Assembly: GCF_009931435.1 (NCBI RefSeq)
Contig: NZ_CP043414.1
Direction: 5' to 3' (one strand)
DNA length: 64,000 nucleotides
Source of the DNA: Escherichia coli
GTDB taxonomy: Bacteria; Pseudomonadota; Gammaproteobacteria; Enterobacterales; Enterobacteriaceae
In this document: in pieces, positions 1 through 64,000 of the stretch
How the letters are laid out: each line of letters starts with the position of its first letter
Position numbering within the stretch: the stretch's first letter is position 1
The notes under the pieces: generated by a model
The model's input: the letters and a program-made list of their open reading frames with translations, nothing else
What the model was told of the DNA's origin: nothing
The model's database searches: none
Made by a program: the position numbers and the translations under genes

Positions 1-2546
1 TCCAGCGCCGCGCGCATTTTCTCCTGACGTTTGGCATCGTAACGCTTCAGGCGAATCAGCGGTTCAATCAGACGTGAAGCCACCTGCGGGTTACGGCTGT
101 TGAGGTCGGTAAGCATTTCCACCAGGAACTGGTAACCGCTGCCATCTTCGGCATGGAACGCTGCCGGGTTGCTGCCCGCAAACGCGCCAATCAACGAACG
201 AATGCGGTTCGGGTTGCTCATGGTAAATGAGCGATGCTGCAACAGACCACGCACCGTCTCCAGCACATTCGCCGCCGGGCTGGTGGCTTGCAGGATAAAC
301 CATTTATCCATCACCAGACCATCCTGATGCCACTTGTCGTCGTACTCCTGCATCAGCGCGTCACGGCATGGCAGCTGTGCAGCAACCGCCGCAGAAAGCG
401 CGGCCAGCGCATCGGTCATATTGTTTGCTTCATGGAACTGCTTGCTTACCAGCACGTCAGCCAGATGCGTTTCACCAAAAGCGAGGAAGCGCAGGCAGGC
501 ATTTCGCAGAGTGCGTTTTGCAATATCTTCATGCTCAACGCGATACTCGCTCTGGTAATTCGCGTTGTAAATAGCCAGCAGCTCATCCGCCAGTTCAGTC
601 GCCAGAGTACGGGTGAGTGCTTCACGCACTTCGGCAATAGCAATCGGATCGATGATATCGAACAGTTCTGCCATTTCATTGACGGAAGGCAGCGTCAGAA
701 TTTCTGCCGCCAGCGCCGGATCAATCCTCTCATCGAGCAGCACCGCGCGGAAAGCGTCAGCCACATGCACCGGCAGAGACAGCGGCTGCCCTTGCTGATG
801 ACGGGCGACGTTGAGCTTGATGTAGGTTGCCAGCAGGCTTTGCGCCGCATCCCAGCGGGAGAAATCATTACGCGCATGACGCATCAGGAAGGTCAGTTGC
901 TGATCGCTCCACTTATATTCCAGTTTCACTGGCGCAGAGAATTCGCACAGCAGTGCGGGCACCGGCTGGAAGTAGACATTATCAAAGACAAAGGTCTGTT
1001 CCGCCTGGGTGACGTTCAGCACCGAATTCACCGGGTGACCGCCTTTCTGCAACGGGATCACTTTGCCTTCGTTGTCATACAGTTCGATGGCAAACGGAAT
1101 ATGCAGCGGCTGTTTTTCTGCCTGATCCGGCGTAGCAGGCGTGCGCTGGCTGATGGTCAGGGTGTACTGCTCGGTTTCCGGATTATAGTCGTCTTTGACG
1201 GTCACAACCGGCGTACCGGACTGGCTGTACCAACGGCGGAAATGGGAGAGATCGACATTTGACGCATCTTCCATCGCCTGAACAAAGTCGTCGCAGGTTG
1301 CCGCACTGCCATCATGGCGCTCGAAATAGAGCTGCATCCCTTTCTGGAAGTTTTCTTCGCCCAGCAGAGTGTGGATCATGCGAATCACTTCCGCGCCCTT
1401 CTCATAAACGGTCAGGGTGTAGAAGTTGTTCATTTCAATAACCATATCCGGGCGGATCGGGTGCGCCATCGGGCTGGCATCTTCCGCAAACTGCAACCCG
1501 CGCATGGTGCGCACGTTGTTGATACGGTTTACTGCGCGGGAACCAAGATCAGAGCTGAACTCCTGATCGCGGAACACGGTTAAGCCTTCTTTCAGGCTGA
1601 GCTGGAACCAGTCGCGGCAGGTCACACGGTTACCGGTCCAGTTATGGAAATATTCATGACCAATAACGCGCTCAATATCGAGATAATCTTTATCGGTCGC
1701 GGTATCGGTGCGCGCCAGTACATACTTAGAGTTAAAGATGTTAAGACCTTTATTCTCCATTGCGCCCATATTGAAGAAATCCACCGCGACGATCATATAG
1801 ATGTCGAGGTCATACTCCAGGCCGAAGCGTTCTTCATCCCATTTCATGGAGTTTTTCAGCGAGGTCATCGCCCATGGCGCACGATCAAGATTGCCGCGAT
1901 CGACGTACAGCTCCAGCGCTACTTCGCGACCAGAACGCGTGGTGAAGGTGTCGCGCAGTACATCAAAGTCACCTGCCACCAGCGCAAACAGGTAGCACGG
2001 TTTCGGGAACGGGTCCTGCCATTGTACCCAGTGGCGTCCATTTTCCAGTTCGCCTTGCGCAACGCGGTTACCGTTGGAAAGCAGGAACGGGTATTTGGTT
2101 TTATCGGCAATAATTTTGGTGGTAAAACGCGCCAGCACGTCCGGGCGGTCGAGATAATACGTAATATGGCGGAAACCTTCGGCTTCACACTGGGTGCAAA
2201 GCGCATCGCCTGACTGATAAAGCCCTTCCAGCGCAGTATTCGCCGCTGGGCTAATTTCATTAACGATCTTGAGCGTAAAACGCTCCGGCAAATTACTGAT
2301 GACCAGTGCGCCCTCTTCTTCTTTCCAGGCGGTCCACGTCTCATCATTAATATGAACAGAAACCAGTTTAAGATCTTCGCCATCAAGACGAAGCGGAGCA
2401 TCTGATGCACCATGACGGACAGCCTGGCTGACCGCGGTAACGACCGTCTTTTGCGCGTCCAGGTCAAAGGTCAAGTCAATATCAGTAATCTGGTAATCCG
2501 GCGCACGATAATCGTGACGGTATTTGGCTTGTGGCTGTTGAGTCAT
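1..2546 (-). CDS. pepN: Aminopeptidase N, partial: the window begins about 22 codons before the stop, so the C-terminal end is missing
   Basis: Reverse-strand translation from the ATG at 2546 reads MTQQPQAKYRH...; the window start translates to the PepN C-terminal region (...SNPNRIRSLIGAFAGSNPAAFHAEDGSGYQFLVEML...). Not in the ORF track because the stop lies outside the window. Confidence 0.93.
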   Translation of the reverse strand, partial: MTQQPQAKYRHDYRAPDYQITDIDLTFDLDAQKTVVTAVSQAVRHGASDAPLRLDGEDLKLVSVHINDETWTAWKEEEGALVISNLPERFTLKIVNEISPAANTALEGLYQSGDALCTQCEAEGFRHITYYLDRPDVLARFTTKIIADKTKYPFLLSNGNRVAQGELENGRHWVQWQDPFPKPCYLFALVAGDFDVLRDTFTTRSGREVALELYVDRGNLDRAPWAMTSLKNSMKWDEERFGLEYDLDIYMIVAVDFFNMGAMENKGLNIFNSKYVLARTDTATDKDYLDIERVIGHEYFHNWTGNRVTCRDWFQLSLKEGLTVFRDQEFSSDLGSRAVNRINNVRTMRGLQFAEDASPMAHPIRPDMVIEMNNFYTLTVYEKGAEVIRMIHTLLGEENFQKGMQLYFERHDGSAATCDDFVQAMEDASNVDLSHFRRWYSQSGTPVVTVKDDYNPETEQYTLTISQRTPATPDQAEKQPLHIPFAIELYDNEGKVIPLQKGGHPVNSVLNVTQAEQTFVFDNVYFQPVPALLCEFSAPVKLEYKWSDQQLTFLMRHARNDFSRWDAAQSLLATYIKLNVARHQQGQPLSLPVHVADAFRAVLLDERIDPALAAEILTLPSVNEMAELFDIIDPIAIAEVREALTRTLATELADELLAIYNANYQSEYRVEHEDIAKRTLRNACLRFLAFGETHLADVLVSKQFHEANNMTDALAALSAAVAAQLPCRDALMQEYDDKWHQDGLVMDKWFILQATSPAANVLETVRGLLQHRSFTMSNPNRIRSLIGAFAGSNPAAFHAEDGSGYQFLVEMLTDLNSRNPQVASRLIEPLIRLKRYDAKRQEKMRAAL

Positions 2547-2764
2547 AAATAACCTTTAGCATCTTTTATAGAGTCTGGTGTTCAGTCTATTCCTGTTGCG
2601 TAAATCGCGCTATGCAGAATCTTCATCTTTTCAGGTACAAACGCCTTTATTGCTACATTTTTATAACATACACCGCGTAATGCCATCGACCAGAAAGGTG
2701 GCATATGGTGTGATCGGGGTTCAATAAATTGCGAAACAAGGTATACTCCAGCAGTTCCTGAAGA

Positions 2765-2782
2765 TGTTTATTGTACTAAACG
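2765..2782. promoter_or_regulatory. Candidate NadR operator (NAD box) in the pepN-pncB divergent intergenic region
   Basis: Sequence TGTTTA-TTGTAC-TAAACG is a near-perfect inverted repeat matching the TGTTTA-N6-TAAACA NAD box, about 30 bp upstream of the pncB ATG; pncB is a known NadR target. Confidence 0.55.
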
Positions 2783-2811
2783 CTCCTGTACGAGGACGCT
2801 ACTGCGCACCT

Positions 2812-4014
2812 ATGACACAATTCGCTTCTCCTGTTCTGCACTCGTTGCTGGATACAGATGCTTATAAGTTGCATATGCAGCAAGCCGTGTTTCATCACTA
2901 TTACGATGTGCATGTCGCGGCGGAGTTTCGTTGCCGAGGTGACGATCTGCTGGGTATTTATGCCGATGCTATTCGTGAACAGGTTCAGGCGATGCAGCAC
3001 CTGCGCCTGCAGGATGATGAATATCAATGGCTCTCAGCCCTGCCTTTCTTTAAAGCCGACTATCTTAACTGGCTACGCGAGTTCCGCTTTAACCCGGAAC
3101 AAGTCACCGTGTCCAACGATAATGGCAAGCTGGATATTCGTTTAAGCGGCCCGTGGCGTGAAGTCATCCTCTGGGAAGTTCCTTTGCTGGCGGTTATCAG
3201 TGAAATGGTGCATCGCTATCGCTCACCGCAGGCCGACGTTGCGCAAGCCCTCGACACGCTGGAAAGCAAATTAGCCGACTTCTCGGCATTAACCGCCGGT
3301 CTTGATATGTCGCGCTTCCATCTGATGGATTTTGGCACCCGCCGACGTTTTTCTCGTGAAGTACAAGAAACCATCGTGAAACGTCTGCAACAGGAATCCT
3401 GGTTCGTAGGCACCAGCAACTACGATCTGGCGCGTCGGCTTTCCCTTACGCCAATGGGAACACAAGCACACGAATGGTTCCAGGCGCATCAGCAAATCAG
3501 TCCGGATCTTGCCAACAGCCAGCGAGCTGCACTCGCTGCCTGGCTGGAAGAATATCCCGACCAACTTGGCATTGCGTTAACCGACTGTATTACCATGGAT
3601 GCTTTCCTGCGAGATTTCGGCGTAGAATTTGCCAGCCGCTATCAGGGCTTGCGTCATGACTCCGGCGACCCGGTTGAATGGGGTGAAAAAGCCATTGCAC
3701 ATTATGAGAAGCTGGGAATTGATCCACAGAGTAAAACGCTGGTTTTCTCTGACAATCTGGATTTACGCAAAGCGGTTGAGCTATACCGCCATTTCTCTTC
3801 CCGCGTGCAATTAAGTTTTGGTATTGGGACTCGCCTGACCTGCGATATCCCCCAGGTAAAACCCCTGAATATTGTCATTAAGTTGGTTGAGTGTAACGGT
3901 AAACCGGTGGCGAAACTTTCTGACAGCCCTGGCAAAACTATCTGCCACGATAAAGCGTTTGTTCGGGCGCTGCGCAAAGCGTTCGACCTTCCGCATATTA
4001 AAAAAGCCAGTTAA
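2812..4014 (+). CDS. pncB: Nicotinate phosphoribosyltransferase
   Basis: ORF 2764..4014; start taken at the internal ATG 2812 giving [24 protein letters not shown]..., 400 aa, matching E. coli PncB. Confidence 0.95.
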
Positions 4015-4022
4015 TATCATCA

Positions 4023-4047
4023 GGGAGCTAATCGGCTCCCTTTTTTT
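4023..4047 (+). terminator. Rho-independent terminator downstream of pncB
   Basis: Hairpin GGGAGC-taatcg-GCTCCC followed by a T7 run. Confidence 0.7.
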
Positions 4048-4182
4048 ACCTTTAATTCCGAAATCTTTCGCTGCATTTGCGAATTCTGCTTGTCTGATTG
4101 CAGATGCCAGGTAACATAGGTATCCCCCCATTTACGGGTGGACAAGTGTTTATTTTTTCCGACTATTAACAGAGAGAATATT

Positions 4183-5583
4183 ATGAGCGTTGTGCCTGTA
4201 GCCGACGTACTCCAGGGCCGCGTAGCCGTTGACAGCGAAGTCACCGTGCGCGGATGGGTACGTACCCGCCGAGATTCAAAAGCTGGCATCTCCTTCCTCG
4301 CCGTTTATGACGGTTCCTGCTTTGATCCTGTACAGGCTGTCATCAATAATTCTCTGCCCAATTACAATGAAGACGTTCTGCGTCTGACCACCGGTTGCTC
4401 GGTCATTGTGACGGGTAAAGTCGTGGCGTCGCCAGGACAGGGGCAACAATTTGAAATTCAGGCCAGCAAGGTTGAAGTTGCTGGTTGGGTTGAAGATCCA
4501 GACACTTACCCGATGGCGGCAAAACGCCACAGCATTGAGTATCTGCGTGAAGTCGCTCACCTGCGTCCGCGCACAAACCTGATTGGTGCCGTCGCGCGCG
4601 TTCGCCATACGCTGGCGCAGGCGCTGCATCGCTTCTTTAACGAGCAGGGATTCTTCTGGGTTTCAACGCCACTGATTACTGCGTCTGATACCGAAGGGGC
4701 TGGCGAAATGTTCCGCGTTTCTACGCTGGATCTGGAAAACCTGCCGCGTAACGATCAGGGCAAAGTGGATTTCGACAAAGACTTCTTTGGTAAAGAGTCT
4801 TTCCTGACCGTATCTGGCCAGTTGAATGGCGAAACCTACGCTTGCGCATTGTCCAAAATTTATACCTTCGGCCCGACTTTCCGTGCTGAAAACTCCAACA
4901 CCAGCCGTCACCTGGCGGAATTCTGGATGCTGGAGCCGGAAGTGGCGTTTGCTAACCTGAACGATATCGCGGGTCTGGCTGAAGCCATGCTGAAATATGT
5001 CTTCAAAGCGGTTCTCGAAGAACGCGCTGACGACATGAAATTCTTCGCTGAACGCGTAGATAAAGATGCCGTTTCACGTCTGGAACGCTTTATTGAGGCC
5101 GATTTCGCGCAGGTGGATTACACCGACGCAGTGACCATTCTCGAAAACTGCGGCAGGAAGTTTGAAAACCCGGTTTACTGGGGCGTCGATCTCTCTTCTG
5201 AGCATGAGCGTTATCTGGCAGAAGAACACTTTAAAGCACCGGTAGTGGTTAAAAACTATCCGAAAGATATTAAAGCGTTCTATATGCGCCTTAACGAAGA
5301 CGGTAAAACCGTTGCGGCTATGGATGTTCTGGCTCCGGGCATCGGTGAAATCATTGGTGGTTCTCAGCGTGAAGAGCGTCTGGACGTGCTGGACGAGCGT
5401 ATGCTGGAAATGGGCCTGAATAAAGAAGATTACTGGTGGTATCGCGATCTGCGTCGCTACGGTACTGTTCCGCATTCCGGTTTCGGTCTTGGTTTTGAAC
5501 GCCTGATTGCTTACGTAACTGGCGTGCAAAACGTGCGTGATGTGATTCCGTTCCCACGTACTCCGCGTAACGCCAGCTTCTAA
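4183..5583 (+). CDS. asnS: Asparagine--tRNA ligase
   Basis: ORF 4138..5583; start at ATG 4183 giving [25 protein letters not shown]..., 466 aa; class II aaRS with anticodon-binding N-terminal domain. Confidence 0.96.
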
Positions 5584-5596
5584 TTTAGCGTCTTCA

Positions 5597-5624
5597 AGAG
5601 CCAGCACCCGCTGGCTCTTTTTTT
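5597..5624 (+). terminator. Rho-independent terminator downstream of asnS
   Basis: Hairpin AGAGCCAGC-accc-GCTGGCTCT followed by a T7 run immediately after the asnS stop. Confidence 0.75.
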
Positions 5625-5735
5625 ATCCTTTCTGTCAAGTTATCTGTTTGTTAAGTCAAGCAATCTATTTGCAACCCCGCCATAACGATCATCCTGTTAC
5701 GGAATATTACACTGCAACATTTGCGCACAAAAAAT

Positions 5736-5767
5736 AATCCGCATTCTTATTGCGGATTAGTTTTTTC
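5736..5767. terminator. Second terminator-like hairpin in the asnS-ompF intergenic region, possibly bidirectional
   Basis: AATCCGCA-ttcttat-TGCGGATT followed by AGTTTTTTCTT, and preceded by an A-rich run so it could also act on the opposite strand; lies about 150 bp beyond the primary asnS terminator. Confidence 0.4.
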
Positions 5768-5974
5768 TTAGCTGATAGCACAATTTTCATACTATTTTTT
5801 GGCGTTCTGGATGTCTGAACGAGGATTTAATGCCAGGTCGATAAAGTTTCCATCAGAAACAAAATTTCCTTTTAGTTAATTTAAATATAAGGAAATCATA
5901 TAAATAGATAAAAATTGCTGTAAATATCATCACGCTTCTATGGAAATATGACGGTGTTCACAAAGTTCCTTAAA

Positions 5975-6040
5975 TTTTACTTTTAGTTACATATTTTTTC
6001 TTTTTGAAACCAAATCTTTATCTTTGTAGCACTTTCACGG
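5975..6040 (+). promoter_or_regulatory. ompF promoter-proximal OmpR-binding region (F1-F3 sites)
   Basis: AT-rich block TTTACTTTTAGTTACATATTTTTTCTTTTTGAAACCAAATCTTTATCTTTGTAGCACTTTCACGG resembles the tandem OmpR boxes known upstream of ompF; a -10-like AAAGAT lies near 6065, consistent with a leader of roughly 110 nt. Confidence 0.55.
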
Positions 6041-6184
6041 TAGCGAAACGTTAGTTTGAATGGAAAGATGCCTGCAGACACATAAAGACACCAAACTCTC
6101 ATCAATAGTTCCGTAAATTTTTTTTGACAGAACTTATTGACGGCAGTGGCAGGTGTCATAAAAAAACCATGAGGGTAATAAATA

Positions 6185-7273
6185 ATGATGAAGCGCAATA
6201 TTCTGGCAGTGATCGTCCCTGCTCTGTTAGTAGCAGGTACTGCAAACGCTGCAGAAATTTATAACAAAGATGGCAACAAAGTAGATCTGTACGGTAAAGC
6301 TGTCGGTCTGCATTATTTCTCCAAGGGTAACGGTGAAAACAGTTACGGTGGCAATGGCGACATGACCTATGCCCGTCTTGGTTTTAAAGGGGAAACTCAA
6401 ATCAATTCCGATCTGACCGGTTATGGTCAGTGGGAATATAACTTCCAGGGTAACAACTCTGAAGGCACTGACGCTCAAACTGGTAACAAAACCCGTCTGG
6501 CATTCGCGGGTCTTAAATACGCTGACGTTGGTTCTTTCGATTACGGCCGTAACTACGGTGTGGTTTATGATGCACTGGGTTACACCGATATGCTGCCAGA
6601 ATTTGGTGGTGATACTGCATACAGCGATGACTTCTTCGTTGGTCGTGTTGGCGGCGTTGCTACCTATCGTAACTCCAACTTCTTTGGTCTGGTTGATGGC
6701 CTGAACTTCGCTGTTCAGTACCTGGGTAAAAACGAGCGTGACACTGCACGCCGCTCTAACGGCGACGGTGTTGGCGGTTCTATCAGCTACGAATACGAAG
6801 GCTTTGGTATCGTTGGTGCTTATGGCGCCGCTGACCGTACCAACCTGCAAGAAGCTCAACCTCTTGGCAACGGTAAAAAAGCTGAACAGTGGGCTACTGG
6901 TCTGAAGTATGACGCGAACAACATCTACCTGGCAGCGAACTACGGTGAAACCCGTAACGCTACGCCGATCACTAATAAATTTACAAACATCAGCGGCTTC
7001 GCCAACAAAACGCAAGATGTTCTGTTAGTTGCGCAATACCAGTTCGATTTCGGTCTGCGTCCGTCCATCGCTTACACCAAATCTAAAGCGAAAGACGTAG
7101 AAGGTATCGGTGATGTTGATCTGGTGAACTACTTTGAAGTGGGCGCAACCTACTACTTCAACAAAAACATGTCCACCTATGTTGACTACATCATCAACCA
7201 GATCGATTCTGACAACAAACTGGGCGTAGGTTCAGACGACACCGTTGCTGTGGGTATCGTTTACCAGTTCTAA
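6185..7273 (+). CDS. ompF: Outer membrane porin F
   Basis: 362-aa [41 protein letters not shown]... with signal peptide, aromatic-rich beta-barrel pattern and terminal F; matches OmpF. Confidence 0.97.
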
Positions 7274-7298
7274 TAGCACACCTCTTTGTTAAATGCCG

Positions 7299-7328
7299 AA
7301 AAAACAGGACTTTGGTCCTGTTTTTTTT
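7299..7328 (+). terminator. Rho-independent terminator downstream of ompF
   Basis: CAGGAC-tttg-GTCCTG followed by a T8 run. Confidence 0.75.
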
Positions 7329-7457
7329 ATGCCTTCCAGAGCAATCTCACGTCTTGCAAAAACAGCCTGCGTTTTCATCAGTAATAGTTGGAATTTTGTA
7401 AATCTCCCGTTACCCTGATAGCGGACTTCCCTTCTGTAACCATAATGGAACCTCGTC

Positions 7458-8648
7458 ATGTTTGAGAACATTACCGCCGCTCCTGCCGACCCGATTCTGG
7501 GCCTGGCCGATCTGTTTCGTGCCGATGAACGTCCCGGCAAAATTAACCTCGGGATTGGTGTCTATAAAGATGAGACGGGCAAAACCCCGGTACTGACCAG
7601 CGTGAAAAAGGCTGAACAGTATCTGCTCGAAAATGAAACCACCAAAAATTACCTCGGCATTGACGGCATCCCTGAATTTGGTCGCTGCACTCAGGAACTG
7701 CTGTTTGGTAAAGGTAGCGCCCTGATCAATGACAAACGTGCTCGCACGGCACAGACTCCGGGTGGCACTGGCGCACTACGCGTGGCTGCCGATTTCCTGG
7801 CAAAAAATACCAGCGTTAAGCGTGTGTGGGTGAGCAACCCAAGCTGGCCGAACCATAAGAGCGTCTTTAACTCTGCAGGTCTGGAAGTTCGTGAATACGC
7901 TTATTATGATGCGGAAAATCACACCCTTGACTTCGATGCACTGATTAACAGCCTGAACGAAGCTCAGGCTGGCGACGTAGTGCTGTTCCATGGCTGCTGC
8001 CATAACCCAACCGGTATCGACCCTACGCTGGAACAATGGCAGACACTGGCACAACTTTCCGTTGAGAAAGGCTGGTTACCGCTGTTTGACTTCGCTTACC
8101 AGGGGTTTGCCCGTGGTCTGGAAGAAGATGCTGAAGGACTGCGCGCTTTCGCGGCTATGCATAAAGAGCTGATTGTTGCCAGTTCCTACTCTAAAAACTT
8201 TGGCCTGTACAACGAGCGTGTTGGCGCTTGTACTCTGGTTGCTGCTGACAGTGAAACCGTTGATCGCGCATTCAGCCAAATGAAAGCGGCGATTCGCGCT
8301 AACTACTCTAACCCACCAGCACACGGCGCTTCTGTTGTTGCCACCATCCTGAGCAACGATGCGTTACGTGCGATTTGGGAACAAGAGCTGACTGATATGC
8401 GCCAGCGTATTCAGCGTATGCGTCAGTTGTTCGTCAATACGCTGCAGGAAAAAGGCGCAAACCGCGACTTCAGCTTTATCATCAAACAGAACGGCATGTT
8501 CTCCTTCAGTGGCCTGACAAAAGAACAAGTGCTGCGTCTGCGCGAAGAGTTTGGCGTGTATGCTGTTGCTTCTGGTCGCGTAAACGTGGCCGGGATGACA
8601 CCAGATAATATGGCTCCGCTGTGCGAAGCGATTGTGGCAGTGCTGTAA
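7458..8648 (+). CDS. aspC: Aspartate aminotransferase (PLP-dependent)
   Basis: 396-aa [49 protein letters not shown]...; matches AspC including the SYSKNFGLY lysine region. Confidence 0.97.
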
Positions 8649-8664
8649 GCGTTAAAAACAATGA

Positions 8665-8689
8665 AGCCCGCTGAAAAGCGGGCTTTTTT
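8665..8689. terminator. Terminator hairpin between convergent aspC and gloC, likely bidirectional
   Basis: AGCCCGC-tgaaaa-GCGGGCT flanked by an A-run upstream and a T-run downstream. Confidence 0.7.
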
Positions 8690-8697
8690 ATACGTCT

Positions 8698-9345
8698 TTA
8701 CCAGACGGGCATTTCGTCTTGCAGGAAGGGATTATGCAGGCGTTCGTAACCAAGAGTAGATAATGGTCCGTGACCCGGAATAAATGTCACGTCATCCCCC
8801 AGGGGCAGCAATTTATCTTTGATTGAAGAAATCAGTTGATTATGATCGCCACGCGGGAAGTCACTGCGCCCTACTCCGCCTTTGAAAATAACATCGCCAG
8901 AAATCAGCAGTTTTGCCCGATCATCAAAAAACACCACATGACCCGGCGTATGACCAGGGCAATGCAACACCTGTAAAGTCACATTCCCTATGCTGATGGT
9001 GTCTCCTTCGTTCAGCCAACGATCTGGCGTCAGCGGCTGGCACTCTTCCAGACCAAACATACGACTTTGCGCAGGCAAGCCTTGTAGCCAGAACTCATCT
9101 TCTTTTTCCGGGCCAAAAACCGGCACGCCGTAATGTTGCGCCAGTTCCGCCGCTGCGCCAACGTGGTCCAGATGACCATGAGTCAGCAGGATCTGCATCA
9201 GTGTCAGGCCGCTGGCATCAACTTCCTGTTTGATTTTTTCCGCATCGCCGCCAGGATCGACCAGTGCGGCCAGACGGGTTTGTTCACACCAGATCAATGA
9301 ACAGTTCTGGGAGAATGCGGTGACCGGAATAATACGATAGTTCAT
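8698..9345 (-). CDS. gloC: Metallo-beta-lactamase-fold hydroxyacylglutathione hydrolase (glyoxalase II-like)
   Basis: 215-aa ORF with the THGHLDH metal-binding motif; matches YcbL/GloC. Confidence 0.92.
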
Positions 9346-9371
9346 ACTGCCCCTGTTTCGTTAAGCGATTG

Positions 9372-9920
9372 CTACCAGTGCCGTGCTGGCCCGGTATCAA
9401 TATGCACAAAGTTACTACGTGGGTAATATCCTACACCACCTGCGCGCATAGATAACGCGGCTTTGCGAATATTGCTTAACGCGATACCTTCAATATGGAA
9501 ATCCATCGCCTGCCCTTTCGTGTGATAGCTTTTCTTCGCTACTCCACGGCTGCGGGCACGTAGTTCATTGTTGGTATCAATGGAGCGATAACCGGAAATG
9601 AGTTGCACCGGTTTGCGGGTGCCTAACAACCCTTGCAGGCGATACAACTGATCGAATAATCCTGGGTCGATGGACTTTATTTTGTTCGCGCGGTAATCGC
9701 GGAAAAAATGGTTAAGTTTTGCCAATTCTTCCTGAATATAGCCTCTGCCATCGAAAAACTCCGCTTTGATTGACTCTCCGGTATGGAGATTATTGAGTGT
9801 CAAAATACGCGGGCGTGGGGTAGAGAGTGTTGCAAACGCCGGGGTCGGCAGGATGGCGGCACCGAGTGCAACGCCACCAAGCGCCAGCAGTTTGCGGCGA
9901 TTAGCGTCGAATTTGTCCAT
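9372..9920 (-). CDS. mepK: Peptidoglycan L,D-endopeptidase MepK (YcbK family), Tat-exported
   Basis: ORF 9372..9929; start taken at MDKFDANRRKLLALGGVALGAAILPTPAFA, which carries a twin-arginine signal; 182 aa. Confidence 0.9.
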   Translation of the reverse strand: MDKFDANRRKLLALGGVALGAAILPTPAFATLSTPRPRILTLNNLHTGESIKAEFFDGRGYIQEELAKLNHFFRDYRANKIKSIDPGLFDQLYRLQGLLGTRKPVQLISGYRSIDTNNELRARSRGVAKKSYHTKGQAMDFHIEGIALSNIRKAALSMRAGGVGYYPRSNFVHIDTGPARHW

Positions 9921-10100
9921 GATAATCAAGTCTACAGGTCAATGTTATCGTTTATATGCACTTCTGGCGCACAAGAGGCACCTTAACCGCCCGTAAAGCA
10001 GACGTCAAGATGACTCAACCCCAGCAGTGACGGGGGCTGCAGAGAAGCGCCCCCGATCATGCTAATTATTACGACAACTGATTTCCCCGAACTGCTTCAT

Positions 10101-11948
10101 TTACCTGATTAATTGTTCCGCTTTCGATACGATTTGCGAGCTGGATCGCGCAGGCAGATCATAATTGTAAATATCTGTACGATACTGGGTACGACCATCT
10201 GCACCAACAAAGGCCGTCAGATAGAAGAGATTCACCGGAATCGACTGCCGAATATTGACGTAACGCGTATCGCCCTGCTTCAGCGCATCAGAAATACGTT
10301 TGTCATTCCAGCCTGCATCCTGCAACAGCATATTCGCCAGATCGGAAGCTTTATTCACTCGTACACAGCCTGAGCTCAATGCGCGTGTATCACGCTTGAA
10401 CAGATTATGGTTCGGCGTGTCATGCAAATAAATGGCCTCTGAACTCGGCATATTGAATTTATAGCGCCCCAGCGAGTTCCGTGGGCCTGGAGCCTGCTGG
10501 AAGCGGAACGGTAAATTCGAGGCCGTGATTGTAGACCAGTCAACCTGCCATGGGTCAATCGCTTCTCTGCTGTTCCAGCCGCGCATCACCGTATAGCCAT
10601 GGCTTTCGAGATACCCAGGATCATTGCGCACTTTCGGCAGAATATCTTTGCGTGCCAGAGTTGGTGGTACGTTCCACGGCGGGTTTACCACCACGTTGTT
10701 AAGGGCACTACTCATCATCGGCGTTTTGCGATCGGGGCGACCGACAATGACTCGCGAATCCAGCACCTGATTGCCGTTCTGATAGTAGACCAGCGAATAG
10801 GCCGGAATGTTAACCATGATCCCGGTAGAAAGCTCTGTTGGCAGCAAGCGCAATCGCTGGATGTTGAGTGCCAACACGCCAGCACGCTGGGCGGGCGTTA
10901 CGTTTAACCAGTCACGCGTTGCCGGGCCAATAGCACCATCTGCCCCCAATCCTTGCCATGCCTGAAAACGTTTAACGGCTTCCACCAGTTCATTATCGTA
11001 GGCGGCACGAACGACAGGCGCAGGTTTACTACGAGACGTAGTTTGCTGGTCCATCGGCTTAGTTTCTGCTGTTTCAACAGTAACAGCGGATGGGCTGACT
11101 ACCGCGTCAGTTGGCGTGTCATCGCCAGGTAGAGTAATTTTCGGCCCCCCGTCCAGCATGCCTGTACGCTGCAATATTTCGCGCAACGCCGGTACGTCGT
11201 TACTCCACTGCCCTGGGCGCAACGTTGCTTTGCCGGTCAGTTGGGGCCACGGTTTGGTGTCACTGAGTAAGGCCAGTAACGATTCATGCATCGCCGCATA
11301 TTGCGGATGCTGCGGTGCCAGTCCTGCAACAAACGTCGGCAATTGACCTTTATCCAGCGCCAGCTGCCATTGGTTAATCACCGAGAGCGGCGGCGTGGAA
11401 AGCGCATAAGGTTTACTGCTGTATAGCCAGCGAGTGCCTTTGACCGGAATATTTGCAATGAAATGGAGATAGCCCATCATCGCATCAGAGAGCACCACAT
11501 CGCGTGCCATCCCGTTAATACCAGGATCGGTCAGCAACTCTACCCATTTATTAAACTGCGGCTGGAAACCGGCAATCGCCACCTCTGCCAGCTGTTGCTG
11601 GAAGGCTTTAACAGCATCACGGTTTTCCCACATGGGTTGCATATCGCGTGCGGCATACAACAGTTGAAGCTGGTTAAGATAAACCGGCTTATAGCCTGCA
11701 GGTAATTGAGATTCGATTTGCGTGCGGGCTTTTTCTGCCGCACCTTCAGGCAATGGCTGGATCCCCGCCATTATTGCCGTGACCTGCGCCTGCGGCAGTG
11801 CCTCGCCCTGTTCGCTGACAGCCACCGGGCTGTCGCCAGGGATTACTTCAGGCTCATCGGCCTGAGCATTGAACAGTGGAGCGAATGTTACGGCCACGCA
11901 CAAACTGATTGCCGACAGCCGACGACCACACATCATATTAAGCAACAT
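10101..11948 (-). CDS. ldtD: L,D-transpeptidase LdtD (YcbB), YkuD domain
   Basis: 615-aa ORF; signal peptide, peptidoglycan-binding-like region, C-terminal catalytic region with the SSGCVR cysteine motif. Confidence 0.93.
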
Positions 11949-12184
11949 CCCTTGCCCCCTGTTTTTATCATACTCTGAATAGCCAGGCTGTTATTTTACG
12001 ACTTGCCTGTACAACGCCAATACTCACGAAAGTATGACGAGCAAGCCTGTTACTCATCAGGCTTATCTTCAGTATATAAACGCCGATACGTTTTTACATA
12101 ACCTAATGTAAAGAAGTTTAAAGAAAAGCGCGCCAGAATGTGGCACTTTTTTAGTGCAGAAACGGAGTTTTCAGAAACAGGAAA

Positions 12185-12202
12185 GGCGGCATCGCTGCCG
12201 CC
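12185..12202 (-). terminator. Candidate terminator hairpin downstream of mukB
   Basis: GGCGGC-atcgct-GCCGCC just after the mukB stop; the trailing sequence on the minus strand is only moderately U-rich. Confidence 0.4.
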
Positions 12203-12208
12203 TCAATC

Positions 12209-15200
12209 TTAACTCGCCTGGGAAGGCGCTTCGTCAGTTCCTGGAAGCGTTTCAGGGAGTTGCGGTGCAAAACCACGCAGACCGACTACGTGAACGTGTT
12301 CGGTATTCTGGAAGACTTTACGCACCAGTTTATAGGTGGTGCCTTTTTCCGGGCTGATATTTTCCGGCGCTGCGATGATGAGCTGCATTTGCAAACGCTC
12401 ACACAATTCAAACAGCGTGGCGATGGAACGGGCATCCAGTCGCGCTGCTTCATCAAGGAACAGCAGACGGCAAGGAGAGATATCTTTACCGCGCAAGCGG
12501 CGAGATTCATCTTCCCAACTCTGTACCACCATCACCAGAATCGACATACCGGTACCAATAGCCTCACCGGTCGACAATGCACCAGATTCCGCGCGCAACC
12601 AGCCATCGGAACCACGGTTAACCTCAACTTCCATTTCAAGATAGTTACGGTAATCCAGCAGTTCTTCACCGATGGTCTGCGGCGTGCGCTGCCCCATATC
12701 AATCTGCGGATTAAGGCGCTGATACAGTTTCGCCAGCGCTTCCGAGAAGGTCAGACGGTTGCTGTTAAACAGATCCTGATGTTGTTCGTGCTGTTCAGAG
12801 AGCACATCCAGCAGCATGGCGTGCGTTTCACGCACGTTCACGTTGAGGCGCACGCTGTTCACCTGGCCAAACGATACGCTCTGCAAGCCCTGGTTGAGCA
12901 TACGGATACGGTTCTGCTCGCGCTGAATGGTTTTGCGAATAATGTTCGCCACGCTGCGGGAACTGATCGCCAGTTTCTGTTCGCGGGAGGTTAACTCTTC
13001 AGTCAGACGGCTAAGTTCGATCTCCATCTGCTCGATAGCTTCAACCGGATCATCGGTACGAATAATATCCTGACGAATACGCTCGCGCAGATGCTGATAA
13101 ACCGCCACGAAGAACTGAATTTTACGTTCCGGACGTTTTGGATCTTCCGACATACGCAGCACGTCGCGCAGATGTTCGTTATCCGCTACCGCGAGACGCA
13201 ACGCACCCAACGCCTTATCCGACATGGAACGCAAATCATCAGCGGAGAGATAAGCCAGCTCACGACGGTGTAAGCGGCGCTCAACACCGTTATCTTTCAC
13301 CATGCGCATCACTGCACACCAGCCCGCTTTCGCGGTCACTACCTGCTCGCGCATCTCAAAGTAATCACGCTCCAGCTTGCGCAGTTTGCGGGTCAGGTTG
13401 TCCATCTCCGCTTCGCAGAAGGTAAGCGCTTTTTCCAGTTGGTTGCGGCGTGAACGGTTATTGCTCAGTTGCGCGTGCAACTCGTCACGGCGAATACGCG
13501 CCCGCTCTTCTGCCCCGCTATCAGCACGCACGCCGATATCCTGCAATTCACGTTGCAGATCGTTGAGTAGCTCTTTTTTGGTGTCGTAAGAACTTTTCAG
13601 CGAAGCCAGCACCTGGTTGTACTGACTCAACTGCGCTGCGTGTCCGCGCAACGCTTCACGAGCGCGGGTACGCTCCGCTTCCGCCTGTTCCAGACGTTCA
13701 CGCAGTTTTTCGTTGAGATCGCTGTTACCGCTAAGCATTTCTGCCGAGTCAGAGTAGCTAAAGTGCGCACGACGCTGCACCACTTCCGTCAGGGCAAACG
13801 CCTGCTGACGGGCATCGCGCTGCATCTGCTGAGAGTACGCGTAATCTTCTTTTAACTGTTCGAACTGTTCCGGGTCGCTCTGCAATACCGAAACGATCGG
13901 TTCCAGTTTCGCCAGTTGATTGCCAAACTGCTGAACAAAACGCGCGGCTTCCTGGGCTTCATCCAGACGTTCGCGGATTTCATCGACGCGATCTGCCAGG
14001 CTGTCATCAGCCAGCAGGTTAAGACGCGGCAGAATGCGGTTCAGGGCCGTAACGCCCTCTTTCGCCTGCTCAAACTGAATACGCTGCTGCTGGTTATCAT
14101 TTTCATGATTACTCAACGCCCGCTCCAGTTCGACGCGACGGCTGTTCAGTTGACGGATTTCTGCTTCCGGGTCAGACTCAAACGCCACCGCCAGATGACT
14201 ACCTATAAAGCGGCTGAACGCCTGATGCAGACGCTGGGTTTTCTGTACATCAAAAGAGAGTGTGGCGAAGCGTTCGGAAAGCACTTCACGTTCGGCATGG
14301 AGGCTTTCGATGCGGCTTTCGCGAGCAGCACGACCAAACAGCGGCACTTCCGGGAAACGTGAATAACGCCACTGACGATCGGCGATTTTCACCACTACCG
14401 CTTTTTCCAGCTCATCAACGCTGAACACGCTGTCATCGAATGACTGCGGATCCCCTTCGATCAGATAGAGATCTTCCGGGCAATCGGTCAAGCCTTCCAG
14501 GTGTTCGGTTACCTGTGACAGATCTGACACCACGATGGCGTGGCGTGACGGGCCATACAGTGCTGAGAAGTACGGCGCATCTTCCAGGCTAACGTCGTCA
14601 TAAATTTCTGACAGCAACACGCCGCCAAAACGCTCCGCCAGCGCATTCAGACGCTGGTCTTCAGAGCCGCCTGGCTGGCTTAAACGTTCGATCTCTTCAT
14701 CGACGGCGTTTTTGCGTGCGCCAACTTCGTCACGTTCAACAATGGCTTCGCGCTCACGCTCCAGCAACTGTTGCAGATATTCGGTGACGTCCTGGCTTGA
14801 GGAGAATTCTTCGCCGCACTGTTCGCTCAACTGGTTGAGACTGTTTTGCGCTGCCAGCCAAACCGGCGCACGCTGCATCAAACTCTGAATGCGAGACTGC
14901 AGCTGTTCCTGCTCCTGGCGCAGTGCCATCCGCTCTTCTCGGGCGTTAGAGACGCTATCGGAAAGAGAGGCAATGCGTGCTTCCAGCTCCTGATGCAGAG
15001 CTTCCAGTTCATCAATATCAAAATTCTTGCCCTGACGTTTGCAGAAATCTGCCAGCAGACGCTCAGCTTCTTGCTGTTCACGCAGACGCTGTTCCAGTTC
15101 GCTTAAGCGCATCCGCAACGGCTGAACCTGCTCTGCCAGGTGACGCTGATCGACCCCTTCGCGCAATAGTTCGCGAGCGACATCCCACGCCTCGTTACGC

Positions 15201-16669
15201 GCCAGCGGGCCGTTGATTGCCACCACCAGCTGATAAGCCTGCTCAAACTGGCTGTGCGCGGTTTGCGCCATGCTCATTTTCTGCTCAAGAGAGAGCATTT
15301 TTTCGGTCGCTTCCAGCTCTTTCGCCTGGAAGGTTTCCAGCCATTCGGCGGCGCTGTCGGCGGTTAAGTCCGGCAGATGGCACAGTTCTTTGGCACGATT
15401 AAGCGCAGCAATCGCCTGGTTGTACTGGATCGCGCGCGTTTGCTGGACGTCCAGCGCCTGCTGGTAGTCAGCAAGCTGGCTTTTCAGCTCGTCCACTTCC
15501 AGCTCGGCAGCTTCCGCACGAGCCTCGTTCTCTTCCTGGCGTTCGATGGCTTCTGCCACCACTTCGTTTTGCTCTTCCAGACGGATCTGCAGCTCATCGA
15601 GATCCGCTTCGTAGCGTTCGATCTTCTCCTGCTGACGTAGTGCGGTTTGCACCAGGTTCAGGTGATCGCTGGCCGCCTGATAATCCGCTTCCAGATCGCC
15701 TTCGGCACCATTGTGCTCAGCCAGCTCACGCGCCATATCGACATGCTTGTACTGCTCTGCCGCCAGTTGCTGACGCGAAGTGTGAAGCTCACGACGAAAC
15801 TCCAGCGCTTTATCCAGGTGAACACGGCGCTCGTTGGCGTGGCGCATGTAGTCCGCCGCCACGTAGTTAGTCGCTTCGCTGATCAGATGCTTGAACAAGT
15901 CACGGTCAGACTGGGTAACACGAATCGCTTCCAGCGTCATACGGTTTTCACGCAGCGCCGCTTCCATGTCCTGAAACGCTTTACGCACGCCGCTATTTTC
16001 TGGCAACAGGTAGTCGCGCAGAGAACGGGTGATGGCGCTGGAAATCCCGCCGTACAGCGAAGCTTCAATCAGACGATAGAATTTACTACGATCAGACGCT
16101 GAGCGCAGACGACGTGCGATGATGCCCAGATCGAACATCAGCGAGTGGTAATCGGTAATAGAGTTGAACTGCTTAAACTGCACGCCTTCCATCGCTTCGA
16201 GCTTGTCTTTCAGCTCGTTAAGCGGCAGCACGCGCGCCTGACGTTCATTCAGAGTTTCGGTCACCAGTTGTGTCGGCTGCACCGACATCGGCAAGCCCTG
16301 AATGGCAAATGGTTTGATATCAACTTTACGATCGCGCCCGGCAACCTGTTGCAGACGCACACCGACCACTACACGCTGGTGGCGCGAGTTAATGGTGTCG
16401 AGCATCGAATAACAGACACCCGCTTTCAGCTTACCGTGCAGACCTTTATCGCGCGAACCGCTGGTGGCCCCGGCTTCCGTAGTGTTACGGAAATGCAGCA
16501 GGGTCAGGTCGGGGATAAGCGCCGTAACGAACGCCGCCATGGTGGTGGATTTACCCGCCCCGTTACCGCCAGAAAGCGTCGTGACCAGCTCGTCAAGGTC
16601 AAAAGTTCGGGCAAAAAAGCCGTTCCAGTTAATCAGCGTCAGTGAGCGAAATTTACCGCGTTCAATCAT
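12209..16669 (-). CDS. mukB: Chromosome partition protein MukB (SMC-like condensin subunit)
   Basis: 1486-aa ORF; N-terminal Walker [10 protein letters not shown], long coiled-coil arms, C-terminal head; matches MukB. Confidence 0.97.
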
Positions 16670-17373
16670 TATTCTTCCTCTCCGCTATCTGGCTGATTCT
16701 CTTCGGTTTCATCGTTGAGTTGCAGATGATTTTCAATCGGCATTGCTTCGCCATCACGAATCAGGCGACGCTGTGCTTCACGGGGATCGTCGCCAGCACG
16801 CACATCGGCTCCGAAGCGGAACACCGATTCGGTAATGCGGAACTTGCTGCTGTCGTGGCCCATAAACCACACCATGCCTAAACGACGCAGACGGTTGAGC
16901 GAAGAACGTACTTTCTCCTGCAACTTCTGCCGGTCAACGTCTGAACCGGTTGAACGGTTGTTCACCAGTTTCAGCAGTTTCGCTTCATCGGCCAGGGTGA
17001 GCAGTTCATCGTACAGTTCCTGCTGGGTGAAAATCCCCTCATTCGCCAGCCGTTCCGGGCTGAGATAAAGATAACAGAGGATTTTCCCGACCATCATATC
17101 CAGTTCCGACAAGACGGAACGAGGGATAATAGTGGTGGAACGTGGGCGTAAATAGAAGAACCCCTCCGGTGCGCGAATAAGCTCAACGTTATAACGCGCG
17201 TAAAATTCTTCCAGATATTCCTGAAAATCCATCAGGAATGCATGATTATCCAGTTCGTCAAGGCCAATATGGCGGCCTGAACGTAAGGCGCTATCCAGCG
17301 CCGGAAATAACGGATTCGCCAGCGCCTGCGCCAGCTTAACCGGCATCACTTGTTCAATATTTGTCGATGACAT
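16669..17373 (-). CDS. mukE: Chromosome partition protein MukE
   Basis: ORF 16669..17400; start placed at the internal ATG 17373 ([16 protein letters not shown]...), with 17400 or a further internal start possible. The stop shares one base with the mukB ATG (TAATG). Confidence 0.9.
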
Positions 17374-18676
17374 GCGCCTGTACCTTGGCTCCGTAATCAT
17401 TAATCGGCTGCCATTTCGCTGGCAGTCCGGTGAAATCTGCTTGCGCTACGCCAAGACGTACCGCCTGATCAATAACAATGCGCGCAACGTCAAAGTGACG
17501 TGCACGCGGATACTGTGACAGATATTCGCGTACCACCAGACCAAGATCCAACGGCACTTGTCTGGTTTTGTACACGGCAAGTTGTTCTTCGATGATCGCC
17601 GCCAGCTGTTCGCGGATCTCGTTAAACTCTTCGTACTCCAGATCCTCAGGAAGTTCCCCAGTCACTTCTTCATCGCGCAGTGCCATCTCTTCGTCACGCA
17701 TATCCAGCAGACGATCGGCATTGGCATAAGTTAGCGCCCACGGTTCATCAAAATAGGTTTGTACCGACTGACGTAACCGCTGAGCAAAGACGCGGTTTTT
17801 ATCCATATCGATAGCGGTACGAATAAATTTGTGTACGTGGCGGTCGTAGCCAATCCATAAGTCGATGGATTGCTGGCCCCAGCTGATAATACGGTCAAGT
17901 TTGCTTTGCAGATCGAACACCAGACGATCGACGAAATGCAGATCATCATGAGTCATCGTCGCATCCTGAATGCGTAACAGATTAGCCTGCAATTTATCAC
18001 CTGCCGCTTCCAACGTATCCTGCAATTCACGCAGCGTTCCGGAAGTTTCCGAAAGCAACAATTCACAGCTGGAAATCGCCGCCCGCCAGTCTTTGTTCAA
18101 CAACTGGGCGATATCATCCTTCACCTGCTGCTGCTGTTCATCCATCAGACGTTGAGTCAGGTCGATACTGTCGAAAATTTCTGCTACCGAATATTTCAGT
18201 GGCGCATAGACATTACGGTGCCAGTGAAACTCATCACCGCCCTCTTCGGCGGCATCTGCCGCGCGTTTCAGTTCGCCCGCCACAATCGACAACTGCATAG
18301 AAAGGCGCAGCGTCGAAAACTCGCGCTGACGGATGTAGTAATCGGTAATACCGATGCCAAGCGGCGTCAGACGGTAAATTGCGTTCCCTTCAGCCTGCTC
18401 GCTGGTAAAGCGGTTCAGCAGACGTTGACGAACCATGTCGTTGATCGCGTTGTTGGCGCGTACGCCGATGGTTTCGCTGGTTTGCTCAAACGCATCACTC
18501 ACATGGCGGAATGCATCCACCAGCTCGCCTTCACTCATCTCACCATCCAGACGCTCGCCGTTCAGCGTGGCAACCGCCAGCAGAAAAGAGAGTCGGTCTA
18601 CCGGCAGCGAGATGGAGAAGTCATTTTTTCTGGCCCAGGCAACCAGTTCGGGGACTGTCTGGGAAAATTCACTCAT
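17354..18676 (-). CDS. mukF: Chromosome partition protein MukF (kleisin)
   Basis: 440-aa [37 protein letters not shown]...; matches MukF. Its 3' end overlaps the mukE start. Confidence 0.96.
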
Positions 18677-19458
18677 ACTTTATCCTTGCTCTGCGGTTTG
18701 CGCGCGGTGACATGAATATAACGCCCCAGGGTAATATACGGTTCCTGACGGCAATAACGCGTTTCTAATTCAAGTAATGCTTCATAGCAGTCGCGCTGCT
18801 GGTGCTTCTCGCGCAGGTAATCATGAAACACGCGAACGCCGGTCTTACCCATAATTTGCCAACCAGCTTCTTCCAGCCACAGATAAACCTGCGCCGGGTC
18901 GCGTGGATAATCTGGCGAAAGCGTCCGTTTTTTCTTTTTCGGCATTCCCGCCTGCACGTAATCAAAATTCCCTGCAACCATGTTATGCATCAGCAAGCCG
19001 TGCGCATTGTAGAACATTAACGACAACACACCGCCTGGACGCAACACTGACCACAGGGTCTGCAATACGCTGCGGGGATCGGCCACCCACTCGAGCACCG
19101 CATGGAACAATATCAGATCAACGGGCGTTTCCAAATGCGAAGCAACATCCTGAGCGGCGCAATGTATAAATTGCATGTTGTCGCTCACACCTTTTGCTTC
19201 TGCCGCCTGTTTTGCGCGGTCGATCATCTGCGCTGAAAGATCGCATAAAATGACCTGATGCCCACGCTCGGCCATTTTGATTGCGGTCTGCCCTTCTCCA
19301 CCGCCAGCATCCAGCACACGCAGTTTTTGCGAGCCCATTTCCGCCAGCACGCGATCGAGATCCTGCCACAGAATAGCCTGTCGAAGCTGCCCTTTGGTGG
19401 TGCCGTAAATGTTACGGGAAAACTTTTCCGCAATATCATCAAAATTGCGATCCTGCAT
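18673..19458 (-). CDS. cmoM: SAM-dependent methyltransferase CmoM/SmtA (tRNA cmo5U methyl ester formation)
   Basis: ORF 18673..19470; start at ATG 19458 ([19 protein letters not shown]...), 261 aa; SAM-binding motif VLDAGGGEG; 4-nt ATGA overlap with mukF. Confidence 0.92.
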
Positions 19459-19593
19459 TGCTTTCTCCACCGGTTGGCTAAGACGTTTTCTGATAAAGAC
19501 GCTATTTTGTCACAGCCACGGCGAGAATGAACCCGTCTGGTGTAATATCGCTGGCGATCCCTTGCTATATGGTCAAAAAAGGAACCAGAAAGG

Positions 19594-20373
19594 ATGCTTT
19601 TTACACTGAAAAAAGTGATTGGCGGTATGCTGCTGCCACTTCCGCTGATGTTGTTGATTATTGGCGCTGGCCTGGCGCTGCTGTGGTTTAGCCGTTTTCA
19701 AAAAACCGGGAAGATTTTTATTAGCCTTGGGTGGCTGGCGCTCTTGTTATTGAGTTTGCAACCGATAGCCGACCGCCTGCTGCGTCCCATCGAAAGCACC
19801 TATCCGACATGGAATAATTCGCAAAAAGTGGACTATATCGTGGTGCTCGGAGGTGGTTATACCTGGAACCCGCAGTGGGCACCGAGCTCGAATTTAATCA
19901 ATAACAGTCTGCCACGTCTGAATGAGGGTATTCGCTTATGGCGCGAAAATCCGGGATCAAAACTGATCTTCACGGGAGGCGTAGCAAAAACCAATACGGT
20001 GAGTACAGCCGAAGTAGGTGCAAGAGTTGCGCAATCGCTGGGTGTCCCTCGCGAGCAAATTATCACCCTGGATTTGCCAAAAGATACCGAAGAAGAAGCT
20101 GCGGCAGTGAAACAGGCGATTGGTGACGCCCCTTTCCTGCTGGTAACCTCCGCATCACATCTGCCGCGGGCGATGATCTTTTTTCAGCAGGAAGGGTTAA
20201 ATCCGCTGCCAGCCCCGGCGAACCAGTTGGCCATCGACTCGCCGCTTAATCCGTGGGAACGAGCAATCCCTTCTCCAGTCTGGTTAATGCATAGCGATCG
20301 TGTTGGCTATGAAACGCTTGGCCGCATCTGGCAGTGGCTGAAAGGTTCGTCAGGCGAGCCACGGCAAGAGTGA
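19594..20373 (+). CDS. elyC: Envelope biogenesis factor ElyC (DUF218 inner membrane protein)
   Basis: 259-aa ORF with N-terminal transmembrane segments; matches ElyC/YcbC. Confidence 0.9.
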   Translation: MLFTLKKVIGGMLLPLPLMLLIIGAGLALLWFSRFQKTGKIFISLGWLALLLLSLQPIADRLLRPIESTYPTWNNSQKVDYIVVLGGGYTWNPQWAPSSNLINNSLPRLNEGIRLWRENPGSKLIFTGGVAKTNTVSTAEVGARVAQSLGVPREQIITLDLPKDTEEEAAAVKQAIGDAPFLLVTSASHLPRAMIFFQQEGLNPLPAPANQLAIDSPLNPWERAIPSPVWLMHSDRVGYETLGRIWQWLKGSSGEPRQE

Positions 20374-21243
20374 TTTTGATGCCAGATCGAAGTTGCGCCG
20401 ACTAAATCGTCCGGTGTTGACCAGTTGCGCAACTTCATCCCATAACACATACAACCAACGCCGCCAGATGAACGACTCCGCCACTGGCGCGCGTTGCAGA
20501 TAACTCCAGAGCAAATCTTCCGCCAGAGAATTATCCATTAGTCGGAACAGTTCGTATTCTCGCGGTGCCCAAAGCATTAGTCCCGGTCCGACCATCGCCA
20601 GTAACTGATCGCTGCGCGAATCTTTCAGCATGCTGCGTAAACAGAAGTTACCGTGAATCAGCACACAATTGTCGTTAAAGCCTTCAAATAATGCCGGGAG
20701 ACATTCACGGGTGCGAAACAGGATCCGCTTATCCTGCATCGTTAGACCGGTGTTATTGAACTGATTGAGCGTAGTCCATAGCACTTCAACATGTTGCCGG
20801 TACCATGAGGGCCAGAAATTTTCCTGAGTATTGTCGACCGCGCCGACGCAACCACGACTGTCCTGACGGTGCCAGGCCAGTAAGGCTTCAACGATTTGGT
20901 CTTTGAGTTGTTCCCAGCGTTCTGGTGTTCGGGCTGGTGCCTCCACCGAAACACCACGCATTCGCTCCAGTAGCAGGACATCGGGGCCGGGGTGTTCTTC
21001 ATGCGTCATCACACCATAAATAGTCGGCATACGGACAGTCCCACTTCTTGCCAGCATGGTGGTTTTCCATGCCAGTTGTCGGGCTTTTCCGGGCGCACTA
21101 AAGCTTCTTGCCATTAACGGCATTGGGTTTCCCTGGCTGTCATACAAAGCCCACAACGCCGTATCCGCTTTTTCATTGACGCACTCAATACGACTGAGTT
21201 TTTCGCCCAGTAAATGGCTTAATTCGGCACGCAGCTGTTCCAT
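20350..21243 (-). CDS. ycbJ: Kinase-like (phosphotransferase-fold) protein YcbJ, function unknown
   Basis: 297-aa ORF matching YcbJ; its 3' end overlaps the elyC 3' end by 24 bp on the opposite strand. Confidence 0.88.
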   Translation of the reverse strand: MEQLRAELSHLLGEKLSRIECVNEKADTALWALYDSQGNPMPLMARSFSAPGKARQLAWKTTMLARSGTVRMPTIYGVMTHEEHPGPDVLLLERMRGVSVEAPARTPERWEQLKDQIVEALLAWHRQDSRGCVGAVDNTQENFWPSWYRQHVEVLWTTLNQFNNTGLTMQDKRILFRTRECLPALFEGFNDNCVLIHGNFCLRSMLKDSRSDQLLAMVGPGLMLWAPREYELFRLMDNSLAEDLLWSYLQRAPVAESFIWRRWLYVLWDEVAQLVNTGRFSRRNFDLASKSLLPWLA

Positions 21244-21339
21244 TCAGATTACCCTCATAAAAGCTACTGCTTTCATAATGAGCGCCAATATAAAAGATGT
21301 CACCTGAATGAGATCAATTGTTGAAAAGAAAAATTGAGG

Positions 21340-21387
21340 AAAATCGTAACGGTACGACACTCCTCCCAAAATTGGCTGGAGTGTCGT
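21340..21387 (-). terminator. Candidate terminator downstream of kdsB
   Basis: 10-bp stem ACGACACTCC...GGAGTGTCGT with a 14-nt loop, followed on the minus strand by a T-rich tract. Confidence 0.45.
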
Positions 21388-21396
21388 GAAGTGAAA

Positions 21397-22322
<926 letters not shown>

Positions 22323-22373
22323 AGTTCCTCCAGATGGATCGGGTTATGAATGCATAAATCTTATCATAATCAT

Positions 22374-23606
22374 TTATGCGACGGGGTCTATTTCCCAGCC
22401 GGCGCGGCAATCAGTAAAGAGGCCTTGCGGGCAGCGTCCTAATGTCACCCGCGTTGCCTGCTGCCAGTTAGCGAAATCAGTAATCGCCTGACGTAACCCT
22501 TTTTGCAGCGTTGTCGTTGGTTTAATGCCTTCCTGTAACCACAGAGAGATAACTTCAAGGATGCCTGTCTGGCGATGCATTTTGGCATCCATTCGCCCAA
22601 CTAATTGCCCACGATGTAATAACGGCAGAACAAAATAGCCATACTGGCGTTTCGGCGCTGGGGTATAGCACTCCAGCCGGTAGCTAAAATCAAAAAGCTG
22701 CTCCGCGCGTTTGCGATCCCAGACAACAGGATCAAAAGGCGAAAGTACCGCGCTGTGCGTTGCAGTGAGCTTTCCGGCGAGCGCGCGTTCGAGTAGCGGC
22801 AGCAAATCAGCATGCAACCAAAGATTGCCCAATTTTTCAACATGCACAGCAATGATTTGCTGCTGTTCAGCCCTCGCTTCGCGCCAAGCCGCCAGTGCCG
22901 GACGTTTCAGCCGATAGTAATCTGCCAGCCACTGTTCGCGGAATATGCCCAGGCTACGCGCACTGTTATCCAGCATGATGATTTCTGCTTCTGTTTGCGA
23001 AACGAGATCGCGCTCATCATCACAGTCAGGCATGACACGGTGGGTTAAATCATAAACGCGCTGGAAGTTGCGCCGTTCAATCACCATCACCTTTCCAGCA
23101 GTAAATAAACCTTCCAGATGCCGTTTATGCGGCTTCCATTCCCACCAGCCGCTTGCACCTTTACGAGAATGCTCGAAATCGGCTGAACGTACCGGCCCCT
23201 TATCATGAATATGTTGAATTAACTGTGCAATTTCTGCCGCATGTTCCTGCATCCAGGCGTCTTTGTATTTCCAGCCCATTTTTTCAGGTGCCAGCATGCG
23301 GTGGCGAATAAGACGAAAATCGCTACGTGGCATAAAGCAGGCTTCATGCGCCCAGTATTCCATTAATTCGCCACGCGCCAGAGACTCATCCAACCACTGC
23401 GCAGGATAATTTCCCAGACGACTGAAAAGCACCAGATATGGGCTACGGGCAACAATATTGATGGTATCAATTTGCAGCAAGGACATGCGGGAAATCGTTG
23501 CCAGAATATCTTCCAACGACGCTCGACGGCGGGGTTTGTTTAACAGGCCTTGCGCAGCAAGGTGAAGATTACGCGCATCAGCAAGGGAGAGGTGCGGCAG
23601 CGACAT
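22374..23606 (-). CDS. ycaQ: Winged-helix DNA glycosylase YcaQ (AlkZ-like, interstrand crosslink repair)
   Basis: 410-aa ORF matching YcaQ. Confidence 0.9.
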   Translation of the reverse strand: MSLPHLSLADARNLHLAAQGLLNKPRRRASLEDILATISRMSLLQIDTINIVARSPYLVLFSRLGNYPAQWLDESLARGELMEYWAHEACFMPRSDFRLIRHRMLAPEKMGWKYKDAWMQEHAAEIAQLIQHIHDKGPVRSADFEHSRKGASGWWEWKPHKRHLEGLFTAGKVMVIERRNFQRVYDLTHRVMPDCDDERDLVSQTEAEIIMLDNSARSLGIFREQWLADYYRLKRPALAAWREARAEQQQIIAVHVEKLGNLWLHADLLPLLERALAGKLTATHSAVLSPFDPVVWDRKRAEQLFDFSYRLECYTPAPKRQYGYFVLPLLHRGQLVGRMDAKMHRQTGILEVISLWLQEGIKPTTTLQKGLRQAITDFANWQQATRVTLGRCPQGLFTDCRAGWEIDPVA

Positions 23607-23642
23607 TCATGACTCCATCAATCGAACGCTGCCGCGGCGTAA

Positions 23643-24629
23643 CTAGTTGCCAGAAGCCAGCGAGGTTAGTTGCGCAAGCAGTTTCGCTGGTTCATCGCCT
23701 GAAAGCTGTGCGTCAACAGGCAAATACCACCAATTTTCATCTGCAAAGGCCCGGCATTTCACCGCATCTTTTTCAGTCATTACTAGCGTTTGCCCGTCGC
23801 TTACCAACGCGCTGACATCCGTATAATTCAAAGACTGATGATCGGCCAGTGGTACACATTTTTCCGGTTGTACGCCGCACATCTTCAGCGTGGCAAAAAA
23901 GCGCGGCGGATGCCCAATCCCCGCCATCGCCACCACATGTTCAAGTTGAGCAACGTCACAACGCGTACCGGTACGTAAATTCACCGCCTGCCCCGGCAGC
24001 AGATGCATGGGGATTTCACCGCTGCGGGGGACACCGCCGTTGACGATTACCGCATCAACCGACTTTAAGCGCCCCGCTCGCTCACGCATTGGCCCCGCCG
24101 GCAACCACCAGCCATTGCCAAAGCGACGCACGCCATCAATAACGACGATTTCCACATCACGCGCCAGACGATAATGCTGTAAACCGTCGTCGGTTACGAT
24201 GATCTGCACATCAGGGTGTTGCGCCAGAATGGCTTTTACCGCATCAGAACGCACGGGAGAAACCGCAACAGGCGCGCCAGTGCGTTGATAAATCAACACT
24301 GGTTCATCACCCGCCTGTGCTGTGGTGGTATCTACCGACAATAACAGCGGATAAGATTCAGCCTTACCGCCATATCCCCGGGACACGACTCCCACGCGAA
24401 TACCGCGCTGTTGCAACTGTTCCACCAGCCAGACAACGACCGGAGTTTTTCCGTTGCCGCCAGCGGTGAGATTACCAACCACGACAACCGGTACGGGGGC
24501 ACGCCAGGCGCGCTTCAATTTTAGTTTATAGCAAAGACGGATCGCGCCACTTATCAGGCCATACAACCAGGAGAGTGGCAGCAATAGCCGCCACAAAGGG
24601 GATTCACCAGACCAGATTTTTTCGATCAT
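23643..24629 (-). CDS. lpxK: Tetraacyldisaccharide 4'-kinase (lipid A biosynthesis)
   Basis: 328-aa ORF; Walker A-like [12 protein letters not shown]; matches LpxK. Confidence 0.96.
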
Positions 24630-26374
24630 TGGCCAAACTGCATTTTGTGAAGTTGCGCGTAAACGCCACGGTGCTCAAGCAAATCGTTATGCGTACCGCG
24701 TTCCACAATGACACCATCCTCGACGACCACGATTTCGTCTGCTTTTTCAATAGTAGACAAACGGTGGGCAATCACCAGAGAGGTACGGTTTTTCTGCAAC
24801 TCATCCAGTGCCGCCTGAATCGCACGTTCAGATTCGGTATCCAGCGCCGAGGTAGCTTCGTCCAGAATCAGAATCGGGCTATCACGCAACAAGGCTCGAG
24901 CGATGGCAATACGCTGACGCTGACCGCCAGAGAGCAGCACGCCGTTTTCACCAATCACTGTATCGAGACCGTTATCCATCTTATTGATGAAGTCCATGGC
25001 GTAGGCCATACGCGCCGCTTCTTCAATTTGCTCACGGCTGTACTGTTCTGTCCGTGCGTAAGCAATGTTGTTGGCAACCGTATCGTTAAACAGATGGACA
25101 TTCTGCGACACCAGAGCAACCTGGTTACGTAAAGACGCCAGGGTATACTCGCGCAGATCGTGACCATCCATCAGGATTTCGCCTTCATCAATATCGTAAA
25201 AACGTGTGATTAGGCTGGCGATGGTTGATTTACCTGAACCAGAGCGTCCAACCAGAGCGACCGTTTTTCCTGCCGGAATTTTCAGGTTGATGTTACGCAA
25301 TGCGGGTACATCACGTCCCGGATAAGTAAAGGTGACATTGCGGAATTCTACGTCACCAGTCGCACGTTCGAGCACACGCTTACCTTCGTCTTTCTCCTGC
25401 TCACTGTCCAGAATGGTAAACAGCGTCTGACAAGCCGCCATACCGCGCTGGAACTGGGCGTTAACGTTGGTCAGCGATTTCAGCGGACGCATCAGTGCAA
25501 TCATTGAAGAGAAAACAACGGTAATCGTACCGGCAGTCAGGTTATCCATAACACTTGGGAAGCTCGCCGCATACAGAACAAACGCCAGCGCCAAAGAGGC
25601 GATCAGCTGAATGATCGGATCAGAGATGGAAGAGGCTGAAACCATTTTCATCCCCTGAAGACGCATTCGGTTACTGACTTTATCGAAGCGTTTCGTTTCC
25701 ACTTCCTGACCACCGAAAATCAATACTTCTTTGTGGCCCTTCAGCATTTGTTCTGCGCTGGTGGTCACCTGACCCATGGTGTTCTGCATGTTTTTACTGA
25801 TGTTGCGAAAACGCTTCGATACGACACGAATCGCAATCGAAACAATCGGTGCCAGCACAATTAAAATGATCGACAGTTGCCAGCTGTAATAGAACATCAT
25901 GATGAACAGGCCGATGATCGACGCACCTTCACGCACAACAGTAATCAGTGCGCCGGAAGAAGAAGAAGCAACCTGTTCGGAATCGTAGGTGATACGTGAC
26001 AACAGCGTACCCGTTGACTGTTTGTCAAAGAATGAAACTGGCATTCCCATCATGTGACCAAACAGGCGGCGACGCATGGTCATTACCACCTTTCCTGATA
26101 CCCAGGAGATACAGTAGCTGGAGACATAGCTGGTGATACCACGTAAAATCATTAGCCCGATCACCACCAGCGGCATCCACACCAGCACGGAGCGATCTGT
26201 TTTACCAAAGCCATCATCAAGAAGTGGCTTAAGGAGCGATAACATGAAGGTATCGCTGGCTGCGTTGAGGATTAACGCTACGCCCGCCACGATCAGACCC
26301 GCTTTAAAAGGCGCAATGGTTGGCCACAGTCGGCGGAACGTCTGCCACGTAGAGAGATCTTTGTCGTTATGCAT
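24626..26374 (-). CDS. msbA: Lipid A/LPS flippase, ABC transporter MsbA
   Basis: 582-aa ORF; six-helix transmembrane domain plus nucleotide-binding domain with Walker [10 protein letters not shown] and signature LSGGQRQR; 4-nt overlap with lpxK. Confidence 0.97.
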
Positions 26375-26410
26375 TCAAAAAACCAGCATTTGTTGAAATA
26401 GCCGCATATT

Positions 26411-28675
26411 CTACCCGTTATCCACTGGCACGCCAAACCACTGATGATACCAACGAGGTAAAATTTGCTCTCTGAGGCTGCTAATCCGCCAGCCTTGCGC
26501 TGAAAAATTGACCGTTATTTGACCCTGATGTGGAGTATCAAGCCACTTATAACCCTGTTGTTGATAGCGATGTTTAACTTTGCTTGAGGGCAGTCGCCAT
26601 GCGTTATAGCGCGATGCCGATGCGAGTGCCACTTTTCCATTCACTCGCTGAATTAATGGCAACGATGATGAGGTATTACTGCCATGGTGAGGTACCTGAA
26701 GTAATGTTGCCTGCATTTGCTGCCAGTAACGGCTTAGCATCTTTTGTTCAGCGGGGGCTTCAATATCACCGGTTAGGAGAATGCTATTCGTCCCGTCATC
26801 AACCTTAACCACACAGGAATGGTTATTTCCTTTATCGTTGCTACCTTGTAAAGGCCAGTGCACGCTGAAACGCAATCCTTGCCATTGCCACGCTTCGCCA
26901 CGCACACAGGGCTGATGATGTTCCCAGCTTAAAGGGCTTCTGACCCATAACGTCGGCCAGGCTCGTAATATCGAGTCCAGCCCTCCCCGATGATCCAGAT
27001 GTTCATGACTAAGAATGACGCCTTCTGGTTCAAGATTATGCCAGCGTAGCCAGGGGATAATCAGTTGTTGCCCACTATCCCCCTCCGGCCAGGCCAGTCC
27101 GGTGTCATAGAGAATCGCTTTACCGTTTCTGGCTATCACCATTGCCAGCCCTTGCCCGACATCAAGCATGTACACCTGCCACGCGTCAGGCCGAGGTTTT
27201 TGCCACAGCGGCCAGCACATCAGCAAGCCTCCAGCCACACACATTGCCGGCAACGCTCGCCAGGCGTTTAATCGCCATACCACCAGTAAGAACCATGGGG
27301 AAAATGTTAGCCATTGCCAACGTTCAGCAATGTTGATCCACCCTTCCGGCAAACTCTTTAACCCCCAGAAAAGTAAAGCCAAAGACCGGTCGGCAAGAAA
27401 CCATAACCCTTGTTCCAGAATAAACGGCCCGCTTAAATGCACAACCATCGCGGCGAGAATCAACGGAACCGTGATAAATGTCACCAGGGGAATTGCAAAA
27501 AGATTTGCAATAAACGAGGTCAGACTAATGCCATGAAATATGACAATTTGCACGGGCATAAGCAGGAGGGTGATTCCCAGTTGCAGATGGATGAGGGAAA
27601 CAACCGCGCGCAATGCTGGCGGCAGCTGCCACTCCGGACAGGGAAACCACTGATACCAAAAAATCAGCGCCGCTACCGCAGCGGCAGAGAGCCATAAACT
27701 TTGCGAAAGAATGGCAACAGGATCCATCAGCAAAATTGCCGCCAGACAACATATCCATACATCCCAGCCACTCCATTGTCGTCCACTTAACTTAAGCATT
27801 CCCCAAATGGCAAGCGCCACCACGGTACGCAATGCAGGAGGCTGCATTCCCGTTAGCCAGGCGTAAAAAGCAGCACAGCAGATTCCACCAATTAATGGCA
27901 TTTGCCAGTGGATCCAGCACCCAGGCAGAAAAACTTGCCCACCGCGAATGAGTCCTGCAGCCAGCAACGCCGCAAAAGCGATGTGCAATCCTGATATCGC
28001 CATTAAATGCGCCGTTCCAGTATCACGCATGATATTTTTGATTTCTTTGGGGACGGATAACCGTTCCCCCATACCTAATCCAAGAATAACCGCGTTCCAC
28101 ATATAGGGTTGCAGCGTTGTTTGTAGTGACGCCAGATACTGTGCACGCAGGCTACAATTCGGTTCAATGACACTTGCCTGCAGAAAACGGCCGGTGAGCG
28201 GTTGATGCTGGGCAATGGCATAACGCTGGCTATCAAAGCCGCCATCATTAAGTTGGCCATGAACTGCACGAACTTTGAGTTTCATTGACCATACTTGTCC
28301 GGCACAAACCGCTTGCGGAAGATATTCGCCATACAGTACGAGGCCTGGCGCAGGGAATATACGTCGACCTTGTAGATGAGTAATTTGACCGTAATGAGTG
28401 GTCATGCCGTCAGTAGCAGTGATCTCAACTATTGCATCCTGCGTCGCGCCAGTTAAGGTTTCTCCTGCCCACAAAATTTGCTTTGCCGCTAATATGCCCC
28501 AAAGAAAAAACAGCAGCGTCAGCGCGATATAACGGACGGCTTTAACAGGAATAAATGCCAGTACGCAGGCGAAGACTGTCAGAAACGCAAGGGTTAATGT
28601 CCCAGGCAATTGGGGCAAAATCAACAACGGAAAAATTCCGCAAATTATGCTTACGCCGACTGTCGTTATTTTCAT
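26411..28675 (-). CDS. ycaI: ComEC/Rec2-family inner membrane protein with C-terminal metallo-beta-lactamase domain
   Basis: 754-aa polytopic ORF with HEHLDHRGG and HHGS motifs in the C-terminal domain; matches YcaI. Confidence 0.9.
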   Translation of the reverse strand: MKITTVGVSIICGIFPLLILPQLPGTLTLAFLTVFACVLAFIPVKAVRYIALTLLFFLWGILAAKQILWAGETLTGATQDAIVEITATDGMTTHYGQITHLQGRRIFPAPGLVLYGEYLPQAVCAGQVWSMKLKVRAVHGQLNDGGFDSQRYAIAQHQPLTGRFLQASVIEPNCSLRAQYLASLQTTLQPYMWNAVILGLGMGERLSVPKEIKNIMRDTGTAHLMAISGLHIAFAALLAAGLIRGGQVFLPGCWIHWQMPLIGGICCAAFYAWLTGMQPPALRTVVALAIWGMLKLSGRQWSGWDVWICCLAAILLMDPVAILSQSLWLSAAAVAALIFWYQWFPCPEWQLPPALRAVVSLIHLQLGITLLLMPVQIVIFHGISLTSFIANLFAIPLVTFITVPLILAAMVVHLSGPFILEQGLWFLADRSLALLFWGLKSLPEGWINIAERWQWLTFSPWFLLVVWRLNAWRALPAMCVAGGLLMCWPLWQKPRPDAWQVYMLDVGQGLAMVIARNGKAILYDTGLAWPEGDSGQQLIIPWLRWHNLEPEGVILSHEHLDHRGGLDSILRAWPTLWVRSPLSWEHHQPCVRGEAWQWQGLRFSVHWPLQGSNDKGNNHSCVVKVDDGTNSILLTGDIEAPAEQKMLSRYWQQMQATLLQVPHHGSNTSSSLPLIQRVNGKVALASASRYNAWRLPSSKVKHRYQQQGYKWLDTPHQGQITVNFSAQGWRISSLREQILPRWYHQWFGVPVDNG

Positions 28676-28831
28676 GCACCTCTCCCTGTTTATGGAAAGT
28701 GTGCAACTTATTTGAACGGCTGTCTGGTGGTAGTTTTATGTTCCCCGAGGTGCGTTCAGAAGAATTTAACGAGAAAGTGAAAACTGCTCAAAACTCTGCG
28801 AGGCAGCTTCCAGTTTCAGATTAGAGAAATG

Positions 28832-28853
28832 AAAAAAGCACCCGACAGGTGCT
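28832..28853 (-). terminator. Rho-independent terminator downstream of ihfB
   Basis: Minus strand reads AGCACC-tgtcg-GGTGCT followed by TTTTTTC. Confidence 0.65.
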
Positions 28854-28881
28854 TTTCTCGCGTTCAAGTTTGGGTAAAAAC

Positions 28882-29166
28882 TTAACCGTAAATATTGGCG
28901 CGATCGCGCAGTTCTTTACCTGGTTTAAAGTGAGGAACGTATTTTCCTTCCAGTTCTACTTTATCGCCAGTCTTCGGATTACGTCCGGTACGTGGTGCGC
29001 GGTAGTGCAAAGAGAAACTGCCGAAACCGCGGATTTCAATACGCTCGCCCTGCGCAAGAGTCGAGGCCATATGCTCCAGCATCTCTTTTACTGCATCTTC
29101 AACCGTCTTGGCGGGAATGTGCGATTGCTGGGTGGCAAGTCTTTCTATCAATTCTGACTTGGTCAT
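28882..29166 (-). CDS. ihfB: Integration host factor beta subunit
   Basis: 94-aa [38 protein letters not shown]...; matches IhfB. Confidence 0.97.
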
Positions 29167-29221
29167 GATTCCTCCGGTTCCTTAAAGGCAAATTAAGCGG
29201 CTGCTGTTGCTGCATTGATTA

Positions 29222-29241
29222 AGGGCGGCCGTAGCCGCCCT
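29222..29241 (-). terminator. GC-rich hairpin downstream of rpsA, possible partial terminator
   Basis: AGGGCGGC-cgta-GCCGCCCT; no strong U-tract follows on the minus strand. Confidence 0.35.
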
Positions 29242-29325
29242 TAGTGCTTGATTACAGGACGAAACCTGCAATCTGTCAAGTAAACTCAACAAACTTCGGA
29301 ATAAAAATCCCGAAGAGTCAGAGAA

Positions 29326-30999
29326 TTACTCGCCTTTAGCTGCTTTGAAAGCTTCAGCCATTGCGTTGTTGGAGAAGTTTGCATCTTCCTGTTTGTTAAC
29401 AGTTGCGATTGCATCTTTCTCGTCAGCTTCGTCTTTCGCACGAACAGACAGGCTGATTGCGCGGTTTTTACGATCAACGCCGGTGAATTTAGCTTCAACT
29501 TCGTCGCCAACGCTCAGAACCAGGGTAGCGTCTTCAACGCGGTCACGGGATGCTTCAGAAGCACGCAGGTAACCTTCAACGCCGTCAGCCAGTTCTACGG
29601 TTGCGCCTTTAGCGTCAACTGCAGTTACTTTACCGGTTACGATAGCGCCTTTCTTGTTCAGAGCAACCCAGTTGTTGAACGGATCTTCTGCGAGCTGTTT
29701 AACGCCCAGGGAGATACGTTCACGTTCTGCGTCAACCTGCAGAACAACTGCAGCGATTTCGTCGCCTTTTTTGTATTCACGAACTGCTTCTTCGCCTGCA
29801 ACGTTCCAGGAGATGTCAGACAGGTGAACCAGGCCGTCGATGCCGCCGTCCAGGCCGATGAAGATACCGAAGTCAGTGATAGACTTGATTTTACCTTCAA
29901 CACGGTCACCCTTGTTGTGGGTTTCCGCGAACTGCTGCCACGGGTTAGCTTTGCACTGTTTCAGACCCAGGGAGATACGACGACGTTCTTCGTCGATATC
30001 CAGAACCATAACTTCCACTACATCGCCAACGTTAACAACTTTGGACGGGTGGATGTTTTTGTTGGTCCAATCCATTTCGGAAACGTGTACCAGGCCTTCA
30101 ACGCCTTCTTCGATTTCAACGAAGCAGCCGTAGTCGGTCAGGTTGGTCACGCGACCAGTCAGTTTGGTACCTTCCGGATAACGTTTAGCGATAGCTACCC
30201 ACGGATCTTCGCCCAGCTGTTTCAGGCCCAGGGATACACGGGTACGTTCGCGGTCGAACTTCAGCACTTTAACAGTGATTTCGTCGCCCACGTTGACGAT
30301 TTCGCTTGGATGCTTAACGCGTTTCCAGGCCATATCAGTGATGTGCAGCAGGCCGTCAACGCCGCCCAGATCAACGAATGCACCGTAGTCAGTGAGGTTC
30401 TTAACGATACCTTTAACTTCCATGCCTTCCTGCAGGTTTTCCAGCAGCTGATCGCGCTCTGCGCTGTTTTCGGATTCGATAACGGCACGACGAGAAACAA
30501 CAACGTTGTTGCGCTTCTGATCCAGCTTGATTACTTTGAATTCAAGCTCTTTGCCTTCCAGGTGCAGAGTGTCACGCACCGGACGAACGTCTACCAGAGA
30601 ACCTGGCAGGAACGCACGAATACCGTTCAGCTCAACAGTGAAGCCGCCCTTAACTTTGCCGTTGATAACACCGGTAACAGTTTCAGCATCTTCGTAAGCT
30701 TTTTCCAGCGTGATCCAGGCTTCGTGACGTTTAGCTTTCTCACGGGACAGCAGAGTTTCACCGAAGCCGTCTTCTACTGCGTCCAGAGCAACGTCAACTT
30801 CGTCACCTACCTGGATTTCCAGCTCGCCCTGGGCGTTTTTGAACTGCTCAGCCGGGATGGCGGACTCAGATTTCAGACCAGCGTCAACCAGTACTACGTC
30901 TTTGTCGATAGCAACAACAACGCCACGAACGATAGAACCCGGGCGGGTTTCGATTTCTTTTAAGGACTCTTCAAAGAGTTGAGCAAAAGATTCAGTCAT
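29326..30999 (-). CDS. rpsA: 30S ribosomal protein S1
   Basis: 557-aa [49 protein letters not shown]... with six S1 repeats; matches RpsA. Confidence 0.98.
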
Positions 31000-31109
31000 G
31001 TTTAATCTTCAGGTTTATATTTAACGTCCACCTGGCTCCATGCCGGATGGGGTTGTTTAACATACCCGCTGTCATTCCATTGCAACGGGGGTACTGCAAA
31101 TTCGGTCGC

Positions 31110-31793
31110 TTATGCGAGAGCCAATTTCTGGCGCGCGTATTGTAGCGCTTTTTCAATCACTTGCTCAATGCTTAAGGTGGTGGAATCCAACACTAAAGCA
31201 TCGGCTGCCGGAACCAGTGGCGCTACCGCTCGGTTACGATCGCGGTCGTCGCGTTCTTTGATCTCGGCCAAAAGGCGCTCAAAGTTAACACTAAAGCCCT
31301 TCTCCTGCAACTGTAGCATGCGGCGATGCGCACGTTCTTCCGAGGAGGCGTCAAGGAAAATTTTCACTGGCGCATCAGGGAATACCACCGTTCCCATATC
31401 GCGGCCATCGGCAATCAAGCCTGGTAATTCGCGAAACGCGCGTTGGCGACGCAATAATGCTTCACGAACGCGTGGGAATGCCGCGACTTGTGAAGCAGCA
31501 TTCGCCACTTCCTGAGTACGAATTTCGCCGCTGACATCTTCCCCTTCGAGGATCACTTCCAGATTGCCATTGGTCGACACAAAACGGACATCCAGATGGG
31601 ATGCCAGCGGCACGAGCGCATCTTCCGATGCAACATCAACATGGTGATGTAATGCCGCCAGTGCCAGTACGCGATAAATTGCACCCGAGTCCAGCAGATG
31701 CCATTGCAACGCTTCCGCCATAGCCTTACACAAGGTGCCTTTCCCTGCACCGCTTGGGCCATCAATGGTAATAACCGGGGCAATTGCCGTCAT
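31110..31793 (-). CDS. cmk: Cytidylate kinase
   Basis: 227-aa ORF with P-loop GPSGAGKGT; matches Cmk. Confidence 0.97.
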
Positions 31794-31965
31794 CTTTATC
31801 TCCTTAAAACAGGCGTACCGTTAACATAACCGCGCGCATTATACGCGCCGACGCCACAAATCGTTAACGTTGTGTGCAAAAACCAGTTTTGTCTGTATTC
31901 AGATGGGGATTTATTGCGCAATTATAGCGGGCTGGCAGAAGACCAGCCCGAAAGATGACAATGAT

Positions 31966-32730
31966 TTACTTACCAGAGGCGATACGATCACGGATGTGTT
32001 GCGCACGCTCTGTTGATGGTGGGTGAGAGTCAAACATGGACTGGGTACGGCCGCCATCCAGGCTGGCCAATTTTTCAAAGCTGCCAACCAGCCCCTGGGT
32101 GCTGATGCCACGTTTCTTCAACAGATCAAAGGAGAAATCATCTGCTTCGGACTCTTTATCGCGGGAGTATTTAGCATTGATCGCGCCTTCTGCGATATCA
32201 CCTAATTGTGAGCGAGAAAGCTGGGAAGCCACACCGCTGGTAGCGGAAATCGCATCACGTGCGGCAACGATCGCATAAGAAGCTTTCATTTCAGCCAGCG
32301 AGTGACCCAACGCGACGTGGCCCAGTTCATGACCCAGAACGCCTTCAATTTCGTTGTCGTTCATCATGTCCATCAGGCCACTGTAGACACGAACACAGCC
32401 GTTCGCCATCGCCCATGCGTTGACGTCGCTGGTCATATAAACCTTATAGTTGACCGGCGTGCCATTAATATTGTTACCCAATGCTTTGGCGATTTTTGCC
32501 AGACGTTTACCGTACTTGCTGGATTTACTTGCGACTTGATTGCCGCTGTCCATTTCGGCACAGCCCTGATTGGCAATCGCTTTTGCATCAGCATCGCTTA
32601 ACGTTGCTGCTTTATAGGCATTTAAACCTGAGCTGATAGCCATATTGGTATCAATACCGTGGGTATTCTGACACCCTGTCAGTAAAGCTGCAGAGGCCGC
32701 AATCGCCAGCAGTAATTTAGTATTCTTCAT
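31966..32730 (-). CDS. ycaL: M48-family zinc metalloprotease lipoprotein YcaL
   Basis: ORF 31966..32754; start at ATG 32730 (MKNTKLLLAIAASAALLTGC, lipobox); HExxH motif HELGHVALGH; 254 aa. Confidence 0.9.
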   Translation of the reverse strand: MKNTKLLLAIAASAALLTGCQNTHGIDTNMAISSGLNAYKAATLSDADAKAIANQGCAEMDSGNQVASKSSKYGKRLAKIAKALGNNINGTPVNYKVYMTSDVNAWAMANGCVRVYSGLMDMMNDNEIEGVLGHELGHVALGHSLAEMKASYAIVAARDAISATSGVASQLSRSQLGDIAEGAINAKYSRDKESEADDFSFDLLKKRGISTQGLVGSFEKLASLDGGRTQSMFDSHPPSTERAQHIRDRIASGK

Positions 32731-32828
32731 GTGAATCATCCGTTGATTAATCATATATAAATATTATGTATCAATAACTTACATCGACAAACGACGCTAC
32801 CATTAATCAAAATGACTCACAAGGTCCG

Positions 32829-32858
32829 AAAAAAAACGCCGGCAATGTGCCGACGTTT
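32829..32858 (-). terminator. Rho-independent terminator downstream of aroA (end of the serC-aroA operon)
   Basis: Minus strand reads CGTCGGCA-cat-TGCCGGCG followed by a T8 run. Confidence 0.7.
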
Positions 32859-32898
32859 TGATAAAGAAAGATTTGGCTATTTATTGCACGTTGTTCAT

Positions 32899-34182
32899 TC
32901 AGGCTGCCTGGCTAATCCGCGCCAGCTGCTCGAAATAATCCGGAAATGTTTTGGCCGTGCATTTGGGATCAAGAATCGTCACTGGTGTATCTGACAACGC
33001 CACCAGCGAGAAACACATCGCCATCCGGTGATCATTGTATGTTGCGATCTCGGCAAAGTTCAGTTTTTCCGGTGGAGTGATACGAATGTAATCGTGCCCC
33101 TCTTCTACTTCCGCACCAACTTTACGCAGTTCTGTTGCCATCGCAAACAGGCGATCGGTCTCTTTAACACGCCAGTTATAGATATTGCGCAGCGTGGTGG
33201 TGCCTTTTGCAAATAACGCCGACGTGGCAATGGTCATCGCCGCATCAGGAATATGGTTCATATCCATATCAATAGCGTTCAGTTCACCCCGCGTGCAGGA
33301 AATATAATCATCGCCCCAGCAAATGGTCGCGCCCATTTTTTCCAGCACATCAGCAAAGCGAATATCACCCTGCATACTGTTGCGTCCAATGCCGGTCACT
33401 TTTACAGTGCCGCCTTTGATTGCTGCTGCTGCCAGGAAGTAAGAAGCCGAAGATGCATCGCCTTCGACCAAATAAGTACCCGGAGACTGATAAGACTGCC
33501 CGCCTTTTACGACAAATTGTTGATAGTGCTGATTTTCAATTTCAACACCAAACGTCTTCATCAGATTGAGTGTGATGTCAATGTAAGGTTTAGAAACCAG
33601 ATCACCTTTAATACGAATCACCGTATCTTCCGGCGCAAGAGGCGCAGTCATTAACAGTGCGGTGAGAAACTGACTGGAAACGGAGCCATCAACGTCAACG
33701 TTGCCGCCAGTAAAGCCGCCCTGTAAACGCAATGGTGGATAATTTTCTTGTTCCAGGTAAGTGATCTTCGCCCCGCCCAGGCGCAGCGCATCCACCAGAT
33801 GACCAATGGGGCGTTCTTTCATACGCGGTTCACCGGTCAGCACAATATCATTGCTACCCAGACAAAGAGCTGCCGCCAGCGGACGCATTGCCGTTCCGGC
33901 GTTACCGAGGAACAACTCCAGGGCACTTTTTGCGTGTAATGGACCGCCGTTACCGATGATTTCGCAACGCGTACGATCGGCTGAAAGCGTATAGCTTACC
34001 CCTAACGCTGTTAATGCTTTCAGCATATGGCGCACGTCATCGCTATCCAGCAGATTGGTTAATACTGTTTTGCCGTGTGCTAATGCCGCCAGCAATAAAG
34101 CGCGGTTAGAAACGCTCTTGGAACCGGGCAGATTAATGGTGCCATCGACACGAGCGATGGGTTGTAACGTCAGGGATTCCAT
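32899..34182 (-). CDS. aroA: 3-phosphoshikimate 1-carboxyvinyltransferase (EPSP synthase)
   Basis: 427-aa [52 protein letters not shown]...; matches AroA. Confidence 0.97.
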
Positions 34183-34205
34183 GAACTCAACTCTCTACAA
34201 CAGAA

Positions 34206-34233
34206 ATAAAAACCCCACAGGCTGGCTGTGGGG
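34206..34233 (-). terminator. Intercistronic hairpin between serC and aroA (attenuator or partial terminator)
   Basis: CCCCACAG-gctgg-CTGTGGGG, followed on the minus strand by TTTTTATTTCTG. Confidence 0.5.
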
Positions 34234-34252
34234 ATTAAGCAAAATTTCGGCA

Positions 34253-35341
34253 TTAGCCGTGACGGCGTTCGAACTCAATCATGAAGTCTGTCAGCGCTTT
34301 AACGCCTTCCAGAGGCATTGCGTTATAAATTGACGCACGCATACCGCCGACCACACGATGCCCTTTCAGGGCATGCAGCCCCGCAGCAAAAGACTCTTCA
34401 AGGAACAATTTGTCAAGCGCACTGTCCGCCAACTGGAACGGCACGTTCATCCGCGAACGGTTAGCTTTCGCCACGTCATTGCGGTAGAAATCGCTGTTAT
34501 CAATCACCCCATACAGCAGTTCTGCTTTTTGCTGATTGATTTTATCCATTGCAGCTACACCGCCGTTCGCTTTCAGCCATTTAAAGACCAGACCAGACAG
34601 ATACCAGGCAAATGTCGGCGGCGTGTTAAACATTGAGTCGTTATCGTTAAGGATGGAATAATCCAGAATCGACGGACAAGCGATATTCGCTTTACCCAGT
34701 AAGTCTTCACGAACGATGACGATTGTCAGGCCCGCCGGGCCGATATTTTTCTGTGCGCCAGCATAAATCACACCGTAACGACTGACGTCAATTGGACGGG
34801 AAAGAATCGTTGAAGAGAAGTCGGCTGCAACCACCACTTCTTTACCAAAGTCTGGCGTTTCGTCGATGGCGATACCATCGATGGTCTCATTTGGGCAGTA
34901 ATGCATATAAGCGGCATTATCAGAGAGCTGCCATTCACGCATTGGCTTAACCGCACGAAGACCATCAACAGTCACTTTGGCGTCAAAGACATTTGGCTTG
35001 CAGTATTTTTTCGCTTCTTTAATGGCACTTGCCGCCCAGTAACCGGCATCAACATAATCTGCAGTGGTTTTATCACCAAGAATATTCAGCGGAACAGCAG
35101 CAAACTGACCGCGACCACCGCCGTGGCAGAACAATACTTTATAGTTGGAGGGGATATTAAGAAGATCGCGAAAATCCTTCTCGGCTTCCTCTGCAACCTG
35201 AATGAACTCTTTACCACGGTGGCTCACTTCCATCACCGACGTACCAAGACCGTTCCAGTCGCGCAGTTCCTGTTGAGCCTGTTTAAGCACCTCTGCCGGT
35301 AGCATTGCCGGACCAGAACTAAAATTGAAGATTTGAGCCAT
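34253..35341 (-). CDS. serC: Phosphoserine/phosphohydroxythreonine aminotransferase
   Basis: 362-aa [49 protein letters not shown]...; matches SerC. Confidence 0.97.
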
Positions 35342-35539
35342 TTCCCCTCACCACGTTGCGTTGCCATTAACCCACGGACAATCGATTGCGACCGCGGGTA
35401 ATACATTATTCCTGTGGCTATCGGTTTTATCATTCAGTGGCGCGCATCGCAATGGGTAAAACAGTCGAGGGCAAAAATGCGGCACGCGTCACACAATAGA
35501 ATCTCTCGGATTATTGTCCAAAAACCGATTTTTTTGCTG

Positions 35540-36232
35540 TCAGGTCACCCGTTTAGCCCGACTTGCCTTCGTCCATTCTGGATTTGCACAGCGCGGACAT
35601 AATTGTTTTTCCCCTGCGTTCATATGAATGATCTCACTGCAACGGATGCAAGCATAGTCCGCCGACTCAGGCACCACTTTGTAACGCTGAGTACAGTCAC
35701 TGGGTAAAATAAGTAATCCCGGTTTCACCTTGTCATCTTCAAAGAAATAGACACTGATTTGCCCGTTGGTTTCGAGAATCGCCAGACGTACCTGCCCCAA
35801 CTGCTCCACTCCACGCAGTCGCAGCTCCATAAAGAACTCAAATTCCGTCATGTTGGAGTTATTAAGTTTCGACCAGGCCAGCTCACCATCCTCAATAATG
35901 ACAACCGGCTTGCCTTCCAGAAGATCCTCCAGTTTTTCACTGTGCGCCATCAACCACATTACCAGACGGTATAACAACGCCAGAGTAATAAAGACGATAA
36001 GCACCGGAACCATCGGCACATCATCATAAAACGCCACATCCCCCGCCGCTGACCCCAGCGTCAGAATGATTAACACTTCAAACAGCGACATCTGCCGCAC
36101 ACCGCGTCTGCCGGTCATTTTGAGGAATAAAAAGACCAGTACAAAGGTATAAAGACTACGTAGTGCAACTTCGCCAAGGAAATCAAAAGGCACTTTATCA
36201 AATGCCATACGGTGGAGATCGAATGCCTTCAT
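35540..36232 (-). CDS. ycaP: DUF421-family inner membrane protein YcaP
   Basis: 230-aa ORF with N-terminal transmembrane helices; matches YcaP. Confidence 0.88.
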   Translation of the reverse strand: MKAFDLHRMAFDKVPFDFLGEVALRSLYTFVLVFLFLKMTGRRGVRQMSLFEVLIILTLGSAAGDVAFYDDVPMVPVLIVFITLALLYRLVMWLMAHSEKLEDLLEGKPVVIIEDGELAWSKLNNSNMTEFEFFMELRLRGVEQLGQVRLAILETNGQISVYFFEDDKVKPGLLILPSDCTQRYKVVPESADYACIRCSEIIHMNAGEKQLCPRCANPEWTKASRAKRVT

Positions 36233-36361
36233 TTTTATGCTCTTATCGTGGTTTATCCGCTAAAAGCATAGTCAACAGTTCATCTGCCTGGCGGCGGTGA
36301 TAGCGCCTTTGAGATAAAACCCGTATTATTGCGCGCTTTCCGTACGACTAAAGTGATTTTC

Positions 36362-38122
36362 ATGACGCAAACATTTATCCCCGGCAAAGATGCCGCTCTG
36401 GAAGATTCCATCGCTCGCTTCCAACAAAAACTTTCAGACCTCGGTTTTCAGATTGAAGAGGCCTCCTGGCTGAATCCCGTGCCTAACGTCTGGTCTGTGC
36501 ATATTCGCGACAAAGAGTGCGCACTGTGTTTTACCAACGGTAAAGGCGCAACCAAAAAAGCGGCGCTGGCTTCTGCACTCGGTGAATATTTCGAGCGTCT
36601 GTCTACCAACTACTTTTTTGCTGACTTCTGGCTGGGCGAAACCATCGCCAACGGTCCATTCGTGCATTATCCCAACGAAAAATGGTTCCCACTGACCGAA
36701 AACGACGATGTACCAGAAGGGCTGCTCGATGACCGTCTGCGCGCATTTTACGATCCGGAGAATGAACTGACCGGCAGCATGCTGATTGACCTACAATCTG
36801 GTAACGAAGATCGTGGTATTTGCGGTCTGCCGTTTACGCGCCAGTCCGACAATCAGATCGTTTATATTCCGATGAATATCATTGGTAACCTGTACGTTTC
36901 TAACGGTATGTCCGCTGGCAATACCCGCAACGAAGCGCGCGTTCAGGGATTATCTGAAGTTTTCGAACGCTACGTGAAAAACCGCATTATTGCTGAAAGC
37001 ATCAGCCTGCCAGAGATCCCGACAGACGTGCTGGCGCGTTATCCAGCGGTGGTTGAAGCGATCGAAACACTGGAAGCGGAAGGTTTCCCGATCTTCGCTT
37101 ATGATGCCTCGCTTGGCGGTCAATATCCGGTGATCTGCGTGGTACTGTTCAATCCAGCTAACGGTACCTGCTTTGCATCCTTCGGTGCACATCCTGATTT
37201 TGGCGTTGCACTGGAACGTACCGTGACCGAGTTGCTGCAAGGCCGCGGTCTGAAAGATTTGGATGTGTTTACTCCGCCAACCTTCGATGATGAAGAAGTC
37301 GCTGAACATACTAACCTCGAAACGCACTTTATCGATTCCAGCGGTTTAATCTCCTGGGACCTATTCAAGCAGGATGCTGATTATCCGTTTGTGGACTGGA
37401 GCTTCTCAGGCACCACGGAAGAAGAGTTTGCTACGCTGATGGCTATCTTCAACAAAGAAGATAAAGAAGTTTATATTGCCGATTACGAGCATCTGGGCGT
37501 TTATGCTTGCCGCATTATCGTGCCTGGCATGTCCGATATTTATCCGGCAGAAGATCTGTGGCTGGCGAATAACAGCATGGGCAGCCATTTACGTGAAACG
37601 ATTCTTTCACTCCCAGGCAGCGAGTGGGAAAAAGAAGATTACCTGAACCTCATCGAGCAACTGGATGAAGAAGGTTTTGATGACTTTACCCGCGTGCGTG
37701 AGCTATTGGGTCTGGCAACCGGGCCGGATAACGGCTGGTACACTCTGCGTATCGGTGAATTAAAGGCTATGTTGGCGCTGGCTGGTGGCGATCTGGAACA
37801 GGCTCTGGTCTGGACTGAATGGACGATGGAATTTAACTCATCAGTGTTCAGTCCGGAACGCGCCAACTATTATCGCTGTCTGCAAACGTTGTTATTACTG
37901 GCACAGGAAGAAGACCGCCAACCACTGCAATATCTGAATGCCTTCGTTCGTATGTATGGCGCAGATGCCGTAGAAGCCGCCAGTGCGGCAATGAGCGGTG
38001 AATCGGCGTTTTATGGCTTGCAACCCGTAGATAGCGATCTGCACGCGTTTGCTGCACATCAGTCGTTGTTGAAGGCCTACGAAAAGCTGCAGCGCGCCAA
38101 AGCAGCATTCTGGGCAAAATAA
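36362..38122 (+). CDS. ycaO: YcaO-domain protein (ATP-dependent amide-activating fold; linked to S12 beta-methylthiolation)
   Basis: ORF 36329..38122; start at ATG 36362 (MTQTFIPGKDAALEDSIARFQQK...), 586 aa. Confidence 0.93.
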   Translation: MTQTFIPGKDAALEDSIARFQQKLSDLGFQIEEASWLNPVPNVWSVHIRDKECALCFTNGKGATKKAALASALGEYFERLSTNYFFADFWLGETIANGPFVHYPNEKWFPLTENDDVPEGLLDDRLRAFYDPENELTGSMLIDLQSGNEDRGICGLPFTRQSDNQIVYIPMNIIGNLYVSNGMSAGNTRNEARVQGLSEVFERYVKNRIIAESISLPEIPTDVLARYPAVVEAIETLEAEGFPIFAYDASLGGQYPVICVVLFNPANGTCFASFGAHPDFGVALERTVTELLQGRGLKDLDVFTPPTFDDEEVAEHTNLETHFIDSSGLISWDLFKQDADYPFVDWSFSGTTEEEFATLMAIFNKEDKEVYIADYEHLGVYACRIIVPGMSDIYPAEDLWLANNSMGSHLRETILSLPGSEWEKEDYLNLIEQLDEEGFDDFTRVRELLGLATGPDNGWYTLRIGELKAMLALAGGDLEQALVWTEWTMEFNSSVFSPERANYYRCLQTLLLLAQEEDRQPLQYLNAFVRMYGADAVEAASAAMSGESAFYGLQPVDSDLHAFAAHQSLLKAYEKLQRAKAAFWAK

Positions 38123-38129
38123 AATCAAA

Positions 38130-38149
38130 TAGCCTACGCAATGTAGGCT
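38130..38149 (+). terminator. Hairpin downstream of ycaO (weak terminator candidate)
   Basis: TAGCCTAC-gcaa-TGTAGGCT immediately after the ycaO stop, without a strong T-run. Confidence 0.4.
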
Positions 38150-38453
38150 TAATGATTCGTCTGAGTTATATTACGGGGCGTTTTTTTAATGCCCCGCTTT
38201 ACATATATTTGCATTAATAAAATAATTGTAATTATAAAGTTAAATATCGATAATTTGTATTTAATAAATACGATCGATATTGTTACTTTATTCGCTTGGT
38301 GCTCCCTTTTAATTAACTGTTTTAGCGGAGGATGCGGAAAAAATTCAACTCATTTGTTAATTTTTAAAATTTATTTTTATTTGGATAATCAAATATTTAC
38401 TCCGTATTTGCATAAAAACCATGCGAGTTACGGGCCTATAAGCCAGGCGAGAT

Positions 38454-38467
38454 ATGATCTATATCAA
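38454..38467. promoter_or_regulatory. FNR-type site upstream of focA
   Basis: ATGAT-CTAT-ATCAA matches TTGAT-N4-ATCAA at 9 of 10 positions, with a TATAAT hexamer at 38477..38482; the focA-pflB operon is FNR-activated. Confidence 0.55.
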
Positions 38468-38527
38468 TTTCTCATCTATAATGCTTTGTTAGTATCTCGT
38501 CGCCGACTTAATAAAGAGAGAGTTAGT

Positions 38528-39385
38528 GTGAAAGCTGACAACCCTTTTGATCTTTTACTTCCTGCAGCAATGGCCAAAGTGGCCGAAGAGGCAGGTGTCT
38601 ATAAAGCAACGAAACATCCGCTTAAGACTTTCTATCTGGCGATTACCGCCGGTGTTTTCATCTCAATCGCATTCGTCTTCTATATCACAGCAACCACTGG
38701 CACAGGAACAATGCCCTTCGGCATGGCAAAACTGGTTGGCGGCATTTGCTTCTCTCTGGGGCTGATTCTTTGTGTTGTCTGCGGAGCCGATCTCTTTACT
38801 TCCACAGTGTTGATTGTTGTTGCTAAGGCGAGTGGGCGCATCACCTGGGGTCAGTTGGCGAAAAACTGGCTAAATGTCTATTTTGGCAACCTGGTCGGCG
38901 CACTGCTGTTTGTACTTTTAATGTGGCTTTCCGGCGAGTATATGACCGCGAATGGTCAATGGGGACTAAACGTCCTACAAACCGCCGACCACAAAGTGCA
39001 CCATACTTTTATTGAGGCCGTCTGCCTTGGTATCCTGGCAAACCTGATGGTATGTCTGGCAGTATGGATGAGTTATTCTGGCCGCAGCCTGATGGATAAA
39101 GCGTTCATTATGGTGCTGCCGGTCGCGATGTTTGTTGCCAGCGGTTTTGAGCACAGTATCGCAAACATGTTTATGATCCCGATGGGTATTGTAATCCGCG
39201 ACTTCGCATCTCCGGAATTCTGGACCGCTGTCGGTTCTGCACCGGAAAATTTTTCTCACCTGACCGTGATGAACTTCATCACTGATAACCTGATTCCGGT
39301 TACGATCGGTAATATTATCGGCGGTGGTTTGTTGGTTGGGTTGACATACTGGGTCATTTACCTGCGTGAAAACGATCACCATTAA
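38528..39385 (+). CDS. focA: Formate channel FocA (FNT family)
   Basis: ORF 38189..39385; start placed at the in-frame GTG 38528 giving (M)KADNPFDLLLPAAMAKVAEEAGVYKATKHP..., 285 aa; the upstream in-frame extension is AT-rich promoter DNA. Confidence 0.9.
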   Translation: MKADNPFDLLLPAAMAKVAEEAGVYKATKHPLKTFYLAITAGVFISIAFVFYITATTGTGTMPFGMAKLVGGICFSLGLILCVVCGADLFTSTVLIVVAKASGRITWGQLAKNWLNVYFGNLVGALLFVLLMWLSGEYMTANGQWGLNVLQTADHKVHHTFIEAVCLGILANLMVCLAVWMSYSGRSLMDKAFIMVLPVAMFVASGFEHSIANMFMIPMGIVIRDFASPEFWTAVGSAPENFSHLTVMNFITDNLIPVTIGNIIGGGLLVGLTYWVIYLRENDHH

Positions 39386-39439
39386 TGGTTGTCGAAGTAC
39401 GCAGTAAATAAAAAATCCACTTAAGAAGGTAGGTGTTAC

Positions 39440-41722
39440 ATGTCCGAGCTTAATGAAAAGTTAGCCACAGCCTGGGAAGGTTTTACCAAAGGTGACTGGC
39501 AGAATGAAGTAAACGTCCGTGACTTCATTCAGAAAAACTACACTCCGTACGAGGGTGACGAGTCCTTCCTGGCTGGCGCTACTGAAGCGACCACCACCCT
39601 GTGGGACAAAGTAATGGAAGGCGTTAAACTGGAAAACCGCACTCACGCGCCAGTTGACTTTGACACCGCTGTTGCTTCCACCATCACCTCTCACGACGCT
39701 GGCTACATCAACAAAGCGTTGGAAAAAGTTGTTGGTCTGCAGACTGAAGCTCCGCTGAAACGTGCTCTTATCCCGTTCGGTGGTATCAAAATGATCGAAG
39801 GTTCCTGCAAAGCGTACAACCGCGAACTGGACCCGATGATCAAAAAAATCTTCACTGAATACCGTAAAACTCACAACCAGGGCGTGTTCGACGTTTACAC
39901 TCCGGACATCCTGCGTTGCCGTAAATCCGGTGTTCTGACCGGTCTGCCAGATGCTTATGGCCGTGGTCGTATCATCGGTGACTACCGTCGCGTTGCGCTG
40001 TACGGTATCGACTACCTGATGAAAGACAAATACGCTCAGTTCACCTCTCTGCAGGCTGATCTGGAAAACGGCGTAAACCTGGAACAGACTATCCGTCTGC
40101 GCGAAGAAATCGCTGAACAGCACCGCGCTCTGGGTCAGATGAAAGAAATGGCTGCGAAATACGGCTACGACATCTCTGGTCCGGCTACCAACGCTCAGGA
40201 AGCTATCCAGTGGACTTACTTCGGCTACCTGGCTGCTGTTAAGTCTCAGAACGGTGCTGCAATGTCCTTCGGTCGTACCTCCACCTTCCTGGATGTGTAC
40301 ATCGAACGTGACCTGAAAGCTGGCAAGATCACCGAACAAGAAGCGCAGGAAATGGTTGACCACCTGGTCATGAAACTGCGTATGGTTCGCTTCCTGCGTA
40401 CTCCGGAATACGATGAACTGTTCTCTGGCGACCCGATCTGGGCAACCGAATCTATCGGTGGTATGGGCCTCGACGGTCGTACCCTGGTTACCAAAAACAG
40501 CTTCCGTTTCCTGAACACCCTGTACACCATGGGTCCGTCTCCGGAACCGAACATGACCATTCTGTGGTCTGAAAAACTGCCGCTGAACTTCAAGAAATTC
40601 GCCGCTAAAGTGTCCATTGACACCTCTTCTCTGCAGTATGAGAACGATGACCTGATGCGTCCGGACTTCAACAACGATGACTACGCTATCGCTTGCTGCG
40701 TAAGCCCGATGATCGTTGGTAAACAAATGCAGTTCTTCGGTGCGCGTGCAAACCTGGCGAAAACCATGCTGTACGCAATCAACGGCGGCGTTGACGAAAA
40801 ACTGAAAATGCAGGTTGGTCCGAAATCTGAACCGATCAAAGGCGACGTCCTGAACTACGATGAAGTGATGGAGCGCATGGATCACTTCATGGACTGGCTG
40901 GCTAAACAGTACATCACCGCACTGAACATCATCCACTACATGCACGACAAGTACAGCTACGAAGCCTCTCTGATGGCGCTGCACGACCGTGACGTTATCC
41001 GCACCATGGCATGTGGTATTGCTGGTCTGTCCGTTGCTGCTGACTCCCTGTCTGCAATCAAATATGCGAAAGTTAAACCGATTCGTGACGAAGACGGTCT
41101 GGCTATCGACTTCGAAATCGAAGGCGAATACCCGCAGTTTGGTAACAACGACCCGCGTGTAGATGACCTGGCGGTTGACCTGGTAGAACGTTTCATGAAG
41201 AAAATTCAGAAACTGCACACCTACCGTGACGCAATCCCGACTCAGTCTGTTCTGACCATCACTTCTAACGTTGTGTATGGTAAGAAAACTGGTAACACCC
41301 CAGACGGTCGTCGTGCTGGCGCGCCGTTCGGACCGGGTGCTAACCCGATGCACGGTCGTGACCAGAAAGGTGCTGTAGCATCTCTGACTTCCGTTGCTAA
41401 ACTGCCGTTTGCTTACGCTAAAGATGGTATCTCCTACACCTTCTCTATCGTTCCGAACGCACTGGGTAAAGACGACGAAGTTCGTAAGACCAACCTGGCT
41501 GGTCTGATGGATGGTTACTTCCACCACGAAGCATCCATCGAAGGTGGTCAGCACCTGAACGTTAACGTGATGAACCGTGAAATGCTGCTCGACGCGATGG
41601 AAAACCCGGAAAAATATCCGCAGCTGACCATCCGTGTATCTGGCTACGCAGTACGTTTCAACTCGCTGACTAAAGAACAGCAGCAGGACGTTATTACTCG
41701 TACCTTCACTCAATCTATGTAA
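39440..41722 (+). CDS. pflB: Pyruvate formate-lyase (formate C-acetyltransferase 1)
   Basis: 760-aa [55 protein letters not shown]... with the C-terminal glycyl-radical motif RVSGYAV. Confidence 0.98.
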
Positions 41723-41764
41723 TTAGTTTTGACTGAAATCGTACAGTAAAAAGCGTACAATAAA

Positions 41765-41790
41765 GGCTCCACGAAAGTGGGGCCTTTTTT
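41765..41790 (+). terminator. Rho-independent terminator downstream of pflB
   Basis: GGCTCCAC-gaaa-GTGGGGCC followed by a T6 run. Confidence 0.7.
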
Positions 41791-41913
41791 AGCACGAGAG
41801 CCTTTTTTGTCAGCTATCTATACTTTAAGGTGACTGCCAAAACAGACTCGACGTAGCCTTCGAGCTGCGCACCAACACGGCCTCAGATGGGCCACATCTG
41901 GAGAAACACCGCA

Positions 41914-42654
41914 ATGTCAGTTATTGGTCGCATTCACTCCTTTGAATCCTGTGGAACCGTAGACGGCCCGGGTATTCGCTTTATCACCTTTTTCCAGGGC
42001 TGCCTGATGCGCTGCCTGTATTGTCATAACCGCGACACCTGGGACACGCATGGCGGTAAAGAAGTTACCGTTGAAGATTTGATGAAGGAAGTGGTGACCT
42101 ATCGCCACTTTATGAACGCTTCCGGCGGCGGCGTTACCGCATCCGGCGGTGAAGCAATCCTGCAAGCTGAGTTTGTTCGTGACTGGTTCCGCGCCTGCAA
42201 AAAAGAAGGCATTCATACCTGTCTGGATACCAACGGTTTTGTTCGTCGTTACGATCCGGTGATTGATGAACTGCTGGAAGTAACCGACCTGGTAATGCTC
42301 GATCTCAAACAGATGAACGACGAGATCCACCAAAATCTGGTTGGAGTTTCCAACCACCGCACGCTGGAGTTTGCTAAATATCTGGCGAATAAAAATGTGA
42401 AGGTGTGGATCCGCTACGTTGTTGTCCCAGGCTGGTCTGACGATGACGATTCAGCGCATCGCCTCGGTGAATTTACCCGTGATATGGGCAACGTTGAGAA
42501 AATCGAGCTTCTCCCCTACCACGAGCTGGGCAAACACAAATGGGTGGCGATGGGTGAAGAATACAAACTTGATGGTGTTAAACCACCGAAGAAAGAGACC
42601 ATGGAACGCGTGAAAGGCATTCTTGAGCAGTACGGTCATAAGGTAATGTTCTAA
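41914..42654 (+). CDS. pflA: Pyruvate formate-lyase activating enzyme (radical SAM)
   Basis: ORF 41887..42654; start at ATG 41914 ([23 protein letters not shown]...), 246 aa; CxxxCxxC cluster motif CLMRCLYC. Confidence 0.96.
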
Positions 42655-42666
42655 TTTCCCCGTAAA

Positions 42667-42690
42667 GCGGCAACTTTATTGAGTTGCCGC
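42667..42690. terminator. Terminator hairpin between convergent pflA and ycaK
   Basis: GCGGCAACT-ttattg-AGTTGCCGC followed by TTTGTT. Confidence 0.6.
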
Positions 42691-42735
42691 TTTGTTATTC
42701 CGCGCTTCATTCTGCTACAGCGTTTTTAACACATC

Positions 42736-43326
42736 TTATAGTGCATCTACCATATCCCGTACCTGAGATAATAACGACTGATAATAGCTCGCGTGAAGTT
42801 CTTCTCCATCGAATACCACTGTATTACACAAGAAAGTGACATCGGCATCTTCAATACCAAGATAACTGCACATATTTATCAAATAATCGCTTATATTTTT
42901 TTCCCAGCCCATCTGGACAAATGATTCTTTGTCTCCTCCAACCAGCGCCACCCAACGAACTTTATTGAATGGTAATTTGTGCCCATCTCCATAAGCCAGC
43001 CCATTATTCCATACTCTGTCAATATATCCTTTTATCATTGCTGGGAAGTTGTACCACCAGAGAGGAAAAACCACCACTAACGTGTCATGTTCAAGCAGCT
43101 CTGAATAAAGCTGATGAACATCTGGAGAATAACGTTTATCCATATTCTTCCAGTCTGGTTCATCTTCCGGCGTCATCACCGGGTTGAAATTACGCCGATA
43201 TAAATCGAGTTCCGTCACCTGTATTTTCCGCTCCATTGCCCGCTGATGGATCGCATCAGCAATATGTGCGGTCAATGAATCATGACGAGGATGGGCCCAT
43301 ACCAAATAAATACGTTCAGACTGCAT
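42736..43326 (-). CDS. ycaK: Flavodoxin-like-fold NAD(P)H dehydrogenase (quinone)-family protein YcaK
   Basis: 196-aa ORF MQSERIYLVWAHPRHDSLTAHIADAI...; matches YcaK. Confidence 0.88.
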   Translation of the reverse strand: MQSERIYLVWAHPRHDSLTAHIADAIHQRAMERKIQVTELDLYRRNFNPVMTPEDEPDWKNMDKRYSPDVHQLYSELLEHDTLVVVFPLWWYNFPAMIKGYIDRVWNNGLAYGDGHKLPFNKVRWVALVGGDKESFVQMGWEKNISDYLINMCSYLGIEDADVTFLCNTVVFDGEELHASYYQSLLSQVRDMVDAL

Positions 43327-43425
43327 AATTTTACCTCCACGTTAAGTTCTGGAGCGCACTTTACGCAGGCGGCATCATCCTGTAAACGTGATGATTCAGG
43401 ATGAGTTAATGAAGGATTTTCACTA

Positions 43426-44334
43426 ATGCGGATGAATATGTCTGACTTTGCCACTTTCTTTGCCGTGGCCCGTAATCAAAGCTTTCGTGCAGCAGGCGAT
43501 GAGTTAGGCTTATCTTCGTCCGCCATTAGCCATAGTATTAAAACACTGGAACAACGTCTTAAAATTCGCTTATTCAATCGGACAACCCGAAGCGTATCGT
43601 TAACGGAAGCGGGTTCTAATCTCTATGAACGATTGCGCCCAGCTTTCGACGAAATTCAGATCATGTTAGATGAGATGAATGATTTTCGTCTGACACCGAC
43701 AGGTACGCTCAAAATCAATGCCGCCCGGGTAGCTGCACGTATATTTTTAATACCTTTACTGGTTGGTTTCACACGTGAATATCCTGATATTAAAGTCGAG
43801 CTCACAACTGACGACTCTCTTGTTGATATCGTCCAGCAGGGCTTTGACGCTGGCGTTCGACTTAGTGGCATCGTCGAAAAAGATATGATCAGCGTGGCGA
43901 TCGGCCCGCCAGTGAAATTATGTGTAGCAGCAACGCCAGAGTACTTTGCAAGATATGGCAACCCCCGCCATCCTCATGATCTGCTTAATCATCAATGTGT
44001 TGTTTTTCGTTATCCCAGCGGCAAACCTTTCCACTGGCAATTTGCAAAAGAGCTGGAAATTGCTGTCGCAGGAAATATCATTCTGGATGATGTTGATGCT
44101 GAACTGGATGCCGTTTTGATGGGTGCTGGTATCGGGTATCTGCTTTATGAACAGATCAAGGAGTACCTTGATACCGGTCGTTTAGAATGTGTACTGGAAG
44201 ACTGGATCACAGAGCGTCCAGGCTTCCAGATCTATTACCCAAACCGCCAGTATATGTCCTGCGGCTTGCGCGCATTTCTCGATTATGTAAAAACGGGTCA
44301 GATCTGCCAGAGTCAGCGTCACCGACCACAATAA
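43426..44334 (+). CDS. ycaN: LysR-family transcriptional regulator YcaN
   Basis: 302-aa ORF with N-terminal helix-turn-helix and LysR substrate-binding region; transcribed divergently from ycaK. Confidence 0.9.
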   Translation: MRMNMSDFATFFAVARNQSFRAAGDELGLSSSAISHSIKTLEQRLKIRLFNRTTRSVSLTEAGSNLYERLRPAFDEIQIMLDEMNDFRLTPTGTLKINAARVAARIFLIPLLVGFTREYPDIKVELTTDDSLVDIVQQGFDAGVRLSGIVEKDMISVAIGPPVKLCVAATPEYFARYGNPRHPHDLLNHQCVVFRYPSGKPFHWQFAKELEIAVAGNIILDDVDAELDAVLMGAGIGYLLYEQIKEYLDTGRLECVLEDWITERPGFQIYYPNRQYMSCGLRAFLDYVKTGQICQSQRHRPQ

Positions 44335-45765
44335 TTATTTGCTATTCGCTTTACGCGCCAGCAGCGGGAATATCAGCCCTAATCCCACCAGCACAAACGG
44401 CGTTGCAACATTCAGCGCCAACTGGAATGTCCACTCTGCGGTGAAGGCTTCCATTTTCGGGAAAATACCAGTCAGGCAGGCAAAAGCGGTAAAGGCAAAA
44501 CACCAAATTCCGACGGTCATTGCCAGCGGCTTATTACGAATAAAGACATATTCCGGCTTATATTTCTGCGCCAGGCGAACAACTGCAATAAATGCAACAA
44601 ATACCCATAAATAACGCAGCGGCATCACTACCGAGTTAAGATTCAACAGCCATTTATAGAGATTGTTCATATCACCAATGCCGAGAGTCGGCAGCATTAT
44701 CAGGATCGCCACCAGCACCAGGGTCAGAAAATAGCCATTAACGGGCGTACCAGAAGCGTTGGTACGACATAAACTGGCTGGAATATATTTGCTGTCAGCA
44801 TCGCCTAATAACACTTTAAGCGGCGCATCAATCGAGAATACCAGCGCAGCTACTTGTCCTAGGGTATTCGCAATGGCATAAATCACCATTAAAGTATTAC
44901 CCATGTTGTAATATTCGCCCAGCTTCTGAAAGGCGTAATACTGACCGTTAGTCATTAAGTCATCCGGGATATTACGCGAGTCAAACATCATCCCCATCGC
45001 CAGTGAGCCCAGAATGGCACAAACCGCAACCATCACCGCCAGGCATAACATCCCTTTTGGAAATTCTTTTCCTGGGTTGCGCGTTTGATTAACGTAAGGA
45101 GAAATCTTCTCTGCTCCGCCAACCGCGAAAACCAGCATTGAAATAGTGGTAATGTAGGTAAAGTCGATATGAGGAATGAACGTTTCCCAGGTAATGTTTG
45201 TGGTCGCAATATGCACTTCAGTAATCGCAGGCGCGGTTACCGCCATCGCCACATACAGGAGCGACATAACAAACATCGCAATCCCTGCCACAGAACCGAC
45301 GATTTTCAGCGATTTCATACCGCGTGAAGCAACCCACATAAAGAAGACAAACAGCACCAGCGTTAACCCCTGTAACGCTACGACGGAATATTCTTTGATT
45401 AACGAACCGTCGCCTTTCATCGCCCAACCGAGCGCAATCAGTATTGCCTGGGGTTTTTGTGCCAGATAGGGAATATGCACTACCCAGTAGGTCCACGCGG
45501 CGAGGTAAGCCAGTCCGGGTCCCATCGTGTGTTTAATCCAGGTACTGACCCCGCCCTTCCCATCTTTGAAGGTCGAGCCTAACTGACCAACAATTAGCGC
45601 ATAAGGTGTGAAATAGAGCGCAAATATAAACACCCATGAAAAAACAACCACCAGCCCCTGGTTGGCGTAGTTATTAACAACGTTGCCAAAACCCCAGACA
45701 GTGATAAAAGACATCAGCGCAATGTTGTACCATCGCAGCTGTTTTTCCTGAACATTCCCAGCCAT
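44335..45765 (-). CDS. ycaM: Putative transporter YcaM (amino acid/polyamine/organocation-type permease)
   Basis: ORF 44335..45957; start placed at ATG 45765 (MAGNVQEKQLRWYNIALMSFITVWGF...), preceded by AAGGA; 476 aa, multi-pass membrane protein. Confidence 0.88.
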   Translation of the reverse strand: MAGNVQEKQLRWYNIALMSFITVWGFGNVVNNYANQGLVVVFSWVFIFALYFTPYALIVGQLGSTFKDGKGGVSTWIKHTMGPGLAYLAAWTYWVVHIPYLAQKPQAILIALGWAMKGDGSLIKEYSVVALQGLTLVLFVFFMWVASRGMKSLKIVGSVAGIAMFVMSLLYVAMAVTAPAITEVHIATTNITWETFIPHIDFTYITTISMLVFAVGGAEKISPYVNQTRNPGKEFPKGMLCLAVMVAVCAILGSLAMGMMFDSRNIPDDLMTNGQYYAFQKLGEYYNMGNTLMVIYAIANTLGQVAALVFSIDAPLKVLLGDADSKYIPASLCRTNASGTPVNGYFLTLVLVAILIMLPTLGIGDMNNLYKWLLNLNSVVMPLRYLWVFVAFIAVVRLAQKYKPEYVFIRNKPLAMTVGIWCFAFTAFACLTGIFPKMEAFTAEWTFQLALNVATPFVLVGLGLIFPLLARKANSK

Positions 45766-45923
45766 AGACAAATCCTTCGCCAAAATTAAAGGGGCATCTG
45801 TAAAACGAGGGATTATGCGCGGCAAATAAGAAGTGCGGAAATAGCGAAATGCAAAATTATAACCTGCTGCACATTTTATTTTGAAACGAATAAAATTTTG
45901 AAAAAAGCAAGTCAGAGAGAAGA

Positions 45924-45964
45924 AACAAAAAAGCAGAGTGTGAAACAGTAAGTTCACACTCTGC
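45924..45964 (-). terminator. Rho-independent terminator downstream of ycaD
   Basis: 12-bp stem GCAGAGTGTGAA...TTCACACTCTGC, followed on the minus strand by TTTTTTG. Confidence 0.65.
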
Positions 45965-45974
45965 GTTAATTCAT

Positions 45975-47123
45975 TTACACGTGAGCAACGGGTTTCGGCG
46001 TATGACCGGCGTTGCGAAGCAGCATCAGCAAATAGATAAACGATACGCTGGCGATCATGATAAACAATAAATTATCGGAGAAATTCTGCATTAGCATAGC
46101 GGTAAATGACGGGCCAAGCAGACTTCCTACGGTATAGCTCAACAGTAAGGCCTGGTTCATCGCCACCAGTTGATGATGTTCAACTTTCTCGCAAGCCCAT
46201 GCCATCGCCACCGGATATAGCGTAAAGCCAGCGGCACCGAGGATGAATAACGCTGGGGCCATCGCCGCCTGGCTAAGCATCGCGATACTGCCGAGAATGA
46301 CGACAAAGACCTGAACACGCAACACCAGCAGTCGACCAAACTTATCCGCCAGACGTCCAATCGGCCATTGTCCAAGGATACCCGCACTGACCAGTACCGC
46401 CATCCAGAAACCAATGCTGGCATTGCTCACCCCTTTGTGATTGAGGTACAGCGGCATCAGGCCATATAGAGATCCCAGAACGATTCCTGAGATAATGCAG
46501 CCATTCACGCCAAGCCGCGCCTGACGGAGTTTTAGCATGGACGTAATTAACGTCGAATCATGGTTTTCAGCCTGCTGATTCAGCACACGCGTAAACAACA
46601 GCGGTAAGATCCCTGCCAACGTCAAACCTGTAACCCACGGCAATACGGACATCAGCTCGGTTGAAACTTTGCTGACCAGTAACTGGCCTAAAAACGTTCC
46701 CACGTAATAAACCATCATATACGCAGCAAGCAAACGCCCACGGTTACGTGACGTCCCACTGCACATCAGCGCGCTCTCAACAACCACCCAAATCATGGCA
46801 CAGCCGACGCCGGCGACAAAACGCCAAGCCAACCAGCTCCAGAATCCAATCATCAGGCCAAGGCCGGCACAGCCAGCGGCAAAAATGAAGGAGGCCAGAT
46901 AATAGCTGCGGTTAAAGCCAATGCGCTTAATGACATACCCTGTCAGCAATGTACCGACCAGGTTGCCGGTAAAATAGGATGAGCTGACAACGCCTACCTG
47001 CCATGTGGACATATGTTCCTGGGCGAGCCAAAGCGGCACGAGTGTATTTAACACTGCGATCGCCAAAGTCAACAAAAGCAGGCCAGACAGCAAAAGCATG
47101 ACAGGCCGGGTATACGTGGACAT
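45975..47123 (-). CDS. ycaD: Major facilitator superfamily transporter YcaD
   Basis: 382-aa, 12-helix-type ORF matching YcaD. Confidence 0.9.
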
Positions 47124-58700: not shown

Positions 58701-59810
58701 TTCTCCCGTTTGCGGCCCCGGTACAGGCTGCCAGGCTACTGTAGGTTGCGTAGGTGGAACATCAACAGAGGCAACTGGCGGCGTCTGAGTCACAGGTTCA
58801 ACCGGTGCAGCCCAGCTTTGTGTCGCCGTGGTAGCAGCAGCTGCTACAGCAACAGGTTCGGTAATTGGCGCACCGTTTAATAATGGATCGTATTCGTCAT
58901 ATTCTGGCTGCGTTGCACGATTGCCCGAAAAGAGGACGTCGTCAGGGTCGGCAGCCACACCGCGTGCAGTGTAGGTAATCTCTTCTTCATCATCCATCCG
59001 CTTACCGGAGAACAACGCAGCATCTGTTTGCCGCCCCATCGGATTAATGAATTTTTCCGCCAGACGTTTACGACGTGCTAGCGCGCCGCGAAGAATACGG
59101 GCACGGCGCGATTCATGCTGTTTGCCGTGATTTTCATCTTCATATTCTTCGTCGTCTTCATACTCATCTTCATCGACCCAGGTATCATCGCGACGGGTAC
59201 GATTACTGGCGAAGGTGAGAATGTTTAAAATCCAGCCGCCGAGTTTTTCAGCAATGGTCACCCATGACCAACCGGTGAACAGCGTCAGGCCCGCTGCCCA
59301 AACGCAGAGCAGCGCAATAGTTCCCCCGCTACTGTGTAGCAGTGGTTGTAGCGTAGTGCTTAGTAAGCTGCCGATGACGCCACCGGAGGCAAAATACCAG
59401 ATATCGTCAGCGTTGATTGCCGCCAGACCACAAGAGGTAAGGATTAGCGCCAAAACGCCAATGATGCGTAGCGAAACGGCAAAATAATCAATGTATTCGT
59501 CACTGGACTGATGACGCCAGGCAAACCAACAACCGCCGACGATAATGACGGGAATGGTGTAAGCCATCACGCCAAAAATAAAGAACAGCGTATCTGCCAG
59601 CCACGCACCGGGCATTCCACCTAAATTATGGATAGGCTCATGCCAGGCCGTTTGCGACCAGCTGGGGTCCGAAGGGTTAAAGCTTAGTAAGGCAGCCATC
59701 AACCAGACGGCAAACAGGACAATAAGGATCAGCAACGCCTCCAGAAGTCGGCGGCCGCTACTTAACTTTGTCAATGTGACTTCTTTGTCTTCAGTGTATT
59801 CCTGGCTCAA
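55782..59810 (-). CDS. ftsK: DNA translocase FtsK
   Basis: 1342-aa ORF; N-terminal transmembrane domain, long Pro/Gln-rich linker, C-terminal motor with Walker A GTTGSGKS and gamma domain. Confidence 0.97.
57325..57565 (-). repeat. Tandem array of about six 39-bp units inside ftsK, encoding 13-aa [17 protein letters not shown] repeats
   Basis: Near-identical 39-bp units (e.g. TGCGGCTGCTGATATTGCTGCTGTGGTGCAACCGGCTGT) read head-to-tail on the plus strand; translation on the minus strand gives [13 protein letters not shown] repeated. Confidence 0.85.
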
Positions 59811-59888
59811 GAAAGGCTCTCCAGGTTACAGGCTTTTCCTGCCCGATGCTAAAACGGACAACAGTACCAGGTTACCCTAGTACTGTTG

Positions 59889-59904
59889 CTGTATGGATTA
59901 ACAG
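59889..59904. promoter_or_regulatory. LexA box (SOS operator) in the ftsK promoter region
   Basis: CTGT-ATGGATTA-ACAG fits the CTGT-N8-ACAG LexA consensus, about 80 bp upstream of the ftsK start; ftsK has a known SOS-inducible promoter (dinH). Confidence 0.65.
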
Positions 59905-59944
59905 GAGTGTAATCAAAATACGCCGATTTTGCACCTGTTCCGTG

Positions 59945-60439
59945 TTAGCGCGTCTTAATAACCAGACGATTACTCTGCTTGACTTCTTCCATAACAACGT
60001 ATGTCCGCGTGTCATTGACGCCAGGCAGACGCAGCAGGGTTTCCCCTAGCAACTTACGGTAAGCCGACATATCCGGCACGCGTGTTTTCAACAGGTAGTC
60101 GAAATCACCGGATACTAAATGACACTCCTGAATTTCTTCAAGTTTTTGTACAGCGGTATTGAATTGTTCAAACACATCCGGTGCGCCACGATTCAGAGTA
60201 ATCTCAACGAATACCAGAAGTGATGCATCCAGATAATGGGGGTTCAGCAGCGCTGTATAGCCCTGAATAAACCCTTGTCTTTCCAGCCGACGCACACGCT
60301 CAAGGCACGGCGTTGGGGAAAGTCCCACACGTTTAGAAAGCTCGACGTTAGAAATACGCCCATCCTTTTGCAACTCATTAAGAATGTTACGATCGATACG
60401 GTCGAGATCTTTGCCAGGGCGCTTCTTGCTATCTACCAT
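59945..60439 (-). CDS. lrp: Leucine-responsive regulatory protein
   Basis: ORF 59945..60493; start at the internal ATG 60439 (MVDSKKRPGKDLDRIDRNILNELQKDGRISNVELSKRVGLSPTPCL...), 164 aa. Confidence 0.96.
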   Translation of the reverse strand: MVDSKKRPGKDLDRIDRNILNELQKDGRISNVELSKRVGLSPTPCLERVRRLERQGFIQGYTALLNPHYLDASLLVFVEITLNRGAPDVFEQFNTAVQKLEEIQECHLVSGDFDYLLKTRVPDMSAYRKLLGETLLRLPGVNDTRTYVVMEEVKQSNRLVIKTR

Positions 60440-60866
60440 TATTATTGTCTCTCTGTATTCCTTCCCTACTCCTGTCTGACCCTGAAACATCACTGTTCAG
60501 AGTCGCTACCCGTCACGATAGACCGAAATCATTAAGATTCACGGCGCGCAATGCCTGGTCTACGGTGAGAAGACCGTTGCCTGGTGGCAGCTATCGACAT
60601 CACGAATGGCGTCTGTCCACGCCATACGTAGATTTCACTAGCACGGTAAACATGGTATTTACATGCATGGTTATGCGCATATAAGAATACTGTTTTTTTT
60701 CTTCCTCGAATGTTTTCGCAAAACACCAGGGGATTGTCAAAGCAAAACATCGATTTTTAGTACAACATGCCAGATATTCATTAACAGGGGCGTTTATTCA
60801 TCATTTAATCGGCTTATAACGCGGGAAATTTAAGTAGCAGAGGTGATAATGCCGGAGGGAGTTTGA

Positions 60867-61949
<1,083 letters not shown>

Positions 61950-61977
61950 TTTTACAAATCAGTAACAAAAGTAAAGA

Positions 61978-62016
61978 AGGCGACACCATGCGACTATGGG
62001 TCGCCTTTATTTTTTC
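61978..62016 (+). terminator. Rho-independent terminator downstream of trxB
   Basis: AGGCGAC...GTCGCCT hairpin with an internal CCAT/ATGG sub-stem, followed by TTATTTTTT. Confidence 0.65.
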
Positions 62017-62071
62017 CTCGTTGTAACATTGCTCTGCAAATAATTCTGATAACTCACCTGCTAAGCGTGCA

Positions 62072-63838
62072 ATGAATAAATCCCGTCAAAAAGAGTTAAC
62101 CCGCTGGTTAAAACAGCAAAGCGTCATCTCCCAACGTTGGCTGAATATTTCTCGTCTGCTGGGCTTTGTGAGCGGCATATTGATCATTGCCCAGGCCTGG
62201 TTCATGGCGCGAATTCTGCAACATATGATTATGGAGAATATTCCCCGTGAAGCCCTGCTGCTTCCCTTTACGTTACTGGTTCTGACCTTTGTACTGCGCG
62301 CATGGGTGGTCTGGTTACGAGAACGGGTGGGTTATCACGCCGGGCAGCATATCCGCTTTGCCATCCGACGTCAGGTTCTCGACCGTCTGCAACAAGCAGG
62401 GCCAGCGTGGATTCAGGGTAAACCGGCGGGGAGCTGGGCGACGCTGGTACTCGAGCAAATTGACGATATGCATGATTACTATGCACGCTACCTGCCGCAA
62501 ATGGCGCTGGCAGTGTCGGTGCCGTTGCTGATTGTGGTGGCGATCTTCCCCTCTAACTGGGCTGCGGCGCTCATTCTGCTGGGCACTGCTCCGTTAATTC
62601 CGTTATTTATGGCGCTGGTTGGAATGGGGGCTGCCGATGCTAACCGACGCAACTTTCTCGCTCTTGCTCGCTTAAGTGGACATTTCCTCGATCGCCTGCG
62701 CGGCATGGAAACATTGCGTATTTTTGGTCGTGGTGAAGCTGAAATTGAAAGTATTCGTTCTGCTTCGGAAGATTTCCGCCAACGGACAATGGAAGTGCTA
62801 CGGCTGGCGTTTTTATCCTCCGGCATTCTCGAATTTTTTACCTCGCTGTCAATTGCTCTGGTCGCGGTCTACTTTGGTTTTTCCTATCTCGGTGAGCTGG
62901 ATTTTGGGCACTACGATACTGGCGTGACGCTGGCTGCGGGGTTTCTGGCCCTGATCCTTGCGCCGGAGTTTTTCCAGCCATTGCGCGATCTGGGTACGTT
63001 TTATCATGCTAAAGCCCAGGCTGTTGGCGCGGCAGACAGTCTGAAAACGTTTATGGAAACCCCGCTCGCCCATCCGCAGCGCGGTGAGGCTGAATTAACG
63101 TCGACCGATCCGGTGACCATTGAGGCCGAGGATCTGTTTATTACATCACCAGAAGGTAAAACGCTGGCCGGACCGCTGAACTTTACTTTGCCAGCAGGCC
63201 AACGTGCAGTGTTGGTTGGTCGCAGCGGTTCAGGTAAAAGCTCACTGCTGAACGCGCTTTCTGGTTTTCTCTCATATCAGGGATCGCTACGAATCAACGG
63301 GATAGAATTACGCGATTTATCACCGGAATCATGGCGTAAACATCTCTCCTGGGTTGGGCAAAACCCACAATTACCAGCAGCAACACTACGAGATAACGTA
63401 CTGCTGGCACGACCTGATGCCAGCGAACAAGAGTTACAAACAGCACTGGATAACGCGTGGGTCAGTGAGTTTCTACCGCTCCTGCCACAAGGAGTTGATA
63501 CGCCTGTTGGCGACCAGGCTGCCCGCCTTTCCGTAGGCCAGGCACAACGTGTGGCGGTGGCGCGTGCATTACTGAATCCCTGTTCGCTATTACTGTTGGA
63601 TGAACCCGCAGCAAGCCTTGATGCTCACAGTGAACAGCGCGTAATGGAGGCGCTGAATGCCGCCTCTCTGCGCCAGACAACGTTAATGGTCACCCACCAG
63701 TTAGAAGATCTTGCTGACTGGGATGTCATTTGGGTAATGCAGGATGGTCAGATTATCGAGCAAGGACGTTACGCGGAATTAAGCGTGGCTAACGGTCCTT
63801 TTGCCACATTGCTGGCCCATCGTCAGGAGGAGATTTAA
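62072..63838 (+). CDS. cydD: Cysteine/glutathione ABC exporter subunit CydD (required for cytochrome bd assembly)
   Basis: 588-aa ORF; transmembrane domain plus nucleotide-binding domain with Walker [10 protein letters not shown] and signature LSVGQAQR. Confidence 0.96.
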   Translation: MNKSRQKELTRWLKQQSVISQRWLNISRLLGFVSGILIIAQAWFMARILQHMIMENIPREALLLPFTLLVLTFVLRAWVVWLRERVGYHAGQHIRFAIRRQVLDRLQQAGPAWIQGKPAGSWATLVLEQIDDMHDYYARYLPQMALAVSVPLLIVVAIFPSNWAAALILLGTAPLIPLFMALVGMGAADANRRNFLALARLSGHFLDRLRGMETLRIFGRGEAEIESIRSASEDFRQRTMEVLRLAFLSSGILEFFTSLSIALVAVYFGFSYLGELDFGHYDTGVTLAAGFLALILAPEFFQPLRDLGTFYHAKAQAVGAADSLKTFMETPLAHPQRGEAELTSTDPVTIEAEDLFITSPEGKTLAGPLNFTLPAGQRAVLVGRSGSGKSSLLNALSGFLSYQGSLRINGIELRDLSPESWRKHLSWVGQNPQLPAATLRDNVLLARPDASEQELQTALDNAWVSEFLPLLPQGVDTPVGDQAARLSVGQAQRVAVARALLNPCSLLLLDEPAASLDAHSEQRVMEALNAASLRQTTLMVTHQLEDLADWDVIWVMQDGQIIEQGRYAELSVANGPFATLLAHRQEEI

Positions 63839-64000
63839 ATGCGCGCTTTGCTACCCTATCTGGCTCTGTATAAACGTCATAAATGGATGTTAAGCCTTGG
63901 CATTGTGCTAGCAATTGTCACACTGCTCGCCAGTATCGGTCTGTTGACACTTTCCGGCTGGTTCCTCTCCGCCTCAGCGGTGGCGGGCGTTGCAGGACTG
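63839..64000 (+). CDS. cydC: ABC exporter subunit CydC, partial: N-terminal 54 codons only, truncated by the window end
   Basis: ATG at 63839 immediately follows the cydD TAA; translation MRALLPYLALYKRHKWMLSLGIVLAIVTLLASIGLLTLSGWFLSASAVAGVAGL matches the CydC N-terminus. Confidence 0.9.
   Translation, partial: MRALLPYLALYKRHKWMLSLGIVLAIVTLLASIGLLTLSGWFLSASAVAGVAGL

Follow-up and report, generated by a model that had tools for sequence, protein, structure and literature searches.

A NAD box in the pncB leader as the very probable NadR operator of Escherichia coli pncB, and its overlap with the -10 element of a mapped promoter directed toward pepN

The DNA analyzed here (a stretch of 64,000 nucleotides, referred to in its entirety as the window) is E. 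coli chromosome. Its gene order from pepN to cydD is the same as in K-12, in reverse orientation and at ~97% identity, and the locus was matched in 5425 of 5426 complete E. coli genomes at 98 to 99.9% identity. Escherichia coli strain SCPM-O-B-8794, a GTDB species representative, showed only ~92% identity to the window over 6.2 kb, close to the values for E. albertii (90%) and E. whittamii (92%); on these identities, SCPM-O-B-8794 probably belongs to a cryptic lineage of Escherichia and not to E. coli proper. Elsewhere in the window, ftsK carries internal tandem-like repeats (~57320..57560 and ~58530..58565) and differs slightly in length from K-12 ftsK.

Two divergent genes, named here from the RefSeq annotation of the matching E. 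coli genomes, flank the region of interest. pepN, encoding aminopeptidase N, lies on the minus strand (CDS 1..2546) and is clipped by the left window edge; its start codon reads CAT on the plus strand at 2544..2546, and the translation from 2546 (-) begins MTQQPQAKYRHDY. pncB, encoding nicotinate phosphoribosyltransferase (400 aa), lies on the plus strand (CDS 2812..4014, ATG at 2812), and both NAPRTase domains were found in its product (Pfam). The spacer between them spans 265 bp (2547..2811). This arrangement, with start positions at 2546 (-) and 2812 (+), agrees with the 265-bp divergent pepN-pncB region described in an earlier reading made from the letters of the DNA (the sequence-only reading). 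A mechanical list of open reading frames began pncB at an in-frame ATG (2764..2766) inside the NAD box described below, giving 416 aa rather than 400. Since the alignments of all 80 PncB orthologues examined begin at residue 1 of the protein read from 2812, and since the mapped leader begins at 2754, position 2812 was taken as the true pncB start; use of the ATG at 2764 is unlikely, with the 5' end of the mRNA only 10 nt away and no ribosome-binding site.

The pncB promoter was placed with published start-site maps. A consensus promoter/terminator scan of 2450..2900 made no calls, the candidate -35 included, and the maps were used instead because the actual promoters of this region match the consensus weakly. 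Kim 2012 (PMC3415461, Table S1) placed the K-12 pncB transcription start at 989637(-), supported by 180 reads and leaving a leader of 58 nt; the 51-mer given for this start is identical to 2704..2754 of the window, which puts the start at the G at 2754 (+). The SMRT-Cappable-seq start for b0931, 990414, is the same base in newer coordinates. A -10 hexamer, TATACT, is found at 2742..2747 (positions -12..-7 of the start), and a candidate -35 hexamer, TTCAAT, lies at 2720..2725, 16 bp from the -10 and within a conserved block at 2709..2728. The 58-nt untranslated leader (2754..2811) holds both the NAD box and a GAGGA sequence (2793..2797).

Several other features of the promoter and leader were recorded. 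The block GTGTGATCGGGGTTCAATAA (2709..2728) in the pncB -35 region is strongly conserved and holds a perfect TGTGA half-site, like half a CRP site; the second half is poor. A block in the leader, AAACGCTCCTGTACGAGGA (2778..2797), is kept even in species without the NAD box, and within it UCCU and AGGA can pair over GAGGA, the likely ribosome-binding sequence, which stands 14 nt from the pncB ATG, an unusually long distance.

Next, the inverted repeat in the leader was examined. The NAD box, a predicted NadR operator, occupies 2765..2782 (TGTTTAttgtacTAAACG) and consists of TGTTTA (2765..2770), a TTGTAC spacer (2771..2776), and TAAACG (2777..2782). Direct reading showed the TGTTTA-N6-TAAACG repeat of the sequence-only reading to be correct to the base. 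Five of the six positions pair between the two arms, the exception being the final G, where perfect symmetry would call for A. Against the published NadR operator consensus, TGTTTA-N6-TAAACA (PMC2330245), the pncB box fits at 11 of 12 positions, and it is the sole match with at most one mismatch in the 64-kb window, where 0.15 would be expected. In the 265-bp spacer, the chance expectation for such a match is ~6e-4. With respect to the mapped pncB start, the box lies at +12..+29, wholly downstream of +1 and partly within the region occupied by RNA polymerase.

A symmetric NadR matrix was built from the nadA and nadB sites and from a Proteus niaP site given in PMC2330245, with pncB excluded. 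When this matrix was run over the window, as had been proposed with the original prediction, the pncB box came out at the top, ranking first of ~64,000 positions with 17.4 bits. This score was attained somewhere in 11 of 200 simulated 64-kb sequences (5.5%). The nadA, nadB, and niaP sites themselves scored 25.6 to 30.6 bits, and the pncB box thus falls ~8 to 13 bits below the sites used for training, which points to a weaker operator. A second matrix match in the window, TGTCAAGTAAACTCAACA (29274..29291, in the rpsA-ihfB spacer), scored 14.6 bits, which is chance level, and was set aside.

Positive controls were taken from K-12. The nadA gene has TGTTTAGCATATAAAACA, with 1 mismatch, just upstream, and nadB has a perfect match, TGTTTAGTAAATTAAACA, just upstream, together with a weaker second copy; the K-12 pncB site is identical to the box in the window. 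Upstream of K-12 nadR, where an autoregulation site was sought, there was no NAD box with 2 or fewer mismatches. A TyrR box (TGTAAA-N6-TTTACA), compared by eye, differs from the repeat at 5 positions and was rejected.

The regulator that would bind this site is present nearly throughout the species: a full-length nadR was found in 5424 of 5426 E. coli genomes (the gene lies outside the window), and in the K-12 protein an HTH_3 domain (residues 7 to 59) precedes the adenylyltransferase and kinase domains. NadR is reported to repress pncB in both Salmonella and E. coli (PMC12421817, PMC5343134), and every nadR-mutant line from the long-term evolution experiment shows significantly raised pncB expression (bioRxiv 10.1101/2021.01.12.426406). 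The pncB NAD box itself was described for E. coli and Salmonella by Penfound and Foster 1999 and by Gerasimova and Gelfand 2005 (cited in PMC2330245). The box is therefore an already known feature, and its locus, sequence, and regulator are the same as those described previously, with no difference in the operator.

Conservation was assessed within E. coli and across Enterobacteriaceae. Of 5425 E. coli genomes, 5423 carry the 34-mer around the NAD box without any change. Relatives of PncB were then scanned, with one genome per species, yielding 80 Enterobacteriaceae loci. In 73 of these, the pepN start upstream of pncB could be placed by a pattern search, with a pepN-pncB distance of 254 to 387 bp in 70 of the 73 and of more than 1.1 kb in two Superficieibacter loci. 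Identical NAD-box half-sites were found at -47 or -46 of the pncB ATG in 54 of the 80 species, and the entire 18-mer was identical in 46 of the 54. Variation among the 54 was confined to spacer positions 2771 and 2773, leaving 16 of 18 bases fixed; because possession of the box defined this group, the constancy of its half-sites there is circular and is not independent evidence. The spacer TAC (2774..2776) had no role in that choice, and it is invariant in all 54 species and agrees with the inner GTA/TAC found in the nadB and niaP sites. The whole pepN-pncB spacer is well conserved, with 26% of columns invariant among box-bearing species.

The remaining 26 species had 3 or more mismatches: 3 to 6 when the interval -60..-35 was searched, or 4 to 8 when the 18-mer was anchored on a conserved ACG. 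None of the 80 species had a box with 2 mismatches at this position. Such a distribution, in which the site is either intact or wholly replaced, is the pattern of a functional site. Box-less species were found in Klebsiella, Raoultella, Trabulsiella, Atlantibacter, Mangrovibacter, Franconibacter, Siccibacter, Superficieibacter, and Pseudescherichia. These species retain the leader block GGAAACGCTCCTGTGAGAGGA farther downstream as well as the pncB promoter, whose TATACT -10 is found in 79 of the 80 species. That 26 of 80 species are without the box yet keep the promoter indicates that this control is dispensable, and the patchy distribution among Enterobacteriaceae agrees with a report that NadR controls pncB only "in several enterobacterial genomes" (PMC5343134). 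The right half-site AAACG also occurs in the leader block of box-less species, so it is part of an older conserved element; the terminal G of the box, its mismatch relative to the consensus A, is probably constrained by the shared leader block AAACGCTCC.

These data bear on whether the repeat is simply a palindrome that arose by chance, the promoter region being AT-rich, and that plays no part in regulation. The figure of ~0.15 matches per 64 kb amounts to roughly ten per genome, and the simulations above show that 5.5% of random 64-kb sequences attain the matrix score somewhere. Against this stand its location in this particular 265-bp spacer (~6e-4 expected) beside a NAD-salvage gene, the identical half-sites and all-or-none distribution across species, and the agreement of an operator with published regulation. 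We consider a chance origin very improbable.

An RNA hairpin in the pncB leader, acting on stability or translation, was considered in place of a protein-binding DNA site. The repeat is transcribed (+12..+29), and a 6-bp stem with a 6-nt loop could form. However, this hairpin is weak (-2.6 kcal/mol, z -1.05), with 30 of 200 shuffled sequences folding equally well, and it does not appear when the whole leader is folded to minimum energy; the leader itself folds no better than shuffled sequences (z -0.02). In addition, the identical palindrome and spacing are found at nadA and nadB, and the stem bases never vary, so that no covariation backs the pairing. The hairpin reading was rejected on folding energy and retains very little probability.

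Next, transcription in the opposite direction was analyzed. Starts directed toward pepN were taken from Kim 2012 and from Cappable-seq (PMC4782308), which agree on four. The most distal, at 2762 (-) (K-12 989629(+)), has 5 reads in Kim 2012 and a Cappable-seq value of 39.4 with an enrichment of 5.4, and gives a 216-nt leader. The three proximal starts are at 2653 (-) (989738(+); 12 reads; Cappable-seq 59.9), at 2577 (-) (989814(+); 7 reads; 70.1; 31-nt leader), and at 2546 (-) (989845; 7 reads; 21.2). The last coincides with the A of the pepN ATG, and its presence in both data sets suggests a leaderless subset of pepN mRNA. The start at 2653 is served by an extended -10, TGtTATAAA (2660..2668, minus strand), and the start at 2577 by a -10, TAGACT (2584..2589, minus strand), each in a conserved block. 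SMRT-Cappable-seq lists a single start for full-length pepN, 990591, which is the 2577 start. A literature search on the pepN promoter gave nothing useful.

The distal start is the one that meets the NAD box. Its -10, TACAAT (2770..2775, read on the minus strand; -13..-8 of the start), lies wholly inside the box, which spans -20..-3 relative to 2762, and the start accounts for about one-fifth of pepN-direction 5' ends in Cappable-seq. The starts at 2754 (+) and 2762 (-) face each other with a 9-bp overlap of their 5' ends (2754..2762), which means that polymerase can occupy only one of the two promoters at once. The three proximal pepN starts (2653, 2577, and 2546) are at least 100 bp from the box. 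Overlap of the operator with the -10 of the mapped distal pepN-direction promoter is the addition made here: in the literature searched, we found no paper describing an overlap of the NAD box with a mapped pepN-direction promoter and none mentioning NadR and pepN together.

This overlap raises the alternative that the 18-mer is kept chiefly as the core of the distal pepN-direction promoter (-10 plus discriminator), its likeness to a NAD box being secondary. TACAAT does lie inside the box, the start at 2762 appears in two data sets, and spacer bases T 2775 and A 2774 are invariant, all as a promoter core would have it. A -10, however, needs 6 bases, yet 16 of 18 are fixed and have dyad symmetry; the fixed bases match independent NadR sites; the spacer positions that do vary, 2771 and 2773, fall inside the hexamer; and pncB is a documented NadR target. 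A promoter core as the chief reason for conservation is thus highly unlikely.

Taken together, the evidence argues that the 18-bp repeat at 2765..2782 is the NadR operator of the pncB promoter, a reading in its full form to which we assign a probability of roughly 0.93. In this reading, the match, uniqueness, position, and conservation of the site come from the present analysis, and NAD-responsive repression of pncB by NadR comes from the literature. NadR repression of pncB, as proposed in the sequence-only reading, is upheld by the consensus fit, the +12..+29 position, the conservation, and the published repression. When NAD is plentiful, NadR would bind the box through its N-terminal helix-turn-helix domain and, overlapping the downstream edge of the polymerase region, would prevent polymerase binding or escape; we infer a steric clash with polymerase as the mechanism of repression. 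Repression of pncB would mean that less of the niacin-salvage enzyme is made. As NAD falls, NadR would leave the box, and pncB would be transcribed. A single NadR dimer on the box would silence pncB and the distal pepN-direction promoter and leave the proximal pepN starts unaffected.

For pepN, the predicted consequences differ by start. From the position of the box, NadR should also block the distal pepN-direction promoter, a link between NadR and pepN that we infer, and should leave the three proximal pepN starts untouched. The stronger statement, that the NAD box also serves as the -10 region of a real promoter at the distal pepN-direction start and that NadR measurably controls this promoter, is tentative, and we give it somewhat less than even odds. 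The start at 2762 may be a by-product of the operator, because NAD boxes, being rich in A and T, have an inherent likeness to -10 elements (TAnnnT). In one ribosome-profiled evolved line, the log2 changes were +0.22 for pncB and -0.32 for pepN, neither of them significant. Any influence of the site on pepN had been left open, rightly so, and it is narrowed here to the distal start at 2762, with its -10 inside the box. If the dual role holds, NadR would repress a fraction of pepN-direction transcription along with pncB, the face-to-face promoters would compete for polymerase after NadR departs, and pepN, or the 216-nt leader RNA, would be an unrecognized member of the NAD-responsive regulon.

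Comparison with known systems places the pncB box among the NadR operators and also sets it apart from them. The nadA-pnuC and nadB operators of E. coli and Salmonella share with it the 18-bp palindrome, the inner GTA/TAC preference, and the regulator, trifunctional NadR with its N-terminal HTH, and, like the pncB box, they lie on or immediately downstream of the transcription start of a gene for NAD synthesis. The pncB box differs from these operators in having one core mismatch (TAAACG) and a nonconsensus inner left half. Its position differs as well. The main K-12 nadA Cappable-seq start, 781226 in older coordinates, is inside the nadA box (locus 1496..1513), which therefore spans -8..+10, whereas the pncB box is wholly downstream of +1 (+12..+29). 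A weak Kim 2012 start for nadA, 781272, is a different and minor start.

Face-to-face divergent promoter pairs that share one operator reportedly form a general class, that of Beck and Warren. The pepN-pncB region resembles this class in having two opposed starts, 2754(+) and 2762(-), a 9-bp 5' overlap, and one operator across both; it differs in that the partner in the pepN direction is one of four pepN starts and in that coregulation by NadR is predicted from the arrangement of the sites. The analysis thus confirms a textbook operator of E. coli NAD homeostasis, one recognizable from sequence alone, and refines it in placing the operator at +12..+29, in locating its single mismatch within an older leader block, and in uncovering the overlap with the distal -10. 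A vague question concerning pepN has become a specific one that is cheap to test.

Two arrangements among the box-less loci were also recorded. In Enterobacter sp. Ag1, a 414-aa ORF (locus 993..2237) is inserted between pepN and pncB. This locus has no proximal box but carries TGTTTAGTACTCTAAACA (locus 2304..2321), a perfect NAD box ~197 nt before the pncB ATG that adjoins a promoter-like TTTAAT-N16-TATTAT; by its sequence and placement, this box may represent an independent way of putting pncB under NadR. In Klebsiella, Raoultella, and Trabulsiella, the pepN-pncB spacer is longer (325 to 329 bp where the pepN start was located), and these genera have in common TGTTCAATATATTAAACT, at ~-155 of the pncB ATG and upstream of the core promoter, which differs from the NAD box by 2 mismatches.

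Follow-up and report, generated by a model that had tools for sequence, protein, structure and literature searches.

A strain-variable, terminator-shaped hairpin in the spacer between asnS and ompF of Escherichia coli

The window analysed here is a stretch of 64,000 nucleotides of Escherichia coli DNA (RefSeq assembly GCF_009931435.1, contig NZ_CP043414.1), which carries pncB, asnS (4183-5583), ompF (6185-7273) and aspC, all on the + strand. The gene names were taken from the matching stretch of the K-12 genome, where RefSeq annotates aspC, ompF and asnS. The spacer between asnS and ompF is 96.8% identical to that of K-12 MG1655 and was found in 5,424 of 5,426 complete E. coli genomes, and no feature is annotated in it in the K-12 RefSeq record or under the spacer in the complete E. 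coli genomes. Window positions (x) were converted by alignment to K-12, the NC_000913.3 position being 993168 - x.

Downstream of asnS lies its canonical intrinsic terminator (5596-5624 on the + strand; stem 5596-5619, T-run to 5624), which folds at -17.8 kcal/mol. The initial annotation of this DNA had pointed out a second hairpin beyond it, with a 7-nt loop, a following TTTTTT and a preceding A-tract, about 440 bp upstream of the ompF start codon. This description proved accurate, and the stem even gains one further pair: the core stem, AATCCGCA (5736-5743) and TGCGGATT (5751-5758), encloses the loop TTCTTAT (5744-5750) and extends to an inverted repeat at 5735-5759, composed of TAATCCGCA (5735-5743), the seven loop nucleotides and TGCGGATTA (5751-5759). 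A run of six T follows one G after the stem (5761-5766) and would represent the U-tract of a + strand RNA, and a run of six A precedes the stem (5729-5734), which reads as six T on the - strand and would serve an RNA of that strand in the same way. The hairpin is separated from the ompF ATG (6185) by 449 bp, and the element corresponds to positions -341 to -310 from the ompF transcription start at 6076, as mapped by SMRT-Cappable-seq. In K-12, the hairpin occupies 987,409-987,433, with the T and A runs extending to 987,402 and 987,439.

As judged from its anatomy, the hairpin of this strain resembles an intrinsic terminator in its stem (9 bp with 4 G-C pairs, loop of 7 nt) as well as in its U-rich tracts, GUUUUUUC for a + strand RNA and UUUUUUG for one of the - strand. 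The folding calculation that had been proposed as a check indicates a stable structure in either orientation: a 51-nt RNA reaches -14.6 kcal/mol (z -4.2) when read from the + strand and -15.1 kcal/mol (z -4.8) from the - strand, energies matched by none of 200 dinucleotide shuffles. A consensus terminator scan calls the hairpin on both strands, and the 64-kb window contains a single occurrence of the exact stem pattern, compared to 0.07 expected by chance. Perfect 9-bp hairpins with a T-rich tail are present at eight places in the window, and those placed among them are this hairpin and the ends of the asnS, ompF and aspC genes. The shuffles, the two-strand terminator calls and the rarity of the pattern in the window together indicate that the hairpin is real and no chance match. 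The stem-loop alone has an energy of -11.6 kcal/mol, compared to -11.0 for the stem of the ompF terminator and -17.2 for that of the asnS terminator. Membership in a known RNA family was rejected after a permissive Rfam scan of 5400-6400, which yielded only STnc240 and the Thr and Trp leaders at 18-22 bits against gathering thresholds of 41-55. The same applies to a repeat origin (REP/BIME, MITE or IS end), as the hairpin is single-copy in the window and its 50-mer has a median of one place per E. coli genome. The hairpin sequence was not found printed in the literature searched.

The hairpin had also been placed near the expected distal OmpR site of ompF, and an OmpR-like sequence of the GTTAC type, GTTACGGAATATTACACTGCAACATTT, is indeed found at 5696-5722 on the + strand (-380 to -354 from the ompF start), its GTTAC core being conserved across genera. 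We take the published position of site F4 to be about -380 to -350, which is the basis for naming this sequence, and by its motif and distance 5696-5722 is probably F4. The position of F4 is said to have been established by Huang et al. 1994 and Rampersaud et al. 1994, and the site reportedly acts with IHF-assisted looping in distal ompF repression. A repressive role of F4 is also on record (PMC1489923). A crude OmpR matrix composed from six sites gave no score in the surrounding conserved region, and missed F4 as well. This region emerges from a per-column identity profile of 13 genera as a distal island of 130 bp (5691-5820), which starts with the F4-like sequence and has the hairpin in the middle. 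Within the island, the mean identity to sequences of 12 other genera is 0.38-0.71 per 10 nt and at least 0.53 in 12 of the 13 bins, the lowest bin (0.38) being at 5791-5800, compared to 0.20-0.49 in the flanking sequence; the hairpin region ranks highest, with 0.65-0.71. Conserved blocks are also seen downstream of the hairpin (ATAGCACA at 5776-5783 and GGCnTTCTGGATGTCTGAA at 5801-5819), for which no regulator could be named, and another one at 5881-5910 reaches an identity of 0.73-0.84, in keeping with the IHF site expected near -180. To our knowledge, the published F4 footprints do not reach -341 to -310, and no factor has been assigned to the block containing the hairpin.

A view on the corresponding spacers of other genera was obtained by scanning for AsnS in one genome per species, which yielded 80 loci. 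In twelve genera of the Enterobacteriaceae, the spacer measures 550-800 bp (mostly about 600 bp) and aligns over its distal part. For Erwinia, Pantoea, Pectobacterium, Brenneria, Serratia, Yersinia and relatives of these genera (loci L013-L022, L034 and L071), a comparison with window 5625-5950 shows that the match to the spacer is confined to its ompF-proximal part, the spacers themselves being shorter by about 300 bp. As far as these alignments go, the distal spacer, including F4 and the island, appears to be specific to the Enterobacteriaceae in the strict sense. The blocks conserved among the aligned genera are CACAAAAAAT, to which the A6 run belongs, TCTTATTGCG, TTAG, TTTCT and ATAGCAC, and the conserved positions are roughly symmetric, following the pattern TAAnCnnCA-N7-TGnnGnTTA. 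The block, but not its pairing, is found in E. albertii and in six further genera: E. albertii carries AACCCACA as left arm and TAATTT in place of the T-run, Citrobacter has the arms AATCAGCA and TGTGGATT with a T-run of CATTTT, and the T-runs of other genera contain about four T. A search for intermediate Escherichia clades, in which the E. albertii spacer was compared with the E. coli collection, found none, all matches being about 85% identical. Relative to E. albertii and the other genera, every change in E. coli (A to G in the stem, TAATTT to TTTTTT) brings the element closer to a terminator in shape. As an observation apart from the hairpin, the locus of Superficieibacter electus (L024, 3899-4100) carries about 190 extra bases right after asnS, which contain an additional hairpin, GCCAGCTTCGGCTGGC, and are absent in other genera; this insert is G+C-rich, contains palindromes and may be REP-like.

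The covariation that would be expected of a conserved stem was sought on both strands and was not detected. In 14 distinct sequences, the fraction of pairs formed is 77.8% for the + strand, where double changes are absent, and 82.5% for the - strand, where there is a single one; neither fraction exceeds the values for shuffled partners, and RNAalifold did not predict the hairpin stem from the cross-genus alignment. The asnS terminator, used as positive control in a similar set of 13 genomes, retains all 9 pairs, 4 of them compensated, with a consensus energy of -17.3 kcal/mol. The loop of the hairpin shows at least 90% conservation in 5 of its 7 columns; that of the asnS terminator varies in length and sequence. 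A conserved loop next to unconserved pairing suggests that it is the DNA sequence which is under constraint, and not a helix in RNA: selection has preserved the loop, right arm and adjoining blocks (CACAAAAAAT, TTCTTATTGCG, TTAG and ATAGCAC) in their primary sequence, and not the pairing.

The same picture is found within E. coli. The region was read in eleven further genomes, nine of them with an intact hairpin region, and alleles were counted as exact 50-mers across 5,424 genomes. Three positions of the left arm (5735-5743) are polymorphic, and every sequence read has the same loop, right arm and T-run. A perfect stem with AATCCGCA is present in about 34% of the genomes, either in the type of this window (447 genomes) or, on a different flank, in the K-12 type (1407 genomes). 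The most frequent other left arm is AACCCGCA (2008 genomes, including O157, O111, O26 and others), followed by AATCTGCA (1035 genomes; carried, for example, by SK1144), AACCTGGA (253 genomes; for example ATCC 8739) and rarer types such as AACCTGAA (about 270 genomes, by subtraction). Alleles abolishing the stem (AACCTGGA and similar ones) account for about 5% of the genomes, and no compensating change in the right arm was seen in the E. coli sequences read. Folding of the 43-nt core yields -14 to -20 kcal/mol for a perfect stem, that of K-12 being energetically even better than that of this window. The corresponding values on the + and - strands are -9.3 and -13.1 for AACCCGCA, -11.8 and -7.5 for AATCTGCA, and about -3 and -2 kcal/mol for AACCTGGA. 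On the - strand, G-U wobble keeps the arms paired in AACCCGCA (-13 kcal/mol) and in the E. albertii arm AACCCACA (-11 kcal/mol). SNPs of the spacer (window 5584-6184) are already in use as markers to trace E. coli to the host it came from (PMC5007776, PMC11267920), and the cluster of left-arm polymorphisms at 5738-5742 falls within the respective amplicon.

K-12 carries the perfect stem, and the available 3'-end data for this strain were obtained in laboratory media. SMRT-Cappable-seq assigns ompF to 987092-985838 and asnS to 989038-987544, with no variant ending at the hairpin (PMC6131387). In TRS, asnS ends at 987540-987543 with an efficiency of 0.985-1.0 and ompF at 985836-8, one end on the opposite strand is listed at 987572, and no 3' end is listed at 98739x-98744x on either strand (PMC10687069). 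The K-12 asnS ends at 987541-987544 correspond to window 5624-5627. The curated Term-seq list, which also misses the asnS terminator and is therefore of limited sensitivity on that strand, shows nothing in 9871xx-9875xx on either strand, and does contain 987644(+) and 987050(-) (PMC7815308). The published maps of K-12 thus record the flanking asnS and ompF ends and no end at the hairpin on either strand, nor does the hairpin mark the end of a transcription unit, as the asnS RNA stops 112 nt upstream. The proposal of the initial annotation that the hairpin is a second or bidirectional terminator consequently finds no support from mapped ends or covariation, and its suggestion of the 3' end of a short transcript fares no better, as no ends map there on either strand. 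Both outcomes that the initial annotation had named as refuting it, missing 3' ends on the two strands and a stem without covariation, were obtained with the data covered here.

The starts on the opposite strand were converted from U00096.2 to NC_000913.3 with an offset of +777 between the two genome versions, which agrees with the listed start adjoining the ompF start. Those considered are the Cappable-seq starts on the strand opposite ompF, given in U00096.2 coordinates (PMC4782308). A strong one with a score of 74.5 is located at window 5697 (986694(+) in U00096.2), already beyond the hairpin, and those upstream of the hairpin (6046, 6018 and 5766) are all weak, with scores of 2.0-2.7 near the detection limit. 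From the efficiency of the asnS terminator and the weakness of these starts, it follows that little transcription reaches the hairpin from either side; given this low input, it may still be used as a terminator at a low level. A further opposite-strand start was noted at 6077, at a distance of one base from that of ompF and with a score of 22.9. The promoter required would fall within the ompF 5' UTR, and the signal is probably a strand artefact of a very abundant mRNA, although a true back-to-back start may exist there.

The start at 5697 belongs to an unannotated transcription unit on the - strand just beyond the hairpin (5596-5709). Its -10 element TAATAT (5709-5704) lies inside the F4-like site and the A6 run is located at about -32 to -37 of this promoter, and OmpR bound to F4 would be expected to block it. 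The 3' ends on this strand are found at 5596 (TRS 987572(+)), where the asnS terminator hairpin, read in reverse, has its foot, and at 5524 (Term-seq 987644(+)), antisense to the 3' end of asnS. The RNA spanning 5709-5524 may be identical to C0240, an array-detected transcript of the opposite strand which Stead et al. place between ompF and asnS and describe as a putative small ORF (PMC3082872). An ORF on the - strand (window 5851-5735) has 39 codons in K-12 (METLSTWHKIFF...NAD), with its stop codon inside the hairpin. It is broken in five of ten E. coli sequences read, codon 9 being a stop in the window as well as in four of the eight other non-K-12 E. coli loci, and its start is missing in E. 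albertii. It was rejected as a gene, being polymorphic with premature stops and supported by no transcript start or end. In strain CFT073, a hypothetical protein of 61 amino acids is annotated in or beside the spacer (PMC1489923).

The T-run has also been the target of a mobile element. An IS200C copy is inserted after 5766 in strain GF60 (L092) and another after 5769 in isolate 366_BP0076 (L091), where ompF is missing and the right end of the IS abuts the T-run of the ompF terminator (window 7332). The two insertion positions differ by 3 nt, indicating independent events. In all six other IS200C copies sampled (L093-L098), the left end of the IS abuts a hairpin and T-run of terminator form, which in three of them follows the end of a co-directional gene (plaP, emrB and yfeX). 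These data suggest that IS200C targets terminator-shaped DNA.

Taken together, the element rather probably represents a young, strain-variable inverted repeat in conserved distal control DNA of ompF, which starts with the OmpR site F4. A few substitutions in the unconstrained left arm and T-run would have occurred in the E. coli lineage and completed by chance a 9-bp stem between the A and T runs, leaving about one third of the strains, including this one and K-12, with a sequence shaped like a two-way terminator. The conserved block itself would act as DNA, either as a protein contact or as an architectural part of the F4/IHF repression region. Any role at the RNA level would be marginal, at most stopping rare transcripts of the opposite strand or those polymerases, 1.5% or fewer, that escape the asnS terminator, and we infer that the terminator shape is incidental. 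The third suggestion of the initial annotation, a structural element of the ompF upstream loop, is therefore retained for conserved DNA, the hairpin being at the centre of the 130-bp island, and not for a proven structure. Several findings count against an origin as by-product: the hairpin greatly exceeds chance expectation, and flanking runs at both of its ends are not what an accident usually leaves; G-U wobble on the - strand keeps the two commonest non-perfect states paired (AACCCGCA and AACCCACA); and the 3'-end evidence is negative only and confined to K-12 in laboratory media. The E. coli changes improving the terminator could likewise reflect directional selection, contrary to a by-product.

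These points would be accommodated by a terminator that functions, as back-up or in both directions, in those E. coli lineages whose stem is intact, and that insulates the ompF control region against read-through from asnS and the promoter at 5697 against opposite-strand transcripts. Such an insulator has the full terminator anatomy on both strands and a stem close in energy to the ompF one, changes in the E. coli lineage improved stem and T-run alike, and the hairpin sits at -38 to -62 of the strong opposite-strand start, a typical terminator-then-promoter layout. Moreover, it was used twice by IS200C, which otherwise follows hairpins of terminator form in six of six sampled copies. We nevertheless regard it as unlikely, because a perfect stem is found in only about 34% of the genomes and none at all in about 5%, without compensation, and because TRS, SMRT-Cappable-seq and Term-seq contain no K-12 end at the hairpin. 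In addition, little transcription arrives there, given 98.5-100% efficiency of the asnS terminator and scores of 2.0-2.7 for the opposite-strand starts, and the loop is more strongly conserved than the stem.

It appears very improbable that the hairpin terminates the small opposite-strand transcript or ORF C0240. An array transcript is indeed reported for this strand between ompF and asnS (PMC3082872), the stop codon of the 39-codon K-12 ORF is located in the hairpin, and a promoter-like site (TTTACA-18-TATGAT, 5924-5895) is directed at it. However, no Cappable-seq start is found near this predicted promoter, the strong start at 5697 lies beyond the hairpin, and the opposite-strand ends map to 5596 and 5524 and not to the hairpin, in addition to the interruption of the ORF at codon 9 in this window and four of eight other non-K-12 loci and the missing start in E. 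albertii. Only slightly less improbable is a putative operator of a dimeric DNA-binding protein in the distal ompF control region, which would account for the roughly symmetric conserved positions, for arms conserved without covariation, as for a protein-binding palindrome, and for the location in a conserved regulatory island beside the F4-like sequence. The arms of E. coli are asymmetric, however, the left one varying at three positions and the right one at none, the best conserved part is the 7-bp centre, which is unusual for a spacer, and no other copy of the sequence occurs in E. coli genomes. We know of no regulator motif that matches the inverted repeat.

Returning to the young inverted repeat in conserved control DNA, it is conceivable, though doubtful, that the island following F4 (5723-5820), with the inverted repeat and its invariant centre TTCTTATTGCGGATTAG in the middle, constitutes an uncharacterised candidate protein-binding or architectural module of distal ompF control, shared by genera of the Enterobacteriaceae, which is turning in E. 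coli into a strain-polymorphic two-way terminator and landing site of IS200C. If so, ompF, whose promoter ranks among those best studied in bacteria, would gain an extra component, the regulation of ompF and the tendency to lose the porin could vary between natural alleles, and an IS200C hotspot able to remove a major porin would be explained. The loss of a major porin is relevant to antibiotic susceptibility. At a more general level, evolution can leave a persuasive terminator-like hairpin as a by-product, and polymorphism within the species together with an adjacent positive control can settle the question of a terminator quickly.

In comparison with known systems, the hairpin is close to intrinsic terminators, such as those of asnS and ompF, by its 9-bp stem, 4 G-C pairs, 7-nt loop and six T, and its stem energy of -11.6 kcal/mol is like that of the ompF terminator. 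Unlike in the asnS terminator, its pairing is neither conserved nor compensated and no 3' ends map to it, and it is located 112 nt past a terminator that already stops at least 98.5% of the asnS transcripts. Bidirectional terminators consisting of an A-run, a hairpin and a T-run are said to have been described genome-wide by Ju et al. 2019 (SEnd-seq). The hairpin shares their symmetric A6-hairpin-T6 layout, which predicts termination on both strands. Such elements typically sit between convergent genes, whereas the neighbours of the hairpin are co-directional and its site belongs to a promoter-distal regulatory region. With the distal ompF repression region, it shares the location, 13 bp downstream of the F4-like sequence and within the same conserved island, which is not found in Erwinia, Pectobacterium, Serratia and Yersinia. 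With the targets of the IS200/IS605 family, it shares the DNA form of the IS200C landing sites, a similarity that has no bearing on termination by RNA polymerase. The hairpin is known in kind and, as a terminator, unsupported and unconserved, and the conserved island and the targeting by IS200C are the minor leads that it offers.

Follow-up and report, generated by a model that had tools for sequence, protein, structure and literature searches.

Overlapping gene junctions and the MukE start in the cmoM-mukF-mukE-mukB operon of Escherichia coli

Introduction

Do the abutting and overlapping stop and start codons of cmoM, mukF, mukE, and mukB couple the translation of the condensin subunits and set their ratio, and at which ATG does MukE begin? 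The K-12 smtA-mukF-mukE-mukB operon (Yamanaka et al., 1996, as cited in PMC4255302) is described as a single operon (PMC4255302, PMC3871593), and putting Para in place of the promoter upstream of smtA raised MukB ~6.3-fold (PMC7163298). An smtA-mukFEB operon is also predicted in Vibrio fischeri (PMC3948606). We examined these genes in a 64-kb stretch of E. coli DNA (contig NZ_CP043414.1; hereafter, the window), for which a preliminary description had proposed tight coupling and fixed stoichiometry, and had considered the MukE start undecidable from sequence alone.

Results and Discussion

The operon and its transcription signals

The region is the known E. coli cmoM(smtA)-mukF-mukE-mukB operon, in which a tRNA methyltransferase gene precedes those of three condensin subunits (MukF, MukE, and MukB):

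18673..19458, minus strand: cmoM (smtA) coding sequence, 261 aa, tRNA cmo5U34 methyltransferase, first cistron (NCBIfam NF008264 equivalog and RefSeq)
17354..18676, minus strand: mukF coding sequence, 440 aa, kleisin subunit (NCBIfam NF003615, end-to-end match 1-440)
16669..17373, minus strand: mukE coding sequence, 234 aa, KITE subunit (RefSeq start; PDB 3EUH, 9GMB, and 9GMD are the 234-aa form)
12209..16669, minus strand: mukB coding sequence, 1486 aa, SMC-like ATPase (NCBIfam NF003422)

All four proteins scored far above the curated cut-offs of their NCBIfam equivalog profiles (CmoM, 503.9 bits vs. 366, NF008264; MukF, 844.9 vs. 407, NF003615; MukE, 411.6 vs. 250; MukB, 2644 vs. 699, NF003422), and RefSeq assigns the same identities in K-12 MG1655 and in a 99.3%-identical genome. 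The gene names, their order, and the place of cmoM as first cistron, as originally described, are right for this genome (NCBIfam, RefSeq). The four genes, their order, and their strand relation are common to the window and K-12 (b0921-b0924), where the operon is 96.9% identical in nucleotide sequence and all three junctions and the surroundings of the MukE start are identical; we found no difference of substance beyond lineage divergence. The region was present in 5,425 of 5,426 E. coli genomes, only 5 of which reached ≥99% identity over 3.6 kb, indicating that the window represents a somewhat divergent E. coli lineage. Erwinia, Rahnella, and Ca. Symbiodolus share this gene order, as do 77 Enterobacteriaceae loci. 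The survey of genome contigs covered Enterobacteriaceae at 92-99% identity, wider taxa being sampled individually, and the starts in other genomes are gene-caller predictions.

Lying on one strand with spacings of -4, -20, and -1, the genes leave no space for an intergenic promoter or terminator. A consensus scan of the minus strand from 11800 to 19800 returned, as its only promoter-like sites, two downstream of mukB, and a terminator-like structure at the 3' end:

12183..12204, minus strand: terminator-like hairpin of 9 pairs, 6 of them G-C, with a T-rich tail, just 3' of the mukB stop (consensus scan)

This hairpin probably marks the end of the operon. Within cmoM-mukF-mukE, the scan detected neither promoter-like nor terminator-like sites of comparable quality, and an internal promoter in mukF serving mukE-mukB was rejected on the same basis. 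An Rfam scan of the whole window gave no known RNA family within the operon. A single polycistronic mRNA would start upstream of cmoM and end at the hairpin after mukB.

The cmoM/mukF and mukE/mukB junctions

The outer two junctions, with the Shine-Dalgarno (SD) motifs that precede cmoM, mukF, and mukB, are as follows:

19465..19468, minus strand: GGAG SD motif 5' of the cmoM ATG at 19458 (anti-SD duplex, -6.4 kcal/mol)
18683..18687, minus strand: AAGGA SD motif for mukF, within the 3' end of cmoM (duplex, -5.2 kcal/mol)
18673..18676, minus strand: ATGA junction, a 4-nt overlap of the cmoM TGA (18675..18673) and the mukF ATG (18676..18674), read directly
16676..16683, minus strand: GGAGAGGA, SD motif for mukB, lying in the codons for the acidic C-terminal tail of MukE (duplex, -6.6 kcal/mol)
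16667..16671, minus strand: TAATG junction, a 1-nt overlap of the mukE TAA (16671..16669) and the mukB ATG (16669..16667), read directly

The preliminary description had placed these correctly: the coordinates of all three junctions hold on the minus strand, and both the ATGA shared by cmoM and mukF (...AAAGT ATG A GT) and the TAATG in which mukE and mukB share one base (GAA GAA TAA TG) are read directly. The cmoM start is ATG 19458, where the NCBIfam CmoM profile and the RefSeq annotation begin, and not GTG 19470, as given by the open reading frame lister; its SD duplex is better than those of 98% of the remaining operon ATGs.

Among 77 Enterobacteriaceae loci, the window included, the cmoM/mukF spacing was -8 in 34, +3 in 32, and -4 in 11. 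The cmoM stop therefore varies among three sites within the family, while the mukF SD motif is constant; GCAAGGATAA lies 5' of the mukF ATG in each of six further Enterobacteriaceae loci that were displayed and that represent all three stop positions. A stop that shifts in close relatives beside an unchanged SD motif favors an explanation without functional coupling, according to which the overlaps would be by-products of gene packing and drifting stops, each cistron would be initiated independently from its own SD motif, and subunit ratios would be set by initiation strength. However, the spacing always lay between -8 and +3 across the loci surveyed, a range considered reinitiation-competent (PMC10666635). 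Upstream of mukF in the three Pasteurellaceae loci examined, cmoM was absent; its linkage is not a general property of mukFEB.

The mukE/mukB junction is, judging from the loci compared, the most widely conserved of the three. TAATG was found in 78 of 81 Enterobacteriaceae loci and ATGA in the other 3, and TAATG recurs in Pasteurellaceae and in a 57%-identical relative. That the spacing stays at -1 or -4 in the 81 loci, is again -1 in Pasteurellaceae, and ranges from 0 to -11 in the other relatives examined argues against overlaps that merely drift. The SD duplex of mukB ranks among the best 1% of operon ATGs.

In Pasteurellaceae (Actinobacillus porcinus-like L082 and L083; A. succinogenes L090), the order mukF-mukE-mukB is that of the window, the mukE/mukB TAATG follows a GAAGGAG SD motif in a junction like that of the window, and the MukE N-terminus is homologous. 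In contrast to the window, a divergently oriented gene takes the place of cmoM upstream of mukF, and mukF and mukE do not overlap but lie 34-65 nt apart, a separation that again favors initiation of each cistron on its own.

The mukF/mukE junction and the start of MukE

The 3' end of mukF reads ...GAC AAA TAT TGA, with the TGA at 17356..17354, and mukE lies in the +1 frame relative to it. Three in-frame mukE ATGs, at 17400, 17373, and 17346, would give a 47-nt overlap, a 20-nt overlap, and a 7-nt gap, respectively. The features of this junction are:

17354..17373, minus strand: 20-nt stretch shared by the end of mukF and the beginning of mukE (ATG 17373..17371, TGA 17356..17354), from comparison of loci
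17378..17398, minus strand: mukF codons 427-433 (GAT TAC GGA GCC AAG GTA CAG), the embedded mukE initiation region, from synonymous-site invariance
17344..17346, minus strand: internal ATG (Met10; 225-aa form), 7 nt past the mukF stop, invariant in 80 of 80 Enterobacteriaceae loci
17398..17400, minus strand: farthest upstream of the in-frame ATGs (243-aa form), rejected as the MukE start

The open frame has its first ATG at the most upstream candidate, which is an ATG in 63 of 80 loci. However, the remaining 17 have ACG, a change that is synonymous in mukF (an AAT/AAC Asn codon), and the site has no SD motif, its duplex of -1.8 kcal/mol being the median of background ATGs; we therefore rejected it. 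The NCBIfam profile and all solved structures also begin at or after residue 10 of the 243-aa frame, leaving practically no chance that MukE starts at 17400 with a 47-nt overlap.

Comparative evidence strongly supports ATG 17373 and a 234-aa MukE, so that the preliminary description was too pessimistic about the start, and its overlap of at least 20 bp becomes one of 20 nt. All 80 Enterobacteriaceae loci have the -20 spacing with an ATG, and it recurs in Erwinia, Rahnella, and Ca. Symbiodolus, an invariance that counts against overlaps left by gene packing. The N-terminal length equals that of the 234-aa protein in 119 of 120 Enterobacterales homologues, and the Pasteurellaceae N-terminus, of which MNENLQDLISTK and MTENIQDLIPTK are the commonest forms, aligns with the N-terminal residues of the 234-aa E. 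coli form. Codons 427-433 of mukF, which hold GGAG at 17389-17392 and AAGG at 17383-17386, are the only long synonymously invariant run in the gene (7 codons vs. 2 for the next longest, among 77 unique coding sequences), and synonymous entropy over the 10-codon window 427-436 is 0.029 bits, compared with 0.924 on average for the gene. Codons 1-10 of mukE, which follow, are devoid of synonymous variation. Erwinia, Rahnella, and Ca. Symbiodolus share the AAGGT, and the mukE SD duplex amounts to -4.7 to -5.8 kcal/mol. Two other readings of this region were rejected: the invariant block bears no resemblance to sigma-70 hexamers and is not a promoter candidate, and no slippery or prfB-like motif occurs in ...GAC AAA TAT TGA that could direct a programmed frameshift to a MukF-MukE fusion. 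No published N-terminal protein sequence of MukE was found in the literature searched.

ATG 17346 is a possible minor second start. Were mukE to have dual starts, SD-directed initiation at 17373 and reinitiation at 17346 would produce isoforms of 234 and 225 aa. In favor of this, ATG 17346 is invariant in all 80 Enterobacteriaceae loci and mukE codons 1-10 show zero synonymous variation; it is the candidate nearest to the mukF stop, as favored by the scanning model (PMC12548453); and the 225-aa protein folds and has been crystallized (PDB 7V8P, 3RPU). In addition, Syn61 retains forbidden codons in the essential mukE, because the gene coordinates had been altered and an older annotation with the 225-aa start was used (PMC13287592), and derivatives lacking the cognate tRNAs are viable. 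If, as we infer, those codons are the TCA TCG that the long form carries as its codons 2-3, a second start might explain the viability of recoded strains that cannot read them. However, no SD motif precedes ATG 17346 (+0.4 kcal/mol); Pasteurellaceae have Ile in place of Met10, which is also missing from Ca. Symbiodolus despite the -20 overlap there; and mukF and mukB likewise vary little at synonymous sites over their first 10 codons, as would any 5' coding end. Dual initiation is thus quite unlikely, and we hold ATG 17373 to be the start of MukE.

Overlaps, translational coupling, and stoichiometry

Overlapping genes are frequent in bacteria, and the junctions described here, in an operon whose gene order is already published, are therefore correctly described but ordinary. 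The commonest spacings of co-directional E. coli pairs are -4 and -1, 707 of 2,987 pairs fall in the range from -8 to +6, and the -4/-1 spacings are enriched 4.5-fold for heteromeric complexes (PMC10666635). Since 5 of the 35 co-directional neighbors in the window overlap and three of those five belong to cmoM-mukFEB, the chain is real and denser than average, as is typical of operons encoding heteromeric complexes. Of the three spacings, -20 alone is uncommon.

Reinitiation has been demonstrated for spacings of -8 to +10 (PMC10666635). The cmoM/mukF (-4) and mukE/mukB (-1) junctions lie inside this approximate range, which makes coupling there plausible by analogy, whereas mukF/mukE lies outside it at -20 and would enter it, at +7, only with ATG 17346 as the start. 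Four of five native overlapping E. coli pairs tested were coupled and one was not (PMC6728339); most tested -4/-1 pairs are coupled (PMC6728339, PMC10666635), which speaks against independent initiation of the muk cistrons, while bioBF provides an overlap without coupling (PMC6728339). [quoted passage not shown] As differences, CmoM is not a complex subunit, the -20 of mukF/mukE is beyond the tested range, and coupling of the muk genes is putative. A parallel for mukF/mukE is the coat-lysis junction of phage fr (-38 nt; Adhin and van Duin, 1990, reviewed in PMC12548453), where the start also lies tens of nucleotides 5' of the stop; however, the lysis start depends on coat termination, whereas mukE carries its own conserved SD motif. 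No coupling or polarity experiments at the muk junctions were found in the literature searched.

No masking of the starts by RNA structure was significant relative to shuffled sequence. Folding of 110-nt windows at the junctions was no better than that of shuffles (z = -0.96, 0.06, 0.88, and -0.87). A small hairpin at 17399..17365 (-8.3 kcal/mol) places the mukE AUG in the stem and AAGG in the loop, with a z of -1.44, and 16 of 200 shuffles folded as well. Because the mukE initiation block is invariant, the alignment contained almost no covariation there. With an SD motif at each of the four starts and no significant folding at the junctions, fully independent initiation is possible. The preliminary description had named independent ribosome-binding sites and a lack of polarity as signs against coupling; the former are seen, in that an SD motif precedes each start.

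The stoichiometry of the complex bears on the same question. The complex is B2(E2F)2 or B4(E2F)2, with MukE and MukF at 2:1 (PMC6907758). Since one reinitiation per termination could not yield this ratio, coupling alone cannot fix the stoichiometry, and the claim of fixed stoichiometry through coupling was overstated. That the 2:1 ratio needs independent initiation (PMC6907758) also favors the explanation without coupling. Set against the invariance of mukF/mukE, the confinement of mukE/mukB, and the behavior of tested pairs, we regard that explanation as possible but rather unlikely. A second functional MukE start might help to reach the ratio, each translation of mukF adding one coupled MukE to those initiated independently; we consider this slightly less likely than the dual starts themselves.

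On balance, it is very probable that the operon is expressed from one mRNA, with MukE starting at 17373 and each downstream cistron beginning at an ATG whose SD motif lies within the upstream gene, at its 3' end (AAGGA for mukF, GGAG/AAGG for mukE, and GGAGAGGA for mukB). Since the cistrons are tightly packed, ribosomes finishing one of them probably promote initiation on the next, conceivably by termination-reinitiation at the -4 and -1 junctions and by holding the embedded initiation region unfolded at the -20 junction. Newly recruited ribosomes, directed by the SD motifs, would have to contribute as well, at least at mukE, since the complex takes up two MukE for every MukF. As a result, the condensin subunits would be expressed in a co-ordinated but not intrinsically fixed manner.

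As a discovery this is minor, the operon, its order, and the generality of -4/-1 overlaps in complex-encoding operons all having been published. The placement of the MukE start at 17373 is relevant to genome recoding and to construct design, some crystal structures being of the truncated form. Since the last dozen codons of mukF carry the strongly constrained mukE initiation region, synonymous substitutions in them should not be assumed to be neutral. As a separate observation, the preference of the scanning model for the start nearest the stop (PMC12548453) runs against the scheme proposed here, pointing to ATG 17346 and not 17373.

The cmoM-mukFEB Operon and Its Junctions

The region is the cmoM-mukFEB operon, already known and reported as a single smtA-mukF-mukE-mukB operon (smtA being cmoM; PMC4255302, PMC3871593) in which a promoter swap upstream of smtA increased MukB ~6.3-fold (PMC7163298). 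Its elements in the window are as follows.

19458..18673, minus strand: cmoM, 261 aa
18676..17354, minus strand: mukF, 440 aa
17373..16669, minus strand: mukE, 234 aa
16669..12209, minus strand: mukB, 1486 aa
12204..12183, minus strand: terminator-like hairpin 3' of mukB

NCBIfam equivalog models for CmoM, MukF, MukE, and MukB all scored far over their curated cut-offs. RefSeq annotation places these genes at matching coordinates both in a 99.3%-identical genome and in K-12 MG1655, where they are b0921-b0924. Of 5,426 complete E. coli genomes, 5,425 contain the 3.6-kb stretch. Across the operon, identity between the window and K-12 is 96.9%, and none of the three junctions differs. The lineage of the window is somewhat divergent within E. 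coli, as identity over 3.6 kb (16000..19600) is at least 99% in 5 of the 5,425 genomes and 95-99% in the others.

Read directly on the minus strand, the coordinates bore out the preliminary description of all three junctions. At cmoM/mukF (J1), ATGA is common to the mukF ATG (18676..18674) and the cmoM TGA (18675..18673), and at mukE/mukB (J3), TAATG is common to the mukE TAA (16671..16669) and the mukB ATG (16669..16667). At mukF/mukE (J2), the mukF TGA lies at 17356..17354 and in-frame mukE ATGs occur at 17400, 17373, and 17346 (243, 234, and 225 aa, respectively). Co-directional overlaps make up ~15% of gene pairs in most prokaryote groups (PMC6728339). Of 2,987 co-directional pairs in E. 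coli, 707 are spaced at -8 to +6 nt (negative values denoting overlap), the spacing seen most often is -4, with -1 and -8 next, and subunits of heteromeric complexes are 4.5 times more frequent among pairs at -8 to +10 than among pairs >20 nt apart (PMC10666635). Since -4 and -1 rank among the commonest spacings, J1 and J3 are textbook cases, and only J2 (-20) falls in a rare class; the architecture is ordinary for an operon encoding a complex. By annotation, 5 of 35 co-directional neighbors in the window overlap, three of them at the muk junctions. The other two, ycaR/kdsB (22140..22143) and msbA/lpxK (24626..24629), are 4-nt ATGA overlaps near the operon and illustrate the local frequency of such junctions.

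Conservation was assessed in 80 Enterobacteriaceae loci, with genes located by tblastn. J1 spacing took three values (-8, 34 loci; +3, 32 loci; -4, 11 loci), and the mukF Shine-Dalgarno (SD) context GCAAGGATAA occurred in every locus displayed, spanning all three cmoM stop positions. The cmoM stop shifts, but always inside the range thought competent for reinitiation. cmoM lies upstream of mukF in all Enterobacterales loci of sufficient length, and for Vibrio fischeri an smtA-mukFEB operon has been predicted (PMC3948606). The three Pasteurellaceae mukFEB loci examined instead have a divergently oriented gene in the place of cmoM. J2 was -20 across all sampled Enterobacterales, +34 or +65 in Pasteurellaceae, +85 in a 57%-identical relative, and -8 or -32 in two more distant relatives. 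J3 was the most widely kept: 78 of 81 loci have TAATG, as do Pasteurellaceae and the 57%-identical relative (variants: 0, -4, -7, and -11).

Comparative Evidence Places the MukE Start at 17373

The MukE start had been considered undecidable from sequence alone; comparative sequence firmly assigns it to 17373 and rejects 17400. A homologue of ATG 17373 with the -20 spacing was found in 80/80 Enterobacteriaceae loci. ATG 17400 is ACG in 17 of the 80 through synonymous mukF Asn codons (AAT/AAC), and it has no SD, scoring -1.8 kcal/mol, level with the median for 125 background ATGs.

The case for 17373 is strongest at the synonymous sites of mukF. Among 77 unique sequences, mukF averaged 0.924 bits of synonymous entropy per degenerate codon, with 5.9% of those codons invariant. 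Codons 427-433 (GAT TAC GGA GCC AAG GTA CAG; 17398..17378) were nevertheless all invariant, against a longest run of ≤2 codons elsewhere in the gene, and the 10-codon window 427-436 had the gene's lowest synonymous entropy (0.029 bits). This block places GGAG at -19 to -16 and AAGG at -13 to -10 relative to ATG 17373. Because it lies upstream of the mukF/mukE overlap, dual coding does not explain its invariance, and at 33-53 nt from ATG 17346 it is too distant to serve that codon. The comparison shows an initiation region for mukE under selection inside the last codons of mukF; this strong constraint, the start at 17373, and the rejection of 17400 are the additions made here.

The block and the -20 spacing also occur in Erwinia, Rahnella, and Ca. 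Symbiodolus, and in N-terminal length 119 of 120 Enterobacterales MukE homologues match the 234-aa form. Pasteurellaceae MukE N-termini, e.g., MNENLQDLISTK or MTENIQDLIPTK, align with that of the 234-aa form over 13 residues, with Ile at the position of E. coli Met10 (ATG 17346). Since mukF and mukE do not overlap in Pasteurellaceae, the nine N-terminal residues are real coding and not a shadow of mukF.

A dual start, in which 17373 is joined by ATG 17346 as a secondary start yielding some 225-aa MukE, has a low probability. ATG 17346 is invariant in Enterobacteriaceae, sits 7 nt past the mukF stop, and would give a 225-aa protein that has been crystallized, but it has no SD and is unconserved outside most Enterobacterales. 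The reading arises from recoded genomes such as Syn61. TCA and TCG are the two serine codons taken out of the Syn61 genetic code. Forbidden codons were kept in its essential mukE owing to altered gene coordinates (PMC13287592). The choice of start affects a single stretch of mukE, ATG TCA TCG ACA AAT ATT GAA CAA GTG, so these codons are probably TCA TCG, codons 2-3 of the 234-aa form (17365..17370, minus strand). If so, the viability of strains without the cognate tRNAs would suggest either that some MukE can start at ATG 17346 or that residual decoding is enough.

ACA triplets lie just 5' of both ATGs, in ACAGGCGC before 17373 and ACAAGTG before 17346 (17381..17383 and 17351..17353, minus strand). 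A list of MazF-processed, polysome-associated mRNAs includes mukE and puts the cleaved ACA 7 nt away from its start (PMC5001579); counted from the first A, this distance suits ATG 17346 better, so the older start may have been the one used there. Cleavage at ACA would split mukE-mukB off mukF under stress. A 6-bp hairpin (CUGCCA-GCGAAA-UGGCAG) lies in mukF codons 418-423 (17411..17428, minus strand), 38-55 nt 5' of the mukE start. Its inner four pairs are mostly conserved across Enterobacteriaceae, and since its arms encode Leu-Pro and Trp-Gln, protein constraint may account for the pairing.

Proposed Translational Coupling and Stoichiometry

The overlaps had been taken to imply tight coupling and fixed subunit stoichiometry, an interpretation supported only in part. 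An SD precedes each of the cmoM, mukF, mukE, and mukB starts. None of the junctions folds better than shuffled controls; a small hairpin with the mukE AUG in its stem (-8.3 kcal/mol, z -1.44) is weak and non-significant, and covariation for it was unobtainable because the block is invariant. Among native overlapping pairs of E. coli, coupling was found in four of five tested and not in one (PMC6728339), and our literature search found no coupling, polarity, or start-mapping experiments on the muk genes. We infer likely coupling at J1 and J3 and possible coupling at J2, where a terminating ribosome might move backward to the mukE start or ribosomes translating mukF might hold the region open.

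By reinitiation, each upstream termination can give rise to no more than one downstream start. The Muk complex is B2(E2F)2 or B4(E2F)2 (PMC6907758), so MukE is required at twice the level of MukF. Given both constraints, some MukE would have to be initiated independently, at the conserved SD of mukE, and stoichiometry fixed by coupling is an overstatement.

Other Observations in the Window

The convergent genes elyC (19594..20373, plus strand) and ycbJ (20350..21243, minus strand) share 24 nt at their 3' ends (20350..20373), an arrangement also seen in K-12. The sole Rfam match in the window was the STnc130 sRNA (52127..52261, plus strand; 141 bits, gathering score 55), placed by coordinate mapping between dmsA and serS. 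The 754-aa ORF of ycaI, a ComEC-family gene (26411..28675, minus strand), is intact here; the annotation of NZ_CP027579.1, the closest complete genome, calls ycaI a pseudogene with an internal stop.

Follow-up and report, generated by a model that had tools for sequence, protein, structure and literature searches.

YcbJ of Escherichia coli is probably a pseudokinase that keeps an FN3K/APH-type fold

The analysed window, a 64,000-nucleotide stretch of Escherichia coli DNA, contains ycbJ on the minus strand (20350..21243; 297 codons and a stop), whose product combines an FN3K/APH-like kinase fold and a degenerate active site, as judged from the ORF list, family profiles, AlphaFold (AF2) modelling and Foldseek. 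Convergent to it on the plus strand lies elyC (19594..20373; ORF list and RefSeq), encoding a DUF218 envelope biogenesis factor, with Pfam DUF218 detected in the orthologous loci, and upstream, co-directional with ycbJ, lies the CMP-Kdo synthetase gene kdsB (21397..22143, minus strand; ORF list and RefSeq annotation). Both ycbJ and elyC are annotated alike in 5425 of 5426 complete E. coli genomes in RefSeq, and kdsB is kept upstream of ycbJ in nearly all Enterobacterales loci compared. The original prediction had placed ycbJ directly upstream of kdsB-ycaR-ycaQ-lpxK-msbA; this geometry is reversed, as ycbJ shares the minus strand with all of these genes and comes last, downstream of them, lying 153 bp past the kdsB stop. 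Two further ORFs, of 86 aa (20742..21002, minus strand) and 83 aa (21056..21307, plus strand), were rejected as out-of-frame shadows of ycbJ, and an Rfam search of positions 19000–22500 returned no RNA families.

Directly after the kdsB stop, RNA folding revealed a strong hairpin followed by a U-rich tract (21354..21387, minus strand; −22.2 kcal/mol, z = −4.8), which none of 200 shuffled sequences matched in stability and which probably acts as a terminator or 3′ stabiliser of kdsB, separating it from ycbJ. A putative ycbJ promoter (21275..21317, minus strand) was identified by promoter scan, pattern search and cross-species spacing; it comprises an FNR-like box TTGATCTCATTCAG (21317..21304), the sequence GTGACA (21303..21298) and a −10 hexamer CATTAT (21280..21275), in a class-II FNR-type layout that puts the centre of the box about 42.5 nt ahead of the predicted start. 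Matches to the FNR consensus in the window alone were not above chance (39 against 33 expected), and it is the cross-species spacing that supports the putative site: in 71 of the 82 species loci, a TTGAT half-site precedes a −10-like hexamer by 36–37 nt. The meaningful signal is this fixed spacing; the coding-region control for TTGAT frequency was poor (26 of 81), homologous coding sequence not being independent. The conserved layout fits the published anaerobic induction of ycbJ, which is described in the literature as FNR-activated, induced anaerobically and forming its own transcription unit, and which is induced by oxygen limitation in E. coli, Dickeya and Pectobacterium (PMC3349551). The protein itself has been detected by mass spectrometry with four peptides (PMC6857472).

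The tail-to-tail overlap of 24 bp between the ycbJ and elyC coding sequences, as originally claimed, is real (20350..20373, both strands; ORF coordinates), and within it are encoded the invariant C-terminus of YcbJ, (S)LLPWLA, and the variable tail of ElyC, SGEPRQE. Overlap or abutment of the two genes recurs across Enterobacterales, with an overlap or a gap of at most 30 bp in most loci; its length differs between members of the order (−49 to +30 bp and more), and neither gene is lost with it. The pair is among 165 convergent excludons reported with overlapping transcripts from E. coli RNA-seq (PMC12288877), and the overlap is ordinary and already catalogued. An intact ycbJ is also kept where elyC is absent beside it (four Edwardsiella loci, Hafnia and Y. 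pestis). In the literature, the sole envelope-like phenotype of a ycbJ deletion is explained by elyC having been inactivated along with it, and ycbJ genetics is uninformative because the library deletion damages elyC. The envelope-related role that had been read from the neighbouring genes is not supported: the operon geometry was misread, ycbJ has a putative FNR-type promoter of its own and is a separate transcription unit in the literature, it persists without elyC, and its deletion phenotype is attributed to elyC damage.

Structure prediction for YcbJ (AF2; pLDDT 93.8, pTM 0.89) yielded a bilobal FN3K/APH(2″) fold, for which the best PDB matches in Foldseek were FN3K structures (3f7w, 3jr1, 9cxo, 8ue1) and APH(2″)-Ia, at E about 1e-12 and with TM scores of about 0.65–0.74 to the FN3K and APH(2″) structures. 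Among family profiles, the YcbJ-family model NCBIfam NF007890 (PRK10593) matched over the full length (residues 1–297) with 568.7 bits, the cut-off being 319, and Pfam APH (PF01636) matched marginally over threshold (27.9 bits; threshold 23.2). The APH score falls from 67 bits in Plesiomonas YcbJ to 22–28 bits. Similarly, the fructosamine-3-kinase profile PF03881 (threshold 22.4 bits) was passed by the Plesiomonas (40.8 bits), Yersinia (33.8 bits) and Serratia (27.1 bits) proteins and gave no match to E. coli YcbJ at E ≤ 10. A Kdo-kinase (KdkA-like) ancestry, prompted by the neighbouring kdsB, was dropped, as the Pfam search gave no Kdo-family signal at E ≤ 10.

The YcbJ translation carries VLIHGNFCLRSM, and residues 192–208 read ...NCVLIHGNFCLRSMLKD..., of which H197–S204 (HGNFCLRS) form the degenerate catalytic loop located by the alignments (20632..20655, minus strand, thus read from 20655 to 20632). 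Here N199 occupies the position of the catalytic Asp, S204 that of the metal-binding Asn and C201 that of FN3K Trp219. Four independent alignments put N199 at the catalytic position, as had been proposed by eye: the placement was reproduced with MAFFT (43 homologues), with L-INS-i (48 and 54 sequences) and with hhalign, in which a profile of 18 YcbJ orthologues was compared with 28 canonical relatives (probability 100%, E 1.5e-43). K, E, H, D, N and D are invariant columns among these 28 relatives, and hhalign puts R46, L57, N199, S204 and G219 on the K, E, D, N and D columns. The fourth alignment, of the family profile with solved FN3K sequences, also puts N199 there and matches HGD..N and IDP to FN3K HGDLWxGN and DPA. 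The motifs around the YcbJ loop (LIHG, xLxD, WAxRE) align exactly. Sequence diversity mattered here, in that a first homologue search returned only orthologues of at least 86% identity, which were uninformative on the motif; the informative diversity came from an exhaustive representative search and a second search seeded with Plesiomonas. Likewise, the single YcbJ sequence gave only noise against PDB chains (E ≥ 0.38), so that the family profile was required.

Three further positions complete the active site. R46 (21106..21108, minus strand) stands at the ATP-anchoring β3 Lys, equivalent to K41 of human FN3K, and L57 (21073..21075, minus strand) at the αC Glu that pairs with it, both according to L-INS-i and hhalign; V218-G219-P220 (20584..20592, minus strand; MAFFT, L-INS-i and hhalign) correspond to I-D-P, with the DFG-type metal-binding Asp replaced by Gly. 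All five catalytic residues are thus lost in E. coli YcbJ (Lys to R46, Glu to L57, Asp to N199, Asn to S204, DFG-type Asp to G219), and the Gly-rich loop is absent as well, NEKADTALW standing where GxGxYGxVY is expected. This strengthens the earlier suggestion of a pseudokinase or non-standard chemistry, which had rested on a single residue. For human FN3K, a single D217N or D234N exchange is enough to abolish activity, and W219F is inactive (PMC11754801); the dead equivalents of N199 and G219 are an indirect pointer to lost phosphotransfer in YcbJ.

Could the motif have been misaligned, with YcbJ being an ordinary kinase whose canonical loop lies elsewhere? The Pfam APH match is weak at 27.9 bits and any one alignment could mislead, but this explanation is refuted by the agreement of the four alignments, by the exact alignment of the flanking motifs and by a pattern search of the whole protein, in which HGNFCLRS was the sole [LVIFM][LVIFMC]-H-[GSDA] loop and no other H-x-D...N loop was found; we give it practically no credence.

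We compared a set of 82 syntenic Enterobacterales orthologues, made up of 81 genome loci and the window's E. coli gene. The gene order kdsB-ycbJ-elyC-cmoM-mukF is conserved, and as this synteny stays fixed along the series described below, the orthology of YcbJ is not in doubt. The complete K-E-H-D-N-D set occurs in two of the 81 loci, both from Plesiomonas, and K-E-H-N-S-N in 55, covering most other families. Core Enterobacteriaceae show R-L-H-(N/S/C/H)-S-(G/N/S/E), with R-L-H-N-S-G in the window's E. coli gene; within this core, position 199 varies among N, S, C and H, position 219 among G, N, S and E, and position 46 between R and K. Such variation at 199 and 219 is expected if their catalytic role has gone. 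Omitting the constant His, the series runs from Plesiomonas (K-E-D-N-D) through Yersinia and Serratia (K-E-N-S-N) and Cedecea (K-Q-N-S-N) to Escherichia (R-L-N-S-G). Judged from these sequences, YcbJ descends from a normal kinase, whose full kit survives in the syntenic Plesiomonas orthologue, and residues were lost stepwise: first D/N/D, at the root of the remaining Enterobacterales families, followed by Glu and last by Lys within core Enterobacteriaceae. The genomic contexts of the distant canonical relatives showed no link to kdsB or elyC and gave no hint of the ancestral substrate. Chitiniphilus provides one such context; another, from an uncultured genome, contains two FN3K/APH genes, an acetyltransferase, a nucleotidyltransferase and a NUDIX gene.

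While the catalytic residues were being lost, the protein remained under strong purifying selection. For ycbJ, dN/dS is 0.02–0.09 (pN 0.06–0.15, pS 0.67–0.78), and elyC and kdsB behave similarly; between E. coli and Salmonella, synonymous sites are saturated and the YcbJ proteins share 90% amino acid identity. The ORF is intact, at 296–301 aa, in all 82 species, and an alignment of 18 orthologues from at least five families has 83 invariant columns. Some polar residues peculiar to YcbJ orthologues are invariant (R203, D128, S129, D137, Q140, N142), and the degenerate motifs HGNLxLRSMLK and LLAMxNPGxxLWAPRE are themselves highly conserved across families. Selection having held throughout, YcbJ must do something.

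What the analysis shows directly is the fold, which residues were lost and in what phylogenetic order, the purifying selection and the footprint of the promoter. We consider E. coli YcbJ most probably to be a selected, non-catalytic pseudokinase that keeps the FN3K/APH-branch fold and would have lost canonical phosphotransfer. It shows the operational hallmarks of one, combining a kinase fold with the loss of all five residues and a low dN/dS. ATP anchoring (β3 Lys, αC Glu, Gly-rich loop), Mg2+ binding (Asn and DFG-type Asp) and hydroxyl activation (catalytic Asp) would all have gone, leaving a soluble, bilobal protein that presumably neither binds nucleotide nor catalyses. Expressed from its own FNR-type promoter, mainly when oxygen is limited, YcbJ would most likely work as a binding protein, whose target could be a small ligand held by the retained substrate lobe or another protein. 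Several considerations count against the pseudokinase reading. Kinase-fold proteins formerly regarded as dead have proved to catalyse other reactions, such as AMPylation by SelO/YdiU and glutamylation by SidJ, CASK functions without the metal-binding Asp, and YcbJ orthologues have invariant polar residues of their own. Many families pair Lys and Glu with two isosteric Asn residues (K-E-H-N-S-N), and in such proteins metal-free nucleotide binding could still be possible; in addition, a compensating residue may reach into the pocket.

That YcbJ is still an enzyme, with non-canonical chemistry in a remodelled pocket (HGN...S, N/G-P-G and the invariant R203, D128, S129, Q140 and N142), strikes us as unlikely. 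The options would include metal-independent phosphotransfer, nucleotidylation in the manner of SelO, where the nucleotide is flipped, or a reaction that involves no nucleotide and acts on a ketose-type substrate. SelO and SidJ provide precedent. Continued catalysis would be consistent with the conservation of the degenerate motifs across families and the 83 invariant columns, with earliest changes that are isosteric D-to-N replacements rather than random ones, and with the persistence of K46 and E57 in at least 55 species; the independently solved FN3K-like protein 3jr1 (H. somnus) carries an identical HGN / NPA pair, which hints at a functional state that recurs. The continued drift of positions 199, 219 and 46 in core Enterobacteriaceae is, however, hard to square with a catalytic role, and SelO-type enzymes retain the metal-binding Asp and the Lys, whereas E. 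coli YcbJ has neither and has also lost the Gly-rich loop.

A more specific form of the pseudokinase reading would make YcbJ an FNR-controlled descendant of an FN3K-like sugar kinase that keeps its sugar/ketosamine-binding lobe, has shed its ATP machinery and serves as a ligand sensor or as an allosteric regulator of a partner, possibly in the surrounding envelope-precursor pathway (KdsB and CMP-Kdo; ElyC and the undecaprenyl-phosphate-linked ECA and peptidoglycan precursors). In this full detail we regard the proposal as speculative and rather improbable.

The locus might alternatively matter mainly at the RNA level, as an excludon tuning elyC, with the protein secondary. The 24-bp overlap, the excludon listing (PMC12288877) and the close spacing in most loci are all in line with this, and anaerobic induction of ycbJ could lower elyC. 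We nevertheless hold this to be very unlikely, given that RNA function does not require such constraint on the protein, that ycbJ stays intact at the loci of Edwardsiella, Hafnia and Y. pestis that lack an adjacent elyC, and that YcbJ is detected by mass spectrometry. It is scarcely conceivable that YcbJ is a decaying gene or functionless relic; every catalytic residue is lost and there is no known clean phenotype, but the selection data effectively refute this idea, with an intact ORF in 82 of 82 species, the locus present in 5425 of 5426 complete E. coli genomes, 90% amino acid identity to Salmonella despite saturated synonymous sites, and a conserved promoter footprint.

The pseudokinase reading would have practical consequences. 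The core genes of E. coli, Salmonella, Klebsiella-group bacteria and Yersinia, as well as of plant pathogens, include ycbJ, and the label 'phosphotransferase' is spread by NCBI over thousands of genomes; this label appears misleading, since phosphotransfer in the usual sense would not be expected from the sequence; hunts for a kinase substrate of YcbJ would fail if the reading is true. The Plesiomonas-to-Escherichia series provides a clean natural series from a small-molecule kinase to a pseudoenzyme. If the sensor or regulator proposal is also true, YcbJ would be among the first bacterial pseudokinases derived from small-molecule kinases to have a defined regulatory role, with Plesiomonas as a living 'before' state.

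Among known systems, the FN3K family (PF03881; human FN3K, T. fusca 3f7w and the E. coli YniA type) is the closest to YcbJ, giving both its best structural matches (TM 0.70–0.73) and the best profile-to-PDB sequence matches of the YcbJ family (E 1e-13). Shared features are a single domain of about 290–300 aa without an activation segment, an H-G-x loop, x-P-(A/G) in the place of DFG and a W-x-D/P-R-E motif; the YcbJ segment TQENFWPSWY, with invariant Q140, N142, W144 and W147, resembles FN3K PQVNEW...W by profile, with the spacing off by one to three residues. The FN3K-specific Trp (HGDLW) is missing: E. coli YcbJ reads HGNFC at this place, and the canonical relatives read HGDYN. YcbJ also has by nature the counterparts of D217N and D234N, the changes of the dead FN3K mutants. 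The 'putative fructosamine-3-kinase' of H. somnus, a structural-genomics entry (3jr1), is the top match to the YcbJ model by TM score (0.73–0.74), yet is only 12–13% identical; it reads ILHGNLWIEN ... VCNPA and thus has the same D-to-N pair as Yersinia- and Serratia-type YcbJ. Unlike YcbJ, it retains the loop Asn and the FN3K Trp, and since its branch is that of YniA/FN3K rather than that of YcbJ, its D-to-N change is independent.

APH enzymes (PF01636; APH(2″)-Ia, APH(4)-Ia) have the fold in common with YcbJ (TM 0.65–0.72), but their defining catalytic residues are all missing from it, and ycbJ is chromosomal, syntenic and order-wide, with no resistance-gene context; the database name 'YcbJ family phosphotransferase' comes from the Pfam APH match, which lies just over threshold. 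Convergent excludons are gene pairs whose overlapping 3′ ends interfere with each other's transcription; the likeness of ycbJ/elyC to them consists in the 24-bp tail-to-tail overlap of coding sequences and the RNA-seq listing (PMC12288877). SelO, in contrast to YcbJ, has its metal ligands intact and works as an AMPylase. Pseudokinases such as STRAD, HER3 and IRAK3 resemble YcbJ in their kinase fold, their missing canonical residues and their conservation by selection. We know of no active paralogue that could serve YcbJ as a partner, whereas pseudokinases of the STRAD type are mostly derivatives of eukaryotic protein kinases and allosteric partners of active kinases; YcbJ would differ from them as a stand-alone bacterial protein derived from a small-molecule kinase.

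The E. coli ycbJ gene (20350..21243, minus strand) is an ORF of 297 aa, and because its product scores weakly against Pfam APH, the aminoglycoside phosphotransferase family (27.9 bits; threshold 23.2), and a single-sequence search of the PDB found no sequence match, relatives were gathered by exhaustively searching 1.84 billion cluster representatives with HMMER. Among the 205 proteins found, ~40 are full-length relatives at 16–28% identity. These distant relatives bear all canonical kinase-like motifs (G-x-G-x-Y-G loop, V-x-K Lys, alphaC Glu, H-G-D-x-x-x-x-N and I-D-P at the DFG position), and 28 of them, once aligned, are invariant at precisely the K, E, H, D, N and D columns. One such relative (P0296) lies on two uncultured-genome contigs (L094 and L095) beside a second kinase of the fructosamine-3-kinase (FN3K)/APH type, a GNAT acetyltransferase, a nucleotidyltransferase, a NUDIX hydrolase and a MATE/MurJ-type transporter, a gene cluster whose layout resembles that of an antibiotic- or metabolite-modification island.

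The original prediction had proposed, by eye, that Asn occupies the catalytic Asp position in the YcbJ peptide VLIHGNFCLRSM (residues 194–205). Three kinds of alignment bear this out, namely MAFFT alignments of YcbJ homologues, an independent hhalign profile-profile comparison of 18 YcbJ orthologues with the 28 canonical relatives (probability 100%, E 1.5e-43), and alignment of the family profile to solved FN3K sequences, in which HGD..N and IDP pair with HGDLWxGN and DPA. In all three, R46, L57, N199, S204 and G219 of E. coli YcbJ fall on the Lys, Glu, Asp, Asn and Asp, respectively. NEKADTALW occupies the position of the Gly-rich loop, and the loss extends well beyond the single residue predicted. 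There is no second H-x-D-type loop in the protein, so a canonical HGD...N loop elsewhere, which would have refuted the prediction, is absent. The kinase-like fold is intact in a confident AlphaFold2 model (mean pLDDT 93.8, pTM 0.89; 43-sequence alignment as input), which Foldseek matched in the PDB to FN3Ks (T. fusca 3f7w, H. somnus 3jr1, human 9cxo/8ue1) and to APH(2'')-Ia/APH(4)-Ia, with TM 0.65–0.73 and E ~1e-12.

Named Enterobacterales orthologues came from a second homologue search and a one-genome-per-species scan (283 relatives, 80 kept), and their orthology is secure because the gene order msbA-lpxK-(ycaQ)-ycaR-kdsB-ycbJ, convergent elyC, then cmoM-mukFEB is conserved. At the six kinase positions (46, 57, 197, 199, 204 and 219), Plesiomonas (2 of 81 loci) retains the full kit, K-E-H-D-N-D, with a G-x-G loop, and may represent a surviving active orthologue. 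Yersiniaceae, Pectobacteriaceae, Erwiniaceae, Hafniaceae and the Sodalis group (55 loci) read K-E-H-N-S-N; Cedecea, Dryocola and Tenebrionibacter K-(Q/I)-H-N-S-N; core Enterobacteriaceae R-L-H-x-S-x; and the E. coli gene, which brings the syntenic orthologues to 82, R-L-H-N-S-G. Within core Enterobacteriaceae, Escherichia, Salmonella and Citrobacter have N at position 199, Kosakonia and Raoultella S, a Klebsiella MAG C and Kluyvera H, while position 219 varies among G, N, S and E; the Pfam APH score drops from 67 bits in Plesiomonas to 22–28 bits. This census therefore indicates that the catalytic residues were lost stepwise; the chemistry would have gone first, and the former catalytic positions would then have drifted.

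ycbJ is still a functional gene. Its reading frame is intact (296–301 aa) in 82/82 species, and between E. coli, Salmonella, Enterobacter and Kluyvera pS is 0.67–0.78, with synonymous sites near saturation, and pN 0.06–0.15. The resulting dN/dS of 0.02–0.09 is comparable to that of elyC (0.03–0.08) and the essential kdsB (0.03–0.07). Among 18 orthologues from several families, 83 columns are invariant, including the remodelled motifs HG, PG and WAPRE and the block W124-H-x-x-D128-S-x-G...Q140-x-N142-x-W144..W147-Y148, and the protein has been detected by mass spectrometry with four peptides (PMC6857472).

Given this complete loss of the catalytic apparatus, YcbJ, though annotated as a phosphotransferase, is quite likely a pseudokinase, a pseudoenzyme of kinase-like fold. 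The original prediction had left a choice between a pseudokinase and non-standard chemistry; the evidence leans somewhat towards non-canonical catalysis in the K-E-H-N-S-N families, but against it in Enterobacteriaceae, where the former catalytic positions drift. Earlier work already covers the gene, the assignment of its fold, its induction under anaerobiosis and its overlap with elyC; a search of the accessible literature turned up no account of the complete, stepwise and selected loss of its catalytic apparatus. The pseudokinase assignment is solid and testable and corrects the annotation.

The window is E. coli chromosomal DNA, and the 1.9 kb around the gene, annotated as elyC, ycbJ ('YcbJ family phosphotransferase') and kdsB, matches 5425/5426 complete E. 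coli genomes. The interval 19500–21400 is 100% identical to one genome (strain 2020CK-00188) and reaches at least 99% identity in only 3/5425, all others lying at 95–99%; the sequence seems to derive from an uncommon or divergent lineage. Since kdsB (21397..22143), ycaR and ycaQ share the minus strand with ycbJ, the order of transcription is msbA, lpxK, ycaQ, ycaR, kdsB, ycbJ, which makes ycbJ the last, downstream gene of this series rather than, as proposed, directly upstream of the LPS operon. Directly 3' of the kdsB stop, a 10+3 bp hairpin (21354..21387, minus strand; −22.2 kcal/mol, z = −4.8), followed ~10 nt further 3' by a U-rich tract, is probably the kdsB terminator or a 3'-end stabiliser; downstream of it, ACCGTTACGATTTTCCTC is kept in Salmonella too.

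A promoter scan identified a putative ycbJ promoter, GTGACA-17-CATTAT (21303..21275, minus strand), and an FNR-like box, TTGATCTCATTCAG, lies upstream of it (21317..21304, minus strand). A GAGGG Shine-Dalgarno-like element precedes the ATG by ~10 nt. In E. coli alone, a pattern search found the box not above chance. Across species, a TTGAT half-site lies 60–105 nt 5' of the ycbJ ATG in 76/82 loci, and in 71/82 a −10-like hexamer begins exactly 36–37 nt past TTGAT(C), a spacing that places the site centre at −41.5/−42.5, in class-II FNR geometry; elsewhere the spacer cannot be aligned between species. No such site was found upstream of ycbJ in P. shigelloides, whose YcbJ retains the catalytic kit. 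The cross-species spacing thus points clearly to a conserved class-II FNR-type layout, matching the published listing of ycbJ as its own FNR-activated transcription unit (PMC2634741) and its induction by O2 limitation within a small conserved set (Dickeya 6.1x, Pectobacterium 4.9x, E. coli 3.3x; PMC3349551), a core list that also includes ycbJ in Y. intermedia (PMC3792023). In nine Dickeya, Pectobacterium and Lonsdalea loci, a 1.7–2.1 kb insertion parts kdsB from ycbJ, and the promoter footprint stays with ycbJ; in one Dickeya locus (L012) the insertion includes a Pel9A-like gene for a pectate-lyase-like beta-helix protein.

The predicted 24-bp tail-to-tail overlap with elyC (19594..20373, plus strand) agrees with the ORF coordinates (20350..20373), and is real, ordinary and already known, being catalogued from RNA-seq as a convergent excludon (PMC12288877). 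It specifies the C-terminus of YcbJ, LLPWL, which is invariant, and an ElyC tail that varies. The genes overlap by 18 to 36 bp in all Enterobacteriaceae sampled, 49 bp in Pectobacterium and 8 to 24 bp in Erwiniaceae; Serratia, Yersinia and Plesiomonas mostly range from a 4-bp overlap to a 30-bp gap. The two genes are not obligatorily linked, since elyC was not detectable beside an intact ycbJ in four Edwardsiella loci, Hafnia, Y. pestis and two further loci (L029, L003), and the nearest ElyC-like match in Y. similis is 431 bp away. In the Keio design the final 21 nt of a deleted gene are left in place; a ycbJ deletion so built would start at 20371, removing exactly the elyC stop codon (20371–20373) and giving read-through ElyC. 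A 2025 preprint reports that the library single-gene ycbJ deletion inactivates elyC, which is why ycbJ and elyC mutants cluster phenotypically (10.1101/2025.02.11.637708); published high-throughput ycbJ-mutant phenotypes are therefore confounded. The 2014 ElyC paper makes no mention of ycbJ. The envelope role suggested from the neighbouring genes is not supported here, the overlap being more a warning on existing phenotypes than evidence for such a function.

Asp217, the catalytic residue of human FN3K, forms hydrogen bonds with sugar O3'/O4'; its replacement in D217N 'completely abolishes' activity, and D234N (the DPA Asp) and W219F are inactive (PMC11754801). In these terms, YcbJ of the Yersinia and Serratia type naturally combines D217N, D234N and N222S, and the E. 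coli protein further carries K41R, lacks the alphaC Glu and has C201 at the Trp position. Since single mutants already inactivate FN3K, YcbJ most probably performs no canonical phosphotransfer and, by kinase structure-function rules, E. coli YcbJ probably binds neither nucleotide nor metal productively. The invariant substrate-lobe segment T-Q-E-N-x-W...W-Y resembles, at the profile level, P-Q-x-N-x-W...W near the FN3K sugar-binding turn (PMC11754801), which suggests, as a lead, that a ligand cradle was retained as the ATP machinery was lost. The FN3K-like protein of H. somnus whose structure is solved (3jr1) has HGNLWIEN...NPA where FN3Ks have HGDLWxGN and DPA; judged by sequence, it is an independent parallel in which a YniA/FN3K-type protein shows both of these Asp-to-Asn changes, suggesting that FN3K-like proteins with degenerate catalytic sites recur in Gammaproteobacteria.

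Follow-up and report, generated by a model that had tools for sequence, protein, structure and literature searches.

ComEC/Rec2 is a channel and nuclease through which transformable bacteria take in single-stranded DNA, and it is the DNA translocase in competent species of the Vibrionaceae and Pasteurellaceae. Relatives include the ComEC proteins of Firmicutes (B. subtilis; Moorella/Neomoorella, with PDB 9ic4 and a cryo-EM structure), which have a three-domain plan and an 11-transmembrane (TM) topology in which three TM helices precede the OB fold. 9ic4 is a biochemically active ComEC nuclease domain, and in B. subtilis the metal ligands of motif II are required for nuclease activity and efficient transformation (PMC8579336). 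Full-length gamma-proteobacterial Rec2/ComEC chains have also been solved (9vc9, 9vcb and 9vcf), and these have the order OB, competence and metallo-beta-lactamase (MBL) domain. The E. coli ortholog of ComEC/Rec2 is ycaI, a gene that has long been annotated and is already known.

The window analyzed here is a 64,000-nucleotide stretch of E. coli contig NZ_CP043414.1. An ORF in it is annotated as ycaI (K-12 b0913), with ihfB and msbA-lpxK on either side:

26411..28675, minus strand: ycaI coding sequence, ComEC/Rec2 ortholog, 754 aa, ATG start to TAG stop
24626-26374, minus strand: msbA, essential, downstream of ycaI
23643-24629, minus strand: lpxK, essential, downstream of ycaI

The gene order on the minus strand is aroA-ycaL-cmk-rpsA-ihfB-ycaI-msbA-lpxK-ycaQ-ycaR-kdsB. 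Both the ORF map and the annotated neighbors bear out the statement of a previous, sequence-only reading that ycaI comes after ihfB and before msbA-lpxK in the direction of transcription. The title of that reading placed ycaI after the lipid A genes, which holds in plus-strand coordinates only; by transcription ycaI precedes msbA-lpxK, as the body of the same reading said. The ycaI-msbA-lpxK-ycaQ genes have been reported to be co-transcribed as an operon (PMC10328246). Antisense ORFs within ycaI (e.g., 27168-27536, plus strand, 122 aa) were taken to be spurious shadows of the long ORF, and a scan of positions 23000-31500 against Rfam found no RNA family.

The K-12 protein (NP_415433) is encoded by the same gene, with the same length of 754 aa, position and neighbors, and is 95.1% identical to that of the window (94.9% at the nucleotide level). 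None of the 37 amino acid substitutions falls at a family-invariant position, and motif II, the stop codon and the 3' end are identical. E. coli 2020CK-00188 alone is 100% identical to the stretch, which is annotated there as 'ycaI: ComEC family protein'; the next-best genome has 97.5% identity in ycaI. We considered whether this strain carries an unusually divergent allele of ycaI and rejected this as a special feature, as the flanking msbA-lpxK, too, has further matches of only 99.3% and 98.9%. The strain belongs to a rare lineage, and ycaI is evolving about twice as fast as its neighbors.

YcaI scores 1096.4 bits against the ComEC/Rec2 equivalog model TIGR00361 of NCBIfam (cut-off 190; model positions 1-663 of 663) and 1310 bits, end to end, against NF008580 (cut-off 969). 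The solved full-length Rec2/ComEC chains match residues 82-747 with E-values of 1e-77 to 1e-78. These domain and family scores put the ComEC assignment far beyond chance, and given the scores and the synteny it is very unlikely that YcaI lies outside the gamma-proteobacterial Rec2 clade. Firmicute ComEC is distant in sequence (E-values of 1e-19 to 1e-20).

YcaI is an intact three-module ComEC protein. The AlphaFold2 model (pLDDT 94.7, pTM 0.92) and the domain matches divide it as follows:

28451..28675, minus strand: three N-terminal TM helices (3-18, 26-40 and 45-74), residues 1-75, from the AlphaFold2 model
28151..28450, minus strand: periplasmic OB fold (DUF4131), residues 76-175, five-stranded, strands 4 and 5 separated by a helix (149-155)
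27191..28150, minus strand: competence (channel) domain, residues 176-495, with PF03772 on residues 201-467 (27275-28075)
26435..27190, minus strand: predicted periplasmic MBL-like nuclease domain, residues 496-747, with PF00753 on residues 505-686 (26618-27163)
26981..27007, minus strand: MBL motif II, H557-E-H559-L-D561-H562-R-G-G

The sequence-only reading had described a 754-aa polytopic protein with a C-terminal MBL domain and the layout of ComEC, and Pfam, NCBIfam and AlphaFold2 all recover that architecture: three TM helices, a five-stranded OB fold, the channel helices with a small beta-hairpin (382-384/446-448), and the MBL domain. The predicted elements are those described for the Neomoorella ComEC cryo-EM structure. 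Their order agrees with published full-length ComEC (11 TM helices, non-spanning helices, a small beta-sheet flanking NS6/NS7, and both soluble domains in the periplasm), a comparison of a prediction with a text description. That reading had also proposed a search for the OB and competence domains, and both are intact. The OB fold is below threshold in Pfam taken alone (DUF4131, 21.9 bits; cut-off 31.6). We count it as present because of profile and structure evidence: the family profile of the OB segment matches solved Rec2 9vc9 at 1e-22, DUF4131 is matched by 57 of 59 segments homologous to this region, and AlphaFold2 models give a five-stranded barrel whose strands 4 and 5 are separated by a helix (pLDDT about 91-95). 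The isolated OB model has OB-fold neighbors in Foldseek, with weak E-values of 0.02-0.3.

Loss of the pore-forming competence domain, which that reading had named as grounds for abandoning its view, is not seen. PF03772 aligns over positions 2-265 of 270 (E=2e-53), and of the 28 columns in this domain with 90% conservation or more in the family, 26 are kept, the two exceptions being A-to-G and A-to-T. The domain contains the AISGLH motif (residues 226-231), and G229, H231, R283, N391 and P404, each invariant in 135 sequences, are all present.

The MBL domain is similarly complete. PF00753 aligns over positions 2-193 of 196 (E=4e-24), and the family-invariant metal ligands D505, H557, D561, H562, D637 and H663 are all present. 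The ligands needed for nuclease activity and transformation in Firmicute ComEC are found in YcaI, whose own nuclease activity is predicted and whose host, unlike the setting of Firmicute ComEC, is not known to be naturally competent. Over the whole protein, 62 of the 64 columns with at least 90% conservation among 129 relatives are kept, including all 35 in the MBL domain. The top Foldseek match of this domain is 9ic4 (target-normalized TM 0.82, rmsd 2.5 A, 27% identity, E-value of 3e-15); the second neighbor is the pneumococcal phosphorylcholine esterase Pce/CbpE (4e-9). Motif II is HxHxDH in YcaI (HEHLDHRGG, residues 557-565) and HxDxDH in Firmicute ComEC. All 135 family members have H557, D561 and H562, and position 559, H in YcaI, is D in 109 of them and H in 25. 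The chains of 9vc9, 9vcb and 9vcf (799-837 aa, 45-85 aa longer than YcaI) read SHGANAHAGG at motif II; at the first of the two altered positions YcaI has H559. We rejected natural loss of motif II in these proteins: D561 is invariant in 135 natural sequences, and the pattern is that of the engineered D-to-A 'DADA' nuclease-dead mutant (Silale et al.).

ycaI evolves fast, yet it is under purifying selection, with dN/dS about 0.15. Of 5426 complete E. coli genomes, 5423 have it at 80% or more query coverage, and of 60 rows sampled evenly across the ranking, 59 match in one piece over the full length and carry the annotation ComEC family protein. Ten diverse alleles were all intact, with no internal stops, a dN/dS of 0.155 and no variation at family-invariant residues. 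Against Citrobacter and Salmonella, dN/dS is at most about 0.07, with dS saturated. Across all four protein modules the values are 0.05-0.2, residues 1-75 being the least constrained part (dN 0.42 vs Citrobacter), and the protein stays at exactly 754 aa from Escherichia through to Klebsiella and Kosakonia. Because the protein evolves about ten times faster than MsbA (by dN), the constraint is weak relative to that on housekeeping genes.

Upstream of the coding sequence are the following features:

28679..28686, minus strand: Shine-Dalgarno sequence GGGAGAGG of ycaI, 4-11 nt upstream of the ATG
28831..28859, minus strand: ihfB intrinsic terminator, with a stem conserved in six taxa
28797..28812, minus strand: candidate CRP-S-like site TGGAA-N6-TCGCA with one canonical half-site, roughly 130 nt before the ATG

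Within the Shine-Dalgarno sequence, ACAGGGAGG is kept across six taxa. The terminator would insulate ycaI from rpsA-ihfB transcription, and in Salmonella the ihf terminators are effective (PMC8942017). No sigma-70 consensus promoter for ycaI was found in the ihfB-ycaI spacer, and a search by eye for a -10 at the canonical distance from the CRP-like site gave no consistent solution. In the candidate site, E. coli, Citrobacter and Salmonella agree at every position of both half-sites and vary throughout the spacer. Matches to the CRP-S pattern (TGCGA-N6-TCGCA, up to two mismatches) are not above chance in the window (39, with 43.9 expected), and the Pasteurellaceae locus has none with up to one mismatch; it is the conservation pattern of the one candidate, not the number of matches, that is suggestive. 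Since ihfB ends in a terminator, no sigma-70 consensus promoter was found and the CRP-S-like site is weak, basal expression of ycaI is probably low. Induction by Sxy has been stated generically for 'all competence-gene homologues' of E. coli (PMC3330819).

The 3' end of ycaI contains a further element:

26408..26436, minus strand: sigma-70 promoter-like element TTGGCG-17-TAGAAT for msbA, within the 3' end of ycaI

The first three letters of the -10 hexamer TAGAAT are the stop codon of ycaI (TAG, 26411-26413).

The promoter-like element hardly varies among the Enterobacterales, from E. coli to Proteus. An equivalent in Vibrio (TAGGCA-17-TAGAAT) overlaps the comEC stop, and the comEC/msbA junction of Mesocricetibacter has a promoter-like TGGATA-17-TACAAT spanning the comEC stop. 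In the last 20 or so codons of ycaI, 70-75% of third positions are invariant, vs 16.6% gene-wide, making this the top-scoring window of the gene. In a project to build a UAG-free strain, the ycaI TAG alone among 95 was not replaceable by the standard route (PMC4434889), and published disruptions of ycaI that are tolerated keep the 3' end in place. The essential msbA-lpxK genes seem to have a promoter of their own in the 3' end of ycaI. A broader proposal is that the 3' end of comEC/ycaI also acts as the msbA-lpxK promoter, with the stop codon inside the -10, and that this coding/regulatory overlap has been kept from Vibrio to Escherichia, locking comEC to the lipid A export genes; we regard this as possible but doubtful. 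If true, the overlap would help explain why the synteny is so old and why lineages that do not transform still have the locus. Since no terminator was found between ycaI and msbA, transcription could read through, and, if the proposal is true, Sxy-driven ycaI transcripts would run into msbA-lpxK, coupling induction of DNA uptake to the capacity for LPS export.

The placement of ycaI beside the lipid A genes is ancestral. The block comEC-msbA-lpxK-ycaR-kdsB recurs at the Cedecea-like, Proteus, Klebsiella, Citrobacter, Salmonella, Vibrio algivorus and Mesocricetibacter loci, a context that supports orthology with comEC/rec2 of the EPV clade (Enterobacterales-Pasteurellales-Vibrionales). We take it to be ancestral because V. 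algivorus and Mesocricetibacter intestinalis (Pasteurellaceae) have msbA-lpxK-ycaR-kdsB downstream of comEC, as in E. coli. The upstream neighbors differ: DUF2062 in Vibrio, dksA in the Pasteurellaceae genome and ihfB in the Enterobacterales. The Vibrio and Mesocricetibacter proteins are about 30-32% identical to YcaI over the full length and 36-38% locally. Because genomes of families with competent members share this placement, it tells us nothing specific to E. coli.

Taken as a whole, the evidence makes it likely, in our judgment, that ycaI is an intact, selectively kept ComEC/Rec2 ortholog that imports ssDNA in Sxy/CRP-controlled uptake. It could instead be a decaying leftover of ancestral competence whose protein product is no longer selected. 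No known conditions make E. coli naturally transformable, and several observations hint at decay: the dN/dS of ycaI vs K-12 (0.152) is the highest of the 12 genes in its block (others 0-0.118); in 2070 of 5425 genomes its nucleotide identity is just 90-95%, with msbA-lpxK above 95% in all; strain 90-3040 has ycaI knocked out by insertion of a Mu-like prophage; and the list of pseudogenes in Salmonella DT2 includes ycaI. However, the dN/dS values within E. coli and between genera are far below 1, and the unchanged length, the 62 retained family-conserved columns, the ten intact alleles and the 59 full-length rows all speak for a maintained protein. The selection data already contradict decay, and we give this explanation very little credence.

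We also consider it unlikely that ycaI is kept mainly for the msbA promoter or leader in its 3' end and for operon integrity, rather than for DNA import. The invariant third positions of the last codons, the promoter-like elements over the stop in the Enterobacterales and Vibrio, the TAG that resisted replacement by the standard route and the 3' ends spared in tolerated disruptions are what such a role predicts, and it accounts for the synteny. However, about 40 bp suffices for a promoter, leaving unaccounted for the purifying selection over four modules, the retention of catalytic and channel residues and the conserved length; that is, the intactness of the protein. A role in the envelope, in which YcaI would act on something other than DNA, e.g., as a phosphodiesterase on a lipid or glycan substrate, draws on the conserved linkage with Kdo2-lipid A genes, the description of ycaI-msbA-lpxK-ycaQ as a single operon (PMC10328246), the Pce/CbpE esterase as second-best structural neighbor of the MBL domain, and a ycaI nonsense mutant with altered membrane-permeability read-outs (PMC12844161). 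However, the same linkage occurs in genomes of families whose competent species use comEC/rec2 for DNA translocation, the embedded msbA promoter is a simpler account of it, the ComEC nuclease domain is by far the best structural match (3e-15 vs 4e-9), and the OB fold and channel are retained. A non-DNA role in the envelope is therefore highly improbable.

By analogy with the known systems, YcaI is most likely the inner-membrane ssDNA importer and nuclease of the Sxy/CRP-controlled uptake machinery. By homology, it would sit in the inner membrane with its OB fold and Mn-dependent MBL nuclease domain facing the periplasm. When the Sxy/CRP regulon is on, dsDNA would enter the periplasm via the HofQ secretin and the PpdD pilus and be held there by ComEA (YbaV). 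The OB fold would then engage the DNA and the MBL domain degrade one strand, while the other would pass as ssDNA through the helix channel of the competence domain into the cytoplasm, where it may rarely be recombined or its nucleotides recycled.

Sxy induces the competence homologs of E. coli, and DNA uptake is Sxy- and hofQ-dependent (PMC3330819). Transformation was detected only with artificial sxy expression and lambda Red (PMC3330819), in keeping with the view in the sequence-only reading that E. coli is not considered naturally competent. Its description of the role of ycaI as only partly understood is also fair: we found no report in the literature of ycaI in the Sxy-dependent assay (Sxy plus lambda Red), where hofQ alone was tested. 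ycaI is dispensable for spontaneous plasmid transformation on plates, a dsDNA route (PMC6135910, PMC3306417), and growth experiments with a partial deletion showed no noticeable phenotype (PMC3890546). In DH5alpha, a ycaI nonsense mutant had reduced transformation with CaCl2 and ultrasound, along with the altered permeability read-outs (PMC12844161); this result does not fit the ssDNA pathway, and its mechanism is unexplained. Polar or promoter effects on msbA-lpxK could pass for ycaI phenotypes, including those of 'membrane permeability'. ycaI knock-outs must spare the last 60 bp or so, where the likely promoter of msbA, of which the ycaI TAG is part, is located.

Our results confirm that the standard annotation is right and that ycaI is not a pseudogene. 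They bear on an old and well-recognized question: why E. coli and its relatives keep a complete, selected DNA-uptake apparatus that is seemingly unused. The intact nuclease ligands and channel residues of YcaI predict that its loss would give a clear phenotype in the Sxy plus lambda Red assay.

ycaI is an already known gene and is annotated correctly. It is a single open reading frame at 26411-28675 on the minus strand of the window (754 amino acids, ATG start, TAG stop), and its ATG is preceded by the ribosome-binding site GGGAGAGG. Residues 557-565 (window 26981-27007) are HEHLDHRGG, so both the size and the motif named in the sequence-only reading are borne out. The K-12 orthologue is b0913, and E. 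coli 2020CK-00188, which matches at 100% DNA identity, carries the annotation ycaI, 'ComEC family protein'. Gene order on the minus strand is aroA-ycaL-cmk-rpsA-ihfB-ycaI-msbA-lpxK-ycaQ-ycaR-kdsB, which places ycaI, as had been claimed, between ihfB (upstream) and the essential lipid A genes msbA-lpxK (downstream). The description of ycaI as lying 'after the lipid A genes' holds in plus-strand coordinates only; in the direction of transcription ycaI precedes them, as the body of that reading itself had it.

YcaI is almost certainly a ComEC/Rec2 orthologue. [quoted passage not shown] In Pfam, the Competence domain (E 2e-53, positions 2-265 of 270) and the Lactamase_B domain (E 4e-24, positions 2-193 of 196) are full length, and DUF4131, the OB fold, is below the gathering score (21.9 vs 31.6 bits). 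A profile built from a 59-sequence alignment of the segment homologous to residues 72-178 matched the solved full-length Rec2 chains 9vc9, 9vcb and 9vcf at 1e-22 to 1e-20, and 57 of these 59 segments individually matched DUF4131 (top match 1.4e-17). Two NCBIfam equivalogs also match YcaI over their full length, TIGR00361 ComEC_Rec2 (1096 bits, cut-off 190) and NF008580 (1310 bits, cut-off 969). The AlphaFold2 model, made from an alignment of 135 sequences (mean pLDDT 94.7, pTM 0.92), predicts, in order:

Residues 3-18, 26-40 and 45-74: three transmembrane helices
Residues 78-171: five-stranded barrel, strands 4 and 5 being separated by a short helix (149-155)
After the barrel: non-spanning and spanning helices in series
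Residues 382-384 and 446-448: small two-stranded sheet flanking two long helices
Then two further transmembrane helices, followed by the metallo-beta-lactamase (MBL) nuclease domain, residues 499-747

In the structure search, the MBL domain came out closest to the ComEC nuclease domain crystallised as 9ic4 (E 3e-15, target-normalised TM 0.82, rmsd 2.5 A), ahead of phosphodiesterases, RNase J and CPSF73. Structural matches to the isolated OB model (pLDDT 91) are all OB folds, with weak E-values of 0.02-0.3; they include AspRS anticodon-binding domains, Lin28 cold-shock domains, RPA and the Rim1 SSB.

The residues expected of a nuclease and a channel are also present. The 135-sequence alignment reaches relatives of about 26% identity, and its invariant columns, all kept in YcaI, include D505, D524, H557, D561, H562, N617, S620, C621, D637, H663, G665 and S666 in the MBL domain and G229, H231, R283, N391 and P404 in the membrane domain. 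At position 559, D is found in 109 of the 135 sequences and H in 25; YcaI carries H there, and its metal-binding motif II therefore has the classical form HxHxDH, in contrast to the commoner ComEC form HxDxDH. With close Enterobacteriaceae left out, 64 columns are at least 90% conserved across 129 relatives; YcaI departs from two of them (A199G and A284T) and keeps the other 62, among them all 35 conserved MBL columns. Alanines at the two motif II positions ('DADA') abolish the nuclease activity of Moorella ComEC and decrease B. subtilis transformation 10-100-fold (PMC8579336). The closest solved Rec2 chains, 9vc9_A, 9vcb_A and 9vcf_A, read SHGANAHAGG at motif II, which is easily mistaken for natural degeneration of the active site. 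We rejected natural loss of the motif in these chains, as the sequence is that of this engineered nuclease-dead D-to-A double mutant ('DADA').

Of 5426 complete E. coli genomes, 5423 carry ycaI at a coverage of at least 80%, and 59 of 60 matches sampled evenly down the genome ranking are full length, in a single piece and annotated as ComEC family protein. The exception, strain 90-3040, is a rare natural knock-out: its ycaI (locus 4001-5224 onward), annotated as a pseudogene, is broken after about nucleotide 1224 by the end of a Mu-like prophage, and the insert has genes for a Com-family regulator and a DNA cytosine methyltransferase. Each of ten diverse alleles (the window, K-12, APEC, O157:H7, O111:H8, a soil isolate and others) runs to 754 codons without an internal stop, and motif II and the last 30 nt are identical in all ten. 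Their mean dN is 0.015 and mean dS 0.097 (ratio 0.155), and none of 24 family-invariant positions varies. Against K-12, the dN/dS of ycaI (0.152) is the highest in its 12-gene block (neighbours 0-0.118). Against Citrobacter and Salmonella, dN is 0.20-0.21 for ycaI, 0.02 for msbA and 0.13 for lpxK; the dN/dS of ycaI is at most about 0.07 because dS is saturated. Among its modules, constraint is strongest on the MBL domain and weakest on TM1-3. In 2070 genomes ycaI has only 90-95% nucleotide identity; msbA-lpxK exceeds 95% in all. Together, dN/dS, allele intactness and near-universal presence argue that ycaI is fast-evolving yet clearly under purifying selection, and is not a relic. At one end of the block, serC (window 34253-35341) has a dS of 0.246 vs K-12, two to fifteen times that of adjacent genes (0.015-0.11), which suggests a recombination boundary or imported segment.

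The placement of ycaI by msbA-lpxK is ancestral. A Cedecea-like genome (51% identity) has the order ihfB-comEC-msbA-lpxK-(ycaQ)-ycaR-kdsB, as do Proteus, Klebsiella, Citrobacter and Salmonella; comEC-msbA-lpxK-ycaR-kdsB, with different upstream neighbours, is present in Vibrio algivorus and Mesocricetibacter intestinalis (Pasteurellaceae). The linkage is therefore older than the Enterobacterales/Pasteurellales/Vibrionales split. It is not universal, since a relative of 38% identity (loci 1620-5212 and 2532-6124) has comEC followed by lpxK-ycaR-kdsB without msbA, with ihfB still upstream. ycaI-msbA-lpxK-ycaQ is treated as an operon in the literature (PMC10328246). ycaQ (window 22374-23606), an AlkZ-like interstrand-crosslink DNA glycosylase gene, is at its end, and thus the two lipid A genes are flanked by two DNA-related genes; ycaQ is in the Escherichia, Citrobacter, Klebsiella and Cedecea-like loci and not in the Proteus, Vibrio and Pasteurellaceae blocks.

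The synteny is probably frozen by a promoter-like element, read from the sequence, inside the 3' end of ycaI:

26436-26408, minus strand: promoter-like TTGGCG-17-TAGAAT, for essential msbA

It is the sole sigma-70-like promoter match in 3.2 kb, the first three bases of its -10 hexamer are the ycaI TAG stop (26413-26411), and the ycaI-msbA junction has no predicted terminator. Hardly any nucleotide changes are seen, from E. coli through to Proteus, over the last ~17 ycaI codons and the 36 nt that separate them from msbA, even though protein identity within the family is just 61-73%. Of the third-codon positions in the final 20 codons, 70-75% are invariant vs 16.6% over the whole gene, making this the top window of ycaI. 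Vibrio has an equivalent element, TAGGCA-17-TAGAAT, overlapping its comEC stop, and in the Pasteurellaceae locus a promoter-like site straddles the comEC/msbA junction. In a UAG-removal project, the ycaI TAG was the sole codon of 95 that resisted direct replacement (PMC4434889). The element is a warning for builders of ycaI mutants.

Upstream, the ihfB-ycaI spacer contains:

28831-28859: strong, conserved intrinsic terminator after ihfB
28797-28812, minus strand: candidate CRP-like site TGGAA-GCTGCC-TCGCA, right half of CRP-S type

Effective termination at the ihf terminators has been reported in Salmonella (PMC8942017), and no sigma-70 consensus promoter was found in the 150-nt spacer. In the ycaI leader (minus strand), CACACT at 28697-28704 is invariant in 6 of 6 Enterobacterales compared (E. 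coli form GCACACTT) and CCAGACA at 28716-28722 is kept in four of the six; read together as cAGACA-17-CACACT, they would give a very weak promoter some 20 nt before the ATG. The CRP-like site is a possible weak CRP-S site that is not significant by count, the CRP-S pattern search giving 39 matches vs 43.9 expected. Both pentamers are invariant and all six spacer bases vary among E. coli, Citrobacter rodentium and Salmonella enterica. Each 8-16 kb locus has a single copy of the exact pattern TGGAA-N6-TCGCA, in every case at this position, and a Cedecea-like genome has TGCGA-N6-TTCCT there, the same arrangement in opposite orientation. The candidate site would fit with Cameron & Redfield, who reported that competence orthologues of Enterobacteriaceae have CRP-S motifs upstream.

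YcaI is intact, conserved and selectively maintained, and its nuclease ligands and channel residues are complete. Palchevskiy & Finkel reportedly described eight 'DNA as nutrient' genes, ycaI not among them. E. coli expressing Sxy and lambda Red undergoes hofQ-dependent natural transformation (PMC3330819), so its uptake machinery works. ycaI is dispensable for spontaneous plasmid transformation on plates, a route thought to involve dsDNA (PMC6135910, PMC3306417), and the gene tolerates a cassette insertion or the loss of its first 170 codons, such alleles being used as neutral linked markers. A DH5alpha ycaI nonsense mutant is reported to transform less well by chemical and ultrasound methods (PMC12844161).

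The sequence-only reading was accurate, and domains, residues, selection and context support its ComEC-homolog interpretation. We infer that YcaI quite likely performs the inner-membrane step of Sxy/CRP-induced uptake, operating in E. coli. The OB fold would bind incoming DNA, the MBL domain would degrade one strand and the competence domain would conduct the other. The linkage to msbA-lpxK is common to families with naturally competent species, and nothing in it is specific to E. coli.

Follow-up and report, generated by a model that had tools for sequence, protein, structure and literature searches.

The window analysed here, a 64-kb stretch of Escherichia coli DNA, carries on its plus strand an intact ycaO coding sequence (36362..38122), which starts with an ATG at 36362 and encodes 586 amino acids followed by a TAA stop codon. 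Its start and stop are identical to those annotated by RefSeq in the closest E. coli genome, and the gene was found in 5425 of 5426 complete genomes of the species. It is divergent from ycaP (35540..36232, minus strand), which encodes a membrane protein of the DUF421/YetF family (Pfam DUF421, E 5.9e-17), and is followed on its own strand by focA (38528..39385, GTG start, 634 bits with the FocA model NF008069), pflB (39440..41722) and pflA (41914..42654), all three being conserved downstream context and not partners. Open reading frames, protein models and annotation agree on these neighbours, as given in the original prediction, whose intergenic coordinates (36233..36361 and 38123..38527) also proved exact. 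The entire window is collinear with the annotated E. coli chromosome NZ_AP027764, the alignment covering it without any gap.

The YcaO protein and its K-12 counterpart

The identity of the protein as the founding YcaO, previously assigned from the sequence, is confirmed by the NCBIfam equivalog model NF040716 (915.9 bits, cutoff 700) and by a match to the E. coli YcaO structures PDB 4Q84, 4Q85 and 4Q86 over the full length, residues 1-586. Two domains compose it: the ATP/Mg2+-binding catalytic domain (aa 59-391, 36536..37534; Pfam PF02624, E 1.3e-75, 255.2 bits for a cutoff of 25.7, profile positions 1-325 of 325 covered), and YcaO_C (aa 407-581, 37580..38104; PF18381, E 2.7e-65, 219.9 bits), which is TPR-like, typical of E. 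coli-type YcaO, and serves dimerisation and possibly uL16 binding (PMC13063428). A check of ATP/Mg2+-site membership found E75, E78, E199, E202, R203, R286 and E290 all retained as in K-12, and K9, S16, S71 and N187 are also the same; the checked residues are mostly invariant or nearly so among homologues of 38-90% identity. E202, whose replacement in the E202A variant impairs the E. coli enzyme, EcYcaO (PMC13063428), is a Glu in the window protein and is invariant in the homologue alignments. The protein is strongly acidic (pI 4.38, 92 Asp + Glu versus 42 Lys + Arg), a feature described as distinctive of the uL16-modifying YcaO group and shared by the window protein at the level reported for that group (pI about 4.4, PMC13063428). 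Most full-length representatives of the distant homologues have a pI of 4.3-5.8.

YcaO of E. coli K-12 (b0905, UniProt P75838) likewise has 586 aa and is 98.98% identical to the window protein, with the same domains, neighbours, acidity and checked residues, including E202. The two differ by six conservative substitutions (T166I, A221T, G249A, N347S, S455P and A548S). All six lie outside the checked residues, the alignment columns invariant among homologues and the 12 interface positions that Rice et al. (PMC13063428) mutated. The difference is larger at the DNA level, with 85 nucleotide changes in ycaO (4.8% divergence), of which 76 fall on the third base of a codon; the window copy is under purifying selection. 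The serC-ycaP-ycaO block as a whole is an unusually divergent allele, with about 95% DNA identity to K-12 where the flanking genes reach 98-99%, whereas the ycaO-focA spacer differs from K-12 at only 5 of its 405 positions. The window gene is in all these respects an ordinary intact E. coli ycaO.

Stand-alone state of ycaO and content of its flanks

The absence of a partner gene, proposed earlier from the immediate neighbourhood, holds for the whole 64 kb. The annotation of NZ_AP027764 over the window-equivalent stretch, from pepN to cydC, contains no E1/ThiF-like, TfuA, azoline dehydrogenase or ThiS/MoaD-like gene, and neither rimO, rpsL nor rplP; no RRE gene was found in the 64 kb either. 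No partner-type gene recurs among the inspected homologue loci of 43-53% identity, and no sulfur-transfer neighbour among those of 43-54%; ycaP itself is a variable upstream neighbour, present by tblastn at most Enterobacteriaceae loci and at few loci of other families.

Every open reading frame of at least 20 codons touching either flank was scored for conservation. This search had been proposed in the original prediction, which named a precursor or partner gene in the flanks as its refutation; neither was found, and no small frame is conserved as coding. Some of the flank frames occur in Escherichia only, and the rest run on the strand opposite conserved parts of ycaO or focA; in none does the Cys/Ser/Thr content exceed 0.24. 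The divergent ycaP/ycaO spacer (36233..36361, 129 bp) holds no conserved small ORF: of 11 relatives, one has its 45-aa frame intact, one its 43-aa frame and six its 33-aa frame, the last being antisense to the 5' end of ycaO. Three minus-strand ORFs (36326..36427, 38476..38577 and 38523..38609) are intact in many species, but were rejected as candidates: they overlap conserved stretches of ycaO or focA in antisense and are not rich in Cys, Ser or Thr. No RNA family of Rfam was detected in or beside ycaO.

The spacer between ycaO and focA (38123..38527, 405 bp) is AT-rich (30.6% GC) and is the promoter and regulatory region of focA-pflB, outside any YcaO system. Two terminator-like hairpins follow the ycaO stop codon on the plus strand (38131-38149 and 38174-38196), the RNA fold of 38116-38215 reaching -30.4 kcal/mol (z = -4.69), with equally good folds in 0 of 200 shuffles; the stem of the first hairpin was also flagged by a terminator scan. 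A promoter-like TTTACA-17-AATAAT site lies at 38198-38226 (plus strand), whose hexamers and spacing are those of the constitutive sigma-70 promoter listed within this spacer (PMC3946193). Towards focA, conservation climbs to 0.94-1.00 over 38453-38527 among 12 Enterobacteriaceae sequences, and an FNR-like site (ATGATCTATATCAA, 38454-38467, plus strand) is identical in Klebsiella.

One frame of this spacer might seem to tell another story. A 113-codon open frame on the plus strand (38189..38527), in phase with focA, is unusually long for DNA of such composition (P about 0.0008 in shuffled sequences) and contains a Cys/Gly/Ser patch, CFSGGCGKNS, so that it could be imagined as the hidden precursor of a cryptic RiPP cluster built around ycaO. 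This frame contains one in-frame stop in K-12, two in another E. coli and, in ten further enterobacterial genera, 4-11 stops and/or frameshifts; in a comparison of 66 species, focA is preceded by a median of just 9 open codons (range 0-86). The Cys/Ser/Thr fraction of the frame is 0.14, and its start codon (ATG) is hidden within the 3' arm of the second hairpin, before the hexamers of the mapped promoter. It is rejected here both as a hidden precursor and as an N-terminal extension of focA, and is regarded as a lineage-specific accident, not a gene. The other small ORFs are unconserved apart from the antisense ones, and the 64 kb lack the E1-like, RRE and dehydrogenase genes of such clusters. 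The RiPP-cluster reading is contradicted by the conservation data, leaving it a negligible probability, in line with the original prediction, which had argued against such a cluster.

The window protein is likewise distant from the TOMM/azoline cyclodehydratases (SagD/BalhD/McbD type), with which the E. coli enzyme has in common the YcaO ATP-binding fold and amide O-phosphorylation: the corresponding model TIGR03604 gives 46.8 bits for a cutoff of 219.25. TOMM systems use E1-like or Ocin-ThiF partners, whereas the window has no partner, dehydrogenase or precursor gene. A Pro-rich C-terminal motif is a feature of YcaO cyclodehydratases; the C-terminus of the window protein (…KAAFWAK) is without it.

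Thioamidation of uL16 and the S12 annotation

The direct substrate of YcaO had been considered unclear in the original prediction, a view now superseded. Thioamidation of uL16 by YcaO was proposed earlier by Watson et al. (PMC7550191), and Rice et al. (Biochemistry 2026, PMC13063428) reported that the E. coli enzyme directly thioamidates Met82 of this ribosomal protein. According to the latter study, the thioamide is lost in a delta-ycaO strain, which grows normally in LB and in M9, and purified EcYcaO supplied with ATP, Mg2+ and Na2S, a non-physiological sulfide, forms the thioamide on full-length uL16, which it binds with a Kd of about 10 nM. In a proteome-wide AlphaFold3 screen with YcaO, an ipTM of at least 0.8 was obtained only for uL16, uL29 and YcaO itself (PMC13063428). 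Nothing in the sequence data contradicts this function for the window gene, which very probably encodes an E. coli-type YcaO thioamidating uL16; from its near identity to the K-12 enzyme, we infer that the window copy does the same job.

In the mechanism published for the K-12 protein, the very acidic YcaO homodimer (pI about 4.4) captures free, folded uL16, itself very basic, through a broad electrostatic surface, and the uL16 loop formed by residues 70-93 inserts into the active site. The backbone carbonyl of Met82 is there attacked by a sulfide equivalent and the resulting oxyanion phosphorylated by ATP; once phosphate departs, a thioamide links Met82 to Gly83 near the peptidyl transferase centre. 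The net change in uL16 is a sulfur in place of one backbone oxygen, and the reaction needs neither a partner (RRE, E1-like or TfuA) nor a precursor peptide.

The same chemistry is known from methanogens, in which a YcaO acting with TfuA thioamidates a glycine of McrA (TIGR03266, 'methan_mark_1'): like EcYcaO, this enzyme uses ATP to thioamidate the backbone of a whole protein and not of a RiPP peptide. The window protein scores just 40.1 bits with TIGR03266 (cutoff 365), and EcYcaO has the YcaO_C domain in addition relative to the McrA-type enzyme. The methanogen system includes TfuA, which is absent from the window and is not encoded by E. coli. Short peptides derived from McrA are substrates of the methanogen YcaO, whereas EcYcaO requires folded full-length uL16 (PMC13063428).

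An older reading, in which YcaO acts mainly as an accessory factor for the methylthiolation of uS12 Asp88 by RimO, still gives the protein its name in RefSeq and NCBIfam, and the original prediction found the isolated gene to fit it. It draws on the co-purification of YcaO with tagged uS12, as related in PMC13063428, and on a decrease of S12 modification from 99% to 84% in a delta-ycaO strain (Strader 2011, as reported in PMC13063428). This modification is barely altered in the delta-ycaO strain and abolished in a delta-rimO strain, and RimO alone modifies a uS12 peptide analogue in vitro (PMC13063428). AlphaFold3 gives non-confident ipTM values for uS12 (0.31) and RimO (0.16), compared with 0.8 for uL16 (PMC13063428), and the window contains neither rimO nor rpsL. 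Altered ribosomes exerting a small, indirect effect would suffice to explain the data. The effect behind the S12 label is small and probably indirect; an accessory role as the main function of YcaO is very unlikely.

Linkage to focA-pfl and supply of sulfur

In 66 of 74 species loci (Enterobacterales and Aeromonas), focA lies downstream of ycaO in the same orientation, and in the other eight it is absent from that position; the genome scan, made with an eight-sequence alignment, returned relatives of 66-98% identity only. Watson et al. (PMC7550191) also remarked on this synteny. Beyond these relatives, one metagenomic homologue (45% identity) has an FNT-family gene and a PflB homologue downstream, and a PFL-like gene lies near another of 43% identity. 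The FNT family, which contains FocA, includes a hydrosulfide channel. The adjacency could on these grounds reflect a functional coupling of ycaO to focA-pflB-pflA, through anaerobic co-expression or hydrosulfide delivered via FocA, in addition to uL16 thioamidation.

The local organisation argues against such a coupling, with the terminator-like hairpins directly 3' of ycaO and promoters belonging to the spacer itself, and focA-pfl is transcribed independently of ycaO according to Sawers (2005), as cited in PMC7550191. The thioamide was detected in ribosomes of aerobic cultures (PMC7550191), and AlphaFold3 retained only uL16, uL29 and YcaO as confident partners of YcaO (PMC13063428). Neighbours are unrelated at other homologues of 44-53% identity, focA is missing downstream at the eight loci mentioned above, and gene order inherited among related taxa suffices for most of the pattern. 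We therefore hold a coupling to focA-pfl to be improbable.

A possible lead on the origin of the sulfur comes from a large family of OsmC/YcaO fusions (TIGR03549), found in Bacteriovoracales and relatives, whose YcaO part is 54% identical to the window protein. This part also passes NF040716 (866.6 bits), and the family is as acidic as the window protein (median pI 4.79). The fusions differ by carrying an OsmC domain (about 147 aa) at their N-terminus, which is lacking in the window protein according to Pfam and to TIGR03549 itself (681.3 bits for a cutoff of 900, with only profile positions 148-722 covered). Three cysteines of the OsmC domain are invariant in 120 of 120 fusion members, two of them aligning with the canonical OsmC cysteine pair. 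A thioredoxin-fold gene with a WCPPC motif, overlapping one homologue, was rejected as a candidate, its signal-peptide-like N-terminus arguing against a cytoplasmic partner.

Taken together, the ycaO-focA/pfl adjacency (66 of 74 species, and homologues of 43-45% identity) and the reactive cysteine pair kept by the fused OsmC domain could mean that sulfur is fed to the enzyme by a relay or a channel. Thioamidation would then draw its sulfur from a persulfide relay on a thiol protein, or from hydrosulfide handled through an FNT channel under anaerobiosis, a proposal to which we give little credence. If true, the stand-alone ycaO would have a hidden, unlinked partner.

The function of E. coli YcaO is already known, its substrate having been demonstrated in 2026. 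The stand-alone layout of its gene is what is expected of an enzyme modifying a whole protein: ycaO is alone because its substrate is encoded elsewhere, by rplP, and is not a neighbouring peptide. The widespread name "S12 methylthiotransferase accessory factor" misdescribes a uL16-thioamidating enzyme acting next to the peptidyl transferase centre, and the OsmC fusions, together with the synteny data, provide inexpensive leads on the sulfur donor, on the physiological role of the thioamide and on the ycaO-focA-pfl linkage.

Identity and integrity of the ycaO gene

The reading frame of ycaO is uninterrupted on the + strand and ends at 38122, the ATG at 36362 giving a protein of 586 aa in which Pfam recognises a complete YcaO domain (aa 59-391, E 1.3e-75) followed by YcaO_C (aa 407-581, E 2.7e-65). 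The sequence of the E. coli YcaO crystal structure (PDB 4Q84/85/86) matches its residues 1-586. The protein scores 915.9 bits with NF040716, the NCBIfam equivalog for E. coli-type YcaO (cutoff 700), and lies far under the cutoffs of both TIGR03604 (TOMM; 46.8 vs 219) and TIGR03266 (McrA thioamidation; 40.1 vs 365). Of 85 nucleotide differences from K-12, 76 affect third codon positions, a bias indicative of strong purifying selection, and the two proteins differ by six amino acids (98.98% identity). All six substitutions lie outside the columns that are invariant in the alignment of homologues, and they spare the 12 interface positions that Rice et al. mutated (PMC13063428). Position 202 is Glu, the residue replaced in the E202A variant of Rice et al. 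2026, and K9, S16, S71, E75, E78, N187, E199, R203, R286 and E290 are the K-12 residues. With a pI of 4.38 (92 Asp + Glu vs 42 Lys + Arg), YcaO is very acidic.

Of 5426 complete E. coli genomes, 5425 contain the segment 35400-38700 with identical gene calls, and a single one of the 5426 reaches at least 99% identity over it. The serC-ycaP-ycaO block (34253-38122) shares just 94.5-95.7% DNA identity with K-12, unlike aroA, focA, pflB, pflA and the ycaO-focA spacer (98-99%). From these identities, the block looks like a rare divergent allele block, probably recombined.

Thioamidation of uL16 and the S12 effect

The function of E. coli YcaO is already known from the literature. A 2-Å ribosome structure revealed that Met82 and Gly83 of uL16 are joined by a thioamide, for which YcaO was proposed as the candidate enzyme (Watson et al. 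2020, PMC7550191). AlphaFold3 screening of the whole proteome later predicted a single protein, uL16, with confidence in the YcaO active site; ribosomes of a ycaO deletion mutant were devoid of the thioamide, co-expression led to complete modification, and variants of the ATP site such as E202A were impaired (PMC13063428). Thioamidation of full-length uL16 by purified MBP-YcaO required Na2S, MgCl2 and ATP together; folded uL16 is bound with a Kd of 9.8 nM, and peptides of 11, 21 and 24 residues were neither bound nor modified (PMC13063428). The Klebsiella and Pseudomonas orthologues likewise thioamidate uL16 (PMC13063428). The reaction follows the general YcaO mechanism (PMC13063428): a nucleophile attacks the backbone carbonyl, whose oxygen is then phosphorylated in an ATP-dependent manner before the phosphate is eliminated. 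Since the YcaO of the window is 99% identical to the characterized protein, intact and equally acidic, we infer with high confidence that it has the same uL16-thioamidating function.

The database name referring to S12 rests on a pull-down and on a drop of S12 methylthiolation from 99% to 84% in the ycaO deletion mutant (PMC13063428). RimO modifies a uS12 peptide analogue in vitro without YcaO, the uS12 modification is abolished in a rimO deletion mutant, and complexes of YcaO with uS12 or RimO were not predicted with confidence (PMC13063428). We regard the effect of YcaO on S12 as minor and probably indirect. The original prediction had described a stand-alone gene with an accessory role in S12 modification and an unclear direct substrate; the first part holds, and the two others are outdated by uL16 thioamidation (PMC13063428).

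Genomic setting and intergenic sequences

As originally described, ycaO is preceded by aroA, serC and ycaP on the - strand and followed on the + strand by focA (GTG start at 38528), pflB and pflA, the two intergenic intervals being exactly 36233..36361 and 38123..38527. In alignment, E. coli NZ_AP027764 covers the full 64 kb of the window and leaves no sequence over; internal repeats of ftsK (57321-57515) match this reference at several offsets in BLAST. The genes annotated in this collinear sequence run from pepN to cydC; none of them is of the E1/ThiF-like, TfuA, azoline dehydrogenase or ThiS/MoaD-like type, in agreement with the claimed absence of partner enzymes, and rimO, rpsL and rplP are missing as well. 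This isolation of ycaO is explained by its substrate, a conserved whole protein that is encoded elsewhere and to which the surface of the enzyme binds directly. The sole Rfam match across the window is the enterobacterial sRNA STnc130 (52127-52261, +; 141.3 bits vs a gathering score of 55).

The absence of a precursor gene, also part of the original prediction, was borne out by a listing of all ORFs of 20 codons or more that reach into either flank and their alignment in K-12, another E. coli and ten other enterobacterial genera, which provided no conserved Cys/Ser/Thr-rich candidate. Cys + Ser + Thr content does not exceed 24% in any of them, and those wholly within a spacer are intact in Escherichia only. 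Three ORFs (36326..36427, 38476..38577 and 38523..38609, all -) are more widely intact but overlap, in antisense, the conserved 5' end of ycaO or of focA.

Ahead of its GTG start, the focA frame is free of stops for 121 codons, and an ATG at 38189 defines an in-phase extension of 113 codons (38189-38527, +) containing CFSGGCGKNS, a length unusual in DNA of 30.6% GC (shuffling, P about 0.0008). K-12 carries an in-frame TGA and another E. coli two stops, Klebsiella is open for just 12 codons upstream of focA, and ten other genera display 4-11 stops and/or frameshifts; among 66 species the open run ahead of focA spans 0-86 codons (median 9). Moreover, the ATG lies within the 3' arm of a hairpin and upstream of the spacer promoter hexamers. 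The frame is thus a lineage-specific accident and not a gene.

Two stable hairpins (38131-38149 and 38174-38196; joint fold -30.4 kcal/mol, z = -4.69) follow the ycaO stop. Sequence scanning located a promoter-like site, TTTACA-17-AATAAT (38198-38226), whose hexamers and spacing equal those of the constitutive sigma-70 promoter of the ycaO/focA spacer (Shimada et al., PMC3946193). PFL expression is controlled by FNR, ArcA, IHF and NarL (PMC2636881). An FNR-like site, ATGATCTATATCAA (38454-38467), and the TATAAT downstream of it are both identical in Klebsiella. Conservation of 38453-38527 across genera reaches 0.94-1.00, and the spacer differs from K-12 at 5 of 405 positions, vs 4.8% for ycaO itself. 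A detailed multi-promoter map of focA-pflB regulation has reportedly been established by Sawers and colleagues. Taken together, the hairpins, the promoter-like and FNR-like sites, their conservation and the known PFL control indicate that the spacer belongs to focA-pflB regulation and not to a YcaO system.

YcaO homologues and OsmC fusions

YcaO belongs to a large, well-conserved family, with 683 cluster representatives matching at E ≤ 1e-30, most full-length representatives having a pI of 4.3-5.8. Scanning a single genome of each species retrieved 80 loci in Enterobacterales, Aeromonas and Pasteurellaceae; of the 74 with sufficient downstream sequence, 66 have focA after ycaO in the same orientation, and ycaP is detected in most Enterobacteriaceae loci and in few of other families. 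A metagenomic homologue of 45% identity is followed by an FNT-family gene then a PflB homologue, the linkage is partly present at another of 43% identity, and neighbours are unrelated at other homologues of 44-53% identity. This gene order had been observed by Watson et al. (PMC7550191), who regarded the genes as unrelated in function, which we also consider the likelier reading.

No recurrent partner-type gene was found among the inspected loci. In a single case, a universal stress protein (Usp) gene lies immediately 3' of a 48%-identical homologue (L090:2419-2862), and the phenotype profile of the E. coli ycaO knockout is closest to that of uspG (Watson et al., PMC7550191); this proximity may be a coincidence. 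At another locus (L097:1799-3138), the stop codon of a homologue of 44% identity lies within a thioredoxin-fold gene (WCPPC motif), which is followed by a small unannotated ORF and then a C_GCAxxG_C_C family gene; the thioredoxin-like product is probably not a cytoplasmic partner, its N-terminus being signal-peptide-like.

TfuA is absent from E. coli (Rice et al., PMC13063428). In the large family TIGR03549 (Halobacteriovorax, Bacteriovorax and relatives), an OsmC domain is fused to YcaO, as in P0123 (L091:7001-9190) and 119 related proteins (P0285-P0403). The YcaO part of the fusion passes NF040716 (866.6 bits), and the family is as acidic as the YcaO of the window. Three OsmC-domain cysteines are kept in all 120 members examined, two of them aligning with the canonical OsmC cysteine pair. 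These fusions are unmentioned in Rice et al. 2026 (PMC13063428), and our literature search found no paper tying OsmC to YcaO function. As a hint provided by domain fusion, they may have a bearing on the identity of the sulfur donor in uL16 thioamidation.

What the first reader, a model, noticed from the sequence alone, without database searches (positions are those of the whole stretch)
38160..38530. Very AT-rich focA leader with an FNR box and an apparent GUG start
The 370 bp upstream of focA are strongly AT-rich with runs of short A/T tracts, contain a near-consensus FNR site (38454..38467) next to a TATAAT hexamer, and the coding frame of focA is open for 113 codons upstream of the chosen start. 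Only the in-frame GTG at 38528 yields the conserved FocA N-terminus (KADNPFDLL), so translation likely starts at GUG. That is a low-efficiency start for the first gene of an operon whose second gene (pflB) is very highly expressed, consistent with differential expression within one transcript. AT-rich curved DNA here is also a candidate H-NS or IHF target.
Basis: partly seen in the sequence, partly recalled or inferred. Interest (0 to 1): 0.25.

Follow-up and report, generated by a model that had tools for sequence, protein, structure and literature searches.

The report
Known focA promoter-leader with GUG start

Summary
Window 38123-38527 is the 405-bp ycaO-focA intergenic region of E. coli, about 99% identical to K-12. 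It is the most AT-rich stretch of the window (GC about 0.30). ATGATCTATATCAA lies at 38454-67 and TATAAT at 38477-82. The focA frame is open 113 codons back to an ATG, and 121 codons back to a stop.

The GTG at 38528 is the real start. RefSeq annotates it and the solved FocA structure begins there. It is GTG in 79 of 79 loci from about 30 enterobacterial genera, while the upstream frame is broken by stops and frameshifts, even within E. coli. A published GUG-to-AUG mutant makes about 10-fold more FocA.

The FNR box is a published ChIP-seq-bound site. Its spacing makes TAGTAT (38490-95) the -10 element, not TATAAT.

The AT-rich DNA holds a published four-repeat ArcA site (38215-68), a conserved IHF-consensus core (38387-99) and NarL heptamers. 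It is transcribed from a distal promoter (start about 38180).

H-NS binding and intrinsic curvature found no support.

The leader also carries a conserved upstream Shine-Dalgarno (38327-31), described in a 2025 preprint.

Verdict: correct, already known, low interest. One residual curiosity is a 33-nt block around the start codon that is invariant in the genomes compared.

The parts
38131..38149 (+). Perfect palindromic hairpin AGCCTAC-GCAAT-GTAGGCT directly after the ycaO stop codon (38120-22).
   Evidence: Sequence. Flagged as terminator-like on the minus strand. The right arm GTAGGC is conserved in most genera of alignment A2. Function not tested.
38167..38172 (+). TATATT, a -10-like hexamer for the distal focA promoter. 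It is inferred to be the 'promoter 7' of the Sawers-laboratory papers. The transcription start is about 38180, which is -348 from the GTG.
   Evidence: TATATTAC is nearly invariant in 21 of 24 genera. The start site 954814 used by the 30S-seq preprint maps to 38180. An anaerobically increased sigma70 ChIP peak at 954,032 (U00096.2) maps to about 38185. The equation with 'promoter 7' is inference.
38174..38196 (+). ycaO intrinsic terminator hairpin, CGGGGC / GCCCCG arms. It is followed by a T-run in most genera; the T-run is degenerate in E. coli. The distal focA transcript starts inside its loop.
   Evidence: The GGGG/CCCC core is kept in 16 genera, with a G-C to A-U compensatory change in two. 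That transcripts starting at 38180 escape termination because they lack the 5' arm is inference.
38215..38268 (+). ArcA-P binding site with four direct repeats. Core repeats are TGTAA 38227, AGTTA 38238 and CGATA 38248.
   Evidence: Park 2013 predicted the site 953949-954002 (U00096.2) under an ArcA ChIP peak, with the same sequence. The TG, GTTA and GT repeat cores are invariant in 24 genera. The window carries 2 SNPs relative to K-12 inside it.
38281..38317 (+). Conserved TGTTAC ... TTAATTAAC block. It is ArcA/NarL-like and its binding protein is not assigned here.
   Evidence: Invariant or nearly invariant columns in A2.
38324..38332 (+). Upstream Shine-Dalgarno (uSD) AGCGGAGGA, with GGAGG at 38327-31 (-201). 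It is a tRNA-independent 30S binding site in the long leader.
   Evidence: It is the strongest anti-SD duplex in the leader, -9.5 kcal/mol against -4.9 at the true SD. The strongest site lies at -215..-190 in 64 of 76 loci. The 30S-seq preprint reports a footprint starting at -213, an in vitro toeprint, and an about 10-fold loss of a focA-lacZ fusion when the uSD is mutated.
38357..38399 (+). 26-bp pure A/T run followed by the IHF consensus core AATCAAATATTTA (38387-99).
   Evidence: Exact match to WATCAANNNNTTR (4 in the window against 2.7 expected, so the motif alone is not significant). The CA and TTA core positions are invariant in 24 genera. A literature statement lists IHF among the regulators of PFL biosynthesis. 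The title of Sirko 1993 says the same, but the paper is not held.
38454..38467 (+). FNR binding site ATGATCTATATCAA of the proximal, class II promoter.
   Evidence: Present at -74 to -76 in 76 of 79 loci. Myers 2013 lists predicted site 953750 TTGATATAGATCAT under an FNR ChIP-seq peak, at -40.5 from the start site, with the operon directly activated.
38477..38482 (+). TATAAT hexamer, at about -25..-20 of the proximal promoter. It overlaps a database-annotated NarL heptamer (ATAATGC) and is probably not the -10.
   Evidence: Sequence. NarL heptamer list for focA. The spacing argument follows from the -40.5 position. Invariant in 24 genera.
38490..38495 (+). TAGTAT, the inferred -10 of the FNR-dependent proximal promoter. 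The start is about 38501-38502, giving a leader of about 26 nt.
   Evidence: Centre of the FNR site (38460.5) plus 40.5 or 41.5. Invariant in 24 genera. A sigma70 ChIP peak maps to about 38522. No start-site mapping data were readable here.
38516..38522 (+). Weak Shine-Dalgarno GAGAGAG, 5 nt before the GTG.
   Evidence: -4.9 kcal/mol anti-SD duplex. Invariant in all loci. Mutating it abolishes the focA-lacZ fusion.
38526..38531 (+). GUGUGA. This holds an out-of-frame GUG-UGA start-stop (38526-31) that overlaps the true GUG start codon (38528-30).
   Evidence: Sequence. Noted in the supplement of the 30S-seq preprint. Invariant in 79 loci.
38528..39385 (+). focA coding sequence (285 aa, formate channel, FNT family).
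   Evidence: 100% identical to PDB 3KCU over residues 1-285. Pfam PF01226, E 2e-78. RefSeq annotation.

Best explanation
The interval is the ycaO-focA intergenic region of E. coli. It is the promoter-regulatory region and long 5' leader of the focA-pflB operon.

Transcription starts at two places:
- A proximal class II FNR-dependent promoter has its FNR site at 38454-67, an inferred -10 TAGTAT at 38490-95, and a start at about 38501.
- A distal promoter has -10-like TATATT at 38167-72 and a start at about 38180, inside the loop of the ycaO terminator.

The AT-rich DNA between the two promoters is a binding platform at the DNA level. It carries ArcA-P repeats (38215-68), an IHF core (38387-99) and NarL heptamers. 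At the RNA level it is a 348-nt leader.

FocA translation starts at GUG 38528. That start sits behind a weak GAGAGAG Shine-Dalgarno and overlaps an out-of-frame GUG-UGA start-stop, which keeps channel synthesis about 10-fold below what an AUG would give. A strong conserved upstream SD at about -201 binds 30S subunits and boosts initiation on the long transcript.

Shown by published experiment: the GUG start and its roughly 10-fold effect, FNR and ArcA occupancy, sigma70 peaks at both promoters, and the uSD effect.
Shown here: the conservation patterns and the lack of any coding constraint upstream.
Inferred: the choice of -10 hexamers, the equation of the distal promoter with 'promoter 7', and escape of the distal transcript from the ycaO terminator.
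For: Identity of the region and annotated start.

GUG start:
- GTG is conserved in 79 of 79 loci. In-frame stops lie 4-12 codons upstream in several genera, and indels of 1-2 nt shift the frame (alignment).
- Within E. coli the upstream open run varies: 121, 76 and 48 codons.
- PDB FocA begins at this residue. The upstream 113 aa have no Pfam or PDB match.
- A GUG-to-AUG strain makes about 10-fold more FocA.

FNR: consensus match, conserved in 76 of 79 loci, ChIP-seq-bound site at -40.5 with direct activation.

Two promoters: sigma70 ChIP peaks map to about 38522 and about 38185. The start site at 954814, which is 38180, comes. TATATTAC is conserved.

ArcA: a four-repeat site under a ChIP peak, with repeat cores invariant.

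IHF: exact consensus with an invariant core and a literature statement.

NarL: heptamers listed.

uSD.
Against: - The primary mapping papers (Sawers & Bock 1989; Sawers 1993; Sirko 1993; Drapal & Sawers 1995; Kaiser & Sawers 1995; Suppmann & Sawers 1994) are not in the held library. Promoter 6/7 coordinates and the in vitro IHF footprint therefore rest on titles, secondary citations and my spacing arguments.
- Motif counts for FNR and IHF are not above chance on their own.
- The consensus promoter scan found neither promoter, as expected for activator-dependent promoters.
- Myers 2013 lists no IHF, H-NS or Fis enrichment overlapping the FNR site, so in vivo IHF occupancy under those conditions is not documented here.
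- The uSD work is a preprint.
- The 121-codon stop-free frame is statistically unusual (1 in 20000 shuffles). I explain it only as a non-conserved accident.
Confidence: 0.9

Rival explanations
1. FocA is made with an N-terminal extension. Translation would start upstream in the open frame, at ATG 38189 (+113 aa) or at one of the in-frame TTGs (38486, 38408, 38381, 38354, 38255).
For: The frame is stop-free for 121 codons in 30%-GC DNA where the other frames carry 10-13 stops. This occurred in 1 of 20000 shuffles. With a start site at 38180, ATG 38189 would lie on the long transcript.
Against: - The open run is 76 codons in K-12 and 48 in another E. coli, and 4-86 in other genera, with frame-shifting indels.
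- The 113 aa match no Pfam family and no PDB chain.
- The preprint summarises 70S ribosomes as lying almost exclusively on coding sequences, and 30S binding at the upstream SD needs no initiator tRNA.
- A strain carrying a GUG-to-AUG change at the annotated start is reported to make about 10-fold more FocA.
Confidence: 0.02
2. TATAAT (38477-82) is the working -10 of the proximal promoter, with a start near 38489. The FNR site would then be centred near -28.5 and FNR would act differently, for example by occluding an FNR-independent promoter.
For: TATAAT is a perfect consensus hexamer and is invariant in 24 genera. The FNR left half-site ATGATC lies 17 bp upstream, where a -35 would be.
Against: - Myers 2013 places the FNR site at -40.5 from the mapped start and classes the operon as directly activated.
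- TAGTAT at 38490-95 is equally invariant and correctly spaced for a class II promoter.
- TATAAT overlaps a database-annotated NarL heptamer, which gives another reason for its conservation.
Confidence: 0.08
3. The AT-rich tract is mainly an H-NS-silenced or intrinsically curved element rather than a specific activator platform.
For: GC of 0.22-0.30, many A/T tracts and a 26-bp pure A/T run. AT-rich DNA is the general H-NS preference (established knowledge).
Against: - No H-NS, IHF or Fis enrichment is listed over the focA FNR site.
- Myers 2013 lists the focA FNR peak in both the wild type and the hns/stpA mutant, with values 1.72 and 1.43 in columns whose headers I did not read.
- There is no 10-11 bp A-tract phasing.
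- The region is vertically conserved with discrete invariant motifs that match the ArcA and IHF consensus, not a generic AT-rich island.
Confidence: 0.05

Closest known systems
E. coli K-12 focA-pflB (pfl) operon promoter-regulatory region (promoters 6 and 7; FNR, ArcA, IHF, NarL)
   Same: Same locus. The intergenic length is 405 bp in both and there are 5 substitutions relative to MG1655. The FNR site sequence is the one in Myers 2013, the ArcA site matches Park 2013, and the start codon is the same GTG.
   Different: Only strain-level SNPs. Two fall in the ArcA/NarL site (K-12 AAGGTTAA against AAAGTTAA here; K-12 TATCGGT against TATCGAT here). One removes the K-12 in-frame TGA at -231, which is why the upstream frame is longer here.
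focA upstream ribosome binding site (uRBS at -213 with its uSD) of the 30S-seq preprint, doi 10.1101/2025.04.04.647229
   Same: GGAGG lies at -201 inside the reported footprint, with the same weak GAG-type SD and overlapping GUGUGA at the start.
   Different: Nothing differs in sequence. I add that the strongest anti-SD site lies at -215..-190 in 64 of 76 enterobacterial loci.
Class II FNR-activated promoters (for example dmsA, narG, yfiD)
   Same: A 14-bp TTGAT-N4-ATCAA-type site centred about 40.5-41.5 bp upstream of the start, overlapping the -35 position, with a non-consensus -35.
   Different: It operates together with a second promoter about 320 bp upstream and with ArcA and IHF sites in between. 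The left half-site is ATGAT rather than TTGAT.
GUG-initiated, deliberately under-translated first genes of operons
   Same: A non-AUG start plus a weak SD reduces output about 10-fold relative to AUG.
   Different: Here the start overlaps an out-of-frame GUG-UGA start-stop and is helped by a distant upstream SD.

Membership tests
Class II FNR-dependent promoter | Match to the FNR consensus TTGAT-N4-ATCAA | tested here: met
   ATGATCTATATCAA has 1 mismatch. It is conserved in 76 of 79 loci.
Class II FNR-dependent promoter | Site centred about -41.5 from the transcription start, overlapping the -35 position | tested here: inconclusive
   Myers 2013 lists -40.5. A correctly spaced, invariant TAGTAT -10 exists. 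I could not read primary 5'-end mapping data.
Class II FNR-dependent promoter | FNR occupancy in vivo and FNR-dependent expression | not testable with these tools
   Published: a ChIP-seq peak at the site, and focA (ratio 0.145) and pflB (0.21) appear in an expression table of that paper whose headers I did not read.
GUG (non-AUG) translation start | Start codon conserved, with no alternative in-frame start compatible with the conserved N-terminus | tested here: met
   GTG in 79 of 79 loci. Stops lie 4-5 codons upstream in Mangrovibacter and Kluyvera with no start codon in between. Residues 2-8 are invariant.
GUG (non-AUG) translation start | Experimental proof of initiation at that codon | not testable with these tools
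   Published: strain REK702 (GUG converted to AUG) gives about 10-fold more FocA. 30S toeprinting at the start needs initiator tRNA.
IHF binding site | Core WATCAANNNNTTR with an A/T-rich element upstream | tested here: met
   AATCAAATATTTA at 38387-99, preceded by a 26-bp A/T run. The CA and TTA positions are invariant in 24 genera.
IHF binding site | IHF binding and IHF-dependent regulation | not testable with these tools
   Literature statement and paper title only. Myers 2013 lists no IHF ChIP enrichment overlapping the nearby FNR site.
H-NS target / intrinsically curved DNA | Helically phased A-tracts, or H-NS occupancy | tested here: not met
   No 10-11 bp periodicity. No H-NS enrichment is listed at the FNR site. 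The FNR peak is listed in both the wild type and the hns/stpA mutant. H-NS ChIP over 38200-38400 was not examined directly.
ArcA-P direct-repeat site | Two or more TGTTA-like repeats at 10-11 bp spacing under an ArcA ChIP peak | tested here: met
   Repeats at 38227, 38238 and 38248 have invariant cores. The same 54-bp site with four repeats lies under a ChIP peak in Park 2013.
Upstream standby 30S site (uRBS/uSD) | Strong anti-SD complementarity far upstream of the start, with no usable start codon | tested here: met
   -9.5 kcal/mol at -204, and the strongest site lies at -215..-190 in 64 of 76 loci. The ATG abutting the SD is not conserved. The functional data are published.
Formate/nitrite transporter (FNT) family, FocA | Pfam PF01226 domain and identity to solved FocA | tested here: met
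   PF01226 at E 2e-78. 285 of 285 residues match 3KCU.
Known RNA families (Rfam) | A covariance-model match in the leader | tested here: not met
   No match reached its gathering score in the region. The only weak hit is a spurious AT-rich rRNA match at E 0.3.

The most novel reading that the evidence does not exclude
The invariant 33-nt block AGAGAGAGTTAGTGTGAAAGCTGACAACCCTTT runs from the weak SD through GUGUGA into codons 2-7. It includes every synonymous site in that span and is unchanged in the genomes compared (75 for the coding part). It is paired with a positionally conserved upstream SD at about -204.

Together these could be one dedicated translation-control device whose mechanism is still unresolved. 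Candidate components are standby 30S loading, a start-stop decoy, and possibly the docking site for the sRNA RprA, which captures focA mRNA in three interactome studies. Such a device would set the FocA:PflB ratio.

The published work explains the GUG and the uSD. It does not explain why the first 20 coding nucleotides cannot vary.
Probability: 0.25. Interest if true: 0.4.

Novelty: already known. Interest (0 to 1): 0.12.

Why it matters
FocA and PflB must be made in very different amounts from one operon, and too much formate channel is harmful. The GUG start, the weak SD and the multi-promoter region are how E. coli sets that ratio under anaerobiosis.

All of this is established. The GUG-to-AUG strain is cited to a 1994 paper, genome-wide FNR and ArcA maps date from 2013, and the upstream 30S site from a 2025 preprint. 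The finding therefore adds no new biology.

Its value is as a positive control.

The one piece that might repay work is the nucleotide-level invariance of the initiation region across about 30 genera.

Tried and rejected
1. **Primary Sawers-laboratory papers.** I looked up PMC3624525, PMC206030, PMC177329, PMC206654 and PMC177079. None is held, so promoter 6/7 coordinates come from secondary sources and spacing arguments.
2. **Rfam.** Nothing real turned up in the leader.
3. **RNA structure.**
   - The 391-nt leader folds only modestly better than shuffles (z = -2.2).
   - The short proximal-promoter leader with the initiation region is unstructured (z = +1.0), so structure does not explain the invariant start region.
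   - A possible CUCC...GGAG hairpin hiding the upstream SD showed no consistent pairing across genera by eye. I dropped it.
4. **RprA pairing.** RprA captures focA mRNA in published interactome studies. Duplex prediction against the leader was no better than shuffles: best -17 to -19 kcal/mol against a shuffle mean of -22. No site could be assigned.
5. **A-tract phasing / curvature.** Not above shuffles.
6. **Consensus promoter scan.** Only chance-level hits, and neither real promoter was found.
7. **A second strong FNR site for the distal promoter.** No match with 2 or fewer mismatches lies in 38123-38450. The sequence 41.5 bp upstream of 38180 is the ycaO hairpin, which is not FNR-like.
8. 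**The stop-free 121-codon frame as a sign of coding.** Rejected, because it is not conserved even within E. coli.
9. **Searching beyond Enterobacteriaceae for the age of the GUG start.** Not done. The single genome scan returned only loci with at least 89% FocA identity, and a further protein-database search was not justified by what it could change.
Full report
**What the region is.**
- The interval lies between ycaO (36329-38122) and focA, which is followed by pflB (39440-41722) and pflA.
- A 701-nt query across it matches 5425 of 5426 complete E. coli genomes, where it is annotated as ycaO and focA.
- The intergenic region is 405 bp, as in K-12 MG1655, and differs from K-12 at five positions.
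- No complete E. coli genome is identical over 38150-38420; the best reaches 99.3%. The window therefore comes from an E. coli lineage with a few private SNPs.

**Check of the observation.**
- GC falls to 0.215 at 38200-38399.
- ATGATCTATATCAA is at 38454-67, one mismatch from the FNR consensus. TATAAT is at 38477-82.
- The ORF list gives a 398-aa frame from ATG 38189, which is 113 extra codons.
- The frame is in fact stop-free for 121 codons, while the other five frames carry 10-13 stops each.
- Such a run abutting the gene occurred once in 20000 dinucleotide-preserving shuffles.

**Is the upstream frame coding? No.**
- One genome scan with FocA returned 80 loci from about 30 genera of Enterobacteriaceae.
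- In 79 of 79 usable loci the codon aligned to residue 1 is GTG. It is preceded by the invariant AGAGAGAGTTAGT and followed by KADNPFD.
- The upstream in-frame open run ranges from 4 to 86 codons. Mangrovibacter has a stop 4 codons upstream, Kluyvera 5, and Klebsiella and Raoultella 12. No start codon lies in between.
- The distance from the FNR box to the GTG is 74, 75 or 76 nt, which breaks the frame.
- Within E. coli the run is 121 codons here, 76 in K-12 (a TGA at -231) and 48 in another strain.
- The 113 upstream residues match no Pfam family. In a PDB search with the whole 398-aa frame, only residues 114-398 matched. Those residues are 100% identical to E. coli FocA 3KCU, which begins MKADNPFDLL.
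The long open frame is best read as a strain-level accident.

**Already known experimentally.**
- A Sawers-laboratory strain table lists REK702 as 'GUG codon of focA converted to AUG' and cites the 1994 Suppmann and Sawers paper. [quoted passage not shown]
- A 2025 preprint on 30S-seq studied this very leader:
  - It uses a transcription start at 954814, which is window 38180, giving a 348-nt leader.
  - It shows that 30S binding at the start needs initiator tRNA.
  - It describes the initiation region as three overlapping poor GAG Shine-Dalgarno motifs and two overlapping GUGs. The first GUG is out of frame and runs straight into UGA.
  - It identifies an upstream 30S site with its 5' end at -213 and a strong conserved SD. 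Mutating that SD lowers a focA-lacZ fusion about 10-fold.
- I located that SD at GGAGG 38327-31.
  - It is the strongest anti-SD site in the leader, at -9.5 kcal/mol against -4.9 for the true SD.
  - The strongest site falls at -215..-190 in 64 of 76 loci.
  - The ATG that abuts it in E. coli is not conserved, which agrees with the preprint's view that no translation starts there.

**The FNR site and the promoters.**
- Myers et al. 2013 list the same 14-mer, on the other strand as TTGATATAGATCAT at 953750 in U00096.2, under an FNR ChIP-seq peak. They place it at -40.5 from the start site and class focA-pflB as directly activated.
- The site centre is 38460.5, so the start is about 38501 and the -10 must be TAGTAT at 38490-95. 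TATAAT then sits at about -25..-20 and overlaps a database-annotated NarL heptamer.
- Both hexamers lie in a 19-nt invariant block, so conservation cannot choose between them. The spacing and the published position do.
- The same paper's sigma70 table has two anaerobically increased peaks at focA. They map to about 38522 and about 38185.
- The second peak coincides with the 38180 start site. It also coincides with a nearly invariant TATATTAC (38167-74) just upstream of the ycaO terminator hairpin.
- That hairpin keeps its GGGG/CCCC core in 16 genera, with one compensatory pair.
- Transcription starting at 38180 would begin in the loop and lack the 5' arm. I infer that it escapes the terminator that stops ycaO transcripts.
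- I take this distal promoter to be the 'promoter 7' named in the Sawers papers. Those papers are not held, so this is inference.

**What the AT-rich DNA does.** The 24-genus alignment shows discrete invariant motifs separated by free-drifting sequence.
- TGTAA, AGTTA and CGATA at 38227, 38238 and 38248 have the 10-11 bp spacing of ArcA direct repeats. Park et al. 2013 list the same 54-bp stretch (window 38215-68) as a four-repeat ArcA site under a ChIP peak.
- AATCAAATATTTA at 38387-99 is an exact IHF consensus, preceded by a 26-bp pure A/T run. Its CA and TTA positions are invariant.
- Secondary literature states that IHF, FNR and ArcAB raise PFL synthesis and NarL represses it.
- H-NS found no support. 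Myers lists no NAP enrichment over the focA FNR site. The focA FNR peak is listed in both the wild type and the hns/stpA mutant.
- The A/T tracts show no helical phasing.
- The motif counts for FNR and IHF are not above chance on their own. Position, conservation and published occupancy carry the argument.

**Differential expression.** The 30S-seq table lists pflB 5' ends at 953925 and 953589, which are window 39069 and 39405, inside focA. From memory, Sawers described multiple internal promoters or processing sites there.

**A residual curiosity.**
- Across the 75 complete focA sequences, the first 20 nt of the coding sequence are invariant, including all synonymous sites of codons 2-6. The next longest invariant run in the gene is 8 nt.
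- Joined to the invariant SD region, this makes a 33-nt unchanging block.
- It is not explained by RNA structure.
- RprA captures focA mRNA in MAPS, RIL-seq and TRIC-seq, but I could not predict a pairing site better than chance.
- This is the only part of the locus where something unexplained remains.

**Verdict.** The feature is already known. Interest is low.

Noticed in passing
window 38510-38547: A 33-nt block (AGAGAGAGTTAGTGTGAAAGCTGACAACCCTTT) is invariant in the loci compared. The first 20 nt of the focA coding sequence never vary in 75 genomes, while the next longest invariant run in the gene is 8 nt. RNA structure does not explain it.
   Followed up: partly
window 38162-38527: The focA frame is stop-free for 121 codons in 30%-GC intergenic DNA (1 in 20000 shuffles). 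The run is only 76 codons in K-12, 48 in another E. coli and 4-86 in other genera, so it is a lineage-specific accident rather than coding sequence.
   Followed up: yes
window 38167-38196: The distal focA start site (38180) and its conserved -10-like TATATTAC sit on top of the ycaO terminator hairpin. Transcripts starting there would lack the 5' arm of the hairpin and so could not form the terminator.
   Followed up: partly
window 39335-39370 (focA codons 270-280): This stretch has the second-lowest synonymous variation in focA. It lies just upstream of the pflB start and next to a published pflB 5' end at about 39405, which suggests overlapping regulatory or processing signals inside the coding sequence.
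   Followed up: no
L084 1752-2449 (E. coli TUM14668); equivalent to window about 38245: An IS1 element is inserted in the ycaO-focA intergenic region, within the ArcA-site area. This recalls the adaptive IS insertions upstream of focA reported during mouse-gut colonisation (PMC5094792).
   Followed up: partly
window 52127-52261: A full-length Rfam STnc130 sRNA match (141 bits) contains an FNR-like site, TTGTTCGGTATCAA, at 52207-20. From memory of the gene order and the published dmsA FNR site, this is probably the dmsA promoter/leader; I did not check it.
   Followed up: no
window 5561-6290: This is the only other strongly AT-rich stretch of the window (GC about 0.31). It is the asnS-ompF intergenic region.
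   Followed up: partly
window 38238 and 38250: Two SNPs relative to K-12 fall inside the published ArcA site: K-12 AAGGTTAA against AAAGTTAA here, and K-12 TATCGGT against TATCGAT here. The second also changes a database-annotated NarL heptamer. No complete E. coli genome is identical to the window over 38150-38420.
   Followed up: no
window 38131-38149: A perfect 7-bp-arm palindrome, AGCCTAC-GCAAT-GTAGGCT, lies 9 nt after the ycaO stop codon. It is partly conserved, with apparent compensatory changes in Citrobacter koseri. Its role is unknown; it could be a second 3' hairpin of ycaO or a protein binding site.
   Followed up: no
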